Shown here in pieces: positions 1 through 64,000 of a DNA stretch of 64,000 nucleotides. A program made the translations under genes and the position numbers. The DNA comes from a virus (lineage: Duplodnaviria; Caudoviricetes), in IMG/VR virus record IMGVR_UViG_3300021400_000027, positions 96,001 to 160,000 of that record. The stretch is one strand, 5' to 3'. The notes under the pieces are model-generated. The model did no database searches. It saw nothing but the letters and a program-made list of their open reading frames with translations, and was not told the origin of the DNA. Every line of letters starts with the position of its first letter. Positions within the stretch are counted from its first letter, which is position 1.

Positions 1-149
1 ATGAGGAAGAGAGACGAATTGCTTATGTTGCGGCTACAAGAGCAGAAAACTCTCTTTATTGGTGCCCTGGAATTGTTTCTCCTCGTAAACAAGTCAATAA
101 AAAGGGAAACATTTTTGCACAAGGCAATACTAAAGTAATTGAATTTTAA
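1..149 (+). CDS. UvrD/PcrA-like SF1 helicase, C-terminal fragment (5' partial)
   Basis: Frame from nt 3 reads EEERRIAYVAATRAENSLYW (SF1 motif VI); TAA at 147-149. Confidence 0.8.
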   Translation, partial: EEERRIAYVAATRAENSLYWCPGIVSPRKQVNKKGNIFAQGNTKVIEF

Positions 150-631
150 TGGATTTTCCTAATTACTTACTTTATGAAGATGAGGATATAAGAATTGAGA
201 TTGATGGTATGGCACATTATTACATTGATACAATTGTAATTCCTCATATTAAGCCGCCAGAGGTCTTTCTTAATACTATTCTCCCTTTTATTATGAATTG
301 GCTTGAAAAGGAAGGATGGAATAAAGGAAAGAAACCTGTTAAATTTTGTGGACAAGCCCCTATCATTCAGCAAGGAAAATATGCTGTATTTTCTGAACCC
401 TTTTCTGTATTTGAGCCGGCGCAAGCTGTATTAGCAGAAGTTGGCTCTCTTAATGGTAAAGAGGAAGAAGTTGAAAGTCTTGTAAATGAGTGCTATGAAG
501 ATACTCTTGAAGAAGGAGAGCATTTCTATTGTAAAATTCTGAAAGAGGAAATCGAAGGCATTAAAGGTTATTTCATTTTTATTAACGAAAAAGAAATTAT
601 AATGATGACATGGGGTTTTGAAACGAATTGA
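149..631 (+). CDS. hypothetical protein
   Basis: 160-aa ORF coupled to upstream stop (TAATG). Confidence 0.7.
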   Translation: MDFPNYLLYEDEDIRIEIDGMAHYYIDTIVIPHIKPPEVFLNTILPFIMNWLEKEGWNKGKKPVKFCGQAPIIQQGKYAVFSEPFSVFEPAQAVLAEVGSLNGKEEEVESLVNECYEDTLEEGEHFYCKILKEEIEGIKGYFIFINEKEIIMMTWGFETN

Positions 632-733
632 TTATATTGTCCTAAAATCAATTCTACTTATAAATTACCAGTTTTTCTGGTGAAGCGTGATTCCTTTTCT
701 AAGACTTTTTAGTCATAAAAGGAGGAATTTTTA

Positions 734-1741
734 ATGAAGTTTGAAAAAATTATGACAGTTTTAGCAATAGCTTTAACCACAATCGTTTCGGTAGGTTGTA
801 TGGAAAAGGATGCTATTGCTGTGGGAGAACCGACAACAGAAAGTAGTATTGTATCTACAGTTGAGACAACTTCAACTTCAACTACTTCTACTTTTGAAAC
901 AACCACAAGTAGTGACACTACAACCACAACCAGTGAAACTACAAGTGGTGAAACCTCTGCCGCCACAACAGAGTTAGCCAGTAGTACTACTATTAATACT
1001 ACTACTAATGAAGTAAGTACTACTTGTCTGTGTGATACTAATTGTAGTTGCGCCGGCACAACAAGTTCAAAGGAAACCACTACAATGACTGTTGATGAGG
1101 TTAAACCTGAACCAACTGAACCTACAACTGCTGAAAAGGCAGAAGAAATTGTAGATGCTTTAATCACTAATGTAAGTGATTTTTTAGAATCAGTTGAGAC
1201 ACAAATAGAGACAGAAACAGAAAAAGAAACAAGACAAAGAGAATTTGTCGTTTACAAACCAAGCACATACTACGTTCATCGCTCAACTTGCCATTGGGTA
1301 GATTCAACTTGTTATGAAATTGAAGACACCAGTGGTCTTGAAGCTCGGAAATGTACAGAGTGTAATCCAGATATTGAGATTGTAACTCCATATGTTGTTG
1401 AGACTACGGCTGAACGGAATGAGAGGGCATCCAGTATGAGTGCAGATTATCTTGGAAATTTCCGTATTACTGGATACTATGGCGATAGTCAGACTGCCAG
1501 TGGTAAGACCCCAAAAACAAACCACACAATTGCTATGAATAATGCTCAACGTAAGGAATTAGGACTTTCTTATGGTGATGTAATTTACATTGATGGAGAT
1601 ACCATTAAAGGTTATTATACCGTTGAAGATTGCGGTTGTAAGTGGGGAGTAATTGATGTGTTCTGTAGCAGTGAAGCAGAGTGCTATCGCATTACTTCTT
1701 ATGCAGATGCTTATTCTAATGTTATTATAAATGAGAATTAA
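734..1741 (+). CDS. lipoprotein with Thr-rich linker and C-terminal 3D (MltA-type) cell-wall domain
   Basis: Signal peptide ending SVGC, T/S-rich tract, ITGY..TASG..TIA..YGD..VEDCG..IDVF; RBS AAGGAGG. Confidence 0.75.
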   Translation: MKFEKIMTVLAIALTTIVSVGCMEKDAIAVGEPTTESSIVSTVETTSTSTTSTFETTTSSDTTTTTSETTSGETSAATTELASSTTINTTTNEVSTTCLCDTNCSCAGTTSSKETTTMTVDEVKPEPTEPTTAEKAEEIVDALITNVSDFLESVETQIETETEKETRQREFVVYKPSTYYVHRSTCHWVDSTCYEIEDTSGLEARKCTECNPDIEIVTPYVVETTAERNERASSMSADYLGNFRITGYYGDSQTASGKTPKTNHTIAMNNAQRKELGLSYGDVIYIDGDTIKGYYTVEDCGCKWGVIDVFCSSEAECYRITSYADAYSNVIINEN

Positions 1742-1933
1742 CCCATAGAGTATGGGGCTTTGAAGATTGGCAACCTTCAATTTTAAAGGGAAACAAGAAT
1801 AAGAGCAACAAACAATATGGGAATCACGCAAATTTTAGGGTGGCGGCGCAACGTCACCCTTTTATTATTTATTTGATTTTTTTAAAAAATTGTGAGATAA
1901 TATAGGTACGATAAAAGAAAGAGGTGAAAGTAA

Positions 1934-2437
1934 ATGGTTTATGTAGCTTCGGACTTAAAAATTAAAGAGTCTGATGAAAGAGATTAGGATATTATTAGAG
2001 GTTGGAATTCTGTCATTACTGATGAAGATTGGGTTCTTTTAACTGGAATTATTACACCTTCAAAGGAGGCTGCAAGTGTTAAAAGAATTTTTGATACGCT
2101 GAAAGGAAAAAAGCGTATTATGGATATTTCTTTTAGGAACAGTGATGAGGTTGAACGTTTTAAATTTATAACTGGAAATCAGCCCTATCAAATTTCTGGG
2201 TTTGTTCCGGGCGTAATTCAAGGTGAAGAAGTTAATGTAGTATTGCCAATTAATGCTGATTAGCTTAAACGGGAAAAGGATAGAAAAAATTACTGTGCCG
2301 GCGCAGGGTCTTTATTAAATTAGGAAGAAGTTTATTAGGACAAATGTCTTGATATTAGTATTGATAGGTGGGGTTTTATACCTATAGTTTATACTGATAT
2401 TCCAGTTTTAATTAACAATATTTTAACTTATGATTAA
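1934..2437 (+). CDS. metallophosphoesterase-like protein, degenerate (TAG=Gln; absent from ORF track)
   Basis: Open from ATG 1934 to TAA 2435 when 4 TAG are read through; WNSVITDEDWVLLTG resembles phage calcineurin-like N-termini; promoter and RBS upstream. Confidence 0.6.
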
Positions 2438-2445
2438 AGGAGAAA

Positions 2446-2685
2446 TTGATTATGGAGTTATTTAAAATTTCTACGGTTGGAGAATTCTTTGGGCTATTAT
2501 TGCTCGCAATCGCAATTTGGTTTGCACTTACAACTTTTTATTTATGGCTTTGGAAAGTAATCGCTGTTGCAATTTTTGGACTTCCTCAGCTTTCATTTTG
2601 GCAGTTTGTTGGACTTGAATTACTTACAAGGTCATTAACTGCTCATAATGATATTGGTCAGTTTAAAATTAAGGAGCGTGAATAA
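2446..2685 (+). CDS. small membrane protein
   Basis: Hydrophobic ORF with RBS. Confidence 0.6.
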   Translation: MIMELFKISTVGEFFGLLLLAIAIWFALTTFYLWLWKVIAVAIFGLPQLSFWQFVGLELLTRSLTAHNDIGQFKIKERE

Positions 2686-2686
2686 T

Positions 2687-3373
2687 ATGGGAAAGGTTAT
2701 AATTAGAACTGATACTACCGACATTCCAATCACTATGATTGGAGAATATGCAGGCTTATGTTGGAATGCAAATACTACAGACCACTTTAAAAATTATAGA
2801 CGTGGTTTAGATTGTATTCGGTCAAATCATGGCAGAGCACTTGAATTTCCTCAAATTTATTTAGAACTTGATGGATATTCCGCAAAAGTAATTCGAGAGT
2901 TCTATACCCATATTGGAGGTGCACCGACTCGATTACAGTCATCTACTCGCTATGTTGATTATACTAATTTTAATTGTATTATGCCGCCAAGTATTGACTC
3001 TAATGCGAAAGCTCGTTGGATTTATTCTGACGTGATGGAGAATATTGCAAAAGCGATTTCTAAATTAGAAAAAATTGGTATACCCAGAGAAGATGCAACC
3101 ATGTTACTGCCGCTTGGCATGGAAACTAAAGTTGTGTGTCGTACCAATCTTCGTTCTCTTATTGATATGGCGGCGCAACGTAAGTGTAATAGAGCCTTTT
3201 GGGAATATAGACAATTGTTTAAAGACATTGAAGATGCTTTAGCTTTCTACTCTGATGAATGGGAATATTTAGTTAAAGAAGAAAAAATCTTTAAGACTAA
3301 ATGTGATATATTGGGCTATTGTCCTGAAAAGAGAGGATGTGGAAGAAAACCTAAAAAAGATGAACTGGAGTGA
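2687..3373 (+). CDS. thyX: flavin-dependent thymidylate synthase
   Basis: HGRALEF, REFYTH...QSSTRY, EDATMLLP, NLRSL, AFWEYR motifs; start moved to ATG 2687 after RBS AAGGAG. Confidence 0.85.
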   Translation: MGKVIIRTDTTDIPITMIGEYAGLCWNANTTDHFKNYRRGLDCIRSNHGRALEFPQIYLELDGYSAKVIREFYTHIGGAPTRLQSSTRYVDYTNFNCIMPPSIDSNAKARWIYSDVMENIAKAISKLEKIGIPREDATMLLPLGMETKVVCRTNLRSLIDMAAQRKCNRAFWEYRQLFKDIEDALAFYSDEWEYLVKEEKIFKTKCDILGYCPEKRGCGRKPKKDELE

Positions 3374-3378
3374 TGTAA

Positions 3379-4422
3379 ATGGACGGAAAGTTATATGGAT
3401 TTGATTTTGATATTCCAGATAATGACGCTATTTTTAAAGCTTTTTAGAAATGTAAGGTAATTTTAGAAAGACACAGTAATATACTCGTAAGTCTAAGTGG
3501 CGGTTCAGATTCAGATATTATGTTGGATATGATTGTGAAATGTAAAGCAGACAATAATAACATTCACTATGTGTTCTTTGATACTGGTCTTGAATTTGAT
3601 GCAACTAAGAGACACTTAGACTATTTGGAAGAAAAATATGGTATTAAAATTGAGAGAAGTAGACCCAAAATTCCTGTGCCGGCATCGGTTAAAAAAATGG
3701 GAGAACCTTTCTTTAGTAAAACTGTATCAGATTACATCTATCGTTTGCAATCCCATGACTTCCAGTGGGAAGATGAGCCATTTGACGTACTCTATGAACG
3801 TTATCCAAACTGTAAAACCGCTCTTCAATGGTGGTGTAATGAAAAGGGAGATGGCTCTAAATTTAATATAAAGAAAGCAAGTTGGCTTAAGCCCTTTATG
3901 GTTGCTAATCCTCCAGACTTTAAGATTTCTAATTATTGCTGTATCCATGCAAAAAAGAATTTATCTAAAGAATGGAAGAAGCATAATCAAATTGACCTTC
4001 AGTGTGTAGGTATTAGAAAAGCAGAGGGTGGCGCAAGAGCAACAATTAAATCTTGCTTTACTATGAAACCCGGAGAGACAGACGAATTTAGACCTGTATT
4101 TTGGCTTGTAAAAGAAGATAAGGAAGTTTATAATAAATTCTATGGAATTTAGCTCTCTGAATGTTATACAAAATATGGATTAAAAAGAACTGGCTGTACT
4201 GGCTGTCCATTCGCAAATGAATGGAAAAAAGAAGTTGAAGTAATTGATGAGTATGAGCCTAAGTTTTCTAAGGCTGTTCGTAATATTTTTAAAAACTCTT
4301 ATGCCTATACTTTAAAGTATGAAGCCTTTCGTGATGAGATGAATGAGAAGTATGGTTCTTGGGCAGCTTACTTAAGAGGAATAGAAGATGGCTCAATTGA
4401 ACCTATCAAAGGAGGAACTTAA
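3379..4422 (+). CDS. PAPS-reductase-family (PP-loop) protein (TAG=Gln)
   Basis: Reading through 2 TAG joins SLSGGSDS, FDTGLEF, CC, GIRKAEG and C-terminal RTGCTGCPF into one ORF. Confidence 0.85.
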
Positions 4423-4934
4423 TGCTTAAACCTGCAATTTTATATAAGGACCAACTGGAACAGAAATTTAAGGAAGTTTTCTATGACCTTAAATATCAAT
4501 ACTTTACTCATGGTTCAATGAATAATGTACCTGACATTCCTAATAACAATGAAAAATTTCATTGTTTTGCGTCAGTAGATGAGGATGGTAATGTTCTTGG
4601 CTACGTGTCTTACGGCGTTGATTGGGAAGCTATGACGACTGTTGGCTTTGGTGCAATTAGTTTTGTGCCGGGCGGCAGCGTCACCTACGCTTATGATTTA
4701 AGAGAAGCTATTGACAACATTTTTATGAAGTTTAATTTTAACCGAATTGAGTGGTGGGCTTATGCTGATAATCCTGCTATTAGAGGTTATGATGCTTTCA
4801 TTAAACGCTATGGCGGCAGCAGAGTAGGTTATCTCCATCAAAATGTGAAATTGCTTGATGGCAAGGTTCATGACTCTATAATCTATGAGGTATTGAGAGA
4901 AAATTATATTGCACATAGAAAAGGAGTGAAGTAA
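4422..4934 (+). CDS. GNAT (RimJ/RimL-like) acetyltransferase
   Basis: FNRIEWW..DNPA..Y...G...VG...DGKVHDSIIYEVLR pattern. Confidence 0.7.
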   Translation: MLKPAILYKDQLEQKFKEVFYDLKYQYFTHGSMNNVPDIPNNNEKFHCFASVDEDGNVLGYVSYGVDWEAMTTVGFGAISFVPGGSVTYAYDLREAIDNIFMKFNFNRIEWWAYADNPAIRGYDAFIKRYGGSRVGYLHQNVKLLDGKVHDSIIYEVLRENYIAHRKGVK

Positions 4935-5429
4935 ATGGATTGGGTAAGTGATATGGAGAAGAAAGAACTTGAACAGCACATTAATTCTGTTATTAGCCTT
5001 GTCCAGAATATGCAAAAAAGAGATGAGGAAAAGAGCAGAAAAATTCAAGGTTTAAAAGAAGAATTGGAACAAAATAAAACTGCAAGAGAAGTCCAGCTTG
5101 AAGCTGAAATCCAAGCTTTGAAAAGTGAATTGGCAGAATGGAAGCGTGGAGAATTTCTCTATGGTTTTGACCCAGAAGAAAGAAAAATTGTAGGTAAGTG
5201 GTTTCAAAAACATTATGAAGAAAATCAAATAAATGACGGAAAACTTAGAAAGGCAGCACCACATTCTCATGTGACCTATTCTATTGACATACATCCTGAA
5301 GTTTTGATTAAGTCTGCTAAGTGCGCAACTTGTGGCAAAGAACTGGTTATGTATGATGGTATTGGGGCTATGTGGGAGTATGATAAGGAAGGTAATAAAA
5401 AGAAAATCAATGTGAGGGATTTAAATTGA
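4935..5429 (+). CDS. hypothetical protein (coiled coil, CxxC)
   Basis: ORF track, RBS AAGGAG. Confidence 0.6.
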   Translation: MDWVSDMEKKELEQHINSVISLVQNMQKRDEEKSRKIQGLKEELEQNKTAREVQLEAEIQALKSELAEWKRGEFLYGFDPEERKIVGKWFQKHYEENQINDGKLRKAAPHSHVTYSIDIHPEVLIKSAKCATCGKELVMYDGIGAMWEYDKEGNKKKINVRDLN

Positions 5430-6493
5430 TGATAGTAATTGCAATTATTGTGGGGGCTATTAGTGGGGTATTATCTTATTACCTCATTAATAAAGCTCCT
5501 TCTAATATTGACGAATTAAGAGAGACATTTAACAAAAATTAGAATTAGGCAATTAAAGGCTTAATTGAAAAGAAAGATACATGTGAGAAAGAGATGACAG
5601 AAGAAATTCAGCAAAAAATCCAAGACCTTAATAAGGCTCTTGATGAGAGATAGAGTTATTATAATCAAGAAAAGGGTAGGCTAAATGAAGAATTAAGTAG
5701 GGCTATTGAAGAGCATGAAAAAGAAGTTAAACATTTAGCTAATGAATATGAAGATATTAAAAGGAAATGGGTTGAAGCTGAATCTAAAGAACAGCAAGAA
5801 ATGAGAAAGAAAACTTTAGATGAGATTAAAGCATATGAAGATGAGAAAAATGCAGAAATTGAAAAGCTAAAGGTTGCTTATGGACATAAGGAGAAAGGTT
5901 TAACCGAAGATTTTTTAGCCTACAGCGCAGAGATAGATTTGAAAAGGGCGGAATTGACTAAAGAAATTGAAGCCTATGAGAACTAGAAGTCTGCGCTTAT
6001 TGACAGAATTAAAAAAGAGAATGAGGTTAAAAGTTAGATTGATTTCTATCATATTAACCTTGATGCGCCGGCACGGCATGATTTAGAGCAACTTAGAAGT
6101 CTTGCTATGTCTTTCTCTAAGCCAACTGTAATTTATAAGGTAATTTGGGAATCTTTTTATAAAACTCCAATGGAAGCCTTGTTTAAAAAAGTTTTAGGTG
6201 AGAACTTGAATAAGGGTGGAATTTATAAGATTACAGATTTGACTACTGAGAAATCATATATAGGAAGAACCGTAAATTTTTAGGAGCGTTGGCGTACTCA
6301 CGCAAAGAGAGGCTGCGGCATTGATAAGATTAATGGACTTCTTTATGATGAAATGATGAAGAAGGGCTTAGAAAATTTTACCTTTGAAGTGATTGAGGTT
6401 TGTGGGAAAGATAGACAGCCGGCGCAAGAAAAATATTGGATTAAGTACTATCGTTCTGATGAGTACGGATTTAATTAGAATAAAGGGGGTTAA
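5429..6493 (+). CDS. membrane-anchored coiled-coil protein with C-terminal GIY-YIG nuclease domain (TAG=Gln)
   Basis: One frame 5429-6493 with several TAG; N-terminal TM helix; GIYKITDLTTEKSYIGRT...RWRTH...EKYWI...GFN. Confidence 0.75.
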
Positions 6494-6497
6494 ATAA

Positions 6498-7088
6498 ATG
6501 GAAGCTCTTGATATAAATGGATTAAGAGAACTTTGGAATAGAATTGATAGTAGAGATACTTAGGTCTTATAGGTTCTTGATATGATTATGAGAGAAGGGT
6601 CTGATAATTTATTTTCTCTTCAAACTGCAACTGCCGGCGTAGGGTATACTATTAATTGGGAAGGAGGCGTTATTGAAGTAAGTGCAGATGGTTCTCAGAG
6701 AGGCGGGAATCCAGTTATTTTAAATTCTAATTTTAGTTTACCTGCAGGAGACTATTTTTTAAGTGGCTGTCCTAATGGTGGTGGAAGTTTAACATATTAC
6801 TTAGATTTATAGTATTATGATGCTGAAAATGACACATATGTGAGAGCAGTGCCTTAGCCAGATTATGGTCGTGGGAGAGAATTTACTTTGGAATCTACTA
6901 CAACTCTTAGAATGATTTTTATTGTGCCGGGTGGTGGCGTATTTAATGGTTTAATTGTGAAGCCAATGATTAAAAGTTTAAGTGCAGATTCAACAATTTA
7001 TGTACCTAAATTTGATTCACTTTATGAAATGTAGAAGAAGATTGATGACTTAGAAAATAGAATAGCTGTATTGGAGGGCTCTAATTGA
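6498..7088 (+). CDS. virion fibre-associated protein (TAG=Gln)
   Basis: N-terminus MEALDINGLRELWNRI shared with fibre genes; YFLSGCP motif; TGA at 7086. Confidence 0.6.
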
Positions 7089-7180
7089 AAAAATTAGAGT
7101 CCTCTTTTTGTATATTTACATTAATTTCAGATAGGCAAGAAATTGCCCAAATTTTTTTATTTTAAAGGAGTTGATTTTTA

Positions 7181-8164
7181 ATGGCGACAAAGACATATTT
7201 GGATACTGCTGGCTTACGAGCATTATGGGGCATTATTAATACAAGAGATACTGCAACTCAAACAAAAATTGCTACTCTTATTGGTAATGTATCAGGCGAT
7301 AACGAAAAATCCGTAAGAGAAATTTCCGCAGAAGAAGTTGCAAAAATTGTTGCAGGTGCAGACGAAAATTATGACACCTTAAAAGAAATCGCAGATTGGA
7401 TTAAAGATGATACAACTGACGCAGCTAGAATGGTAAGTGACATTAACAGCTTAAAAACTACTGTAGGTGATTCTACAAGCGGTCTTGTAAAAGATGTTGA
7501 TGATTTACAAGGTACTGTAGGCGATTCTACAAGTGGTCTTGTAAAAGATGTTAATGATTTAAAAACTGCAGTTGGAGATTCTAATAGTGGTCTTGTAAAG
7601 CAAGTTGCTGATTTAGAAGCTGCATCTGAGGATTATTTAACAGAAGAAGATTTAGGTAATGATGGTACTGGACAGGGTGCTACAAGAAGTGGTATCAAGG
7701 GAGATATTGAAGATTTAAAGGATGACGTGAACGCTCTTGAAACTACAGTTGGAGATTCTAATAGTGGTCTTGTAAAAGATATTGCTGATATTAATACTGA
7801 GATTGGTGGTGACGCTAATTATAATGGTGCTACAGGTGTAAATCCTACTGCTCCCGGCAGTGGAATTAAGGGTAGAATTTCTGTCCTTGAACATGGTTTA
7901 GGTCAAGTTACCGATGCAGTCCTTCCTATTGCAAATACCTTAACAGTTGTGAAAGGTGCATTAGGTACTCAAGATGATTTAAATTCTGCAACTTATACGG
8001 GTGCAAATGCTCAAAATACAAAGACTGCTTTTGCAAGAATTAAAGCGTTAGAAGAAATTAATGCAAGTGCAGATACAATTGAAGCAATTCCTACAGCTGC
8101 AAGCGACCCTGCAACTGGAGATTCTGTTGCTGAAATTTGCGTATTCACATACGGACAATCCTAA
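7181..8164 (+). CDS. fibre protein with VGDS(T/N)SGLVK(D/Q) repeats
   Basis: YLDTAGLRALW N-terminus, YDTLKEIADWI motif, four heptad-like repeats. Confidence 0.7.
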   Translation: MATKTYLDTAGLRALWGIINTRDTATQTKIATLIGNVSGDNEKSVREISAEEVAKIVAGADENYDTLKEIADWIKDDTTDAARMVSDINSLKTTVGDSTSGLVKDVDDLQGTVGDSTSGLVKDVNDLKTAVGDSNSGLVKQVADLEAASEDYLTEEDLGNDGTGQGATRSGIKGDIEDLKDDVNALETTVGDSNSGLVKDIADINTEIGGDANYNGATGVNPTAPGSGIKGRISVLEHGLGQVTDAVLPIANTLTVVKGALGTQDDLNSATYTGANAQNTKTAFARIKALEEINASADTIEAIPTAASDPATGDSVAEICVFTYGQS

Positions 8165-8183
8165 TTGACGGAGGTGAGACCAG

Positions 8184-10415
8184 ATGGCAGACTATAAATT
8201 CTTAGACGCAGACGGTCTCCAAGCCGTCTGGTCTATTATTGATGCTGAGAAGGTTGGAAAGAAAGAGAGAAGAGTAAGTGATAACGCTCCTCTTGGAGAA
8301 GTTTTTAATACCTATAGCACAAATAATTGGGAAGCTAATACGGCAAGTGCTGCCGGCTCTCATGCAGAAGGATAGCATACAACTGCAAGCGGATAGGCTG
8401 CTCATGCACAAGGAATAGATACAGTTGCAAGTGGTGTTGCATCTCATGCAGGTGGACAAAATACTACTGCAAGTGGTAATTATTCTATGGCTATTGGCCA
8501 AGGTACAGAGGCTAGTTCTGGTGGTTCTTTAGCTATGGGTGTTGGTACATGGACCGATAGTGCAGATGGAGCATTAGCACTAGGTAAATATAATAAGAAA
8601 GATGCATATAATTTCTTAATTGCTGCAGGTAATGGTACTGCGGCGGATGCACGTTCAAATGCGTTTACTGTTTATTCAAATGGTAATACTGAAATTGGCG
8701 GCAACGGAACAATTAGTGGTACATTAAGTGTTACTGGTGCAGGTACATTTAGCAGTAATTTAAGTGTAACTGGAACTGTTACTGCCGGCAGTATTTCAAT
8801 GATGTAGAGTGGAATTGCTACACCATTATCGAGTATTTTTGTTAGCTAGGTTGCCGGCAAAGGTTTGAGTACAGAAGATTTTACTGCTGCTCATAAGACT
8901 GCACTTGATGACTATATGGATAATAATTATGGCTCATTACTTTCAAACGTACAAACACTTGATGATTATTAGAGTAATGGTTATGTAAGTGCAAATAGTG
9001 AGAAATTAGTAAATGCCGGCTATGTAAATGAGTTTATTACTGATGCTACAAGTGGTTTTGTTGAAGAAGAAAGCGGTAAAGGATTAAGTACAAATGATTT
9101 TACTAATGCTTATAAATCTTTACTTGACACATATAATAGTAGCTATGTTAATTCGTTAGATACTTATGTAGCTAACTATGAATCTATTTTAGCAGATATT
9201 AAAAATAAAGATGATTATGCTTCTAATTATAGCTCTCAATTTGATGGAAAGTTAATTACTGCGGATTATTTAAATTCTGCACTTGAAGATAAAGTACCTT
9301 ATCATTTAAATGATAGTGATTTTATTGATAATGGCGGATATTACTCTGGAAATTCAGATGACCCAATTACTGCAGGTTATTTGAATGAATATATTACGAA
9401 CGCAACTTATGGTAAGTTGGGTAGTGCGAATGTATTGAATGGTACTTATGCAAATAATTATGTTGCTTCTACTTAGCAAAATAAATTAGTTACAGCAAGT
9501 TATGTACAAGTTAAAGCTAATACACTAAGTTCAAGAATTTCTTCATTGGAAAATGCTTCAACTGGAAAAGATAGTGGAAATATGCTTTAGCCTGGATATG
9601 AATAGTGGTATGAAGGTGATGAGTATTCCGGCAGAAGACAGAGTGATCATTATATTCCAGTCATTTCTAGAGAGGGTTATTTATATCCAAATAAAAATTG
9701 GCATATTTATTTTAGAACAGAGCCGGGAAATTAGGTAGAATTTACTATATGTGATAATAATAAAAATGCTTGTGGAGGAGCAATAATTAAGACTGCTGAT
9801 AGTTATGGTATAATAGACTTTGCGGTAACATTTGGAAGTCCTCGACAAAATCCTCCAATGTGGATTAATACTACGAATGAAGATGATGATTATAATTATG
9901 AAATGTATTATCTTAAATTTAAACTTTCTGTTAATAGTTTATATTCATCTTCATAGGTTTATGAATATGCTTTTTATGATTCTAGTTCTTATTATTTATC
10001 AGATGTAAACACTTTTAATGGTGGAGTTTATGCAGGAAATAAAGTTAATAATTTAATTAAATAGCTTTAGTTCCCATTTAAACGTCTGTTTGGTATCACC
10101 CCTGGTGAATTTGAAGATTAGGGATATTATGATGAAGGATAGTTTTCAGATTATAATGAACTTAATGAAATAGGCATATATGCTATATATGATGCTGAAA
10201 ATCCTGATAATAATCCAACTTTTGATAGTGAAGATGTAGCTATTGCCCCTGGTGAGTAGGTTTTATTAATTGTATTTCCGCCTTTAAGTATGTTTTTAAC
10301 ACAAGTAATGATTGTTGAAGATGTAATTTATATAAGAAGATTACATTATGATGATACTAATAATGCTTGGAGTTCTGCTGGTTGGAAAAAAATAACTACG
10401 ACTTCAGCATCATAA
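8184..10415 (+). CDS. long tail-fibre / receptor-binding protein, about 743 aa (TAG=Gln)
   Basis: Single frame with about 14 TAG and no TAA/TGA; SHAEG/TASG adhesin-head-like repeats, RSNAF, two GKGLSTxDFT motifs. Confidence 0.8.
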
Positions 10416-10439
10416 TTAATTTAAAAGTGAGGTGATAAG

Positions 10440-11360
10440 ATGGTAAACAAGGAAACAATTTGGCAATTCCTTAAATCTGCCGGGCTGTCCAATGCCGGCG
10501 CAGCAGGTTTAATGGGGAATCTTGAAGCTGAATCTGGTTTTAATCCAAAGAACTTAGAAGATTCTTTTGAAGAAAAACTTGGCTTTACTGATGAAACCTA
10601 TACAACCGCTGTTGATGAAGGGGAATATGACCATTTCTCTAATGACGGTGCAGGTTATGGGTTAGCTTAGTGGAGCTACTATACTAAAAAATTAGCACTT
10701 CTAAGCTATTCTAAAATTAAAGATAAATCCATAGGCAATCTTGACTTATAGTTAGGATTCCTGAAAAAAGATATGGAAAAACACTTCAATAAACTTTGGA
10801 ATTTCCTTAAGACAACAGATAGTATTTATGAAGCTACTGTAGAGGTTCTAACAAAATATGAGGCTCCGGCAGATTAGTCAGATTCTGTAAAGGACAAACG
10901 TTATGAACTTGCAAAAGCAATTTATAATGAGTTTGTTAGAGAAGAAGAAAAGACTAAAAAAGTTGAGGACGAAATTAAAACTGAGGAAACTAAATTTGAT
11001 GAAGAAGAGATTAAAAAAGAATCTAAACCAAAATCTGAACTCACTCCTGTTGCGCCGGCTCCCATTAAAATTAACAACAATCCTCAATATGTAAATGGAA
11101 TTGCAACAGAAATTGTTAATGGAATTTGGGGAAATGAGTGGAAAGAACCAGTAACCTCAAAAATTGAAGATGTCGTTGAAGGAATTCGTGCAACTGCTGG
11201 TGAGTCGGAACAATACTATAAAGTAGTAGCCGGTGATACATTAACAAAAATCGCAAATCGTTTTGGTACAACGGTTGAAAAAATTATTCATGATAATTCT
11301 ACAATTTATCCTACAATTGTTAAGTCCTATCTTAACGTAGGTTGGGTATTAAAAGTTTAA
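10440..11360 (+). CDS. phage tail lysozyme domain plus LysM (TAG=Gln)
   Basis: GAAGLMGNLEAES, GYGLA(TAG)W, YEAPA; C-terminal YKVVAGDTLTKIANRFGTTV LysM. Confidence 0.85.
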
Positions 11361-11381
11361 TTTTAAAGGGGAGGTGTTTCA

Positions 11382-11801
11382 ATGCCAGATTATTCTTATA
11401 TTCATATAGGTCGTGGTAGAATTTATTCCGATCTTAATAAAGGCTCAGATTCTACTATCGAAGCGTCCTATCTGAATCCTAAATTAAATAAGGTCGAGGT
11501 AGGAGATATTGACTCTGCAACCCTTGCTGAATTAAAGCAACGCCTCTCCACTATTGAATAGAACTCTGGTGATAATGCTGAAATTCAGAACTTAATTAAT
11601 CAAATCGAATCAATTCTTTCTAAGTCAAATTTAACTTAGGAAGATGTTGATTAGATTAAAAATTTAATTACTCAAATAGAAAACAAAGGCGGAGAAGTCA
11701 CAGAGGAATTTAAAGATAAACTCAATTAGCTAGCTGATTCAATTGAAATTGAGGAAAGTGAAATCGAACCTATTCCTTTGGATGTAATCTGGTCTTTATA
11801 A
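11382..11801 (+). CDS. coiled-coil virion-type protein (TAG=Gln; absent from ORF track)
   Basis: RBS GGAGGT, open to TAA 11799 with TAG read-through. Confidence 0.6.
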
Positions 11802-11826
11802 TAAAATTAAAAAGGAGTTGATTTTA

Positions 11827-12417
11827 ATGGCTAAAACACAATATCTCGATTTAGCAGGCGTACAGGCGTTATGGACTAAGATTTGTGCAAACGATACTGT
11901 AAATAAGAATGCGATTGAAGCAGTTGCTGCTGATGTTGCTGTTCTTAATGCATCTGCAGAAACAGCAGGTTCTGTTGATAACAAAATTGCTACTTAGATT
12001 GCAGAAAAAATTGATTCTGCTAAAATCGCTGAATTACAGGCTCTTGTTGAATCTCTTGGTGAATATCCTGACCAGACAGGACTTGTTAATCAGGTAACAA
12101 CTAATAAGAATGATATTGCTGACCTTAAGACTGCTATCGCAGGTCTATCTGGTGGCGTAACTGCTGAACAGCTTGCTGCTGTTGATACAAAAGCTACAAA
12201 TGCTGCTACAGCTGCTGCTACTGCTCAGTCTGCTGCAGAAGCTGCTGATGCAAAGGCAACAACAGCTAACACAACCGCAAATGCAGTTAAGGCAATTACT
12301 GATGCCCTTGCAGTTGATGGAGTTACAGGTACAACTTTAAAGGAAAAGATTGATGCTGAAATCGAAGCTAACTTCGAAGCAATTGACGTTGATAACCTTA
12401 ACTTAACTTGGAACTAA
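11827..12417 (+). CDS. fibre-type protein (TAG=Gln; absent from ORF track)
   Basis: RBS AAGGAG; MAKTQYLDLAGVQALW N-terminus; one TAG; Ala/Thr-rich coil. Confidence 0.7.
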
Positions 12418-12423
12418 TTTAAC

Positions 12424-12452
12424 GAGGGGCTTTTAAGCCCCTCTTTTTTTTT
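12424..12452 (+). terminator. intrinsic terminator
   Basis: GAGGGGCTT-TT-AAGCCCCTC followed by a T run. Confidence 0.8.
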
Positions 12453-12473
12453 ATTAAATGGAGGTGAGTAGGA

Positions 12474-13730
12474 ATGGCTGTAATTAGTTATAAGTATGAT
12501 GATAAAACTTAGCTTTCGCCGCACTTCAACGTTCAGGAATTCCATTGTAAGTGTGGACAAAATCACGATATTTTAATTGCAGAAGAACTTATCTCTCAAT
12601 TGGAGAAACTTTATTCCACTTTAAACTGCTCTAAAATAATTGTTTCTTCTGGACATCGTTGCGCCGCCTATGATAAAAAGATAGGAAATTCTGGAAAAGG
12701 CTAGCACATTTTAGGTAAAGCCGCAGATGTTTACTGCTATGACAAAAATGGTAAAGCTATTTCTACAAAAATTGTTTCCTGTGTTGCTTAGGATTTAGGC
12801 TTTGGCGGCATAGCAAATATTAATTCAGGATATACATGGATTCATTTGGATGTAAGAACTTCTAATTTTTATATGGGTAATGAGATTATTAACTATAGAA
12901 CTCTTACTAATGATTTTTATAAATACTATGGACTTACAAAGGAGCAGGTTTATGGAACTTAGGCTGTGCCGGCGCAAGGTAAGGAAGAGACAAAAGAGGT
13001 GAATAAAATGGGAACAATTCATGGGGTAGACCTTTCTGTTCATAATGGAACAGTTGATTTCTCTAATTTGAAAAATTCTGGTAAGGCAAATTTTGCAATT
13101 CTACGTGCTGGCTATGGAAAATTAGCTTCACAAAAAGATAAGAAGTTTGAGACCTATTATAATAGTTGTAAGTAGGTAGGTATTCCAGTAGGAACTTATT
13201 GGTATTCCTATGCTACTTCTGTAAGTGAAGCAGAACAAGAAGCAAGAGTTTTCCTTGAAACAATTAAAGGAAAATAGTTTGAATATCCGCTTTATTTTGA
13301 CCTTGAAGAACGCTCTGCTTTTAATACAGGTAAGGCAAATTGCTCTGCTATGGTTCGTGTATTTTGTGGTCTTTTAGAAAAGAATGGATACTATGCCGGC
13401 TTATATATGAGCCGTTCTCCATTCACAACCTATATGGAATCTGATATTAAAGACCGCTACACTTTATGGCTTGCAGAATATGGTTCTAGACTTAACTATT
13501 CTGGAAATGCAGATATGTGGTAGTATAGCTCTACAGGTAGGGCTTCTGGTATTAGTGGAAATGTAGATGTGAATTATTGCTATAAAGATTTTCCAACCAT
13601 AATTAAGTCTGCAGGATTAAATGGATTTGGAGCTAATAAGGTTGAAATTTCTGAAATAACTGGTAAGCCAAAAGAATATGATAGAGACGGGGTAGAATTG
13701 ATTGACGCTCCTGAATATGCGCCTATTTAA
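12474..13730 (+). CDS. endolysin: peptidase M15 plus GH25 muramidase (TAG=Gln)
   Basis: LSPHFNVQEFHCKCG, SGHRC, G(TAG)H..GKAAD; GVDLSVHNG, YPLYFDLE, MW(TAG)YSSTG. Confidence 0.9.
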
Positions 13731-13731
13731 A

Positions 13732-13757
13732 AGAGGGAATTAATTTCCCTCTTTTTT
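13732..13757 (+). terminator. intrinsic terminator
   Basis: AGAGGGAA/TTCCCTCT hairpin plus T run. Confidence 0.75.
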
Positions 13758-13949
13758 ATTTGACATTTAAAATAGAATTTGATAGAATTAAAAGAAAGGG
13801 GTGGAGATAATGATAACATTTATTGTAGTAGCATTTTTACTATTATATTACTTTGGTAAGAATTTCATGAATTTATTTTTTTAATAAATTGAAATTTCTT
13901 TAATTTTATTGTATAATATTTAAAGAAAATTGATAAGGAGGAAGATAAA

Positions 13950-14207
13950 ATGAGAGTAAGAATTTATCTTGATACAAATAGTGCTTGTAATCGCTTTTGC
14001 GAAACTGTAAGAGGCTTTGGTGGAAAGGGTGAACTCGTAAATGAAAGTGGACGCTATCGTGTTTCTGCCGCCAGTCTTATGGGTTGTTTAATGGCATCTG
14101 CTGAATGGGGGGGCGTAATTTACTTTGAAAGTGAAGAAGACCGTTATACCGAACTTGAAGAATGGATTGCTGATACAGCAGATGACAATATTTCTATTCA
14201 CGAATGA
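13950..14207 (+). CDS. HPr-like small protein
   Basis: 85 aa; YRVSAASLMG resembles the HPr Ser46 region (VxAKSIMG); no His15. Confidence 0.55.
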   Translation: MRVRIYLDTNSACNRFCETVRGFGGKGELVNESGRYRVSAASLMGCLMASAEWGGVIYFESEEDRYTELEEWIADTADDNISIHE

Positions 14208-14351
14208 TAATTGTGGGTGTATGTGGGTTAAGTTTACTCTTAATAATTGGGGGTTTCTTAGCCCAAGAAGAAGACAAAGGTACAATACTGGTTCTGCTTG
14301 GTATAGTGGGACTAGCTTTTGCCATTGTAGTAGATGGATTTGAAAGGAGTG

Positions 14352-15125
14352 ATGAACTATATGACTTACATGGGAGGAAAACAACGGTTAGCACCGAATA
14401 TAGTACCGATACTGAATAAATATATAAAAGAAAATGGAATTGAGAATTTTTATGATGTAATGTGTGGCGGCGCAAACATTATTTCGGGGGTTGAATGTAA
14501 TGAACTCTATGCTAATGATTTAAGTCCAACTCTTATTGCACTTCATTAGGCGGCGCAACAAGATTTTTCTTCAATTTGTACCGACAGTTCTCGTGAGCAA
14601 TGGGACAGATGTTATGGGGAGTATAAAAAGTTAAAGTCTGCAAATTTCAAGAAAGAATCTTCAATTCCTCTTGCTGAAATTGGAGCAATTGAATGGTTTG
14701 GAGGATTTTCTGGGCGGGGATTTCCCGGTGGATATGCAGTTTTATCTCAGGGGCGAAACCAGTTTGAAGAGCGTTATAATAACTTAAAAAAGCAATCTCA
14801 ATTACCATCTTACTTAAAAATCCATTTTACTTGTGGGGATTATCGAGATTTAGAGTTTAAACCTAATTCTTTAATCTATTGTGATGGTCCTTATAGGGGA
14901 ACTAAAACTTACGGGATTAGTACAAAATTCGTTTACTCGGATTATTATAAATGGTTAATGAGAACGGCAAAAACTACCCCTATCTTTATAAGTGAACAAG
15001 AACTTCCTCTTGAAATACCAGCTTCAATAATTTGGCAAAAAGGGGTTAAGAGAGACATAGACCCAGCGAAAAATAAAACTGAAAAAATTGAAAAATTATT
15101 TTTCTTAGATTTAAGAGAGGAGTAA
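14352..15125 (+). CDS. Dam-like (D12 class) DNA methyltransferase (TAG=Gln)
   Basis: YMGGK, FYDVMCGGANI, YANDLS, then LIYCDGPY after TAG read-through; TAA at 15123. Confidence 0.8.
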
Positions 15126-15129
15126 GACA

Positions 15130-15831
15130 ATGGACAGATTATTTATTACCGGAGACACTCACGGCACAATTGACATTGAAAAACTGACATATAGGAAATT
15201 CCCTATTCAGAGTGAACTTTATCGTTCTGATGTAATGGTAATACTTGGAGATTCTGCTTTGTGTTGGGATGGTGATGGAACAGATAGATGGTTACAAAAT
15301 TGGTATAAAGAGAAGAAATTTTCAACCCTGTCTGTTCGTGGCAATCATGATAATCCTGACTTAATTGCAAAACTTCCTCTTGAACCTCGTTATGGCGGTA
15401 TGGTCTATTCCATATCTCCCAATGTATGTTACGCCGCCACTGGTGAAATTTATACATTAAGTGGCTTTAAGTGTCTTTGTGTAAATGGGGCAGACTCTCA
15501 CGATATTGCCTTTAGAAAAGAAGGCGAAAGTTGGTGGCGCGGCGAGACAATTACTAAGGAACAATATGAAAAATGTATGAAGAATCTGGAAAAGCATAAT
15601 TTTAAAGTTGACTTTGTTTTTTCTCATACTGGTGGACTTCAAGTCAATGCATTTCTGGGCTTCAATGAGACTCAATCTGATAAATATCTGGATAAAATTT
15701 TAGAACAGCTTACCTATACCTATCACTATTGTGGACATTATCACGTAGACAAATGGGTAAACTCTAAAACCAGAATCCTTTATAATGACATAATTGAATT
15801 AACTAATTGGGAAAATCAATGGAAATTTTGA
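15130..15831 (+). CDS. calcineurin-like metallophosphoesterase
   Basis: GDTHG, LGD, GNHD, SHT, GHYH motifs. Confidence 0.9.
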   Translation: MDRLFITGDTHGTIDIEKLTYRKFPIQSELYRSDVMVILGDSALCWDGDGTDRWLQNWYKEKKFSTLSVRGNHDNPDLIAKLPLEPRYGGMVYSISPNVCYAATGEIYTLSGFKCLCVNGADSHDIAFRKEGESWWRGETITKEQYEKCMKNLEKHNFKVDFVFSHTGGLQVNAFLGFNETQSDKYLDKILEQLTYTYHYCGHYHVDKWVNSKTRILYNDIIELTNWENQWKF

Positions 15832-15882
15832 TTTTCCTTTAATTTTTACTATAATTTTAATAGAAATAAAGGAGTGATTCAA

Positions 15883-16326
15883 ATGGCAGACATTATCTTC
15901 TTTTCAAGTAAAGCTGAAAATTATCAAATGTTTTCCAATTTCTACCCTTGTAAGGTTAAATATAGAGATGAAATTTTTGATTCTTCCGAGGCGGCGTTTC
16001 AAGCCTCAAAATGTTGGGAAAGAGTAGAAGATTTTATTGGAATTTCAGCTTCAGAAAGTAAACAATTGGGAAAACGAGTTAAGTTAAGACCAGATTGGGA
16101 AGAGGTTAAAGACGAGATTATGTATGAGGTTTGTTTGGCAAAATTTTGCCAAAATCCAGACCTTCGTAAAATTCTTCTTTCAACTGGTGAAGCTATACTT
16201 GTCGAAAAGACTAATTGGCATGACCGATATTGGGGTATTTGTACTTGTGGACGCTGTAAAAGTGCTGGACGGAATCAACTTGGAAAAACATTAATGAGAG
16301 TAAGAGAAACTTTAAGGAGGAACTGA
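15883..16326 (+). CDS. NADAR (YbiA-like) protein
   Basis: FSNFY, SSEAAFQA.K, AKF.QN..L...L..TG, D.YWG, GRNQLGKTLMRVR. Confidence 0.9.
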   Translation: MADIIFFSSKAENYQMFSNFYPCKVKYRDEIFDSSEAAFQASKCWERVEDFIGISASESKQLGKRVKLRPDWEEVKDEIMYEVCLAKFCQNPDLRKILLSTGEAILVEKTNWHDRYWGICTCGRCKSAGRNQLGKTLMRVRETLRRN

Positions 16327-17292
16327 ATGGTAATTAAATTGTATGGCTACGATAAGGAGAATAAAGAAGTTTATGTTGGCTCATTTACAAGTCAAAACGC
16401 AGCTCAGATAGCAGTTAAAAATCTCAAACTTAAATCCTATTTTTTCTATCGAGAGAAAAATTTTTTTCAGGGAGAGAAAAAATTGTTTAATCCACACGTA
16501 TGCTTGTAAAATTTTAGATGTAATGGCAATTGATTCTACCTTAATATGAGGTGGCATAGTCTACCTAATTATATTAATGGAGGGATTTAAATGCCAAATA
16601 ACACAGAAATTACAATTGTTGCTGGACACATTAAGGCTGTTCCAGAAGAAAGACCGGGGAAGACAGACAAAGTTTATACCGTACTTCGTAAACAGGAAAT
16701 GTATGGTTCTGGAGATATTAAAGCTAATCAAACCATGCTTGAAGAATTAAAGGCTGCGGCAGAAAAAGAAGATTCAGGTCTTTCTGGCTAAAAAGTCAAG
16801 GTTAAAACCCTTGACTTTTTCTTTAAAGAGGTGAGATTAAGTGAGAAATAGAAATAGAGATATGTTGACACAAATAAGTACAATTGATTTACTTTATAAG
16901 ATTTAGAATAATGTTGAGGGGTGTGTACTAAAAGGATTATGTAATCGAGATTTTGACATTTCTAAGTGTAAAAAGGAAGAGTGTTTTCAATGTTTGTGCG
17001 AATGGTTAAATAAAGAAAGAAATGAACCTCCTAAATAATTGAAAAATTTATATATTCATAGTATAATATTTATAGAAATTGAAAAGGAGTGATGTAAGTG
17101 AGTATAAATGCAATTTGCGTTGGTTGGACATTGTTAATAGTAGCAATTATACTTATTATTAAGTGTTGTTGTTTTTGTTACTCTTCCAATTGGGGCGATA
17201 GTGAACAGGCATGTGCAATGTTTGGGATTATCATTCTTATAGTTGCTCTTTGTTGTATGTTTCTATAATTTATTAAAAGGAGAAGATTATCT

Positions 17293-18153
17293 ATGAATGT
17301 AAAGAAAATTGTTATTGGTTCAGTTACAGGTGCGGTTGCAGTTATTACACTTCTTGCATCTATGACGATTGTGCCGGCTGGGTATTCTGGTGTTGTTGTA
17401 ACAATGGGGAGCGTAAGTAATATTGCGTTGACAGAGGGCTTCCATTTTAAAAAGCCGTATATACAATCAGTATACGACATATCAAATAAGATTCAGGTCT
17501 ATGAAACTCCAGCAGATTCAGTCTCTAAAGACCTTCAAGCAGTTAGCTCTACAATTGCAGTAAACTATCGACTTGCTTCAGCTCAGTCTGCTTATATCTA
17601 TCAGAATGTGGGTATGGATTATCAGACTGTACTTATTGCACCTACAGTTCAGGAATGTATGAAGGCGGCAACCGCAAAATATACAGCAGAGCAGTTAATT
17701 ACTGAACGTGCAGCAGTAGGAGATGCGGTTAAAGAAGGTCTTGACCAGAAGTTAAATCCTTATGGTATTTATATTGAGAAATTTAATATTGTAAATTTTG
17801 ACTTCTCTCATGAGTTTAATGCCGCAATTGAAGCAAAACAGGTTGCAGAGCAGAATTTACTCAAAACTAAAACAGAACAGCAAGAACAGATTACAATTGC
17901 AGAAGCAGAGGCTAAGAAAAAGGTTATTGCTGCCGATGCAGAAGCAGAAGCTACAAGAACTAAGGCTCAGGCGGATGCAGATGCAATTCAAATTAAAGCT
18001 GATGCTCAGGCAGATGCTAACCAGAAAATTGCACAGTCTTTAACTCCAGAAGTTCTTCGGGATAAGGCTATTTCTCAGTGGGATGGTGTCGCACCTAAGA
18101 TTACTGGTAGCTCTGATGATTTTCTGTTCGATATTGGTGAATTAACTGAATAA
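17293..18153 (+). CDS. SPFH / prohibitin (band 7) protein
   Basis: TM helix, VPAGYSGVV, EGFHFK.P, SKDLQ, FNAAIEAKQVAEQ coil. Confidence 0.9.
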   Translation: MNVKKIVIGSVTGAVAVITLLASMTIVPAGYSGVVVTMGSVSNIALTEGFHFKKPYIQSVYDISNKIQVYETPADSVSKDLQAVSSTIAVNYRLASAQSAYIYQNVGMDYQTVLIAPTVQECMKAATAKYTAEQLITERAAVGDAVKEGLDQKLNPYGIYIEKFNIVNFDFSHEFNAAIEAKQVAEQNLLKTKTEQQEQITIAEAEAKKKVIAADAEAEATRTKAQADADAIQIKADAQADANQKIAQSLTPEVLRDKAISQWDGVAPKITGSSDDFLFDIGELTE

Positions 18154-18269
18154 GATAAAAGTGCCGTCATACCAATTTGTGTATGGCGGCACAACGCTTT
18201 TAAAAATTTGAATAAAAAAATTTTTTTTGATATAATATATATAGAAATTCTGAAAGAGAGGAAAAAGTT

Positions 18270-19166
18270 ATGACTACTTTTTATATGACTATTGGTCTCC
18301 CCGGGAGCGGAAAAGATTACTTAATTGAACATAATTATTCCGATTGTGTTCATATTTCTTCTGATGCTATTCGTGAAGAAGTATTTGGAGATGTGAATGA
18401 CCAGACTCATAATGTTCAAGTTTTTAACATTATGAAAAAGAGAACTATTGAAGCTTTAAAAGAGGGGAAAGATTGTATTTATAATGCAACTAATCTTTCC
18501 GCCAAAAAGAGAATTGCTTTCCTTAAAGAATTGGAAAGATTTCCTGATGTAAGAAAAGTTGCAGTTCTTAATGTTGTTCCGCCGGCAGTCGTTCTTCAGC
18601 GTAATGCTTCAAGAGAGCGTCATGTTCCTGAAAATGTTATCATAAGAATGTTAAAATCTTTTGAAGTACCTCATTATTCTGAAGGTTGGGATTTCATTCA
18701 AGTCTATGGATTTGATGGAAACTCTTCTTTTCTTGAAGATGAACTTCGGAAATTAGTAGGCGTATCTCATGATAATCCTCATCATGAATATTCTGTAGGT
18801 AATCATATGCTTGCCGCAGAATCGCATTATTTAGCAAAAACTACTGCACCTCGGCTTGATTTAATTCTTGCTTGTCGTTATCATGATATTGGAAAAGGTT
18901 TCTGCAAAACTTTTACTAACACAAAGGGCGAATCAACAAAAGACGCTCATTACTACAATCATGAAAATGTAGGGGCATATCTGTTTTTAGCTCATTCTCC
19001 AGTTGACAAAGGCAGACTTATGTATCTGAATATTGCTAACTTAATTAATCATCATATGGATTACTTTAAAGGGGAGAAATATTTAGAAAAAATTGCTACT
19101 CGTTTCGGCTCTGATTTCATGGATGAATTAGCCATAATTCATAATGCGGATATAAATGCTCATTAA
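18270..19166 (+). CDS. polynucleotide kinase (P-loop) fused to HD phosphohydrolase
   Basis: GLPGSGK, ISSDAIR, NATNL...R, RN..R; HH..V..H, HDIGK, HENVGA, HM, AD..AH. Confidence 0.85.
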   Translation: MTTFYMTIGLPGSGKDYLIEHNYSDCVHISSDAIREEVFGDVNDQTHNVQVFNIMKKRTIEALKEGKDCIYNATNLSAKKRIAFLKELERFPDVRKVAVLNVVPPAVVLQRNASRERHVPENVIIRMLKSFEVPHYSEGWDFIQVYGFDGNSSFLEDELRKLVGVSHDNPHHEYSVGNHMLAAESHYLAKTTAPRLDLILACRYHDIGKGFCKTFTNTKGESTKDAHYYNHENVGAYLFLAHSPVDKGRLMYLNIANLINHHMDYFKGEKYLEKIATRFGSDFMDELAIIHNADINAH

Positions 19167-19262
19167 CTAAAAAATTAGAGGAATTAAATTAAAACTGTAC
19201 TTTCCATGTAGAGAGGATACCGTTGCGGTATCCTTTAATTTTTATATAAAGGAGGTTTTGTA

Positions 19263-19934
19263 ATGCCAAATGCAGATTTAGTTTACAATGCTGATTTAAG
19301 CACTGAGCCTGTTGTAGTAGAAAACGGTTGTAACTGTAATTGTGGATGTCATGGTATCTACTGGATGCCGCCACCTCCACCACCAGATTACCCTGACACA
19401 CCACCTACTCCACCGGAAGGAATTAAACCACCGCCACCGCCACCCTTCCCATTCCCTTGGGGCTGGCCTTATCCTTTTTATCCACCTTTCTTCCCACCGC
19501 CACCACCACCACCTAAGCCAGATGATGGAGGCGGAGATAATCCTGATAATCCGGGTCCGCCTAAGCCAGACGACCCAGACAATCCTAAGCCACCAAGCCA
19601 AGACGAAATTCAGGAGATTGAAAAGCAGATTTAGGCTCTTACTAAGAAACTCGCTACTATTAAGTGTATGATTAAGTGCATCAGCGAAAAGAAAAAGGAC
19701 GTAATTATTAAAACAGATTGTTGCAGTTATAACTTCGGTAATATTGATACTGCCGTTGATGGCTGGGATGACGTATCTTATGCACAGACAGTTCTTCGTA
19801 TCCTGTATAAGGAAAAATCTTTAATTAGTGAAAAAATTAGAGAACTTGCTGAAAAGATTAGCGAAGATGTAAGTGTTGACGGCACAACTGTATGTGCTTG
19901 TGATAATGAAACTTGCGATTGTAATGATGATTAA
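19263..19934 (+). CDS. Pro/Cys-rich protein (two track ORFs joined by TAG=Gln)
   Basis: 19263..19634 and 19668..19934 are in frame across TAG 19632. Confidence 0.7.
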
Positions 19935-20025
19935 TTTAAAATAAAGTCAAAGCAAAAAATGCTTTGACTTTTCTTTTTATTTTTAGTATAATTTTATTAA
20001 AGAAAATTTAAAGGAGGAAAATAAA

Positions 20026-20694
20026 ATGTACAATGTTCAGAAGAACCTTACCTATTTTGTAGTAAATAGAAGTTCTGGAAGAACAACTGAAATGACCAGA
20101 GATGAACTGGTTGTATGGGTAGCTCATTTGCTTAAAAATACCCGTGCCGGCGTGGATAATCCGTTTAGGGATATTGACTTTAGCGGAAATGACAAAGTTC
20201 TGGTAACTAAGACGACTCAAACTTGGAGATACAGACCTCGCTTTGTTGATGGTGAGGTTAAACTTGTAGAATGTTGGGGTCTGGATACCGTTTCTTCTTA
20301 TGAATCTCGCTCTACTATTGTTCTTGATTCTACTGGTAGAATTGTTGATGTAAGAGATTTTGTTGATGAAGCTAAAAAAGTTAATGTTTTTTCTTGTAAA
20401 AAGGAAAAAAGAAGAACTTTTAAAGCTGGTGCTCTTCTTTTAGTTTATCACTGGCTTGGCAGTAAGAAAGAAACCTTTAAATTTAGACAGAGTGCAGTTC
20501 CTTTTGTTCATAAGCATGGTGGGAACTATACTCCCAAAACTCATAGACTCCAGAATTATAAGAATGCTGAAAATCTGAGACCTAAGAATAGAGTTAGTAT
20601 GGATGACATGTGGGATTTTCCTTATCGTCATACTGATAGAAGTTGGAAGTCCAGTTGTAAGAAAAGACATCAGTGGGAAAAGCACTTAAAGTGA
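20026..20694 (+). CDS. hypothetical phage protein
   Basis: Promoter plus RBS; basic RSWK...QW C-terminus. Confidence 0.65.
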   Translation: MYNVQKNLTYFVVNRSSGRTTEMTRDELVVWVAHLLKNTRAGVDNPFRDIDFSGNDKVLVTKTTQTWRYRPRFVDGEVKLVECWGLDTVSSYESRSTIVLDSTGRIVDVRDFVDEAKKVNVFSCKKEKRRTFKAGALLLVYHWLGSKKETFKFRQSAVPFVHKHGGNYTPKTHRLQNYKNAENLRPKNRVSMDDMWDFPYRHTDRSWKSSCKKRHQWEKHLK

Positions 20695-20810
20695 GACGTT
20701 TCGCCGCCATGCCATTGTCCGGCGTGGTGGTATTTTTGTATCTAAGGGGATTTTTATACATTTATATATTATCTATTTATATATTTCTCTATTAAATTTA
20801 TTCCTATCAA

Positions 20811-20915
20811 ACGGTAAAATCATTCCAAAGTGCGGAATAAATTTAGTAGATAGAACGGTAAATTTATTCCACGGAAATTCTATTCCACTCGGTAAATTTA
20901 TTCCGCCAAACGGAA
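20811..20915. repeat. short direct/inverted repeats CGGTAAA(T/A)T(T/C)ATTCC beside an AT-rich tract
   Basis: Copies near 20812, 20856 and 20890, plus an inverted GGAATAAATTT at 20834. Confidence 0.6.
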
Positions 20916-21053
20916 AGAGAATACCAGATTTTTAGAAAAATTTTTCCATGTTATTACCTATTAATGCGTCCCGGCGCAACACAATAAAAAATTTGATTTT
21001 TATAGAATTTTATACTATAATAAATATAGAAAATTTGAAAAGGAGTTGAGTAT

Positions 21054-21815
21054 ATGCCACCTATGCATTTTAAAGACGATAGCTGGAATTTTTGGGTTAT
21101 GTATAGACGACTTGAAAATCAGTTTAAAGAGCATAAGACTTTAATAATTGCTTATGACCTTGATGACACTGTTCGTCCTTATCGCTCCTCAACTTGTGAG
21201 GAAACTATTAAGGTAATTAAGCGTTGTAATGAATTACTTCACCCTATTTTCATTGTCTATACTGCAAATCCAGACCTTAAACAGGCGAAGGTAGACCTTG
21301 AAAAATTAGGCTTGCCATATCATGCAATTAACGATTATCCGCAGGGTACAATGCCCTATCAGTTTTGGAAAGCAAAACAGGATAATCCTACAATGAAACT
21401 TTATTATAACGTACTACTTGATGATAAAAGTTTTGGCTTACGAGATAGTTGTCGTGCCCTCGGTATTCTTTGTAATAAAGTTGAAAGTGCTTTCGGTACT
21501 GGAGGGGAGTTTGATACTGCCTATCTTTATCATGACAAGAAACCTTCTGAAGATTTTGTATTCTATCATATTTATGACGGCGTACCGGCAGATACAACTT
21601 ATATAGACTTAAATCAAGATTGTGGTTCTCCAATTGAGTTCGGTGAATCTATTCATGATGAAGAAGATTTAAAAGAATTTATTTATGAATGGCTTGAAGA
21701 GAATGACATTGATAAAGATAAAGTCTATACTTTTGTTGTTCAAATTGCTGTACCAGATGGGTATGGAGATTATGATTACTACGATTTGTCTACAACTGGA
21801 CGGTTTAAAAATTGA
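21054..21815 (+). CDS. HAD-superfamily phosphatase-like domain plus acidic C-terminal domain
   Basis: AYDLDDT, VYTA, LLDDK motifs. Confidence 0.65.
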   Translation: MPPMHFKDDSWNFWVMYRRLENQFKEHKTLIIAYDLDDTVRPYRSSTCEETIKVIKRCNELLHPIFIVYTANPDLKQAKVDLEKLGLPYHAINDYPQGTMPYQFWKAKQDNPTMKLYYNVLLDDKSFGLRDSCRALGILCNKVESAFGTGGEFDTAYLYHDKKPSEDFVFYHIYDGVPADTTYIDLNQDCGSPIEFGESIHDEEDLKEFIYEWLEENDIDKDKVYTFVVQIAVPDGYGDYDYYDLSTTGRFKN

Positions 21816-21872
21816 CTTTTAATAAAATTTAAAGTATAATTTTTATAAAGAAAAGTTAAGGAGATGAATTGA

Positions 21873-22289
21873 ATGAGTGTACCTAAGATTACTTTAAAAC
21901 AGGCTGAAAAGGCTGTTAAGAAGAATCACTTTAAAATCTCTGAATCTGGCTATTCTAAAAAGTATGTTAAAAAAGCAGATAAATTTGAACGTAAGCACGG
22001 TTTTCGTTATGAAGATGCATGGAATCTTGACCATGCTATTGCTTGCTTTATTCTGCCTCGACTTGTTCAACTTCGGGACACCCAACATGGATACCCTGCT
22101 TATTTTGAGCATAATTACCCTACAGAAGAGGAAGCCGTTGCCGCATGGGATGATGTTCTTAATGAAATGATTTATGGCTTCTACATTTATGTTACTAAAG
22201 ATGGAATTTTTTGGGAAGATGAGGATAAGATTGCTTGGAATAGAGCTAAAAGTTGGCTGTGCCGTTACTTTTCTTCCTTATGGGATTGA
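21873..22289 (+). CDS. hypothetical phage protein
   Basis: Promoter plus RBS; WNLD...P.L...HGYP...LWD. Confidence 0.65.
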   Translation: MSVPKITLKQAEKAVKKNHFKISESGYSKKYVKKADKFERKHGFRYEDAWNLDHAIACFILPRLVQLRDTQHGYPAYFEHNYPTEEEAVAAWDDVLNEMIYGFYIYVTKDGIFWEDEDKIAWNRAKSWLCRYFSSLWD

Positions 22290-22298
22290 GGTGAGATT

Positions 22299-22550
22299 AT
22301 GAGATTAAAAATAACGAAGGTCGAAAAAGTTGTAGACGAGGGTGGAAAAGAACACTTAATAGTACTCGATTCCAACTGGTTTACGATTAGTAACAAAGAT
22401 TTACGAGAATCTTTAGCTAATCCATCTACTCGTGTCGAATTTTGTAGTGCCGCACCCACACGTTTTCAGCTTAATACTCTCTATGTTCGTGCTGATAGAA
22501 AGGCGGCATGGGCATATGTGTTGAAAGAGGAGGAGAATAGTGATGGATGA
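22299..22550 (+). CDS. hypothetical protein
   Basis: ORF with RBS GAGGTG. Confidence 0.55.
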   Translation: MRLKITKVEKVVDEGGKEHLIVLDSNWFTISNKDLRESLANPSTRVEFCSAAPTRFQLNTLYVRADRKAAWAYVLKEEENSDG

Positions 22551-22739
22551 AAAGGAATATGAGAACATTTGTTAGAATTGCGGTACTGCTTTTCTGACAG
22601 ATGACGAAGACGAAGCCTATTGCCCCTCATGCTGGTCTAAGGTAATAAACCTTGAAAATGAGGGAAGCGGCGAAACAATTGAAAATTTGAATTAAAATAA
22701 AATTTATGATATAATTTTTATACAATCTGAAAAGGAGAG

Positions 22740-23042
22740 ATGAGTATGAAGGTTTATGTAGCAGTTCGTTATGAAGATTTTGATTGTCCTGAAGTTAAAG
22801 GCTTTAGTACTTTGGAAAAGGCTCAGAAACAGCTTTATGTCTGGGGCGGACAGCGACTCTTTGATGCATTTCATCGTGCCGGCGTAACAATTGAGGAAGC
22901 TGATGAGAAAGAATTTCTTGCAAAAGATATTATGGGTTCTTGGGTTGAATATGACAAAGACGGCGGAATCGAATCTGTTTGCTGGGGTAGTGAAGGTGAA
23001 AACAAAACAGAATGTTGGATTGAAGAAGTTGAAATTGAATAA
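22740..23042 (+). CDS. hypothetical protein
   Basis: Promoter plus RBS AAGGAG. Confidence 0.6.
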   Translation: MSMKVYVAVRYEDFDCPEVKGFSTLEKAQKQLYVWGGQRLFDAFHRAGVTIEEADEKEFLAKDIMGSWVEYDKDGGIESVCWGSEGENKTECWIEEVEIE

Positions 23043-23061
23043 AACATAAGCACTTAAAAAT

Positions 23062-23100
23062 TTGATTTCTTTTTAAAAATAAAGTATAATATATATACAA
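23062..23100 (+). promoter_or_regulatory. sigmaA-type promoter (representative of about 25 similar copies)
   Basis: TTGATT-17 nt-TATAAT then ATATATACAA; near-identical copies at 23350 and 23819. Confidence 0.8.
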
Positions 23101-23117
23101 TTTAAAAAGAAAGTATA

Positions 23118-23187
23118 AAGACAGTTCAGCAACTCTTAAAAAAACATTAGCTTTTGGGGACTAATTAGTTTAAACGAAACTGTCTTG
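23118..23187 (+). ncRNA. CAGCA-stem RNA E1
   Basis: AAGACAGTT-CAGCAA...AACTGTCTT-G; internal hairpin with TTTGGG loop. Confidence 0.7.
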
Positions 23188-23193
23188 TTATTT

Positions 23194-23267
23194 GCGTCTG
23201 TAGCTCAGATGGTTAGAGCATCGCTCTTTTAAAGCGAGGGTCATGCGTTCAAATCGCATCAGACGCA
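23194..23267 (+). tRNA. tRNA-Lys(TTT)
   Basis: Cloverleaf; TCGCT-ctTTTaa-AGCGA. Confidence 0.9.
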
Positions 23268-23271
23268 CTAT

Positions 23272-23340
23272 GGAGATGCAGCAGGATATTTATTTATAAA
23301 TTTGAATCTGCATGAGGGTCAAATCCTTCCATCTCCACCA
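23272..23340 (+). ncRNA. truncated tRNA-like RNA with CCA
   Basis: GGAGATG/CATCTCC-ACCA acceptor and T-like arm; no recognisable D or anticodon arm. Confidence 0.55.
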
Positions 23341-23407
23341 TTTAAAAAATTGACTTTTAATTAAAAATTGTATATAATATATATACAATTTAAAAAGAAA
23401 TTTAAAT

Positions 23408-23478
23408 TGCCCGTTCGTCTAAAGGTAGGACAGCAGTTTTTGGCACTGCTGATAGGAGTTCGATTCTCTTACGGGCAA
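23408..23478 (+). tRNA. tRNA-Gln(TTG)
   Basis: TGCCCGT/ACGGGCA acceptor; GCAGT-ttTTGgc-ACTGC. Confidence 0.9.
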
Positions 23479-23486
23479 TCATAAAT

Positions 23487-23561
23487 GCAGGGAGAGCTTA
23501 TTAGGTACAAGCACTCGCCTTATAAGCGAGAGATAGTCGGGTTCAAATCCCACGCCCTGTA
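23487..23561 (+). tRNA. tRNA-Ile(TAT)
   Basis: CTCGC-ctTATaa-GCGAG; bulged T stem. Confidence 0.8.
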
Positions 23562-23563
23562 TA

Positions 23564-23635
23564 AAGACAGTTCAGCAACTCTTTTTAAGAACATTAGTAT
23601 TTGGGAACTGATTAGTTTAAAATGAAACTGTCTTG
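23564..23635 (+). ncRNA. CAGCA-stem RNA E2 (paralog of E1)
   Basis: Same stem as E1; internal loop ttTGGga. Confidence 0.7.
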
Positions 23636-23641
23636 TTATTT

Positions 23642-23714
23642 GCTCCCATAGCTTAGTTGGTAAAGCATCACACTTTTAATGTGAGGAGCGAGAGTTCGAG
23701 TCTCTCTGGGGGCA
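23642..23714 (+). tRNA. tRNA-Lys(TTT)
   Basis: TCACA-ctTTTaa-TGTGA. Confidence 0.9.
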
Positions 23715-23718
23715 TTAT

Positions 23719-23806
23719 GGAGATGTGGCAGAGTTGGTCGAATGCGGCACACTGCTAATGTGTTTGTCATTAAGTTGGCACGAAGGTTCGAATCCTTTCA
23801 TCTCCG
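23719..23806 (+). tRNA. tRNA-Ser(GCT)
   Basis: GCACA-ctGCTaa-TGTGT, long variable arm, G73. Confidence 0.9.
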
Positions 23807-23882
23807 TCAATTAAAAAATTGACTTTTAATTAAAAATTATGTATAATATATATACAATTTGATTTAAAAGTCAAATATAAAC

Positions 23883-23956
23883 TGCCCTGTGGACAAGTGG
23901 CTTAAGTTGGGAGTCTCTAAAACTCTAAGACCTCCGTTCGAATCGGAGCAGGGCAA
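23883..23956 (+). tRNA. amber suppressor tRNA(CTA), Gln-type
   Basis: TGCCCTG/CAGGGCA acceptor (U1-A72 like tRNA-Gln at 23408); GGAGT-ctCTAaa-ACTCT with anticodon at 23917-23919; T arm CTCCG-TTCGAAT-CGGAG. Confidence 0.9.
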
Positions 23957-23963
23957 TCGAACT

Positions 23964-24019
23964 AAGACGGTTCAGCAACTCTATTTATTTGATATGTGGC
24001 TTCAAATTTCTCCGTCTTG
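23964..24019 (+). ncRNA. CAGCA-stem RNA E3
   Basis: AAGACGG-TT-CAGCAA...CCGTCTT-G; hairpin with atGTGgc loop. Confidence 0.7.
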
Positions 24020-24116
24020 AAAGTTCAAATCAATTAAAAATTTGAAATTTCTTTTAAAATTTGCTATAATATTTATAGTAAATGAGAAAGAAAGCCAAAT
24101 TGAAAGGAGCAAGCCT

Positions 24117-24362
24117 ATGTATATTTCAGTTCAGTTTAAGAATAAAAACAAAGAGTTTGTTGGTAAGCATTATGACTATGAATTGCTTCCTGATGAAAAA
24201 GTACCGGCAGTTGGCTCTATTATCCGAATGATGGACGAAAATTATAATTTTGTGTGTTACGGCACAAGAGTTATGGTTACTTCCGTTAAAATGAAAAGTG
24301 CTTCGGCAAAGGTCGCTATCAGATGTCTTGAAACGACACTTGATGATGAACAGGACAGTTAA
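24117..24362 (+). CDS. hypothetical protein
   Basis: Start moved to ATG after RBS AAGGAG. Confidence 0.6.
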   Translation: MYISVQFKNKNKEFVGKHYDYELLPDEKVPAVGSIIRMMDENYNFVCYGTRVMVTSVKMKSASAKVAIRCLETTLDDEQDS

Positions 24363-24416
24363 AAATTTGAAATAAAAAATAAAATGAAGTATAATAATTA
24401 TAGAAATTAAAGAAAT

Positions 24417-24490
24417 GGGAGAGTAGCTCAGTCGGTGGTAGCAAACGGCTGTTAACCGTTAGGTCAAGGGTTCGAGTCCCTTCTCTCCCG
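24417..24490 (+). tRNA. tRNA-Asn(GTT)
   Basis: AACGG-ctGTTaa-CCGTT. Confidence 0.9.
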
Positions 24491-24500
24491 TTATTTAAAT

Positions 24501-24573
24501 GGGGTTGTAGTTCAGTTGGGAGAACGTTTGTCCTGCAAACAAAAGGTCGTGGGTTCGATTCCCACCTTCTCCA
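24501..24573 (+). tRNA. tRNA-Ala(TGC), atypical
   Basis: G3-U70; loop ccTGCaa (C33); two U-U acceptor mismatches. Confidence 0.75.
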
Positions 24574-24577
24574 CTTT

Positions 24578-24654
24578 GGGAACGTAGCTTAGTTGGTAAA
24601 AGCACTCGGCTGATAACCGAGAGACCAGCGGTTCGAGTCCGCTCGTTCCCACCA
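24578..24654 (+). tRNA. tRNA-Ile(GAT)
   Basis: CTCGG-ctGATaa-CCGAG; encoded CCA. Confidence 0.9.
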
Positions 24655-24657
24655 AAT

Positions 24658-24731
24658 GCGGAATTGGTGTAATGGTAGCATTTCTGCCTTCCAAGCAGAC
24701 AGTGGGGGTTCAAATCCCCTATTCCGCTCCA
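24658..24731 (+). tRNA. tRNA-Gly(TCC)
   Basis: TCTGC-ctTCCaa-GCAGA; CCA. Confidence 0.9.
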
Positions 24732-24733
24732 AT

Positions 24734-24818
24734 GGGTAAGTATGCAAACTGGTGAAGCGAGCTGTCTGTAAAACAGTTGCCATTGGCGTTGTAGGTTCGA
24801 GTCCTACCTTACCCACCA
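24734..24818 (+). tRNA. tRNA-Tyr(GTA)
   Basis: GCTGT-ctGTAaa-ACAGT, long variable arm, CCA. Confidence 0.9.
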
Positions 24819-24820
24819 TT

Positions 24821-25034
24821 AAGACAGTTACAGCAACTTCACATAGAAAAGATATTTATTTAGTAAATTTAGTTTGTGGAGTTCTCCCGTGATGTGATAG
24901 GGAGAAAGAATTAAAGTTCGCACTCAACTATAAAGTGCAATAAAAATTTATTTTCGCCGTATAGGTGGCGGAGTTGTTTCGCCGCCGGCGGGTTTCCCTT
25001 GACCTTATAAGGAATTTAAATTTTAGCTGTCTTG
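24821..25034 (+). ncRNA. CAGCA-stem RNA E4 (long, multi-hairpin cargo)
   Basis: AAGACAGTTA-CAGCAA...TAGCTGTCTT-G enclosing about 190 nt with at least four hairpins. Confidence 0.65.
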
Positions 25035-25440
25035 CATAGGTCGCCTAAATAAAGGCTTACCCTTTAAAGTTAAATTTATGCATGGTTTCAGGAAACCGAA
25101 AAATCCGAATCGAAGTTGAGCCGCCATTCAACTTCGTCCTGTGGCGGCAGGTTTTGAGGGTGGAGACCTTTTAAACTCCCGTTTGACGAACGTTATTAAA
25201 GTCTGACAGATGACATAATATTGCTCTAAATAGCCTCATCTAAGAATGGAATTTGAGCAGGTTAGAGTTTATCCTTAAAGCCAACCGGTTGAAAGTCCGT
25301 TGGACGGTAATAATCGTCCAAAGAATGGGAACTATTTGCTGACCTTCACGTGGTGTTTCTGAGTTTGGCTAACAGCAAAAAGTGATACTCGGCTTTATAG
25401 TTGAGAAAGTTATCCGAGTTAAACGCTTCTCAACAAAATT
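25035..25440 (+). ncRNA. candidate large structured ncRNA
   Basis: ORF-free, GC-richer, many helices and two apparent pseudoknots. Confidence 0.55.
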
Positions 25441-25452
25441 TATTAGATAGGA

Positions 25453-26037
25453 GTGATAACTTTGGTTGGAAATTGGGACATTAATGTTGTTGTAGGTAAG
25501 CTTCCGCAGAAAGTTGCTACTGCTTTTGCAAATCTTGGTGAAACAATTATTGGAGCAACATATACTCCAATTGCATATATTGGTTCACAGATTGTGAATG
25601 GAGTAAATCATGCGGTATTGGCTGAACAGACAATTATTACCGGCAGAGATACAAAGAATATCGTCTTAATTATTTTTAATGAAAAACCAGAGGGTGTTTC
25701 GTTAGTTAATATTGAGAGAGTTGTTGAAGGCGGTTTGGAACTCGGCGGAACAAAAATTGATGTAAAAACTGAAATTCCAGAAGATGCTCAGTCTGCATTC
25801 AATGAAGCAATTGGTAGCTTTGTTGGTTCTACAGTAGAACCCTTTGCATTAGTTGCAACTCAGGTTACAAAAGGTACGGACTACATCTTTGTAGCAACTG
25901 TTAAGCCTTTGGCACTTGAAGCAAAAGCAACTGTTGCTCTGGTTACGGTGAATACTCTTGAAAAGAGAATTTCCTTTATTGATGTGATTCAGCCGAATCT
26001 TAATAAAGCAAGTCTTGGATATGCTTTTACTTGGTAA
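25453..26037 (+). CDS. protein with internally duplicated domain (cystatin-like QxxxG motifs)
   Basis: PIAYIGSQIVNGVNH and PFALVATQVTKGTDY halves. Confidence 0.6.
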   Translation: MITLVGNWDINVVVGKLPQKVATAFANLGETIIGATYTPIAYIGSQIVNGVNHAVLAEQTIITGRDTKNIVLIIFNEKPEGVSLVNIERVVEGGLELGGTKIDVKTEIPEDAQSAFNEAIGSFVGSTVEPFALVATQVTKGTDYIFVATVKPLALEAKATVALVTVNTLEKRISFIDVIQPNLNKASLGYAFTW

Positions 26038-26134
26038 TAGGGAGATTAAATTCTCCCCTACCAATTAAAAATTTGAAATTTCTTTTAAAATTTGCTATAA
26101 TATTTATAGTAAATGAGAAAGAGATAAAAAAAAT

Positions 26135-26210
26135 AGCGGAGTGGAGCAGTTGGTAGCTCGCAAGATTCATTATCTTGAGGTCGTAGGTTCAAGTCCTGCC
26201 TCCGCAACCA
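26135..26210 (+). tRNA. tRNA-Met(CAT), initiator-like
   Basis: 1:72 mismatch; CAAGA-ttCATta-TCTTG; CCA. Confidence 0.85.
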
Positions 26211-26217
26211 GCACTTA

Positions 26218-26348
26218 AAGATACGTACAGCAAACCACTTAGCTTAGGAATTTTAATCCCCGTGATGCAGGTTCGAGTCCTGTCTTTACAGTCTTTACTG
26301 TAAAGTAGCTTAATTGGCAGAGCAGGTAAATGCAAACAACGTATCTTG
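26218..26348 (+). ncRNA. CAGCA-stem RNA E5 with circularly permuted tRNA-Lys(TTT)
   Basis: AAGATACGT/ACGTATCTT stem; order is anticodon loop, T arm, acceptor hairpin, D arm. Confidence 0.8.
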
Positions 26349-26354
26349 TTAAAT

Positions 26355-26429
26355 GCCTCATTAGCTTAGATGGTCGAAAGCACCCGACTCTTAATCGGGG
26401 GAGCATGGGTTCAAATCCCATATGGGGTA
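26355..26429 (+). tRNA. tRNA-Lys(CTT)
   Basis: CCCGA-ctCTTaa-TCGGG. Confidence 0.9.
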
Positions 26430-26433
26430 CTAT

Positions 26434-26510
26434 GGCGGTGTAGTTCAGTAGTGTAGAACATCGGACTGTCACTCCGAAGGTCGCCGGTTCGAGTCCGGTC
26501 ATCGTCGCCA
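26434..26510 (+). tRNA. tRNA-Asp(GTC)
   Basis: TCGGA-ctGTCac-TCCGA; GCCA end. Confidence 0.9.
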
Positions 26511-26512
26511 TA

Positions 26513-26636
26513 AAGACACATCAGCAAAACAATTCTTTTGCATTGGGAGCATGAGTTAGAGGTTCGATTCCTCTATCCACGACCAAATTATACTGTGGAT
26601 TGGTGAAATGGTATCACGCATTATAAGTGTGTCTTG
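26513..26636 (+). ncRNA. CAGCA-stem RNA E6 with circularly permuted tRNA-Pro(TGG)
   Basis: AAGACACA/TGTGTCTT stem; 3' half ending ACCA precedes the 5' half. Confidence 0.8.
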
Positions 26637-26642
26637 TATTTT

Positions 26643-26715
26643 GCTTCTGTAGCACAATTGGTAGTGCATCTCACTTGTAATGAGAGGGTTGTAGGTTCGA
26701 GTCCTATCAGAAGCT
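26643..26715 (+). tRNA. tRNA-Thr(TGT)
   Basis: TCTCA-ctTGTaa-TGAGA. Confidence 0.9.
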
Positions 26716-26719
26716 CTAT

Positions 26720-26793
26720 GCCGGTGTAGCTCAGTTGGTAGTAGCGTATGCCTGAAGAGCATAGCGTCAGAGGTTCGATTCCTCTCGCCGGCA
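26720..26793 (+). tRNA. tRNA-Phe(GAA)
   Basis: TATGC-ctGAAga-GCATA. Confidence 0.9.
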
Positions 26794-26799
26794 TCAGTT

Positions 26800-26926
26800 A
26801 AGATTCGTCAGCAGAAGTATTTCAAAATTTACATACACCAAATGCCAGTATGTATGGTGTAACGGTAGCACACTCACCAGTTAAGTGAGAGGTAAAGGTT
26901 CAACTCCTTTGGCAGAACGAATCTTG
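26800..26926 (+). ncRNA. CAGCA-stem RNA E7 with permuted tRNA-Asn(GTT)-like cargo
   Basis: AAGATTCGT/ACGAATCTT stem; TACATAC-ACCA precedes GTATGTA plus D, anticodon and T arms. Confidence 0.75.
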
Positions 26927-26930
26927 TTTC

Positions 26931-27002
26931 CGCCCTATCGTCTAACGGTTAGGACATCGCACTTTCTATGCGAAAATCCCAGTTCGAGTCTGGGTAGGGT
27001 GA
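26931..27002 (+). tRNA. tRNA-Glu(TTC)
   Basis: TCGCA-ctTTCta-TGCGA (U37). Confidence 0.85.
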
Positions 27003-27049
27003 TTAAGCGTTATTAAAACGCAAAAATAAGTAAAAGGAGAAGAGAGGTC

Positions 27050-27553
27050 ATGAATACTAAAAAATTTTATCGTGGTAATGGTCAAATCGTAACCTACGAT
27101 GGAATGATGAAAGTAATTGCAGACTACATCATGGAAGATACGAAAAGTGATTATGAAATCACAGTAGGCACAGATAGCCAAAACCATGACCTAACAAAAA
27201 TGGTTGAAGTTATCGCTGTACATCGTGTTGGAAAAGGTGGTATCTTCTTCTACAGAACAGAATATGTTCGTAAAATTCGAGTTTTAAAAGAAAAAATTGT
27301 TGAAGAAACATCTCGTTCTTTAGAGAACGCAGAGGGGTTATTAGATACAGTTCAACTTTATTTACTCGAAAAAGATATTGATATTGACAAACTCAATATT
27401 CATTTTGTAATTCATTGTGATATTGGTCATGCCGGCAAGACACAAGCACTTATTAAAGAAATTGTTTCTTGGGTTCAGTCTTGTGGTTATGAATGTCAGA
27501 TTAAGCCAGATAGCTATGCTGCGTCTGGTATTGCAAACAAAATTTCTAAGTGA
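27050..27553 (+). CDS. RNase H-like YkuK (DUF458) family protein
   Basis: VGTDSQ, R.GKGG.FFY, ET..S, IHCDIG..G.T, IKPDSYAAS..A. Confidence 0.85.
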   Translation: MNTKKFYRGNGQIVTYDGMMKVIADYIMEDTKSDYEITVGTDSQNHDLTKMVEVIAVHRVGKGGIFFYRTEYVRKIRVLKEKIVEETSRSLENAEGLLDTVQLYLLEKDIDIDKLNIHFVIHCDIGHAGKTQALIKEIVSWVQSCGYECQIKPDSYAASGIANKISK

Positions 27554-27558
27554 ACAAT

Positions 27559-27662
27559 GCGTTGATAGCCAAGCATTAAAAGGCACTAAGACAATAGGAG
27601 TCCTTGTCGTGGGAACTTCACCCACATGGAATGCGTGTGATTGAAACTGCACACTCAACGCT
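27559..27662 (+). ncRNA. enlarged tRNA-like RNA
   Basis: GCGTTGA/TCAACGC acceptor-like stem, D-like arm, three further hairpins. Confidence 0.55.
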
Positions 27663-27665
27663 TTT

Positions 27666-27749
27666 GCCGCTGTGGTGGAATTGGCAGACACAAGGGACTT
27701 AAAATCCCTCGGAGTAAAATCCGTACCGGTTCAAATCCGGTCAGCGGCA
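27666..27749 (+). tRNA. tRNA-Leu(TAA)
   Basis: AGGGA-ctTAAaa-TCCCT, long variable arm. Confidence 0.9.
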
Positions 27750-27753
27750 CTAT

Positions 27754-27814
27754 AAGACGGTTACAGCAATCTTTAAGGATTTATTTGGTTCGATTCCAGA
27801 GGTTTTCCGTCTTG
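27754..27814 (+). ncRNA. CAGCA-stem RNA E8 (T-arm cargo)
   Basis: AAGACGG/CCGTCTT stem; TGG-TTCGATT-CCA T-loop hairpin. Confidence 0.7.
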
Positions 27815-27845
27815 AAGATTTTATTTTGAAAAGGAGATAATCTAA

Positions 27846-28460
27846 ATGAGAAAAGTTATTATTGTTATTTTATCCGTTATTGCTATTGCGACAATTGTAC
27901 TGCCTGAGGGAGAGTACGGTCCGGTAACTATTACTTCTTACGCCGCAGAGGGACAGTTTAATTCAAATGGATTACAGGCTAATAACCTTGGTATTCCTAT
28001 TAATGAATTTGTTGACGCTCCGGCAACAGCACCAATTCCTTTTGGTCAGCTTGTTGATGCTCCTATGACTGCACCAGTATCAGTTCCTTCTGATAAGTTT
28101 GTTGATGCTCCTATGACTGCACCGTCAGCGGAGACTTCTATGACTACAACTACAAAAGAAACTACAACTACAGCTGAACTTGTGTCAGCTCCAGAAACCG
28201 CACCAGAAGTTTTAGATACTGCTCCAGCGACAGCACCAACAACTACTACCTCAACCACTACTTCAACTACTACTACAGTAACAACCACCACAACTACAGC
28301 TACCACTTCGGCTTCAACCGTTTTGGCAGATATGAAGTGTGCAGATGGTGCTGAATTAAGAGTAAGTGAAGATTCAAACGGTAAGGTTGAAATTGAAGCA
28401 TCAGGCGAAAAAGACTTACTTAAAGAAATTTTTGGTTTTATTAAAGACCTGTTTTCTTAA
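27846..28460 (+). CDS. secreted Thr/Pro-rich protein with (D/S/T)APxTAP repeats
   Basis: Signal peptide, five APxTAP repeats, poly-Thr tract. Confidence 0.7.
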   Translation: MRKVIIVILSVIAIATIVLPEGEYGPVTITSYAAEGQFNSNGLQANNLGIPINEFVDAPATAPIPFGQLVDAPMTAPVSVPSDKFVDAPMTAPSAETSMTTTTKETTTTAELVSAPETAPEVLDTAPATAPTTTTSTTTSTTTTVTTTTTTATTSASTVLADMKCADGAELRVSEDSNGKVEIEASGEKDLLKEIFGFIKDLFS

Positions 28461-28479
28461 GCGGTTCGCCGCTTAATAT

Positions 28480-28553
28480 CGGGGATTACGTCAATTTGGT
28501 AGACGGCGGCATTTGGGATGCCGAGGCTGCGAGTTCGAGTCTCGCATCTCCGA
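28480..28553 (+). tRNA. tRNA-Pro(TGG)
   Basis: CGGCA-ttTGGga-TGCCG. Confidence 0.9.
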
Positions 28554-28643
28554 CTAAAGCACCTAATGCGGATATGGTGCTATATTTTCATGGTGATTAC
28601 CTCCTAAAATTGCCAAAGTTGTGTCGCTTGGCGGCACAACGCT

Positions 28644-28722
28644 GGGGATATGGTGGAATGGCAGACACGCTTGCCTTAGAAGCAAGTGCTTCGGCGTGAG
28701 AGTTCAAGTCTCTCTATCCCCA
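28644..28722 (+). tRNA. tRNA-Leu(TAG)
   Basis: CTTGC-ctTAGaa-GCAAG, long variable arm. Confidence 0.9.
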
Positions 28723-28729
28723 CTAAAAT

Positions 28730-28802
28730 GGAGTCGGTAGTGTAATGGCTAACACGTCAGTTTGTGGCACTGATAATGAGAGTTCGATTCTCTCCCTTCT
28801 CC
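28730..28802 (+). tRNA. tRNA-His(GTG)
   Basis: Encoded G-1:C73; TCAGT-ttGTGgc-ACTGA; two acceptor mismatches. Confidence 0.85.
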
Positions 28803-28891
28803 CTTGGTGCGCAGGTTTGATGCAATGCGACATGTTCAGAAATCCGTGTACTATAGAGTATTCCTGCACAATCTATAGCGGTATTTAATTA

Positions 28892-29037
28892 AAGACACTA
28901 CAGCAAAACATTTCTAAATGGACTGTAAATCCGTTGGGGAAGTCCCTTCGTAGGTGCAAATCCTATCCTCGCCCACCAAAATATGGGCGAGTAGCCAAGT
29001 AGACAAAGGCGACGGACCATATATTAAAAGTGTCTTG
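28892..29037 (+). ncRNA. CAGCA-stem RNA E9 with circularly permuted tRNA-Tyr(GTA)
   Basis: AAGACACT/AGTGTCTT stem; GGA-ctGTAaa-TCCGT, variable arm, T arm, CTCGCCC-ACCA, linker, GGGCGAG, D arm. Confidence 0.85.
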
Positions 29038-29041
29038 AAAT

Positions 29042-29122
29042 GTGGAGATGCCAGAGTGGTTGATTGGGACGGACTGCAACTCCGTTGCGTAAGCCTCGTC
29101 GGTTCGAATCCGACTCTCCACT
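29042..29122 (+). tRNA. tRNA-Cys(GCA) with long variable arm
   Basis: ACGGA-ctGCAac-TCCGT; U73; 12-nt variable region. Confidence 0.8.
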
Positions 29123-29127
29123 TTAAT

Positions 29128-29201
29128 CTCCCCTTAGCTCAATTGGATAGAGCAACGGATTTCTAATCCGTAGGTTGAAGGTTCGAGTCCTTCAGGGGAG
29201 G
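29128..29201 (+). tRNA. tRNA-Arg(TCT)
   Basis: ACGGA-ttTCTaa-TCCGT. Confidence 0.9.
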
Positions 29202-29209
29202 CTTAATTT

Positions 29210-29283
29210 GTCGCTTTAGTTCAATTGGATTAGAACCTCCGGCTACGAACCGGAAGATACGAGTTCAAGTCTTGTAGGCGGCG
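29210..29283 (+). tRNA. tRNA-Arg(ACG)
   Basis: TCCGG-ctACGaa-CCGGA. Confidence 0.9.
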
Positions 29284-29287
29284 TAAA

Positions 29288-29361
29288 AAGACAACTTACA
29301 GCAATTTAATTATATCGCCTTAAGTTTTTCCTGTACAGTGATATGTCAGGGTGTTGTCTTG
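29288..29361 (+). ncRNA. CAGCA-stem RNA E10
   Basis: AAGACAAC-TTA-CAGCAA...GTTGTCTT-G. Confidence 0.7.
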
Positions 29362-29369
29362 ATTTAATT

Positions 29370-29458
29370 GGAAGATTAATTCAGCCGGCGCTGAACCTCG
29401 TCTTGAAAACGAGTGGTGCGGTGAAACGCATGGGGCTCGACACCTCAGTCTTCCGCCA
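29370..29458 (+). tRNA. tRNA-Ser(TGA)
   Basis: CTCGT-ctTGAaa-ACGAG, long variable arm, GCCA; atypical T loop. Confidence 0.85.
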
Positions 29459-29466
29459 CTAACCTT

Positions 29467-29501
29467 AAGACCTTACGGCATTAAATTAAATAAAGGTCTT
29501 G
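29467..29501 (+). ncRNA. minimal CAGCA-stem variant E11
   Basis: AAGACCTT-A-CGGCA...AAGGTCTT-G just upstream of the Ro-like gene promoter. Confidence 0.5.
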
Positions 29502-29607
29502 AAGTTAAAATAATTTGAGTTTTTAAAAATTTTTTGCTATAATATTTATAGTGAAAAGGAAAAAGTCCGAATTAACTTTAACTTACAATGAAAAGGAGAA
29601 ATGTGTA

Positions 29608-31077
29608 ATGAGTTTTGTAAATCAGTTCAAAAGAATGTCCGATATGACCACCACTGAAAATGGAGGTCTGGCTTATAAGTCTACCGGCTCTGACCTTTTA
29701 TCTCTGTTCGCTAATATTGGCGGTATGAGAGATAGAAATGATAGCGATATTATTTCTGCTTGGAAACTCGCAAGAAAGGAAGATAAGCTGTTAGCAGATA
29801 ACCTTATTCTCTATTCTCGTGATATTCGTAATGCCGGACTTGGTGAGCGTAGAATTGGCAGACTCTTATTAAAAGAGCTTGCTATGGTTGACCCTCGTAA
29901 GGTAGAGCGTAATCTCCAGAAGATTGTCGATGCCGGCAGATGGGACGACTTGTTCGTATTTGAGGGAACTCCTGCATGGGATGAAACCGTTCGCTTTATC
30001 CAGAATCAGTTCCGTACTGATGTCAATGGAATGAAGAAGAACGAACCTATTTCTCTGCTTGCAAAGTGGCTTCCTTCTATTAACGCTTCTTCTGAAAAGA
30101 CTAAGCGTCTGGCTCGTACTTTCTGCACCTTGTTCAGCTTAACTCCTCGTACTTATCGTAAGAGCCTCTCCGCTATGCGTAAGTACATTGATGTAGTTGA
30201 ACGTAAGATGTCAGCTGGTCAGTGGAATGAAATTAACTTTGAAACTGTTCCTTCTGTTGCAATGTCTCGTTATATTGCAACCTACAATAAGCGTTGTCAG
30301 GAACGCTTTGCCGAATACAAGGCTTCCCTTGAAAAGGGCGAAGCTAAGGTTAATGCGGCAACTCTCTTCCCTTATGACATTGCTTTAAAGTTCATAGGCA
30401 ATTGTAATGGCTATGGTTGTAGATATACTCATCTGGATGCAGTTGATGAAGCACAGTGGAAGGCTCTGCCTAACTATGTTTCTGACGAGTTCGATGTAGT
30501 TGTAATGGCAGACGTATCCGGCTCTATGTACTCTTCTGATAGTCGTCCTATGGCAACTTCTATTGGTCTGGCAACTTACTTTGCTCAACGCAACAAAGGT
30601 GCATATCACAATATGTATTTAAGTTTCACTGACCGTCCTCATTTCATTACCCTGCGTGACGAGATGTCGCTGGAAGATTGCTTAAAATACGTGTTAAAGG
30701 AGGGTGTTGGCTACAATACTGACCTTGACCTTGCTTTTGAAGCTATCTATAAAGTGGCAAGCACTGCCGGAGAAGCACCTAAAGCTCTTGTCATTATTAG
30801 TGATATGGAGATTGATTCTTTCTGCGGAGAGAATTATGAATCCATTGCTCAAAAATGGCAGAGAATTTACGCTAAAGCTGGATTAACTGCTCCTAAGTTA
30901 ATTTGGTGGAATGTAGATTCCAGAGAGGGTAGAGTTCTCGCTCGTCAGGACGAGAATGTAGGATTTGTATCAGGTTATGGTGTCGGTCCGTTCAAGAATC
31001 TTCAATCTCTGATTGAAAAAGACGCTTATACCGCAATGGTAGAAATCCTCTCTCAGGACGCTTTCACTTGGAATTAA
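29608..31077 (+). CDS. Ro60/TROVE-related protein with C-terminal vWA (DUF2828-type)
   Basis: TTTENGG..Y.ST, RDIR..G.GER, GRWDDL, LLAKWLPS, MIDAS ADVSGSM, ISDME, WNV; start moved to ATG 29608 after AAGGAG. Confidence 0.8.
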   Translation: MSFVNQFKRMSDMTTTENGGLAYKSTGSDLLSLFANIGGMRDRNDSDIISAWKLARKEDKLLADNLILYSRDIRNAGLGERRIGRLLLKELAMVDPRKVERNLQKIVDAGRWDDLFVFEGTPAWDETVRFIQNQFRTDVNGMKKNEPISLLAKWLPSINASSEKTKRLARTFCTLFSLTPRTYRKSLSAMRKYIDVVERKMSAGQWNEINFETVPSVAMSRYIATYNKRCQERFAEYKASLEKGEAKVNAATLFPYDIALKFIGNCNGYGCRYTHLDAVDEAQWKALPNYVSDEFDVVVMADVSGSMYSSDSRPMATSIGLATYFAQRNKGAYHNMYLSFTDRPHFITLRDEMSLEDCLKYVLKEGVGYNTDLDLAFEAIYKVASTAGEAPKALVIISDMEIDSFCGENYESIAQKWQRIYAKAGLTAPKLIWWNVDSREGRVLARQDENVGFVSGYGVGPFKNLQSLIEKDAYTAMVEILSQDAFTWN

Positions 31078-31099
31078 GGCGGTTACGCCGCCTTGATTT

Positions 31100-31314
31100 T
31101 AGGCTCTATACAGCAAAATCAATAGAAATATACATCAAATTGATTTTAGTTAAATAATTGGCATTTACCTGTAGTTGTCAAAACCTTGTAACAGGTTAAG
31201 TTACCGCACACTTCTTTTGTGTAAATGAAGTCCCTCCCGTTCCAGTTTGGGATTGTATAACTGGTGATAGTGGAATAAATTTTCTACCGAAGTCTGAGAA
31301 CAGCAAGAGCCTAG
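31100..31314 (+). ncRNA. CAGCA-stem RNA E12 (long cargo)
   Basis: TAGGCTCT-ATA-CAGCAA...AGAGCCTA-G with several internal hairpins. Confidence 0.65.
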
Positions 31315-31319
31315 TCTTA

Positions 31320-31367
31320 ACGATTCTTCAGCAGAATTGTTTCAAGAATTGAAAAAAAAGAATCGTG
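31320..31367 (+). ncRNA. CAGCA-stem RNA E13
   Basis: ACGATTCTT-CAGCAG...AAGAATCGT-G. Confidence 0.65.
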
Positions 31368-31426
31368 AGGGAGTTGAACAATTAAAAAAGTTCAATTCCC
31401 TTTTGTAATTTTTAAGGGGTGATACT

Positions 31427-31816
31427 GTGAGAATTAAGAGTAGGGTAAAGGATAAAAAAGAAATTGTAGTAAAAAAAGCGTGTGTTTTAGTATCTGATGA
31501 GAATTAGAATAATTTCTTTATTTTTGATACTGATGATACTAACATTAGATTTGGAACTGACTCGGCAGAAATTGTAATGTGGTTTAAGGATACACGTCCA
31601 TTTGATAGATATAATATTTCTGGGGCGAAGCCATATGATGTTAAAATTTTTTTAAGTAGGAATGATACTACTCCTATTATTACTTATAAACTTGAAGGAG
31701 GTTATTTCTCTTATCTTGGATTTTATAATCTTATAATAAAAGGGAAGATTACCTATTTTAAGAATTTAAAGATAAGTGGTGAGAAAAATGTATTGTTACG
31801 AAGTTCAAGGTTCTGA
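31427..31816 (+). CDS. hypothetical protein (TAG=Gln)
   Basis: GTG after RBS; one TAG links it in frame to track ORF 31577..31816. Confidence 0.55.
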
Positions 31817-32019
31817 CAGTAGAGGGCGTTTTACAGAATCCAAAAAAATTTATTGTCCAGAACCAATTCCAAATGTCAAGGTCGGTGACATTATTATATC
31901 CAGCAAGGACGGCATGAAGAAGAGGTTTATTATAAAAGGAGAACCAATTTGTGTTGCGCCGCCTTGCAATGTTGATGATATTATTGACAACATCTATATT
32001 TCAATTGAGGTGAAATAAA

Positions 32020-32388
32020 ATGTTTACTTTAGGTAATGTACTTTATTTTGGTGGAATTGCTTTCCTTGCAATTGGAGGAGTTAATTTAATTCAATGTTAC
32101 GGACAGTCAATTAAAAGAATTATTGTTTACTTAACTCTTGTAATTCTTGGTCTTGCCGGCTTCTGGTTCGGTGATGATATGAGGAGAAAAGAAATTTTCA
32201 CTTACACTATTGACCATTACCAAGATGGCTTTCCGGGCGGAGGAGTTCAGGTTACTTTTAAGGAAGAAACAACTCCAAGAATGATTAAAGCTAATATGGT
32301 TGAAAAATTTAAGGAGAAAGCCGCAGAGGATGGTAATCCTGATACAATTGAAATGACAAGAGCAGATAGAAAGGAGTATTTTGAGTAA
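32020..32388 (+). CDS. membrane protein
   Basis: Two TM segments. Confidence 0.6.
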   Translation: MFTLGNVLYFGGIAFLAIGGVNLIQCYGQSIKRIIVYLTLVILGLAGFWFGDDMRRKEIFTYTIDHYQDGFPGGGVQVTFKEETTPRMIKANMVEKFKEKAAEDGNPDTIEMTRADRKEYFE

Positions 32389-32819
32389 TGACAATTTTAA
32401 TTATAGGTATACTAATTATTATAGCAGCTTTAATTACGTTTAAAACAGAGGGTGCTAATGATGCTTCATTTTTTATTTTAATGTGCGGTATTGCTATTGC
32501 TTTTGTAGGTTTTATACTCGGTTGTATAACTTCTGAATATAAAGTTAGTGAGATGAAAGAATTAGAGAATGGATGGTATCAAGCCACTATTGAATTTGAT
32601 TCTTCTTCTACTAAAGTAATGTTAAGTCCCAATGAAGCAAAATTTTATATAGAAAATCCTACTGGGAAAATTTCTATGTATGATTTCGCTGAATCTTATT
32701 CTGAAAGAATTTCTAAGACTTATTATTATAAAGGAGGCAATCCTAATGAAGAAAATACGACTGAAATCGAGAGTGAAATAGAAGTAGGAACAAACGAAGA
32801 AAACTGGACTACGGAGTGA
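32388..32819 (+). CDS. membrane protein
   Basis: Two TM segments. Confidence 0.6.
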   Translation: MTILIIGILIIIAALITFKTEGANDASFFILMCGIAIAFVGFILGCITSEYKVSEMKELENGWYQATIEFDSSSTKVMLSPNEAKFYIENPTGKISMYDFAESYSERISKTYYYKGGNPNEENTTEIESEIEVGTNEENWTTE

Positions 32820-33475
32820 CTATGCAACTTGTTCAGAATGTTTACAAACTTTTCATTTAAGTTAGTTAAAACATAGTCTTTTCAGTCCGCATAGCTTCAA
32901 ATGTCCTTATTGTTGGCATGTTCAAGATTGGAATAGTTGGCTTGATAGCTGTAATCTTGTTTAACTTGTTGCGCCGGCACGCAAGCCGGCGTAACGTATT
33001 TTGGAGGGTTTCAAATGGAAAAGATTTATACTTGTCCTAAATGTGGACAAAAAACATTATATGAAAACTTAAAACCATATTATGGCTCTGGTTTTGTTCC
33101 TGCGGACCGAGCACATCAATGTCCAAATTGTCATCAAATTTTTCCTTTAAATCAATTTAAAGAGTTGAAGTAAAATGATAATGATTTTAGCAGGAATTTT
33201 TTGCTTAATATCTCTTGTGCTTAATTTACTTTCTTCTTTTTTATATTACAAAGACTATGAGAAAAATCATAAAGATGTTGATTTTACTAATTCTCTATTA
33301 CATTTTATTATGGCTTTACTTATGATACTTTGTATTATGCTTGATGTACAGGCTTTTGTTAATAAAAGAAATCCAATGCCGGCGCAACAAGCAGAAGTGA
33401 TACAAACAGAAATTTGATTTTTTAAAAATTTTTTGTTATAATATTTATAGAAAATAAATCAAAAGGAGAAATTTT

Positions 33476-34399
33476 ATGAAACAGAAACATTATGTAGATA
33501 TTGAACGTTTTAAGGCTAAATATGACGAAGCCATCAGCGTTGGTGACCTCATTCATGTAAGTGAGAAAATCGATGGTGCGAATGCTTCTTTCACCTATGA
33601 CCCTGAAACCGGCACAGTAAAGGCTTTCAGTCGTAAGAATGAACTCTCTGCTGACAATACACTTCGAGGATTCTATAATTACGTTCAGAGTATGCCTCTT
33701 GATTTCGTTAAGCGAGTAGTAACAAATAACGGCAAGTGGGTAATTTTCGGAGAATGGCTTGTCCCTCATTCAGTTAAATATCCTGATGAAGCATATCATC
33801 ATTTTTACATCTATGATATATGGGACACAGAAAATGAAATCTGGTGTGACCAGAATTTCGTAAATCTCATGTGCTCTATATTTAAATTATATTCTGTTGA
33901 TGTGCGTCAGCCGGAATGCTTCTACTATGGAAAATTTAATGGTTGGGAAGAGCTTTATAAACTTGTAGGTAAAACCGCCATTGGGGCTACCCCGTGCGGC
34001 GAAGGTATCGTTATAAAGAACCAATCCGTACTTGACCAGAAGAATCGCCGACTGCCTACTTACATTAAAATTGTAAGTGAAAAGTTTGCAGAAGTTCATA
34101 AAAATAAGCCTAAGACTGTTGACCCCGAAGTGTTGAAACAGCGTGAAGCTTCTCGTCAGCTTGCGGCAACAATTGTCACTGAACAGCGTGTTCAGAAATT
34201 CCTGAATAAATTTGTTGACGAGGGTATCCTCCCTGAAGACTGGGACGAACGCAATTTCGGAACAATTGCAAAGACCTTACCTCGTGAAATTTACAATGAC
34301 TGTGTAAAGGAAGAGCCGGAAACAACTAATCAAATTGAGGATTTCGGCAAAATTTGTGGCAAACTTACTATGGAACTTGTAAGGAGTCTAATAAAATGA
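33476..34399 (+). CDS. RNA ligase, Rnl2-like family
   Basis: Motif I EKIDGAN, FSRK, FGEW, FYIYDI, GEGIVIK, KIV. Confidence 0.85.
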   Translation: MKQKHYVDIERFKAKYDEAISVGDLIHVSEKIDGANASFTYDPETGTVKAFSRKNELSADNTLRGFYNYVQSMPLDFVKRVVTNNGKWVIFGEWLVPHSVKYPDEAYHHFYIYDIWDTENEIWCDQNFVNLMCSIFKLYSVDVRQPECFYYGKFNGWEELYKLVGKTAIGATPCGEGIVIKNQSVLDQKNRRLPTYIKIVSEKFAEVHKNKPKTVDPEVLKQREASRQLAATIVTEQRVQKFLNKFVDEGILPEDWDERNFGTIAKTLPREIYNDCVKEEPETTNQIEDFGKICGKLTMELVRSLIK

Positions 34400-35146
34400 G
34401 AAAAGTGTTTGAATTTTTACTTCTGCTTGCCGGATTATATTCCGGCATAGCACTCATTTTTAATAGCTACGCCGAGTGGCTTACTAATCTAATAAATTTT
34501 ATGAATGAACCTTCCGCCGGCTCTGCTATTGCAACAGTTTTGTGGCTTGTCTTTGCCGGCATATCAACTCACCTAACATCAAGAATGTTAAGTAAATAAA
34601 TAGGAGGAATTGATTTATGCAAGTTATTGAAAAATGGGGTTCTATTTATGTACCCGCAGATTATGAACGTTATGGTACTCGTTGTTGCATTTGCAACAAG
34701 CCGGCACAGTATGTGGATATTTTCTCTGAACAGGGAATTTGTTCCTTTGAATGTGCTGAAAAGCACAATCGTGAAATGGAAAAGTTGGAGATTGAAATGG
34801 AGAGAAAGTGTCCTGCCTGTCCTGAATAAGTAAAAAAATGTCGAATTTTGTCGATTAAAAATTTGATTTTCTTTTATTTTTATAGTATAATATATATACA
34901 ATAAGAAAAAAGGAGAGAAAAATTATGTATGTAGAAATGGTTGAGTTATATTCTGTAAGCCCTGAAGGATTTAGTGGTAATTGGGAATATCGTGACCGCT
35001 TAATCTTTACACTTCCGGCAGAATCCGACATGGATGAAGCTCTTGAAAGAGCAAAAACTGATTTCGCTTTAAAATATGGCGTTGACCGTCAACTCGTTAA
35101 GGTATATAGAGATACCAGCGAATGCTTCTAAGAAAGGAGAACCCCT

Positions 35147-36268
35147 ATGGCACAGCAATTATTAGAGTTACAAAAATTTATTCTGGCTAATCCTTCTGAT
35201 TGGAAGGAAAAATTGCAGGCTAAACCCTACTGCCTGAAAATTCAGGAAGATGATGATTTAGTATTGTTCAAGTATTCCCAGATTGATTCTGACTTCTCTG
35301 AGACAATTTGCCGTGAAGCCAGAGGGGTTATTCTTGAACGTGATACTTGGAAAATTGTAAGATTTGCTTTTCGTAAATTTTTTAATCTTGGTGAACCTCA
35401 TGCCGATAAAATTGATTGGGAATCTGCTACTGCGACTTCTAAAGAGGACGGCTCTTTAATTTCTCTTTACTACTATAAAGGCTGGCAAATTGCTACTAAT
35501 GGTAATCTGTATGCTTGGAACGCTCCTTTAGGTGTCGCCGGATTCCAGACTTTTGAAGATTTAGCTATGGAAGCACTTTTAAAATATAATGTAGATTTTC
35601 ATTCTTTGAATAAGAATTATACTTATACTTTTGAACTTTGCTCACCTTATAATCAAATCGTATGTTCCTATCCCGATATTCAGCTTTTCCATACTGTTAC
35701 TGTTGATAATAGAACTCTTGAAGAAGTTGACGCTGAAATAGGAGTACCTAAACCTAAATTTTATGATTTAAATTCCAAAGTTGAGTATGAGGAATTGGTT
35801 AATTCTTTACCGGAAAATACTGAAGGTATCGTTGTTCGTGACAAGTTTGGTAAACGAGTAAAAATTAAGACTAAACTCTATTTTGAACTTCATAGACTTG
35901 TAAATAATGGGCATATTGATGTAGAAAAAGCATTGCAGTTAATTCTGGAAAATGACTACGAGGAACTTCTCGCTTATTATCCTAATTATACTAATTTCTT
36001 TTCACAGGTCAAGGACGCATATAAAAATGCTCTTGATTATATTAAAGAAGTAAAAAGTTGGACTACAGAGTGGGAGAGGGAAAATCTCTTTACTGCTACT
36101 CGTGAAGGATTCGCTACTGCTCGTAAAATCTTCGCCGCCGCCGTAAAAGATAAACCTATTCCTTCCCTATACTTTTTAGCTTATGACGGCAAACTGAAAA
36201 AATTTGAAGATGATTTAACTGCAAAGAAAATTTTATCTGTATTCAGAAACTATTTTGAGGGGATTTAA
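35147..36268 (+). CDS. RNA ligase, T4 Rnl1 (RnlA)-like family
   Basis: EARGVI, KFFN, KEDGSL, FEL.SPYN.IV, EGIVV, VKIK...Y. Confidence 0.85.
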   Translation: MAQQLLELQKFILANPSDWKEKLQAKPYCLKIQEDDDLVLFKYSQIDSDFSETICREARGVILERDTWKIVRFAFRKFFNLGEPHADKIDWESATATSKEDGSLISLYYYKGWQIATNGNLYAWNAPLGVAGFQTFEDLAMEALLKYNVDFHSLNKNYTYTFELCSPYNQIVCSYPDIQLFHTVTVDNRTLEEVDAEIGVPKPKFYDLNSKVEYEELVNSLPENTEGIVVRDKFGKRVKIKTKLYFELHRLVNNGHIDVEKALQLILENDYEELLAYYPNYTNFFSQVKDAYKNALDYIKEVKSWTTEWERENLFTATREGFATARKIFAAAVKDKPIPSLYFLAYDGKLKKFEDDLTAKKILSVFRNYFEGI

Positions 36269-36607
36269 ATGGAAGAAAAGATAAGTAAATGGCTTGAAGA
36301 AGCCTTATCTAAAGAATGGATTTGGCTTCTTCGTGATGGTCTGCTAATGAAAGCAGATGATATAGACAATTTCCCTCTTGACCTACAATCAGAGCTTGAT
36401 GATGTTCTTGGATACGGTGGTATTGAAAAGGACAAACGCTCTGTTAAGGTCGAGTATTATGGGAATGATATTGATGGACTCGTAATAGCAAGTATTAACT
36501 GGATTGATTCTACTGGTAAACTTCATTCCATTATGGAGAATTTATACGGACATCGAGCTACTTGTCGTACATTATCAGACATTTGCGGAAGATATTATGA
36601 CGACTAA
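36269..36607 (+). CDS. hypothetical protein
   Basis: ORF with RBS. Confidence 0.55.
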   Translation: MEEKISKWLEEALSKEWIWLLRDGLLMKADDIDNFPLDLQSELDDVLGYGGIEKDKRSVKVEYYGNDIDGLVIASINWIDSTGKLHSIMENLYGHRATCRTLSDICGRYYDD

Positions 36608-36728
36608 ATAAGTGCCGGCACAACATTTGAAGAGGATTTTTCAGAAAATTTTTTGACTTTTTATAAAATTTTTGTTATAATATATATAGAAAAGATGAGA
36701 AAAACCCAATCTGAAAGGAACGGTGCTT

Positions 36729-37505
36729 ATGGTATATAATAAAAGCGAAGTTATGGATTTTGTTAAACGTGCTCTCGGTAAAAATGCAGATGGCGTTTAT
36801 TTAAGTCAGACAGAACTGAATGATGGCTGGGAAGACAGTCTCTACAGTGATGAAGACTGCTCCTATGCAGTAAATGAATGGGGAGCAGACTATGAGTCTT
36901 CTCGTGGAATTTCTCGTTTTGTTATTATTCCTAATGACAAAGACTATGTTATTAAACTTCCTATTACTGGCATTTATGAAGCAATTTCTAGTGACGAAGA
37001 CGAAGACGAAGACGAAGATGAGGAAGAAGAAGAATATAAAGCTTGCTACAGCGTAATTGCGAAAGCAAATGAAGAGTGCGATGACCCGTCCGCAGACGAA
37101 ATTTCTATCTATGAAAATGCTTCTAAATTAGAAAAACAAATTCTTCTGCAAACTATTTATGTTGGTGACTATAACGGCATTCCCGTCTATGTTCAGCAAA
37201 AAATCACTGAAACTCTTGGTCATTCTGACCATGATAATGATGATATTTCTGAGGATAGTCGTAAAATTATCAGAGACACAATTCGTAAAGCAACTAACGG
37301 TGAATGGTGCAGCACTCCTTGTCCTGAAATGTTCGTTCTTGACATTATCAATTTCTATGGTATTAAAAAGGCTCAGGCTATGCTGAAATTCCTCTACACT
37401 CTTGATGACCTGCACAGTAATAACGTTGGTTACATTGGTAATAGACCAGTAGTAGTTGACTACGGCGGATTCGCAGGTTCAAGTTACTTGTGGATTTGGG
37501 ACTAA
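36729..37505 (+). CDS. protein-kinase-like protein with acidic insert
   Basis: G.SR.V, YVIKLP, DLHSNNVG, VVVDYG. Confidence 0.7.
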   Translation: MVYNKSEVMDFVKRALGKNADGVYLSQTELNDGWEDSLYSDEDCSYAVNEWGADYESSRGISRFVIIPNDKDYVIKLPITGIYEAISSDEDEDEDEDEEEEEYKACYSVIAKANEECDDPSADEISIYENASKLEKQILLQTIYVGDYNGIPVYVQQKITETLGHSDHDNDDISEDSRKIIRDTIRKATNGEWCSTPCPEMFVLDIINFYGIKKAQAMLKFLYTLDDLHSNNVGYIGNRPVVVDYGGFAGSSYLWIWD

Positions 37506-37924
37506 TTTCATAGAAAACAAAGGAAGTTAAAAATTTGAAATTAAAAATAAAATATGCTATAATATATATACAAACTTAAGAAAAGGAGAAAATCTTATGG
37601 ATACTTTTTCTATGTATATTCAGTCTGATGAATTTGAACCGACAATCTCTCAGGAAGAGATTGAAGAAGTTCTGCGAGAACTGTATGAAGAAGAAATGAG
37701 AACTGCTCCGAGATGGGAGGATATTTGTGGCTAAGGAAAAGACCCCCTCTTATGATAAAGAGGAAATCAAGAATCGGCGTGAACAGCGTAATCAGAAAAA
37801 GCGTGATAAAAGAAATCAGCCTAAAGATTACGAAAGTAAGCAAAAGAAAGACTATCGGCGTAGAAAACAGCATGATAGTGAAGAATCCAGATGGAATTAT
37901 TGATTGAAAAGGAGAGATTTACTA

Positions 37925-38257
37925 ATGGCAAAAAAGGTAATTAAGTGGGGAAATTGGACTGAACTTGAAAAGGCTCTTAATATTAAGAGCAAGCCTGCTC
38001 CTGTACAGAATGCAGTGAAGAAAAAGGCTCAAATTGAGAAGTTTTCTAAGTGTAAAGTATGCGGTGGTCAGATGACCTATGTTAAGGGCACTAATGCTCT
38101 TGTGTGCAATTGTGAAGTCGAAAAGGAAAGAGAAAAATCGGTAACTAATCCTGACGGCTCTGTAACTAAGACCAAGTACAAGGTTAAAGAACCTTGTGGT
38201 AATATCAATCTGGTAGCTGATGAATATCAGTCTTACATGAGATACTTATTTGACTAA
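37925..38257 (+). CDS. zinc-ribbon protein
   Basis: CKVCG...C...CG. Confidence 0.55.
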   Translation: MAKKVIKWGNWTELEKALNIKSKPAPVQNAVKKKAQIEKFSKCKVCGGQMTYVKGTNALVCNCEVEKEREKSVTNPDGSVTKTKYKVKEPCGNINLVADEYQSYMRYLFD

Positions 38258-38273
38258 TGGAGGGAATGTTTAT

Positions 38274-38795
38274 ATGAAATATATTTGTCCTATTTGTGGT
38301 AAATCTTATAGCAAACCGGCAGACCTCGCCGCTTGCGTTCAGAAGTGTGCAAATGAAGCTGATAATAAGGAACAGCGTGCAGTTGCTCTTTACAGCGAAA
38401 TTAACAAGGCTTATACCAATCTTAAAGGTTTAATTGCAGAGTATAATGCTCTGGGTACTGATACAATCTTTACCTCAACTCTCAACCATACGGCAAAAAA
38501 GCCGGCAGAAAAGCCTGCAGAAAAGCCAACTTTTATCTTTAAAGGTTATAGCCCTAATTGGTCAACCTTTGACTCTTGGAACATTGGCGACAGTGACAAG
38601 GCTAAACAGATAAAATTCTCAAATAAACTGGATACCGATTCTGAATTTGAGAAATTCCTTAAAGATTCTCTTAAAATTAAAGAACCAGAATCCAAAGCAA
38701 CAGACTCAATAGACGATGAAGATGTCGCAGAAATTTTAGCTAATCTGTTTATGGGAATACTTGGGGGTTCTGATGAAATTAAAAAATCTTTATAA
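38274..38795 (+). CDS. protein with N-terminal zinc finger
   Basis: YICPICGKSY......C...C. Confidence 0.6.
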   Translation: MKYICPICGKSYSKPADLAACVQKCANEADNKEQRAVALYSEINKAYTNLKGLIAEYNALGTDTIFTSTLNHTAKKPAEKPAEKPTFIFKGYSPNWSTFDSWNIGDSDKAKQIKFSNKLDTDSEFEKFLKDSLKIKEPESKATDSIDDEDVAEILANLFMGILGGSDEIKKSL

Positions 38796-39165
38796 CGTAG
38801 AATATATCTATAATATTGACGCTGGCACGGTAACTGCCGTTGCCAGAGTCGAAAGATTTGATAAGAATTTTCTTCGATTTAGGAATTATTATTCTTATAT
38901 TACTGGAAATTATTCTAAATCAAAAACTGTATTTTCTGGCGTTGCAAGATTGAAAGCTGGAGATGAAAATAATCCTGAACTGGCAAAACGAATCGCCAGA
39001 TGTAAGGCTCTACGACAAGCAAATAACTATTATGGGAATTTACTTTTTAAAATGACAGATGGTATTTCTCGCTTAATGCTTGACATGTCTCGTATGGGAA
39101 TTGGAACTCTTTGTAGAGCAATGAGTTATGATGAAGAAATAAATAAATTAACGAAAGGAGAGTAA
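38773..39165 (+). CDS. hypothetical phage protein
   Basis: GVARL..GD.....AKRIA..KA pattern. Confidence 0.55.
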   Translation: MKLKNLYNVEYIYNIDAGTVTAVARVERFDKNFLRFRNYYSYITGNYSKSKTVFSGVARLKAGDENNPELAKRIARCKALRQANNYYGNLLFKMTDGISRLMLDMSRMGIGTLCRAMSYDEEINKLTKGE

Positions 39166-39403
39166 GAATGGGTACAGCATTAGGTGTTGCCGCAATTGGC
39201 ACGGGAGTTCTTACTCTCTTTATTATATTATCCTGTTGTGTCGCCGCAAGTGATGCAGATGATGATATGGAACAGCTAATGAAAGATTATAAAGGAGAAG
39301 GAAAAGTACCCACACAATCTGAAAATTGACTTTCTAAAAAATTTTTGTTATAATATATATAGAAAATGAAACAGAAACCAGTTATGCTGAAAGGAGCAAA
39401 CGT

Positions 39404-40096
39404 ATGGTAATTATGGCTTTATTATCCAACAAATCCGTATCTAACGCCGCTGATGCTTTCAACTTAATGAAAGAGCGGTCAGTAGATTCCGAATTTACTG
39501 GCAATTACAACTGCGGTGGCTATGCTCTTGAAACCTATAACTGGTTTCTTCCATTTTTCAACGGGAGCACTTTCTCTGCCTATATGTGGCGGCAGGTATG
39601 TGAGTATAACGGCTGGGATTATGATTATGATTGTCTGGAAAACGGCACTACAGAGGGAGAAGTTATTTTTTCTGATTATGAAGATGAAATCATTCAGCTT
39701 TTGGCAGAAGAAATTCTCGCAAATCCGCAAGACGAAGATGAGGAAGATGAAGACTATGCTTATGACCTCGCTGCTGAATTTTTCTGGAATGGAGACTTTA
39801 ATCATCCTGCAGCAGTTGCAGTAGCAATTAAGTTAATGATTCAGAACTTTAATCTTAGACCAATTGAATGTTTTGATGACCTTAATGAAGATGAGTATGG
39901 AATTGCATTTGCAACCCAGACGGGTGGCGGCGATTTTCACTTCTTCAAATATCGTGACGGAATCTTTTCTCACAAGATGGGGAATTGTTATGTTGAAGAA
40001 TTTGACGTACCGCCGACACTTGATAACATTAGTAATCTCTTTGCTGGAATGGGCTATGATTCTAATGTCTACCTTTTTGCAAAGAAAAAACAATAA
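39404..40096 (+). CDS. putative Cys-His (papain-like) enzyme with acidic insert
   Basis: YNCGGYAL...DFHFFKY...FSHKMG. Confidence 0.45.
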   Translation: MVIMALLSNKSVSNAADAFNLMKERSVDSEFTGNYNCGGYALETYNWFLPFFNGSTFSAYMWRQVCEYNGWDYDYDCLENGTTEGEVIFSDYEDEIIQLLAEEILANPQDEDEEDEDYAYDLAAEFFWNGDFNHPAAVAVAIKLMIQNFNLRPIECFDDLNEDEYGIAFATQTGGGDFHFFKYRDGIFSHKMGNCYVEEFDVPPTLDNISNLFAGMGYDSNVYLFAKKKQ

Positions 40097-40458
40097 AATA
40101 TTTGAAAAATTTTAAAAAAAATGTTATAATATATATAGAAAGTTAAAGAAAAAGATTTAAAAAAAATCGCAAGGAAATGCGTAAGAACCTGCTCTATGCT
40201 TAGGAATAAGCGTTCCGCCGAGAGCGAAGTGGTGCGGAACATTCAATTCAATTAAAACCTACGAGCCTTGAAAGGAGTTTTGCCTAATGGAAAGAAACGT
40301 TATTAAGCCTAGCTTCGTAAAAGTCTTTTCTGTAGAAAAGAATGCTCAAAAGTTCGCCAAAGAAAGTGGCGGTAAGGTAGTCGTACGGTATGAATGGGAC
40401 GACATGCGGCGAAAAATCGTTCGTCAGTATGTTGTTAAGTATTGAGAGGAGAAAACAT

Positions 40459-40806
40459 ATGAGCTTACTTTATAAAATCACCAACCTGAAAACCAAAGAG
40501 GTTATCACTACTACTGATGACCTCTATGGAACAATGGAAGAACTACTTGATGATGAGTTTGTTGAGGACTTCATCAATGAAATCGGCGGTAATCTCTCTA
40601 TCCCTCATTTGGAAGGATATAAAGCCGGCACTATACTTCGTTTTTTAGCAGAAACCGGAGAGTATGAGTTCCAGAATGCTTGGGAGTCGGCTCAAAAGGA
40701 TTATCTGGAAAGCTCTTATGAAGCAGTTCAGGACGGTCTTGATTGGGATAAGTATGCAACTTATGAAAACTATCAAATTACTCCGGTAATAGTAGAGGAG
40801 AGTTAA
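40459..40806 (+). CDS. hypothetical acidic protein
   Basis: Start moved to ATG after GAGGAG. Confidence 0.6.
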   Translation: MSLLYKITNLKTKEVITTTDDLYGTMEELLDDEFVEDFINEIGGNLSIPHLEGYKAGTILRFLAETGEYEFQNAWESAQKDYLESSYEAVQDGLDWDKYATYENYQITPVIVEES

Positions 40807-40819
40807 TCTCCTCATGAAT

Positions 40820-41161
40820 GGGGGCGTACTGGTTTCGACTGGTAATTAAAAATCTTGTAAGCGAGTAGGACGGGTGAAGTCCTTTTAAGCACAACCTTAA
40901 ATATAAACGCAGATTATGCAATTGCTGCCTAAGGCAGTCTTGAATTGAACGTTTAATTCGCACTTAATTAACGTTCCTCTAATTTGTTGTGCCGGCACGG
41001 GTAAATTGATTGAAAGCCTACTGCTGTAATTCTCAATCTGACTTAGAACTTGGGGTGTCAGTGACCTAAAGTTTGAACAACAAGTATTTATACTGACTAC
41101 ACTCGTAGAAAGCAAGGTCGAGGTTATTAGGACAGGAGTTCGATTCTCCTCGCCTCCACCA
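40820..41161 (+). ncRNA. ssrA: tmRNA
   Basis: GGGGGCG...TTCGAC 5' end, GGAGTTCGATTCTCC-TCGCCTCCACCA 3' end, G3-U70; resume context ATAAAC-GCA; tag ADYAIAA-TAA. Confidence 0.92.
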
Positions 41162-41234
41162 ATATAAAAATTTGAAATTAAAGAAAATGTATGTTATAAT
41201 ATATATACAAACTTAAGAAAGGAAGAATTGCTTA

Positions 41235-41603
41235 ATGGGATTAGATATGTATTTGTTTGAACGTAAAACTGGTACTGAGTTAATGTACTGGCGTAAGGCA
41301 AATCAAATTCGGAGATGGTTTGTAGACCACTTAAATGATTTTGACCCCAGCGATAATCTTGGTCAGTATGATGTATCAAGAGAGGTGCTTCAAGACTTAA
41401 TTGATGACATTGATTATGTATTGGAGGACGAATCAATCGAAAGGGCAGAAGAAGTAATGCCTACTGGTTCTGGTTTCTTCTTTGGCAATACCGAGTATGA
41501 CGAATATTACTTTGATAGCCTGAGACATACAAGAGAACAAATCCAAGAGATTCTCGATACTACTTCCGAAGAAGATGAAATTTACTATACGGAATGGTGG
41601 TGA
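41235..41603 (+). CDS. conserved phage protein (MGLDMYL...YWRKANQI family)
   Basis: Recognisable motifs including GFFFG..EYDEYY. Confidence 0.7.
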   Translation: MGLDMYLFERKTGTELMYWRKANQIRRWFVDHLNDFDPSDNLGQYDVSREVLQDLIDDIDYVLEDESIERAEEVMPTGSGFFFGNTEYDEYYFDSLRHTREQIQEILDTTSEEDEIYYTEWW

Positions 41604-41715
41604 TTCTTAAAAATTTGACCTTTTAAAAAAAATCTGATATAATTATTATAGAAAATGAGGGAAAACCTCAAAAATAAATTTTGACCGAGCTACGGCTCAG
41701 AAAAGGAGAAAGCGT

Positions 41716-42135
41716 ATGACTGCTATTACTATGAAGAACTTCATGAACGCACTGGTTACTGGTGAACTCGTAATCAATGTAAAGGACGAGAATGATAAGG
41801 TTTCTACAACTTCCGTTTCTATCTTTGATGAAAACGGCAAGTTAATTCCGGAAATCACTGAGTATGCTATGGCTCAGGTTGAGAAGATTGAGGAGAAGAA
41901 TGGTAAGAGAGGCGATAAGCCTACTGCTCGTCAGATTGAAAATGAGGGTTTAAAAGCAAGTTTGCTTGAAACTCTTGAAGTTGGCAAGGCTTACACCGCA
42001 AAAGCTATCGTTGACCTTGAACTCAACGGAATCTCTTCCACCCAGAAAGCTACTGCTTTGATGAAACAGTTGGTGGCTGACGGCAGGGCTACTGTGGCAG
42101 ACGGTAAGGTTAAGGAATATACAGTAATCGGCTGA
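41716..42135 (+). CDS. putative wHTH DNA-binding protein
   Basis: STQKATALMKQLV C-terminal helix-wing pattern. Confidence 0.5.
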   Translation: MTAITMKNFMNALVTGELVINVKDENDKVSTTSVSIFDENGKLIPEITEYAMAQVEKIEEKNGKRGDKPTARQIENEGLKASLLETLEVGKAYTAKAIVDLELNGISSTQKATALMKQLVADGRATVADGKVKEYTVIG

Positions 42136-42764
42136 GAAAGGAGAAACGCATATGTCAATGTATGATGAATATGGCGACCCGATTGAACTTGACGATTTCT
42201 ATTCCGCAATTGAACAGGCTTTGAGAAAAAATGGCGTTCCAACCGCAAGTGAGTTAATTGAGAAAGGCTCTAAGCCTTTCCCTAAACTCCCTAAAGAGTT
42301 TGATGGCAATGATTATGAAGATATTATTCCTGATGGTGATGTTCCGTTTTAATTGAAAGGGGTGCGAATGATAGACAGAATTGTTCTTATCCGCTATTCA
42401 ACTGACACTGGTGAGCCGGACACTTTTGAAAAAGTAAGGTTTCCGGCAGGAACTGGAGATAGCGAAATCGACCAGTACTGTTATGATGTTGTTTACTATG
42501 AATACGCTAATCAAAGATGGTTCGATTGGACTGATATGGAGGAGAATGCCTAATGGAAAAAGTTATTGTTAAATCTGAAATCATCACTGGCAATGTTAAA
42601 ACCTTTAACCGCTACTTCCATGACTGCAGATTGGCGAGAGCCTTTGCTAAAGAACAGGGTACAAAAGTTATCAAGGTAGAAGATAACAGAATCGCCGCTG
42701 CTAAAGGTAAGTATCTGGTTCAATATCAGAAAGTTGTAAAATCTTGACGGCTTAAGTCGTCTTT

Positions 42765-42838
42765 CGCCCCATCGTCTACGTTAGTTAGGACACGTCCCTC
42801 TCAAGGACGAAAAACCGGAGCATCGCCGGTTGGGGTGA
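42765..42838 (+). tRNA. tRNA-Glu(CTC), atypical T loop
   Basis: CGTCC-ctCTCaa-GGACG; T loop AGCATCG. Confidence 0.8.
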
Positions 42839-42840
42839 TA

Positions 42841-43285
42841 GTCCTAAGAATGACGTTAAAAGTCTTAGAGAATGATTGCACGCTCTTTACTTAAAGGTTG
42901 CCGGAAGTCCCGAGAGAAACTCCTCTATGGCTCGTGGTTAAGAAAAGCCAAATAGTCGCCGGTTTATTCTAACGAATAAATGCCACTATTTTAATGACAT
43001 AATTTGCAAACGAGTTTCCCTCTTGGCACTCGGTGAAGAAAAGTTTGAGGGCGACACCAGATAGTCGTTAAAGATTATGGGGAGGTTGGTCTAGTTTTAC
43101 TCCTAAATCCAAATTAGCGGAACTTATTGCCACAGGATAGGCGGCATTAAGCTGGTGTCGAGAGAGAAACAGCTGGGTGTGTCTATGTCCTTATCATTGA
43201 CAGCTTAGAACTTACTAAGTGAATTAAAGGCGTTGTGCCGGCAACGATAGAAATTAAGACAACAGCTGGTCTTAGTTTTCCGGTT
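42841..43285 (+). ncRNA. candidate large structured ncRNA between two tRNAs
   Basis: ORF-free; CGACACCAG/CTGGTGTCG and other helices. Confidence 0.55.
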
Positions 43286-43290
43286 AATAT

Positions 43291-43365
43291 GCGGTGGTCG
43301 TTCAATTGGTAGGACAGTAGGCTCCAACCCTACTTATCAGCGTTCAAGTCGTTGCCATCGTGCCA
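43291..43365 (+). tRNA. tRNA-Trp(CCA)
   Basis: GTAGG-ctCCAac-CCTAC; GCCA end. Confidence 0.9.
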
Positions 43366-43646
43366 AAGACATCTATACCTCACTTTCTAAAACACATTCC
43401 AATTTTGGAGTGTGTTTTCTTTTTATCAGTTGCTATGGCGTCCCGCCCGGACTCATTTTTTTAAATTATTTTTCTATAAATTTATTTTACATTGCTCCGC
43501 CGCACCAGTTGATTTAGTCCGGACCAGAGCAAGCGTGGCGGCGAAGTAACATCTTTAAGCAAGGTAGGATTCTATAAATAATTTGAAAGATTTTAAAAAA
43601 AATGTTATAATTATTATAGAAAATATGAAAGAGAGGAAAAAATTTA

Positions 43647-44411
43647 ATGGATAGAACTACAATCGGCAATAGAATGAAAGGCTATGAAGCCATTTCTAAA
43701 AATTTCTTAATGAGAAGAACACCTGCTATCGTACGCATTGATGGAAAGAGCTTCCACACCTTTACTCGTGGCTTTGATAAACCGTTTGATGAAGATTTTA
43801 TGACCGCCATGCAAGAAACCATGAAGTACCTTTGTGAAAATATTCAGGGTTGTGTTCTCGGTTACACTCAGTCTGATGAAATTACCTTAGTTCTTTGTGA
43901 TTACCAGACTCTTGAAACAGACGCTTGGTTCGGCTATAATGTTCAGAAGATGGTTTCTGTTTCTGCTTCAATGGCTACTTTTGCTTTTACTTCTGCTTTC
44001 AGTAAAATTTTAAGAGAAATGTGGGCTTCCAACGATATTTCTTTCGAAGGTAGAATTCAAATGATTGGAGAAAAACTTGAAAAAGGCGTTTTCTTCGATT
44101 CTCGTGCATTTTCTCTGTCTAAAGAAGAAGTTTGTAATTGCTTAATTTGGCGACAGCAGGATGCAACAAGAAACTCCATTCAGGCAGCTGGTCATGCATA
44201 TTTCTCTCAAAAAGAACTCCACGGCTTAAATTGCAGTCAAATTCAAGAGAAATTGTTTTCTGAAGCCGGCATTAACTGGAATGACTACTCTGTGCCGGAA
44301 AAGAGAGGCTCTTGCTGTATCAAAGAAGATGGTAAGTGGGTTCTTGATTACAACATTCCTATCTTTTCTCAGGACAGAAGCTACGTGAACTCTAGAATTA
44401 CGTTTGAATGA
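43647..44411 (+). CDS. Thg1-like (tRNA-His guanylyltransferase family) 3'-5' polymerase
   Basis: RMK.YE, RIDGKSFHTFT, YTQSDEI, FDSR, WRQQDA.RNS, KRG. Confidence 0.92.
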   Translation: MDRTTIGNRMKGYEAISKNFLMRRTPAIVRIDGKSFHTFTRGFDKPFDEDFMTAMQETMKYLCENIQGCVLGYTQSDEITLVLCDYQTLETDAWFGYNVQKMVSVSASMATFAFTSAFSKILREMWASNDISFEGRIQMIGEKLEKGVFFDSRAFSLSKEEVCNCLIWRQQDATRNSIQAAGHAYFSQKELHGLNCSQIQEKLFSEAGINWNDYSVPEKRGSCCIKEDGKWVLDYNIPIFSQDRSYVNSRITFE

Positions 44412-45117
44412 TTACACTCATCTTAATTGCTATAGTTTGTTGTGCCGCCGTCCTTGATTTTATAGCAAACCAAATTCTCCACCTAATTAAAGTCGGATGG
44501 AGAGGGGCGGCACAAGAATTATTTGATGAATTTTTTTGAGGTTGTAGAGGAGGAAAACTGATGGGATTCACTTGGATTATTTCTAATAAGAAAACTGGCG
44601 AAATGAGAACTTTCGAGTGGCATAATGACGGCGTTTTCCAGTCAGATGAGTCAATTGTTGATGAAATTGAAGAATATATCCATCACATGATTTCTTATTG
44701 TACTTATGATGATGGTGATGATAAGTTCTGGAGAGATTTTGAGCGTACAGATTTTGAATATGAGTGGGAAAGAATTTGGAATTAAGGAGAAATGAATGGC
44801 ACTTAAATATAATATGAAAGGCATGGTATTTCAGGTGTGGAAACTGGTAGACAGCATAAAGATGTCGCCTGATGAATATGTGTTCCGGCACTTAGTAGAT
44901 GCGGAAAAGAGAAAGGCGGAGTTGGAGAGATTGACGGGGCAGACCTATAAGATTACTTCAATTCCTTTTATCTCGGAAATTTTGGAGACTGATGAATATG
45001 AGTGGTAAGAAAAAAGTAAAACAGAAATACTAAATAATTTGTCTTTTTAAATAAAATTTGCTATAATAAAGAAAATAAAGAATCAATAATGATTCTAAAT
45101 AAATAGGAGGAGTTTTA

Positions 45118-45711
45118 ATGGAAATGAAAAATGTAATGTCTGGTATGTTTGGTTCGGTCAAGAGTGGTCTCTGCCGCCTTACTGTTGATGGCAATATCGC
45201 TGTAAAGGTTGGTACAGAGTATAAGACCTATAATCCTGTCCAGAAAACTTTCGTCAATTGCGACAGCTTCGTATTCGACATCGGCGATGAAATGTTCTTT
45301 GTTGTTCCTACAAACGCAATCGTTGCCGGCGACATTATTCTGGTTAATAAAGAACCTCGCTACGTATTGGACGTAAAGGACGACATCATTACTGCAATTA
45401 ACTACAAAAGTGGTACAATTGAAAACATCATGCCGGAACGCCATATGTTTATGGGAAGCACTTACTTTTATGGCAAAATTGTTTCTTTGTTTGGTAATAT
45501 GGGCGGTATCGGTGGCGATGGTGCAAATAACGTCCTTAAATACATGATGATGAGTCAGATGATGAAGGGTATGAATGGCGGCGAAACATCTGGTATGAAT
45601 CCTATGATGCTTATGATGATGATGAATGGTGGAGGTTTCGGTAAAATGTTCGATGGACTCTTTACTGCAACTGCTCCTGACCTTCCGGCAACTAAAGGAG
45701 GTGAATCCTAA
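45118..45711 (+). CDS. hypothetical protein with Met/Gly-rich tail
   Basis: First gene of a three-gene operon; MNPMMLMMMM. Confidence 0.7.
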   Translation: MEMKNVMSGMFGSVKSGLCRLTVDGNIAVKVGTEYKTYNPVQKTFVNCDSFVFDIGDEMFFVVPTNAIVAGDIILVNKEPRYVLDVKDDIITAINYKSGTIENIMPERHMFMGSTYFYGKIVSLFGNMGGIGGDGANNVLKYMMMSQMMKGMNGGETSGMNPMMLMMMMNGGGFGKMFDGLFTATAPDLPATKGGES

Positions 45712-46583
45712 TGGGTGCAGGTAGCTGGTCTGAAAAAGATTTTGTATCATATTCTTGTTCTGTTGGACGTTCTGTATTTGATGATGGTGTTGTCGATTTA
45801 AAGACAAATTCTGTCTACCAAAATTTTAAGCAAAGTTATCTTTCTGAAAAACTTAATCCTTATAAGGTAATAAGAGAATGTCGTGATAGTGAGGAACACC
45901 CTGAAACAATTCCGGTAATCCTTGCTCTTGACGTGACTGGTTCTATGGGACATGAAGCTAATGAGGTTGCGGCAGAACTCAACACAATTATGACTGCTCT
46001 TTATGAGCAAGTTAAAGATGTCGAGTTTATGATTATGGCAATTGGCGATTTCACTTATGATAGAAGTCCTCTCCAAGTTTCTCAGTTCGAGTCTGATGTA
46101 AGAATTGCTGAACAACTTGACCAAGTGTACTTTGAAGGTGGCGGCGGACCGAATAACTGGGAATCCTACACCAGTGCATGGTTATTTGGTGCAACTCAAA
46201 CTGACCTTGACTGTTGGAAGAGGGGTAAGCGTGGCATCATCATTACAATGGGTGATGAGGAACTTAATCCGTGGATTGATGTTGAGGAATATGTGAAAGC
46301 AACTGGTTATACTCCTCAATCTAAAAAAGATTTAAACACAGATGATGTTTGGGAAATGGTGGCTGATAAGTATCAGCTTTTCCACATCAACATTGAGCAT
46401 GGTTTCAGAAGTCCAAACTTGAATAGTTGGAAAAAGCGTCTGGGACTTAACAACGTTTTCTCTTGTAAAACTAAAGACCTTGCTCAAATTATTCCTAAAA
46501 TAATTGTTTCTGCCGCCGGCGACAACGATGAGGTTGAAGTCGAATCGGCAGTAGAAGAAAATCCAAATGAAATTTCTTGGTAA
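45711..46583 (+). CDS. vWA domain protein
   Basis: LDVTGSMG, EGGGG.N..ESY, MGDE. Confidence 0.85.
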   Translation: MGAGSWSEKDFVSYSCSVGRSVFDDGVVDLKTNSVYQNFKQSYLSEKLNPYKVIRECRDSEEHPETIPVILALDVTGSMGHEANEVAAELNTIMTALYEQVKDVEFMIMAIGDFTYDRSPLQVSQFESDVRIAEQLDQVYFEGGGGPNNWESYTSAWLFGATQTDLDCWKRGKRGIIITMGDEELNPWIDVEEYVKATGYTPQSKKDLNTDDVWEMVADKYQLFHINIEHGFRSPNLNSWKKRLGLNNVFSCKTKDLAQIIPKIIVSAAGDNDEVEVESAVEENPNEISW

Positions 46584-46595
46584 AGGAGAATATAA

Positions 46596-47753
46596 ATGGC
46601 GAAAATAAAAATTGTATCTGGACTTAACTATGGTGATGAGTCCAAAGGCTTGGTAGCCAATGCAATTTCTACTTCAAATTGTCTGAATGTGTTGCCCTCA
46701 AATTCCTGTCAGAGGGCACACACCGTAGTAGAGAATGGGGTAAGGAGAGTATTTCGCCACTTTGGTAGCGGTACTCTTAAGGGTGCCGCTACTTATTTTT
46801 CTGGCGATTTTATTGTGAATCCGGCAATGTTTCGGCAGGAATACATGGAGCTGGTTAAGACGGGGGTTACTCCAACTGTCTACTGTAATACAAAGGTAAG
46901 AATTGCTACGGTTGTCGATATGTATGCCAATTGTTATTTGGAACGGTTAAGAGGAAATCATTCTTTCTCCTCAACTGGCTGCGGCGTTTATGAAACAATT
47001 ATGAGAGATAAGTATATGGAAGAAGAAAAGCCCATTTACATTCTTTCTGATATAATTGAATATTATAAACATCGGTTGGCGGCAAACAATAATGGGGTTT
47101 TAGATGATGAGGTTAAAGATTTTCTTGAAGGGAAAGCTCTTAAACAGAATCATGATGATGACCTTTCTTTCTTCTACAGTCATTGTATTCCGATTTCAAC
47201 TGACGAGGAAGAAAAAGAACTATTCCACTCTTACCCTTTAATTGTTTTTGAAAATGGGCAAGGACTACTTCTTACAGATGAATACTGTATAGATTCTGCT
47301 CACAATACGCCGGCATCGGTAGGTTTGCTTCATCCTAAAAATCTCATTTTCAAGAACTTTGATGATGTAGAAAAGGAATGTCAGATTGAGAATTATTACG
47401 TATCCAGAACTTATCTGACAAGACATGGTAAAGGACAAATTGGAATGAGTGGAGATTGTGAGTGCGGTAAAGAAGATATTAATCCAAATATGGTTGATAA
47501 GACAAATGTTCCAAATCCAAATCAAGGTGTTTTACGCTATGGAAAGTTTTCTGCGGAAGAAGCGGAATTAGCGATGGAAAGAATTGAAGAAGATACGGGA
47601 CGGCATTTGGCTCTAATATCACAATCTAATTTAGTCATTACTCATACTAATGAGTATAATGACGGCGAATTAGAGAGGGCGGCAGAGAAGTTTAGAATTA
47701 GAACCTTTTTGTCTGATAACGAGACTTCATTTAAATTAAAGGAGAAATTTTAA
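46596..47753 (+). CDS. divergent adenylosuccinate synthetase-like protein
   Basis: GLNYGDESKG, AHTV, STGCG, FENGQGLLL, RTYLTRHG, TN. Confidence 0.8.
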   Translation: MAKIKIVSGLNYGDESKGLVANAISTSNCLNVLPSNSCQRAHTVVENGVRRVFRHFGSGTLKGAATYFSGDFIVNPAMFRQEYMELVKTGVTPTVYCNTKVRIATVVDMYANCYLERLRGNHSFSSTGCGVYETIMRDKYMEEEKPIYILSDIIEYYKHRLAANNNGVLDDEVKDFLEGKALKQNHDDDLSFFYSHCIPISTDEEEKELFHSYPLIVFENGQGLLLTDEYCIDSAHNTPASVGLLHPKNLIFKNFDDVEKECQIENYYVSRTYLTRHGKGQIGMSGDCECGKEDINPNMVDKTNVPNPNQGVLRYGKFSAEEAELAMERIEEDTGRHLALISQSNLVITHTNEYNDGELERAAEKFRIRTFLSDNETSFKLKEKF

Positions 47754-47882
47754 TGGAATCAGTTGACTAAAATTATCGCTTTATTTATAAGTAATTTGAA
47801 AATTTCTTAAAAAAATGTTATAATATTTATAGAAATTGAAAAAAGAAATTAAAAATTAAATCGGTAGAGAGGAGAATGTCTA

Positions 47883-48197
47883 ATGGAAATTAAGTTCGTA
47901 AACTATACTGGTAGTTATCCGAATCTTTGTAGCGGAGTTCTTACACTTCTTGTTAATGGGAAGGAAATGACGTTCGGTCCGGAGTGGGAAGGAGCAGAGT
48001 TTCCAAAATTCTGGGCTTCTGGTGGAAGTTGTGGTTTCGCCGGCAACAACTGGACAGACGAATACGTTAATACTGGCAGATGGGTTTGGAGTATATTTGA
48101 TGCAGATAAGCTGAAAGAATTTCTTCCTTATAAATATGAGTTAATGGAAATTTTCAATTTGAATGTGCCGTTCGGTTGCTGCGGCGGCTGTTTATAA
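47883..48197 (+). CDS. conserved phage protein ending GCCGGC
   Basis: YTGSYPNLCSG...GCCGGCL. Confidence 0.65.
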   Translation: MEIKFVNYTGSYPNLCSGVLTLLVNGKEMTFGPEWEGAEFPKFWASGGSCGFAGNNWTDEYVNTGRWVWSIFDADKLKEFLPYKYELMEIFNLNVPFGCCGGCL

Positions 48198-49264
48198 GGA
48201 GGAGTAAAATGACTTTAGGAGAACTTAAAGCAAAAATTGATAATTATTTAAATAATGGGGTTGATAAAAATACCCCTATTATTTTAGATGTGCTTAATGT
48301 TGAAACGGACAGGTTTGAAACATATAGTATTGACATTTACCGAGGTAATAATCAAATAGTTATTGAAAAAGACGACCTTGTAAGTAATTGAAAGGAGCGA
48401 TTAAATGGAAGATTTAGAAACTATAGACCGCGTCTATGTTCTCTTAGTTCGTGACTTCTATGATAGGGAATATCATATTGAAGGAGTATACAGAAAAAAG
48501 AAAGATGCTCAGGCGGCAGCAGAGTCCTATGAGGGACAAGAGCTGGAAATTAGGGAAGAATATGTGTTTTAAAGGAGTGAGATAATGGAACATATATGGA
48601 TTGCATATCGTAGATTAGAGCCACGAGACTCAATAATCGGCTGGGCTTATTCTGCCGCTGATGCTTACCAAAAAGTAAGGAAAATTATTAAAGCAGATAA
48701 GCCAGAAGAATTAAACGAATTTGACCAGTCTTTTCGCCTTAGTTCTGAAATTTTTTGTAGTGAGTCTTATGGCGTGAGAGAAGAAATTAACTACTTAGAA
48801 AAATTCTAAAGGAGAATTTAAATGGAAGTTTGGTTTTGTTTAGATAGTTATGATGATTATCGTTTCGCCAGTTCTTCAACGAAAGCCTTAGATATTTTAA
48901 AGGAAATGTTTAAAGAAGATAACGCTTATACTCCAGAAATTGAGAAGGAGCTTTTAAAGTCCTTTTTTGAAGACCAAAATGAATTTGGGGTCGTTGGCTG
49001 GGGCTTTGCAAAGAAAGTTGAGGTTGAGTAATGGAGAATGTTTACTTACTTTACGGTACGCCGGCAGAAGCACCTTGGGAAGAAACTTTAATCGCCATTT
49101 ATGGAGATATGGAAACGGCACAATATGAGTTGGAGCAGTTCCGTAAGGACAAAAACTGGACTGCTCTTTCAATCCAATGTTGGCAAGTAAGAAAGAAAGC
49201 TCGATTTGATTGGACACCAGTTCCAACTCCCTATTCATTTAGGGAATCTTAAGGAGGGGTACTA

Positions 49265-49600
49265 ATGGATTTTGATAAACGCTATGTTCTTTTCCAGTTT
49301 AATGCTTGTCTTGATGACAAGGAATTTGAGGAAATCAGAGCAATTCGCTTTAAATACAATACTGATTGTATTGATATTGTAAAGGAAGTTAAATCCTATG
49401 CTGATTTTCTTTGTGATGAATGGACAGATAAGGCTTGGAAAGCTGTAAGACCAGACCTTGAAGATTTGGGAGCAGACGAACTTTATGACGTGCTGAAAAA
49501 GTTCTATATTAACTGCCATTTCTGCTATGAAGTTATTACAAAAGAAGATTATAAGGATTGGAAAGAAGAAGGTAAATCTTCTAAACTTACCTACGTGTGA
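49265..49600 (+). CDS. hypothetical protein
   Basis: RBS AAGGAGG. Confidence 0.55.
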   Translation: MDFDKRYVLFQFNACLDDKEFEEIRAIRFKYNTDCIDIVKEVKSYADFLCDEWTDKAWKAVRPDLEDLGADELYDVLKKFYINCHFCYEVITKEDYKDWKEEGKSSKLTYV

Positions 49601-49614
49601 AAGGAACAAAATTA

Positions 49615-49956
49615 ATGGGATATTGTACAAATTATGTGATTGAAGTAAGTAGCAAAAACAAAGAACAACTTATGGGAGTTGTTAAAGCCTTTAACGAGGA
49701 AATCGGATTTCCAATTTTTGATGAAGCGGTTATCGAACTTGATGGCGAGTATTCCAGTTCTATAGAGTGGGAATCAAAGTGGTACTCAACAGACGCAATA
49801 ATTAAAATTGCGGCTAGGTATCCGGAAGTGACGATTGTGGTTGAAGGCATTGGCGAGGAAAAAGAAGATTGGTGGGCTATGAAACTTAAAGGTAGGAACT
49901 ATAAGAAAGCTGTTGCTGAAATTCGTAGTCCTTGGGAAGTAATGGAAGATTTCTAA
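49615..49956 (+). CDS. hypothetical phage protein
   Basis: MGY.T...KWY...YP.....EG.GEE..D.W. Confidence 0.6.
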   Translation: MGYCTNYVIEVSSKNKEQLMGVVKAFNEEIGFPIFDEAVIELDGEYSSSIEWESKWYSTDAIIKIAARYPEVTIVVEGIGEEKEDWWAMKLKGRNYKKAVAEIRSPWEVMEDF

Positions 49957-50264
49957 TTTTGTTGTGCCGGCACGCATAATTTGATGGAGTTCGAACTACA
50001 TCAAGTTTGTGCCGGCGGCGTAAGGTAAAAGGAGGAATAGTAAAATGAGCAAAGATTTAATTCTAAGTTTGGTAGTAAGAAAATTTAACGATAGCGAAAT
50101 GCTAATGGACGAAATTGAAAAGTTACTTGGCTATGTACCTAAGTCAATTTAGGACAGCGAGTTAAATGGAATTTTAACCCTAATTGAGGAACTTCAACCG
50201 GAGTTTGATGGAGACCTAAAGGAAGAAATTTTTAAGACAACTACTTGAAAGGAGAAAGCTGATA

Positions 50265-50639
50265 ATGATAATTTTAGCTATTTTAATTTTAATTTGTGTC
50301 TTATCTGCTTTAATAGCAGAAAAGAAAGAAAGTATAACGGCTTTGATGGTTTTTCTCTTGTCTTTAGTTCTTGGAATATTAAATCTTGTTGGTTTAATAA
50401 TTACCACAATGCCTGTTTTTGAATTGCGAGAAAAAATTGAGTTAGAAGAAACCTATACTACTCTTGATTACATGTTAAAATCTGACAAAAATAATTGTAT
50501 AGTTCTTTCAAAAGAAATTAGTGAATATAATGCTTCTGTTAAACAAGGAAGAGAATTATTAAATAATTTTTGGCTTAAGGATTATCAGCATAAGTTTTGG
50601 AATGATATGCCCTTAATAGAGTTAGAGGATTACGAATAA
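50265..50639 (+). CDS. membrane protein
   Basis: Two TM segments. Confidence 0.55.
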   Translation: MIILAILILICVLSALIAEKKESITALMVFLLSLVLGILNLVGLIITTMPVFELREKIELEETYTTLDYMLKSDKNNCIVLSKEISEYNASVKQGRELLNNFWLKDYQHKFWNDMPLIELEDYE

Positions 50640-50704
50640 AAAGTTTTACTTTTTTAAAAAAAAATGCTATAATTTTTATAGAAAAAGAAAAAAGGAGAAC
50701 TAAT

Positions 50705-51604
50705 ATGGAAAAGAAATATATGTTGACCGATGAAACAAAAGTTGTCGATGGAAGAACACTCCATCGAATTAAAGCTTTGAAAGATTTTGGGGATATTGAA
50801 GCTGGAACTCTAGGCGGTTTTCTTGAGAAAGAAGAAAATTTGAGTCAAAGAGGAGAAGCATGGGTAAATGAAAACGCTTGTGTTTTTGGAGATGCTCGAA
50901 TTTCTGATAATGCTCAAATTTTTGGTAATGCCTTAATTTATGGATATGCTCGGGTTTGTGGAAATGCTTTCATTTTTGACGAGGCTCAGGTTTATGGGAA
51001 CGCTCGAATTTATGATGATGCACGAGTTTCTGGCAATGCTCAGGTTTTCGGATATGCTCGGGCTTATGGTAACGCTGAGATTTATGATAATGCACGAATT
51101 TATGATGATGCTTGGGCTTTTGATAATGTTCTGATTTATGAAAATGCTCGGATTTGTGATAATGCTAGGGCTTATGAATCAGCTTGGATTTGTGGCGATT
51201 CCGTTGTCTCTCAAAATCAATATGTCTTTTATGGAATCGTGACGACAGACTTGTCCAAAACCGAAAATTTAGTAAAATCAATAAAGGCTCAATGTAATTT
51301 ACTTGCTATTGACAATAAAGTAATTGCTTATAAATTAGTTAGACCTGATTTAACCTCTTTTTTTGATAAAAGTTTTCATTATGAGGTAGGAAAAGAAATT
51401 GAGGTTAAGGATTGTGAGGAATCTAACGAGTCTTGTGCTAGTGGGCTACATTTTAGTAATCCAATTTATTGGGAAAAGAAATGCAGAAATGAAGAATATG
51501 TCTATTTGGAGGCAGAAATTAACCTTAATGATATTATCACCGTTCAGCAAGGAAAGATTCGCTGCCGCAAGGCAAAGATTTTGAGAACTTTCAAATTAGA
51601 TTAA
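50705..51604 (+). CDS. hexapeptide-repeat (beta-helix) protein, paralog 1
   Basis: RIKALKDFGD..G..GG head, (G/D)NAx(I/V) repeats, CASGLHF tail. Confidence 0.8.
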   Translation: MEKKYMLTDETKVVDGRTLHRIKALKDFGDIEAGTLGGFLEKEENLSQRGEAWVNENACVFGDARISDNAQIFGNALIYGYARVCGNAFIFDEAQVYGNARIYDDARVSGNAQVFGYARAYGNAEIYDNARIYDDAWAFDNVLIYENARICDNARAYESAWICGDSVVSQNQYVFYGIVTTDLSKTENLVKSIKAQCNLLAIDNKVIAYKLVRPDLTSFFDKSFHYEVGKEIEVKDCEESNESCASGLHFSNPIYWEKKCRNEEYVYLEAEINLNDIITVQQGKIRCRKAKILRTFKLD

Positions 51605-51642
51605 GAAGAAAATTGAATAGATAAGAAAGAAGGAGGGCTAAT

Positions 51643-52611
51643 ATGGAAAAGAAATATATGCTGACTGACGAAACAACAACTATTAAAGGAAGAACGCTCT
51701 ACCGAATTAAAGCCTTAAAAGATTTTGGTGAGGTAAAAGCCGGAGACTTAGGAGGCTTTATAGAAAGAGAGGAAAATCTAAGTCAAGATGGGGATGCTTG
51801 GGTAAGTGATACTGCTAAGGTCTTTAAAAAAGCCAGAATTTATGGAAACGCTCAAATTAGTGGAAATGTTAGAATTTCTGATAATGTCCAAATTTATGAC
51901 AATGCTCAGATTTTTGACAATGCTAAATTTTTTGACGACGCTCAGGTTTATGGCAATGCTTTTATTTATGGCTCTCCTTGGATTTACGAAAATTCTCAAA
52001 TCTTCGGCAATGCCCAAATTCATGGTGATGCTGAAATTCATGGTGACGCTCAGATTTATGGTAATGCATTGATTTCTGGAAATGCTGTAATCCGTGGCAA
52101 AGCTCAGGTTTATGGTAGGGCTTGGATTTATGGGAGTACTTGGATTTGTAACAATGCTAAAATTTATGACCATGCTCAGATTTGCGGCAACGCTTATATT
52201 TGTGACAATGCTGTTATTTCTCAGAACCAACAGGTTTCTTGTGGGGTCGTAAAAACAGATTTGTCTAAACCTGAAAATTTAGCGAATTCAATAATGGTGC
52301 AATGTAATTTACCAGTAATTGACAATAAAGTAATTGCCTATAAATTAGTGAGACCTGATTTAACCTCTTTCTATGATGAGACTTTTCATTATGAGGTAGG
52401 AAAGGAGGCTAAAGCTGAAAATTGTGAGGAATCTAATGAGTCTTGTGCTAGTGGATTGCATTTTAGTAACATCACTTATTGGAGTCTTTCTTGTAAAGGG
52501 CTGAAATATGTCTGCTTGGAAGCAGAGATTGACCTTAATGATATTATAACCGTCCAAGAGGGAAAAATTCGCTGCCGCAAGGCAAAGATTTTGAGAGCTT
52601 TCAACTTATAA
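51643..52611 (+). CDS. hexapeptide-repeat protein, paralog 2
   Basis: Same architecture as paralog 1. Confidence 0.8.
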   Translation: MEKKYMLTDETTTIKGRTLYRIKALKDFGEVKAGDLGGFIEREENLSQDGDAWVSDTAKVFKKARIYGNAQISGNVRISDNVQIYDNAQIFDNAKFFDDAQVYGNAFIYGSPWIYENSQIFGNAQIHGDAEIHGDAQIYGNALISGNAVIRGKAQVYGRAWIYGSTWICNNAKIYDHAQICGNAYICDNAVISQNQQVSCGVVKTDLSKPENLANSIMVQCNLPVIDNKVIAYKLVRPDLTSFYDETFHYEVGKEAKAENCEESNESCASGLHFSNITYWSLSCKGLKYVCLEAEIDLNDIITVQEGKIRCRKAKILRAFNL

Positions 52612-52802
52612 GAAAGAAGGAGAGCTAATGACTGATACCGTTTACATTCTTTTAGTTCGTAGTGTCTATGATAACCAATATCATGTACACACCGTCTACC
52701 GCACACGAAAGGCGGCAGAAGATTGCAAAAAGTTTCTTGATGAATATGATTCATTCATTATAGAGAAAATCATATTAGACTAATTTAAAGGGAGGAATCT
52801 GA

Positions 52803-53300
52803 ATGAGAAAAGTTGAACCTACTTTAACATTTAAATGGAAATATAACATTGAAGAAATTCTTAATGTTGCTGGGGAAAAACCTTTTTTAAAGGTTCGCCG
52901 TTCTTTCTGTTATCAAGAAAGATACTACCTCTATGGCGGCATTATTGACGGTAAATTACGTCTTTTCTATTATCCGTTAGACTCCCCCAATGCTCAAATC
53001 AATTTTGGGTTAATTAGTCCTGATAAAGTCGCTTCCGGCGAAGCCTTAATTTATAAAGGTTCTGAAACATACCGTCCCTCTGACTTAATTGAATCTACTT
53101 CTTTCTTAAAATTTAAACAAGGAATACCCTACAAAATTGTTAATAAACGTTATAAAGGAATCGTCTATGGATTCTTTAAAGAGACTGTCAGCCCTAATCT
53201 TTATTCTTTCTATTGTTATTATGGAGATAAGGCATTAGATGAAGAACAATTCAGTGATGCTGATTATGATTTCTATGAGATGGATGAAGGATTGGTTTAA
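52803..53300 (+). CDS. hypothetical protein
   Basis: RBS GGAGG. Confidence 0.55.
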   Translation: MRKVEPTLTFKWKYNIEEILNVAGEKPFLKVRRSFCYQERYYLYGGIIDGKLRLFYYPLDSPNAQINFGLISPDKVASGEALIYKGSETYRPSDLIESTSFLKFKQGIPYKIVNKRYKGIVYGFFKETVSPNLYSFYCYYGDKALDEEQFSDADYDFYEMDEGLV

Positions 53301-53352
53301 TATAAGGTTGTATTAAATTGATGCCAGCCGGCGCAGAAAAGGAGTAAATACT

Positions 53353-54216
53353 ATGGAGAAGAAATTTGAATTAACAGATGAAACTTTTAGCTTTGTCAAA
53401 ACTTATCATAGGATTCGGGCATTAAGAGATTTTGGAGACGTAAAAAAGGGAGATTTGGGGGGCTTTGTTGAAAGAGAGGGCAATTTAAGTCATATGGGAA
53501 ACGCTTGGATAAGTGACAATGCTAAAGTGCGTGACAATGCTTGCGTAATGGACAATGCTATTGTCTCAGGAAATGCTTTAATTTGTGATGAAGCCATAAT
53601 TTCTGGAGATGCCCAAGTTTATGGAACGGTAATAATAAGTAATAATGCTACTATATGTAGAAATGCCAAAATTTATGGTAATGCAAGAGTATGTGGTAAG
53701 GCAGTGGTAAGTGGGGATGCCGAAGTATATGATAATGCTTTAATAGAGGGGAGAGCATGGGTAAAAACCTCTCAGGTGTGTGGGTGTAGTTATGTAGCAG
53801 GAACAGCTGTTATAACAGATGGCGGCAAAGTGTCTCAAAACCAGCATGTTTGTAGTGGAGTAGTCAAGACAGACTTGTCAAAAGATTTGTCTGCATCAAT
53901 TAGACTGCAATGTAATTTGCCTGTAATCAATAATAAGGTTGTTGCTTATAAGTTAGTAAGACCGGACTTCACCTCTTTTTATGACACAAATTTTAAGTAT
54001 GAAGTTGGAAAGATTGTTGAAGCAGAAAGTTACGATTTGACATTACAAGGTTGTGCGGCTGGACTCCATTTTAGTAATTTAAACTATTGGGAAAGAGCAA
54101 TTCGTGGGGACTTTTTTTGCTTAGAGGCAGAGATTGACTTAGATGATATAATTACGGTTCAGGAAGGCAAAATCAGATGTAAGAGAGCAAAGATTCTAAG
54201 AGCATTTCACTTTTAA
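53353..54216 (+). CDS. hexapeptide-repeat protein, paralog 3
   Basis: Same architecture as paralog 1. Confidence 0.8.
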   Translation: MEKKFELTDETFSFVKTYHRIRALRDFGDVKKGDLGGFVEREGNLSHMGNAWISDNAKVRDNACVMDNAIVSGNALICDEAIISGDAQVYGTVIISNNATICRNAKIYGNARVCGKAVVSGDAEVYDNALIEGRAWVKTSQVCGCSYVAGTAVITDGGKVSQNQHVCSGVVKTDLSKDLSASIRLQCNLPVINNKVVAYKLVRPDFTSFYDTNFKYEVGKIVEAESYDLTLQGCAAGLHFSNLNYWERAIRGDFFCLEAEIDLDDIITVQEGKIRCKRAKILRAFHF

Positions 54217-54333
54217 TTGAAATTTGCGTTGCGCCGGCTTGCGTAAGTTTTAAGAATGAATGCGTGCCGGCGCAAGGTAAGTTTTAAATCAAATCCTATA
54301 ATATATAGAAACTTAAGGAGAGGAGTAAATACT

Positions 54334-55332
54334 ATGGATAAGAAATATGAAATGACAAATGAGGTAATTGAATTTGAAGGTAGAATTCTCCATAGAATTC
54401 GGGCATTGAAAGATTTTGAATTTGCAAAAAAGGGAGATTTGGGTGGCTTCATTGAAAAAGAGAAAAATTTAAGTCAAGAAGGAAACGCTTGGGTACGTGA
54501 TAACGTAAAAGTATATGATGACGCTACTGTAATAAAGAATGCCCTCGTAAGAAATAATGCTATTATAAAAGACAAAGCTATTATAGGGGGTAATGCAATT
54601 GTAGAAACAGAAGCTTGTGTGTGTGGAAAAGCAAAGGTGTTTGATTCTGCTTGTGTTATGGGTTCTGTTAAAATAGAGGATAACGCTAAAATATACGGTA
54701 ATGCTGTTATAAAAAGCAATGCTATTGTAAGAGAGTATGCTATTGTAAAAGAATATGCTGTTATAAGGGGTTTTGCTCAAATATTTGGTACTACCATTAT
54801 AAAAGGGAATCCTTGTATATATGAAAACGCCAAGGTATATGATGACGCTCTTGTTGATGGTTATACAATAGTAAGAGGTAATGCTGAAATATGTGGTCAT
54901 GGGCAAGTAAAACAAAACGCTCTTATAGAAGGTTCTGGTAAAGTATCTCAAAATCAATTAGCTTTGTATGGTATAACTAAAACAGATTTATCTAAGGACT
55001 TTGCTGCGTCAATTAAAGCACAATGTAATTTGCCAGTAATCAATAATAAGGTTATTGCCTATAAATTAGTAAGACTTGACTTTACTTCATTTTATGATGT
55101 TAATTTTAAATACAAGGTTGGAGAAGTTGCTGAGGTTAATGACTATGAATCATCAAATGAGAGTTGTGCGGCGGGACTCCATTTTAGTAATCTTACTTAT
55201 TGGGAAACAGAAATTGACGAGGATTTCATTTGTTTGGAAGCGGAGATTGATTTAGATGATGTGATTACGGTTCAGGAAGGAAAGATTAGATGTAAGAAAG
55301 CGAAAATTTTAAGGGCATTTACAATAAGTTAA
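54334..55332 (+). CDS. hexapeptide-repeat protein, paralog 4
   Basis: Same architecture; start moved to ATG 54334 after AGGAG. Confidence 0.8.
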   Translation: MDKKYEMTNEVIEFEGRILHRIRALKDFEFAKKGDLGGFIEKEKNLSQEGNAWVRDNVKVYDDATVIKNALVRNNAIIKDKAIIGGNAIVETEACVCGKAKVFDSACVMGSVKIEDNAKIYGNAVIKSNAIVREYAIVKEYAVIRGFAQIFGTTIIKGNPCIYENAKVYDDALVDGYTIVRGNAEICGHGQVKQNALIEGSGKVSQNQLALYGITKTDLSKDFAASIKAQCNLPVINNKVIAYKLVRLDFTSFYDVNFKYKVGEVAEVNDYESSNESCAAGLHFSNLTYWETEIDEDFICLEAEIDLDDVITVQEGKIRCKKAKILRAFTIS

Positions 55333-55822
55333 GAACGACACTGCGCCGGCTTGCGTAAATTTAAAGCATGGATTCTATAATTTTATGCGTGCCGGCGCAA
55401 AGTAAGGTGAGAAATTTGGAGTATAAGAATTTGGAACGTGAAGTGTTCCGCTTAAATCAAGAACTAATGAAATATAAAGTGTTGGCTTCTTTCTATAAGA
55501 AAAGATTAGGACTACTTGGCGATACTGAATGGCTATCCCAATTTGACTATCTGGATAGGGAAGAGCCCGACTCAATCTATTCGGCTGATGATGAAGAAAA
55601 TTAAATTAAACCAATCCCGTTTCTTTACTCTCTATGGGGGTGTGGGGGCTTGCCCCCACGACCAAAAGGAAAACGGGAGTTTTTTGTATAGAGAGGGTTG
55701 TAGTTTTCAATTTTAATTTGAAAGGAGCGAGCGTGAGGGAAGAGCGCAGCTCTTCGCTCACCCGAGCGCCGTTTCTTTGGTTACTTTCTTTGCGGAGTCA
55801 AAGAAAGTAACAAGATAAATAA

Positions 55823-55922
55823 TAGAGAATTTTAGATAACTCCATAGAGAATTTTAGATAACTCCATAGAGATTTTTAGATAGCTTCATAGAGAATTTTA
55901 GTTAATCCATAGAGAATTTTAG
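55823..55922. repeat. iteron-like tandem array, about 4.5 x 22 bp (TAGAGAATTTTAGATAACTCCA)
   Basis: Direct repeats visible in sequence, upstream of a wHTH gene. Confidence 0.85.
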
Positions 55923-56030
55923 TAAAGGTGTCTAAAATCTGAAAAAATTAGACAGAATTATTTACCATAGCACTTTATATACGGCGGGTCAAATAATTCG
56001 CTAAATATAATAGGAAAGAGGGGATTTAAA

Positions 56031-56765
56031 TTGAGAAAGAATTCGGTCTATGCTCATACATAGACAAAAGGAAACTATAAACGTTATCAAAAAATCACGG
56101 CTAAACAATGGAAGATTTATTATTATCTATTGAGTGTTTCAAAATTCGATTCTTAGAGAGTAGAAGACCATCGTTACGTTTATAAAAATAGCTTAAATAT
56201 AAGTTAGACTTGTCGGCAGTTAGGAATCAAAAGTAATTAGACTTTTTATAATGCGATTAAACGTCTGGAAGAAGTTAATTTAATCAGGAATAATGAAAGC
56301 TACTTTCTAATTTATGCAAAAGACTGGGTCGAAATTGATAAAAGGGTTTTAGTAAATTTGCTAAATTATTCGGCACAGAAAGAGCAAGATATTGATTTGT
56401 TAAGAACTTTTCTTATTTTAAAAAAGATTTGGGTATTGGCTGAATCAAAACAAGAAATGACCTTTACTCAAAGAAATTTGGTTATGCTTCTTGGTCATAA
56501 TACAACTGATTCACCATGCTACTCTAATATCAGAATTTATTTAGCATTATTAAGTTATTGGGGGCTGATTGAGTTGAAATTGCATACTGAGTATAGTAAG
56601 GAACTTGGAAAATATACGATTTACCATTTACAAAAAATTGAAGAGGGGGAGCTCAGTCCTGATTTCGATACAGATATTGAGGCGGAAATGAAAGCAAGTG
56701 CAATGTCGGATGATTTATTTGAAAGGGTAATGTTTAAAATGCCGGAGATATTGGAAGACAAATAA
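56031..56765 (+). CDS. putative wHTH replication initiator (TAG=Gln)
   Basis: TTG after GAGGGG; 4 TAG read through into track ORF 56358; HTH-like SQTCRQLGIKSNQTFYNAIKRLEEVNLI; next to iterons. Confidence 0.65.
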
Positions 56766-56847
56766 GGTTTTGTAACTTGCGCCGCCATGCGTTAATTTAA
56801 TGGGTGGCGGCGTAACGATTTTATAAACTAAATGGGGGTGTATCTAA

Positions 56848-57255
56848 ATGGACTTTGAAATTAAGTTAAACTGCGAAAACGAAAAAATCCTTGAACGTCA
56901 ATTCTACAAGCAACGCTTTAAAGACCTTGGTGAAGTTCCTTTTCGTTCTGGAATTTTCTTCCTAAAGTTTCCAAACGGCAAATCCTATTTGGGAACTGCC
57001 GAGAACCTACGCTTTCGATTGCGCCAAATCTTTATGGACTTATTCCCAAAACCACAAACTATTGCAAGCCGGCGCAGGAACGGACAAAACCTATATAAAG
57101 AAAGGTGGATGGAGAAAGCAAGGGAAGATAATCCGGGGCTTTAGAACTATAAGGACTTGGAAATAAGGTGTATGGTTTGTAGCGTTCCGGCGCAACAAAA
57201 GAAAAGAATTTTGGGAGAGATGGAGTAGGAAGAGCGTTTACTTTACTATAATTAA
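56848..57255 (+). CDS. GIY-YIG-like protein (TAG=Gln)
   Basis: SGIFFL....KSYLG.A.NL..R; 2 TAG; TAA at 57253. Confidence 0.6.
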
Positions 57256-57689
57256 GGGGGAATGATAGTAATGGAAATTAATGGGGAGATTTCTCTGTTT
57301 AAAAGCGAAATTAAGTTGCCGGAAAAGGAGGGTAATGTGTGGAGAAATTCTGAGGTGGAAGCAGATGAAAATCCGGACTATTATTTCTCTTCCTTGTTGC
57401 TGCCGGCTTCGCAAAGTAGAGGGGTTTTGTTGTTTAAAGTAATGGGTGGCGGCGAAACGTAAAATTGAGAGAAGATTTTGAACTTAAAAAATTTCCTTAA
57501 GTTCCTTTAAGTTGTGCGTTGCGGCGAAAGGTAAGGTTAAAGAGGGTATGAAAAATTTTGAGAAAAGTTCTCCTCTCAATTACATATCTACTGAAAGTTA
57601 GGAGGGAAAAACCCTAAACTAAAGTATCTGTGTTTTAGGAGAAACTTAAAGTGTTTAAAGGGGGAGGGCTAAATTCTACTTAAAAATAG

Positions 57690-57910
57690 GGAAAGGGAAG
57701 GGGAAGGAGAAAAGAAAAGGAAGTTAAGAGGGGGAAGTTAAGAGAGGGAAGTTAAAAGAAACGAATTAAGGGGGGAGACGTTAAAAAAACGAAAGTTAAG
57801 GGTGGCGGCGAGAAACGAAGGGAAAAAATTAAGGGGGAGAAGGGAAAAGAAAAAGGAAAGGAAAGGAAAGGAACTAAAAAAAGGGGGAGAGGAAAAAACT
57901 TAAAGGGGGC
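57690..57910. repeat. purine-rich low-complexity tract with GTTAAG(G/A) repeats
   Basis: Almost exclusively G/A on the + strand. Confidence 0.75.
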
Positions 57911-57959
57911 TGTGTAAAAAGTCTATAAAAAGTAATTGTAATAGGGGGTGTGAGGAAAA

Positions 57960-58667
57960 ATGGTAGTCTACCTGTACTCAGTGAACATATAGGGGGTCAA
58001 TAATAACGTCGCTTTTCTAAAGGCATGTCCAAAGCTAATCGGAATAGGGGGTAGACCTTTAAGAAAGGGGGAGACTAAAACAATTTTGAAAGAAAATTGG
58101 GTTGAAACTATAAGTTTTTTAAAGCGAATTGAAAGGAAAAACTTTTGGGAAATTTATGAAGAATTAAGAAAACAAACGAAAGAGTTTGGTTTAAGTTGTG
58201 AATATTTGTATAAAGGAAATGTTTGTTTGTTAGCAAAAAATTAGTTGAGGTCGCAAGAAAAAATTTAGGAAAAAATTGAACATAAGGTCGTAAGAAAAAA
58301 AATTTATAGACATAAAGATTTAGTTTTAAGGAAAGCTGAAAAAAGGGATTTTGGAGATTATTGTGAAATGGGAATTTTCGAGGTCTTTAGAAATTCGAGA
58401 AGTTGGAAAAGAGAATTGGAAAGGAAAGTTAAAGAGAAAGGGAAAGTTGGATTTTTGGAAGTTGTAAATTAGTTTGATGATTGGAGAAAAGAAGATGAAG
58501 TTTGGGTTAATTAGATTTGGGAAGGAAAAATTAGAACAATTGGAAGAGTTAAAGTTGAAAATTGGGAAGAAGGAAAGAAGTTTTGGGAAAGAGGAGAATT
58601 TGGTTTAAGGGAAGAAAGAGAGTTGGAATGGTTGTGGGAAAATTTAGAGTTAGAAAAGTTTGAATAA
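57960..58667 (+). CDS. hypothetical K/E/W-rich protein, 235 aa (TAG=Gln; absent from ORF track)
   Basis: ATG after GAGG; no TAA/TGA until 58665; 5 TAG. Confidence 0.6.
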
Positions 58668-58993
58668 GGGGAAGAGGTGTTGCTTTGCCGTGTGCTCAGT
58701 AATGCCTCTTTTTTTGTTTCGCCGCGCCCCGTTCGGAATCGAAGAAAGGAAGAGGCAAAATCCGCTAATTTTCGGAGTAAAATTAAGGGTTAGGAATAGA
58801 AATCCACAATGGCTATTTTCGAGACGAAATTGGAAATAAATTAAAGGGAGTTTCACTTACGGTTTTCTATAGGGTTCCGGCGGTTTGGATTAGTAATGTT
58901 GAAAATTCGGGCGGGACCGCTTTGAGTTAAGTGGTATGAAAAATTTTGAGGGCTTCTATTCCAATCCTACTTAGTTGGTGAGCAAGAAAAAAC

Positions 58994-59124
58994 GTGGAAT
59001 GTACCCCCTCGATTTGTGGGCTAAAGGAGTTCCACCAAGTGTAGTGTACCCCCTCGATTTGTGGGCTAAAGGAGCTACACAAAGTAAAATGTACCCCCTA
59101 GAATTTGGGCTTAAGGAGTTTTAT
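58994..59124. repeat. three tandem 45-bp structured units with covarying closing stems
   Basis: Core TGTACCCCCTCGATTTGTGGGCTAAAGGAG in GTGGAA/TTCCAC, GTGTAG/CTACAC and (variant core) GTAAAA/TTTTAT. Confidence 0.8.
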
Positions 59125-60023
59125 GGCTTTACAAATTGAATAAAAGGAAGAGGGCTTTGGACAATCCGCCCGAGACAAATCAACTTCAACGAAGTTGCAA
59201 AACCGCTATTTATTTGACTTGGCGATGATTTGCAATGTTAGTTGGACTTGCGTCAATTTTTTGGGTTGTCAAAAGTTCAGGCTTCTTTTACATAGGCGGT
59301 CTCCGCCGGAACTTTTGTTTTCGGTTGGGAGACGGCCCCTTTGTCGTACCCAAACGTAGCTCACAGGGACTTCCGAATTTTGGAGAGGGAAAATTATTTT
59401 GGAGACTCAGCTCAAACGCAGCTCACAGGGAGAGGGAATGGGTTGCGCCCGGGAGAAAAATTCGGCTGCCGGCGAGGGAGAGGGGAGGGAGAGGGGGAAA
59501 CTCAATACCTACTATTTTTATGGGTTTAGTAGGTTGCGCCCGGGCGGTTTTCCAGCATTATATACAAAATAGAAGTCGAATTGTTGAAAAGTTTTTACTT
59601 GACAAATTTAGTAGAATGTGATATAATATATATAGTAAAGGAGATGAAGTTTATATGGCAACTAAATTCGTACCGCTTGACAAAATGAGTAAGAAGCAAC
59701 AACGGGAATATTATAAGAAGAAAAGAAAAACTTGGGAGTTCAATCCTGCAACACGGACGGGAAAAAGTGAATATGAATATAAGAAAAAGAAAGAAGAAAT
59801 GCAAGGAAAATGAAGAAAATGCGAGGTTTTTACCTCGCGCCCGGGCGGTTTTCGTTAAATTTAACAAAAATTTTGCGTTGCCGGCGAGAATTTTATGCAA
59901 TTCGGAGATTTGACTTAAAAACTATTGACAAACTCTTTAAAATGTGATATAATTATATATGTAAGGAGGACGGAAAGCAAGGCGACTGGAAGTCCTAAAG
60001 CCCAAATCAGCGAGGTATTGAAA

Positions 60024-60182
60024 ATGGCTAAAGGTGTAATCTTTACAGGTACGGACGGCAAGAAAACCAGAATGAACCGTGACGAATTTGTTCGTTATAT
60101 CGGCAACCTCTGGAAGGTGGCAAGAGAGGCTAAACTTGAAGCCGAAAAGGCAGACAAGGAAATCGAGGAGAATGGCGAATAA
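60024..60182 (+). CDS. small early-type protein
   Basis: TTGACA/TATAAT promoter upstream, RBS GAGGT. Confidence 0.55.
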   Translation: MAKGVIFTGTDGKKTRMNRDEFVRYIGNLWKVAREAKLEAEKADKEIEENGE

Positions 60183-60219
60183 TCGCCATTTTCCCACAAT
60201 TAGAAAGAGAGGTTATTCA

Positions 60220-60480
60220 ATGAAGTGTTTTGTTTATAATAGAGCAAGAATGATAATTGCACGGAAGTCCGCTTTAGAAGATATGCGGAAATGGAGAGAA
60301 AACAAGGGTTATTTAGATAGGGATTTAATTAGAATTTTTATTGCTAATAATCTTAACAGACTCTTTGGTGCGGAATGCTGGGATAGTAACGTTGTTGACG
60401 GCATTTTGTGCGATATGCTGGACAATTTTGACATTGACTATGATGATGATGCAGATGATTATTATGTAAGCTCCCCTTGA
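60220..60480 (+). CDS. hypothetical protein with acidic tail
   Basis: Start moved to ATG after GAGG. Confidence 0.55.
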   Translation: MKCFVYNRARMIIARKSALEDMRKWRENKGYLDRDLIRIFIANNLNRLFGAECWDSNVVDGILCDMLDNFDIDYDDDADDYYVSSP

Positions 60481-60516
60481 TGGGGAGTTTTCTCTATATA
60501 TAGCCAAAATTACGTT

Positions 60517-60624
60517 GCGCCCGGGCGCGTAGTGAAAATGAACAAATTCAACATTAAAACTTTGTGCAACTTGCCAGTTGACAAATTTCAAAAAGTATGA
60601 TATAATATATAATGTAAGGTAAAG
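60517..60624 (+). promoter_or_regulatory. early-type promoter cassette, copy A
   Basis: GCGCCCGGGCGC, 34-bp block shared with copy B, TTGACA, TGnTATAAT, ATGTAAGGTAAAG. Confidence 0.75.
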
Positions 60625-60652
60625 AGAAACTAAGAAAGTGGAGGTAAAACTT

Positions 60653-60919
60653 ATGAAGAAATTTCAAATCAATGTGAGAGGAGAGGAGAGAGGTCATCTT
60701 TTTGACAGCATTGGTCAGGCTTATCAGTGGACTTGCGAAAACGTAATGACAAAAGAAGATGCAGAATATTATAAGTCAATTGGAAATACAATTGAACTTC
60801 CTCAAATTCAAGACGAAAAAATTCAAGAATCCGTTTTAAGAAACGTGTTTGAAAAAATCTGCTTTTCCGGCTGGAATGATAGAGTAGATTTGAACTCTGA
60901 TTATTTTATTATTCATTAA
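60653..60919 (+). CDS. hypothetical protein
   Basis: RBS GGAGGT. Confidence 0.55.
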   Translation: MKKFQINVRGEERGHLFDSIGQAYQWTCENVMTKEDAEYYKSIGNTIELPQIQDEKIQESVLRNVFEKICFSGWNDRVDLNSDYFIIH

Positions 60920-60939
60920 ATTTTAGAAAGTAGAGGATT

Positions 60940-61320
60940 ATGCCAATGAGAGAAATTTTTGGACTTAGCGAAAAAAGAATTCAGCAACTTTTAACAGAGG
61001 ATATTCCAATTTCAAAACTTGCACAATTGGAAAAAGCGGAATTCCTTCTTGCTACATGGGGCATTGATGGCTATGCATTACTTTATTATATTGATAGCAC
61101 AAAAGACGAATATAAAGAAATGTACTTTGATACTTTTTTAACTAAGTGTAGACCTTGTGGCGGAGATTGGGGACAAATGTTCTTAACTGGAATTAAAGAA
61201 CTTTATCCAACTATTTACAATTTAATTCCTGATGATATGGGCTTGAATCCGTTTGCTAGTTTGTACGAATTATTGAGAGTTTTAGGCATTGAAAAGTGTT
61301 TAGAAGAAAGTGGCGAATAA
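60940..61320 (+). CDS. hypothetical protein
   Basis: RBS GAGG; CGGDWG motif. Confidence 0.55.
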   Translation: MPMREIFGLSEKRIQQLLTEDIPISKLAQLEKAEFLLATWGIDGYALLYYIDSTKDEYKEMYFDTFLTKCRPCGGDWGQMFLTGIKELYPTIYNLIPDDMGLNPFASLYELLRVLGIEKCLEESGE

Positions 61321-61361
61321 TCGCCACTTTTACTTTATTTAAGTTAGCAAAGACTAACTCT

Positions 61362-61467
61362 GCGCCCGGGCGGCACAAAAATGAACAAATTCAACATTAA
61401 AACTTTGTGCATTTTGCGAATAGACAAAAACTAAAAAGTGTGTTATAATATATAATGTAAGGTAAAG
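61362..61467 (+). promoter_or_regulatory. early-type promoter cassette, copy B
   Basis: Near copy of 60517-60624. Confidence 0.75.
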
Positions 61468-61496
61468 TACAATAGCACAGAAATTGAGGTATTTTT

Positions 61497-61802
61497 ATGA
61501 CAGTATATGAAAAGAATTTCTATAAGAAAACAAGTCAAGATTATGTTTCTCATGACTTTTATATCTATTTTATTCTTACTATGCCTCCGCTTTTATCTAA
61601 AGAGGACTATTTAAAAGAAATCAGTAGAAGTCAATTTTTTCTAAATAGTAATTCAATAAGAGTTCTTAAGCCAATGACGAAATATAAATTCTTAACAATC
61701 TCAACCACGCTTAACGATAAAAACTATTTAATTAAACATATTAACAATTGTAAAATTAAAATGAATACTTTAAAACAACGCAGTTGGAAAAAAGCTCCTT
61801 AA
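61497..61802 (+). CDS. hypothetical protein
   Basis: RBS GAGGT. Confidence 0.5.
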   Translation: MTVYEKNFYKKTSQDYVSHDFYIYFILTMPPLLSKEDYLKEISRSQFFLNSNSIRVLKPMTKYKFLTISTTLNDKNYLIKHINNCKIKMNTLKQRSWKKAP

Positions 61803-61910
61803 TGGGGCTTTCTTTGAATCTTAAAATTGTTGCGCCCGGGCGCAACAGAAGTTTACCTAGGAGAATACTAGGAATTAAAAAACTAAGAAAAGCCCCGAAG
61901 GGCTTTCTTG

Positions 61911-62315
61911 TCAATCATCAATTATAATTGCAGTACAGATTTTAATAATAGGATTTGCATTGTTGCTTGTTTGTTCTGCTAATGGCTTGTAAGCACTCTT
62001 TGAAAAGCGTGTTATTTTCATGAAATTATCTTCGAACCATTCATAAACGTCATCACAAGAAGCGAATTCAATATTATAACGTTCCTGAATATAGTCAACA
62101 AGATAATCCCAATCATCTTCATTGACAGAATAATATTCATCTCCTATTAAGGATATTGCTAAATCTCGATAAGCAAATTTTACCTTATTGTCATAATTCT
62201 TAATCATAAACTGATTGGTGATAGCTTTTTCAAGTTCATCATGGTCATAGAACTTTTGAGCGATAACTTTACCATTTTCAGGGATAACAATTGTAATTAT
62301 ATACATAGAATACAC
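61911..62315 (-). CDS. hypothetical protein (only credible minus-strand gene)
   Basis: Reverse-strand TTGACA/TATAAT/GTAAGGTAAAG promoter at about 62354-62400; hairpin terminator near 61886-61908. Confidence 0.7.
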   Translation of the reverse strand: MYSMYIITIVIPENGKVIAQKFYDHDELEKAITNQFMIKNYDNKVKFAYRDLAISLIGDEYYSVNEDDWDYLVDYIQERYNIEFASCDDVYEWFEDNFMKITRFSKSAYKPLAEQTSNNANPIIKICTAIIIDD

Positions 62316-62666
62316 ACTTTCTCATTTTATAGTCTTTGTTGACTTTTCTTTGTCTTTACCTTACAATAATATTATAGCATATTTATTTGAATTTGTCAAT
62401 AGTTTTTTTGAAAAAATTTTCGATTTGTTAGTTTGAACAAAATGATTAAACAAAAGTTAAATTCTTTTAGTAATTATACTGACCGCCCGGGCGGCTTATA
62501 CTCTCTGTATAATTACTCTCTGTATACTATTGTGCAACTTGCATAAAATTGTGGAGAAAATGTTGAAAATGTTTGTGCAAAATACCACTTGATTTTTTTT
62601 GTAGGATATGATATAATATATAATGTAAGGTAAAGAAAAACGCAATAGTCTAAGGAGGACTGCCCT

Positions 62667-63014
62667 ATGGGATTTATTGACCTTGATTCGATTCCGAAAC
62701 TCTCTGCACAAGAAAAAGCCGTTCGTGAGAAATTAGCTGACGTTATTTACAAGGCTATGGTTGCAGAATTTGGTGAAGAAAACGTTGTTTTCGTGCCTAA
62801 AGCAATCAATCCGGCAGGCGGTAGCAAAATCAATTCTCTTTCTGTATGCGTAAAAGTCGCTGACGTAACAGACCGTGACGGCTTTCCTGTAGATGCCGTT
62901 GGTGTAATTCAACCTATGTGCAAGCCTTGGAATACCGTGCTTGCAAAGAATCGCACTGAACCGACTCCTGCAATTTCCCTTTATGACATTCAAGAAGAAG
63001 TCGACAACCTCTAA
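62667..63014 (+). CDS. hypothetical protein
   Basis: Promoter cassette plus AAGGAGG. Confidence 0.65.
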   Translation: MGFIDLDSIPKLSAQEKAVREKLADVIYKAMVAEFGEENVVFVPKAINPAGGSKINSLSVCVKVADVTDRDGFPVDAVGVIQPMCKPWNTVLAKNRTEPTPAISLYDIQEEVDNL

Positions 63015-63271
63015 GAAAAATGGCGAGAAATCGCCATTTTTTTCTATCTATACAGACTGTAAAAGTGGCGAGAAATCGCCATTTATACAGATTGTAAAAC
63101 CCGCCCGGGCGGTTCGTCATTCTGCACAAAAGACGGGTTTCGGCAGAAAAAATTTTGTGCAAAACATAGAAACGCTTAAATACCTCTTGACAAAATTCAA
63201 ATTCTATGATATAATATATATACAAGGTAAGGGGAAAGCCCCAAAGAATAGAAAGTGAGAGGTTACACTAT

Positions 63272-64000
63272 ATGAGTACTATTATCAATGTAAGTAAGGA
63301 AAAAACAGCTATCAGCTTTCATTTAGATGATAAGCCGAATCCGGTCGTTATTGACTTTGTAAGTGGCACTATTATTTCATTTACTGGACGTTCTGTCAAG
63401 TATACACCTGCAAGACTGGTAAATGCAGGCGGTGGAATTTTTTACCGCACTCTGCTTGGAAAACTTATTGATTGTATAACTAACCGCCATGAACTGGAAA
63501 AAGAAAGCTGTCTGTCCTATATGGATTTAATCAATCCGGACACATATTATGATGATTTACCGTGTGAAATTCCTAAGGGATATATTAACTATCTCCGTGA
63601 AAACGGCTTGAATCTGAATCATAGAACCCTTAAAAATTTTAAGGATTATCAAGATTCTATGAAACTGCCGGAACAATATCGTGCTATTTACCAAAGAATG
63701 ACAAAAGCCCTGACACAATGGAGTTTTGATTGGCTCACAATAGATAAAAAGATTCTTGTCTGCAAAATCGCAAGAGTTACTGAAAAAGCTTGTAATTGGG
63801 AAATTAAAAATGATGCTTGTGACTTTCTGAATTATGTTTTTAATCACAATGAACTGGATTGGACTTCTATTGTAGATACTAATAGAGACTTTAGTTATAA
63901 TGTGAGATTGTTAAAATCTGCAAAAAGCAAAATGATTAGTGCAGGAATTGCAAAGACACAAGAAAAATTTAAATATCTTGAAAAGCTGGAAACAGAAGAA
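63272..64000 (+). CDS. hypothetical protein (3' partial)
   Basis: ATG 63272 after GAGG, open to window end, preceded by TTGACA/TATAAT. Confidence 0.65.
   Translation, partial: MSTIINVSKEKTAISFHLDDKPNPVVIDFVSGTIISFTGRSVKYTPARLVNAGGGIFYRTLLGKLIDCITNRHELEKESCLSYMDLINPDTYYDDLPCEIPKGYINYLRENGLNLNHRTLKNFKDYQDSMKLPEQYRAIYQRMTKALTQWSFDWLTIDKKILVCKIARVTEKACNWEIKNDACDFLNYVFNHNELDWTSIVDTNRDFSYNVRLLKSAKSKMISAGIAKTQEKFKYLEKLETEE

What the first reader, a model, noticed from the sequence alone, without database searches (positions are those of the whole stretch)
58994..59124. Triple tandem structured motif: constant core, swapped closing stems
Seen: three units at 45-bp spacing. The 30-nt core is identical in copies 1 and 2 and similar in copy 3, but the flanking hexamers differ while staying complementary (GTGGAA/TTCCAC, GTGTAG/CTACAC, GTAAAA/TTTTAT). 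Inside the core, CCC/GGG and CCT/AGG could form a small pseudoknot. This is selection on single-stranded structure, not simple slippage. It lies in a non-coding zone between the origin region and the early cassettes. Inference: tandem aptamer, protein-binding RNA, small ribozyme or ssDNA signal. I cannot match it to a family I know.
Basis: seen in the sequence. Interest (0 to 1): 0.75.

Follow-up and report, generated by a model that had tools for sequence, protein, structure and literature searches.

The report
Tandem hairpin modules in phage RNA
A large cattle- and sheep-gut phage makes an abundant non-coding RNA that starts with two to four copies of a small folded module, each with the same core but its own matching closing stem; the module matches no known RNA family and what it does is not yet known.

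Summary
Three 45-bp units (58994-59035, 59039-59080, 59084-59124) share a 29-30-nt core, and each is closed by a different complementary hexamer pair. The window is part of a 179.8-kb TAG-recoded phage from ruminant gut.

- **Variants:** thirteen distinct units from natural variants give five different closing stems. All of them pair, with G·U only on the + strand: 63 Watson-Crick, 21 G·U and 7 mismatches, against 63/1/27 on the - strand.
- **Copy number:** it varies from 2 to at least 4. Some units have a 44-nt period and one variant has lost the ATG, which rules out a coding repeat.
- **Cassette swap:** in two variants the whole array is replaced by an unrelated ~190-nt cassette between conserved flanks.
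- **Expression:** in metatranscriptome assemblies from two samples, the only exact RNA contigs in 6 kb cover 59008-59343. That span is the array, a conserved 150-nt hairpin and a terminator.
- **Searches:** there is no Rfam match. There is no homolog in IMG/VR, JGI metagenomes outside this lineage, 185,579 species genomes or three related phages.

The function is inferred. The most likely role is a multivalent decoy or binding array at the 5' end of a stable ncRNA. Rivals are a 5' stabiliser and an aptamer array.

The parts
58994..59035 (+). Unit 1: closing stem GTGGAA/TTCCAC plus a U·G pair, around a 30-nt type A core
59039..59080 (+). Unit 2: closing stem GTGTAG/CTACAC around a type A core. 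Variants carry GTGTGG (G·U kept) or ATGTAG (terminal pair lost), and some have a type B core.
59084..59124 (+). Unit 3: closing stem GTAAAA/TTTTAT (terminal G·U) around a 29-nt type B core
58993..59130 (+). The swappable cassette. This span holds 2, 3 or at least 4 units in variants, and in L150 and L155 it is replaced by an unrelated ~190-nt sequence between conserved flanks.
59008..59343 (+). Span covered by the only exact-match RNA contigs in 56000-62000, from two metatranscriptomes. Contigs carry no strand; the + strand is inferred from G·U pairs.
59141..59290 (+). Conserved long imperfect hairpin (the scaffold). It has one compensatory pair, 59204/59224 (C-G to U-A), and eight G·U pairs that exist only on the + strand.
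59295..59337 (+). Terminator-like hairpin followed by CCTTTG. Positions 59309 and 59310 swap G·U and A-U with their partners, which keeps the pairs only on the + strand. The RNA contigs end at 59329 and 59343.

Best explanation
The three units are independently folding hairpin modules of a + strand non-coding RNA. Shown: each module is a 6-7-bp closing stem whose sequence is free but whose pairing is kept, and it encloses a constant 29-30-nt core. Predicted only, because these bases never vary: the core folds as an internal loop (GUA opposite A), two C-G pairs, a 5-nt bulge (CU[A/U]AA), three C-G pairs and a variable 8-9-nt loop. The modules form the 5' domain of an abundant RNA of roughly 350 nt, which continues into a conserved 150-nt hairpin and ends at a terminator hairpin. 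Shown: the structure, the strand, the presence as RNA, the variation in copy number and the replacement of the cassette. Inferred: the array works as a multivalent binding site, a decoy or sponge that presents the same core several times to one protein. That protein is most plausibly a host RNA-binding or RNA-cutting factor that the phage needs to neutralise. The different closing stems would keep neighbouring identical cores from mispairing and hold each module in register. Changes in copy number and swapping of the cassette would then be the trace of an arms race, as with the pseudo-ToxI repeats of phage PhiTE.
For: Structure: five different arm pairs are all complementary, and the covariation beats 500 of 500 shuffles and every slid register. 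All differences between core types A, B and C fall in the predicted loop or bulge. Two-unit variants carry a chimeric last unit whose 3' arm reads TTTCAT or TTCCAT. These look like steps from a G·U-rich stem toward G-C pairs.

Strand: closing stems score 63 WC, 21 GU and 7 mismatches on the + strand against 63/1/27 on the - strand. The scaffold's consensus energy is -68.9 on + and -49.3 on -.

Expression: the only 100%-matching RNA contigs in 6 kb are 59008-59329 in X17, and 59025-59170 plus 59141-59343 in X19. The X19 contig carries sample S2's own 59282 C>T variant. The flanks are silent although the DNA depth in X2, the same sample as X19, is about 311x.

Not coding: 44-nt periods, ATG changed to ACG in L068, and arrays of 2 to at least 4 units.

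Hypervariable locus: the cassette is replaced in L150 and L155. X2 has 12 differences in 58951-58990 and none in 58991-59281.

Analogy: PhiTE pseudo-ToxI has invariant flanks, 1.5 to 5.5 repeats and unit variants differing by 1 nt (PMC3475682).
Against: No binding partner has been identified. No similar array was found in 185,579 species genomes, so mimicry of a known host RNA is not shown. The inner helices never vary, so the fold of the core is prediction only. At equilibrium the modular fold (-30.8 kcal/mol) does not beat an alternative long-range fold (-32.1), and unit 3's stem has a probability of only about 0.1. Single units do not fold better than shuffled sequence (z -1.0 to +0.1). No sigma-70 promoter was found upstream, and the 5' end is known only to within about 15 nt. 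Contigs give neither strand nor abundance. Each core contains an AAGGAG Shine-Dalgarno-like run, and the replacement cassette is also rich in TAAGG motifs. That fits a simpler stabiliser role.
Confidence: 0.4

Rival explanations
1. 5' stabiliser. The hairpins and their Shine-Dalgarno-like AAGGAG runs protect the downstream scaffold RNA from 5'-to-3' decay by RNase J1-type enzymes. They would do this as structural roadblocks and by binding 30S subunits without translation, as STAB-SD elements do in Bacillus.
For: The array lies at the 5' end of the RNA-covered span. Every core keeps AAGGAG or TAAGGAG. The unrelated replacement cassette shares only repeated TAAGG-type motifs. Nineteen early promoters of this phage are followed at once by TAAGGTAAA. 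Blocking of RNase J1 by ribosomes at strong SD sequences and by 5' structure is established (PMC3997798, PMC5737220, PMC4113751).
Against: A roadblock does not need a 30-nt invariant core or several copies. The AAGGAG is largely base-paired in the predicted fold. The host, and whether it has RNase J, is unknown.
Confidence: 0.2
2. Tandem ligand-sensing aptamers (a riboswitch-like array). Each module would bind a small molecule and control access to its own Shine-Dalgarno run, or termination downstream.
For: The anatomy is typical of small aptamers: a covarying P1, conserved internal-loop bases, a variable terminal loop, and an SD run in the 3' half that is partly sequestered. Unit 3's AAGGAG lies 4 nt before an ATG.
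Against: There is no gene to regulate. The ORF after unit 3 is 6 codons in the window and about 30 in L068, so it is not conserved. The terminator is 200 nt away. Copy number varies and the whole array can be replaced. There is no Rfam riboswitch match at E up to 10.
Confidence: 0.1
3. Specific case of the decoy idea: a mimic of a type III toxin-antitoxin RNA antitoxin, or of another RNA substrate of a host RNase. It would soak up a ToxN/CptN/TenpN-like abortive-infection nuclease.
For: The tandem repeats are 44-45 nt, the same length as CptI (PMC4627078). The linkers between units are CAA, AAA or TTT. The core is conserved and the flanks vary, as in tenpI (PMC12283969). Copy-number changes and mosaic units match pseudo-ToxI (PMC3475682).
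Against: There is no toxin gene next to the array, and no ToxN domain anywhere in the phage. The unit ends are base-paired instead of forming the single-stranded tails the toxins cut. The candidate pseudoknot has no L1 linker. No host array with this core was found.
Confidence: 0.1
4. DNA-level or single-stranded-DNA signal, such as lagging-strand priming, packaging or a partition site, linked to the nearby Rep-like gene and its iterons.
For: The array is 2.2 kb downstream of a Rep/O-like gene at 56031-56765, which an earlier scan note (e1-5933933) places behind iterons; I did not check the iterons. G·T wobble pairs are also tolerated in ssDNA hairpins.
Against: The region is present as RNA while its flanks are not. 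A duplex-DNA binding site would not need complementary flanks of free sequence. The adjoining scaffold and terminator are RNA-type features on the same strand.
Confidence: 0.05
5. A repeat inside a small protein-coding gene: the 67-aa ORF at 58936-59139 read with TAG=Q, with a 15-aa peptide repeat.
For: The 45-bp period is a multiple of 3, and the frame is open with one TAG.
Against: Unit 3's 1-nt deletion already changes the frame. Variants have 44-nt periods, the start codon is ACG in L068, and copy number runs from 2 to at least 4. There is no family hit. Coding does not explain the complementary flanks.
Confidence: 0.02

Closest known systems
Pseudo-ToxI repeats of Pectobacterium phage PhiTE (RNA mimic of the ToxI type III antitoxin; PMC3475682)
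   Same: A non-coding tandem repeat in a phage intergenic locus with invariant flanks. It is expressed as RNA. Copy number varies between isolates, and there are mosaic units and unit variants differing by 1 nt.
   Different: Pseudo-ToxI units are 36 nt, nearly identical throughout, form pseudoknots with single-stranded tails, and closely resemble a known host antitoxin. Here the unit ends are paired by unit-specific stems, and no host counterpart or toxin is known.
CptI antitoxin RNA of CptIN (Eubacterium rectale; PMC4627078)
   Same: A 45-nt repeat unit, tandem copies, a gut Firmicute setting, and a short GC-rich helix next to an A-rich stretch.
   Different: CptI is an H-type pseudoknot, lies upstream of the cptN toxin gene, and is cut out by the toxin. 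There is no sequence similarity, no toxin gene and no supported pseudoknot here.
CsrB/RsmZ-type protein-sponge RNAs (from general knowledge)
   Same: An abundant RNA of about 350 nt with several hairpin modules, each showing a GGA-containing purine run, ending in a terminator.
   Different: In those RNAs the GGA sits in the hairpin loops and the stems are short. Here AAGGAG is mostly paired, no CsrA gene is in the phage, and the host is unknown.
STAB-SD and 5' hairpin stabilisers of Bacillus mRNAs (PMC4113751, PMC3997798)
   Same: Shine-Dalgarno-like runs and stable hairpins at the 5' end of a long-lived RNA, with no ORF to translate.
   Different: Known stabilisers are single short elements. 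They are not arrays of a 42-nt module with an invariant core.
RNA anti-CRISPRs (Racr, solitary CRISPR repeat units in phages; PMC10651486)
   Same: A small, highly expressed phage RNA that could compete for a host RNA-binding defence protein. The 30-nt conserved unit has a short C/G stem.
   Different: No CRISPR array with this repeat was found in the genome or metagenome scans. The 15-nt segments between cores pair with each other, which CRISPR spacers do not do.

Membership tests
Any Rfam 15 family | Covariance-model match on either strand | tested here: not met
   cmscan of 57000-61000 at E up to 10 gives nothing at the array. The replacement cassette in L150 and L155 also has no match.
Type III antitoxin RNA (ToxI/CptI/TenpI) | Tandem direct repeats of about 34-45 nt | tested here: met
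   44-45-nt period, 2 to at least 4 copies.
Type III antitoxin RNA (ToxI/CptI/TenpI) | Terminator and then an endoribonuclease toxin gene immediately downstream | tested here: not met
   No ORF with a family hit under codes 11, TAG=Q or TGA=W. PF13958 is absent from the whole phage. PADLOC finds nothing in the neighbours.
Type III antitoxin RNA (ToxI/CptI/TenpI) | H-type pseudoknot with single-stranded 5' and 3' tails that are cut by the toxin | tested here: not met
   The unit ends form covarying closing stems. The candidate pseudoknot pairs are invariant and leave a zero-length first loop.
Phage mimic of a host RNA (pseudo-ToxI, Racr) | Close sequence similarity to a host antitoxin array or CRISPR repeat | tested here: not met
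   An exact-motif scan of 185,579 species genomes gave 36 single, non-tandem hits with no closing stems. One hit lies in what reads as a gene. The test is limited to near-identical cores.
Riboswitch | Aptamer coupled to an expression platform that controls a downstream gene | tested here: not met
   There is no conserved ORF before the terminator at 59295-59337.
CsrB/RsmZ-like sponge | Multiple GGA motifs exposed in hairpin loops, and a cognate CsrA protein | tested here: inconclusive
   AAGGAG is present in every unit but is predicted to be mostly paired. No CsrA gene is in the phage. The host is unknown.
5' stabiliser (STAB-SD type) | An SD-like run or hairpin at the RNA 5' end that lengthens half-life in a host with RNase J | not testable with these tools
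   The position and motif fit, but the half-life and the host cannot be examined.

The most novel reading that the evidence does not exclude
The array is a new kind of phage RNA-based anti-defence element. It would be a multi-copy structured decoy that neutralises a host RNA-binding or RNA-cutting immune protein. It sits as a swappable payload on a conserved RNA scaffold, and natural variants change its dose or exchange the payload.
Probability: 0.2. Interest if true: 0.8.

Novelty: new variant of a known kind. Interest (0 to 1): 0.55.

Why it matters
Few phage non-coding RNAs have both natural covariation and expression evidence. This one has an unusually clear design: identical cores insulated by unit-specific stems, carried on a conserved scaffold, at a locus where copy number changes and the whole payload can be exchanged. 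If the modules bind a host factor, this would add a structured-RNA example to the short list of RNA-based phage counter-measures (pseudo-ToxI, Racr). It would also offer a compact natural multivalent RNA scaffold. If the array is only a stabiliser, it still shows how a phage of ruminant-gut bacteria builds a very stable RNA. Either way the element is confined, as far as the searches reach, to one phage lineage of ruminant gut.

Tried and rejected
- **Rfam:** searched on both strands with no hit.
- **Covariance model R1:** built from the three units, it found only its own copies in the phage and none in three related phage genomes. A DNA search of those genomes also found nothing.
- **IMG/VR scans:** the strict motif gave 0 hits. 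A relaxed motif gave 37 single high-GC hits without stems. A scaffold 24-mer gave 0 hits.
- **Genome scan:** only chance hits, one of them in a region that reads as a gene and that I took, by reading it, for an alcohol dehydrogenase.
- **Synteny with relatives:** relatives of the Rep-like gene (46-59% identity) have no syntenic array. A relative search with ORF 60940-61320 found nothing.
- **- strand reading:** considered seriously because it gives a longer inner helix with three G·U pairs, a U·G to A-U change between core types, and a U-run after unit 1. Rejected because core type C breaks that pair, the variants weaken the U-run, and the G·U statistics favour the + strand 21 to 1.
- **Promoter upstream of the array:** none is convincing. 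TGGTATGAA at 58932-58940 is not a recurring promoter element.
- **Antisense targets in the phage genome:** the longest complementarity is 12 nt, which is chance level.
- **CRISPR-repeat idea (Cas13a-like):** this came from memory only. No array was found in the scans, so it was dropped.
- **Neighbouring 235-aa protein:** no family hit. The AlphaFold model has pLDDT 45 and is unusable. Its homologs' contigs are too short, and one look-up failed.
- **RNA cover gaps:** parts of 56000-62000 without RNA contigs are used only as an internal contrast to the covered span, not as proof that they are silent.
- **Unaligned contig end:** thirty letters at one end of the X19 contig that stops at 59343 do not match the window. 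I could not read them.

Full report
**What is there.** The window is bases 96001-160000 of a 179,787-bp IMG/VR phage record with direct terminal repeats. The genome has about 35% G+C, and nearly all genes lie on the + strand. It carries 25 tRNA genes, a tmRNA and a suppressor tRNA with anticodon CTA.

- Read with TAG=Q, several otherwise broken frames open. These include a Rep/O-like winged-helix gene at 56031-56765 and a 235-aa gene at 57960-58667.
- Public runs that hold this stretch come from bovine, sheep and other animal gut samples.
- The finding lies in about 1 kb without credible ORFs, between the terminator of the 235-aa gene (about 58672-58712, read) and a perfect TTGACA-17-TATAAT promoter at 59599-59627.

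**The observation.** Tandem Repeats Finder reports a 45-bp period, 2.8 copies and a score of 176.

- Units 1 and 2 share an identical 30-nt core, which no shuffle reproduced. Unit 3 has a 29-nt core with four differences.
A further U·G pair extends each stem to 7 bp.

**Relatives and variants.** Three related phage genomes (Rep-like protein 46-59% identical) lack the element.

- Exact-pattern scans of IMG/VR gave nothing real.
- The JGI metagenome scan returned three contigs with tandem copies (L064, L068, L100) among 50 chance hits.
- Looking up contigs that encode the identical 52-aa protein 530 nt downstream gave ten more loci from separate samples.

These are close variants of the same phage, but their arrays differ:

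| Loci | Array |
|---|---|
| window, L064, L146, L147, L149 | u1(A) u2(A) u3(B) |
| L068 | u1(A) u2(B) u3(B) |
| L100 | at least four units, all type B, 44-nt period, with an extra first unit u0 |
| L148, L151 | two units: u0 and a chimeric last unit |
| L152-L154 | u2 with 5' arm GTGTGG |

In L150 and L155 the whole array is absent. An unrelated sequence of about 190 nt fills the same gap between conserved flanks, which end near 58992 and resume near 59131.

**Structure.** Thirteen distinct units were aligned and the nested structure was counted.

- The closing stem has three pairs with changes on both sides (15 cells), and 95.5% of cells are paired against 30-52% in slid registers.
- No shuffle out of 500 reached the observed covariation score or the observed paired fraction.
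- Five different arm pairs exist. The u0 arm pairs in a register shifted by one base, as 8 bp with three G·U pairs.
- The chimeric last unit of the two-unit arrays has 5' arm GTGGAA and 3' arm TTTCAT (L148) or TTCCAT (L151). These look like successive U-to-C steps from a G·U-rich stem toward G-C pairs.
- All differences between core types A, B and C lie in the predicted terminal loop or the 5-nt bulge.
- The two inner helices (2 and 3 C-G pairs) never vary, so they are prediction only. It would also leave no nucleotide between its two 5' strands, which makes it sterically doubtful (inference).

**Strand.** I first took the - strand seriously. Single units fold slightly better there, an inner helix with three G·U pairs can form, and unit 1 is followed by a U-run. 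The variants decide against it.

- Closing stems score 63 Watson-Crick, 21 G·U and 7 mismatches on the + strand, against 63, 1 and 27 on the - strand.
- Core type C breaks the - strand pair that had seemed to covary.
- The variants interrupt the U-run.
- The conserved 217 nt downstream fold far better on the + strand, with a consensus energy of -68.9 against -49.3 kcal/mol. They have one compensatory pair (59204/59224), and G·U to A-U swaps in the terminator hairpin that keep pairing only on the + strand.

**Expression.** Logan contigs of two metatranscriptomes were laid on 56000-62000. The two RNA runs come from samples S1 and S2 of one study: S1 may be the source of this DNA, and S2 also gave the DNA run X2.

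- Of the 11 RNA contigs laid, three match exactly or with one sample-specific difference: 59008-59329 (X17), 59025-59170 and 59141-59343 (X19).
- The other eight are short stretches with 4-8 mismatches.
- The X19 contig carries 59282 C>T, which is the variant of that sample's own phage DNA.
- DNA depth in X2, the run from X19's sample, is about 311x and even across the stretch, so DNA carry-over would not pick out these 335 nt.
- Contigs give no strand, no ends and no level, so the 5' end is known only to lie at or before 59008.
- That 5' limit agrees with two independent boundaries. The left edge of the swappable cassette is near 58993. The point where the X2 variant changes from 12 differences in 40 nt to none in 290 nt is 58991.
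- The 3' ends agree with the terminator hairpin at 59295-59337.

**Not coding.** A 67-aa frame (TAG=Q) spans the array. However, unit 3's deletion shifts the frame, the 44-nt units of L068 and L100 do the same, L068 has ACG for the start codon, and copy number varies.

**What it does.** Nothing in Rfam matches. I tested three named analogies.

*Type III antitoxin arrays.* They share the repeat length (CptI is 45 nt, PMC4627078) and the population behaviour of PhiTE's pseudo-ToxI: invariant flanks, 1.5 to 5.5 copies, and 1-nt unit variants (PMC3475682). Against this:
- There is no toxin gene.
- The unit ends are paired, where the toxins need single-stranded tails.
- No host array with this core exists in 185,579 species genomes.

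*RNA anti-CRISPRs.* This fails on the same scan.

*5' stabiliser.* This is a real rival:
- The array is at the 5' end.
- Every core holds AAGGAG.
- The replacement cassette shares only TAAGG-type motifs.
- This phage's early transcripts all begin with TAAGGTAAA.
- SD-bound ribosomes and 5' structure are known to block RNase J1 (PMC3997798, PMC5737220).

A stabiliser does not explain a 30-nt invariant core in several insulated copies.

I therefore rank the readings as follows: a multivalent binding or decoy array 0.4, of which the type III-like case is a part listed separately at 0.1; stabiliser 0.2; aptamer array 0.1; DNA-level signal 0.05; coding 0.02. The remainder is unassigned. The idea that distinct stems prevent mispairing between identical cores is inference. 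At equilibrium the modular fold (-30.8 kcal/mol) is close to, but does not beat, a long-range alternative (-32.1), so folding during transcription would have to favour it.

**Verdict.** This is a real, expressed, + strand structured RNA array with natural covariation. It is new to Rfam and to every collection searched, and it is confined to one ruminant-gut phage lineage. The mechanism remains open. An earlier scan note on another genome (e1-1906874) suggested antisense hairpin arrays. I tested that here and found no target.

Noticed in passing
window 23883-23956: A suppressor tRNA with anticodon CTA (ARAGORN labels it Pyl). Several genes, including 56031-56765 and 57960-58667, open only when TAG is read as a residue, so the phage recodes TAG.
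   Followed up: partly
L150:1782-1981 and L155:1786-1978: In two variants an unrelated ~190-nt cassette replaces the array between conserved flanks. It begins with 2-3 short TTAA(A)GGTAA repeats and has no Rfam match. It may be a second payload for the same RNA scaffold.
   Followed up: partly
window 59141-59290: A conserved 150-nt imperfect hairpin just after the array, with one compensatory pair (59204/59224). It is the constant part of the RNA and has no known family.
   Followed up: partly
window 59470-59500: A purine tract with four or more runs of G3-G5 (a GAGGGAGAGGGG-type repeat). It is a possible G-quadruplex on the + strand, conserved in variants, just upstream of the first early promoter. 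Its GAGGGGG is complementary to the CCCCCTC of the type A core.
   Followed up: no
window 59351-59369 and 59413-59431; also genome 2901, 175445, 175489: A repeated motif AAACG(T/C)AGCTCACAG, always on the + strand, in intergenic DNA including the genome ends. Its function is unknown.
   Followed up: partly
window 59375-59387: The near-palindrome TCCGAATTTTGGA becomes TCTAAATTTTAGA in L068, with compensatory changes. It is a small hairpin or an operator-like site.
   Followed up: no
whole genome, e.g. window 60615, 61458, 62626: Nineteen early promoters (TTGACA, TGnTATAAT) are followed 7-8 nt later by TAAGGTAAA. Early transcripts therefore share a 5' leader motif that resembles the 5' half of a Shine-Dalgarno sequence.
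   Followed up: partly
window 58951-58966: A 16-nt block just upstream of the array comes in two unrelated versions among otherwise near-identical variants. The second version forms an AGTAG/CTACT hairpin.
   Followed up: no
window 40820-41161: A phage-encoded tmRNA with tag peptide ADYAIAA.
   Followed up: no
window 59343 (X19 contig): The RNA contig that ends at 59343 carries 30 further letters that do not match the phage DNA. They could be a non-templated tail, an adaptor or an assembly chimera. I could not read them.
   Followed up: no
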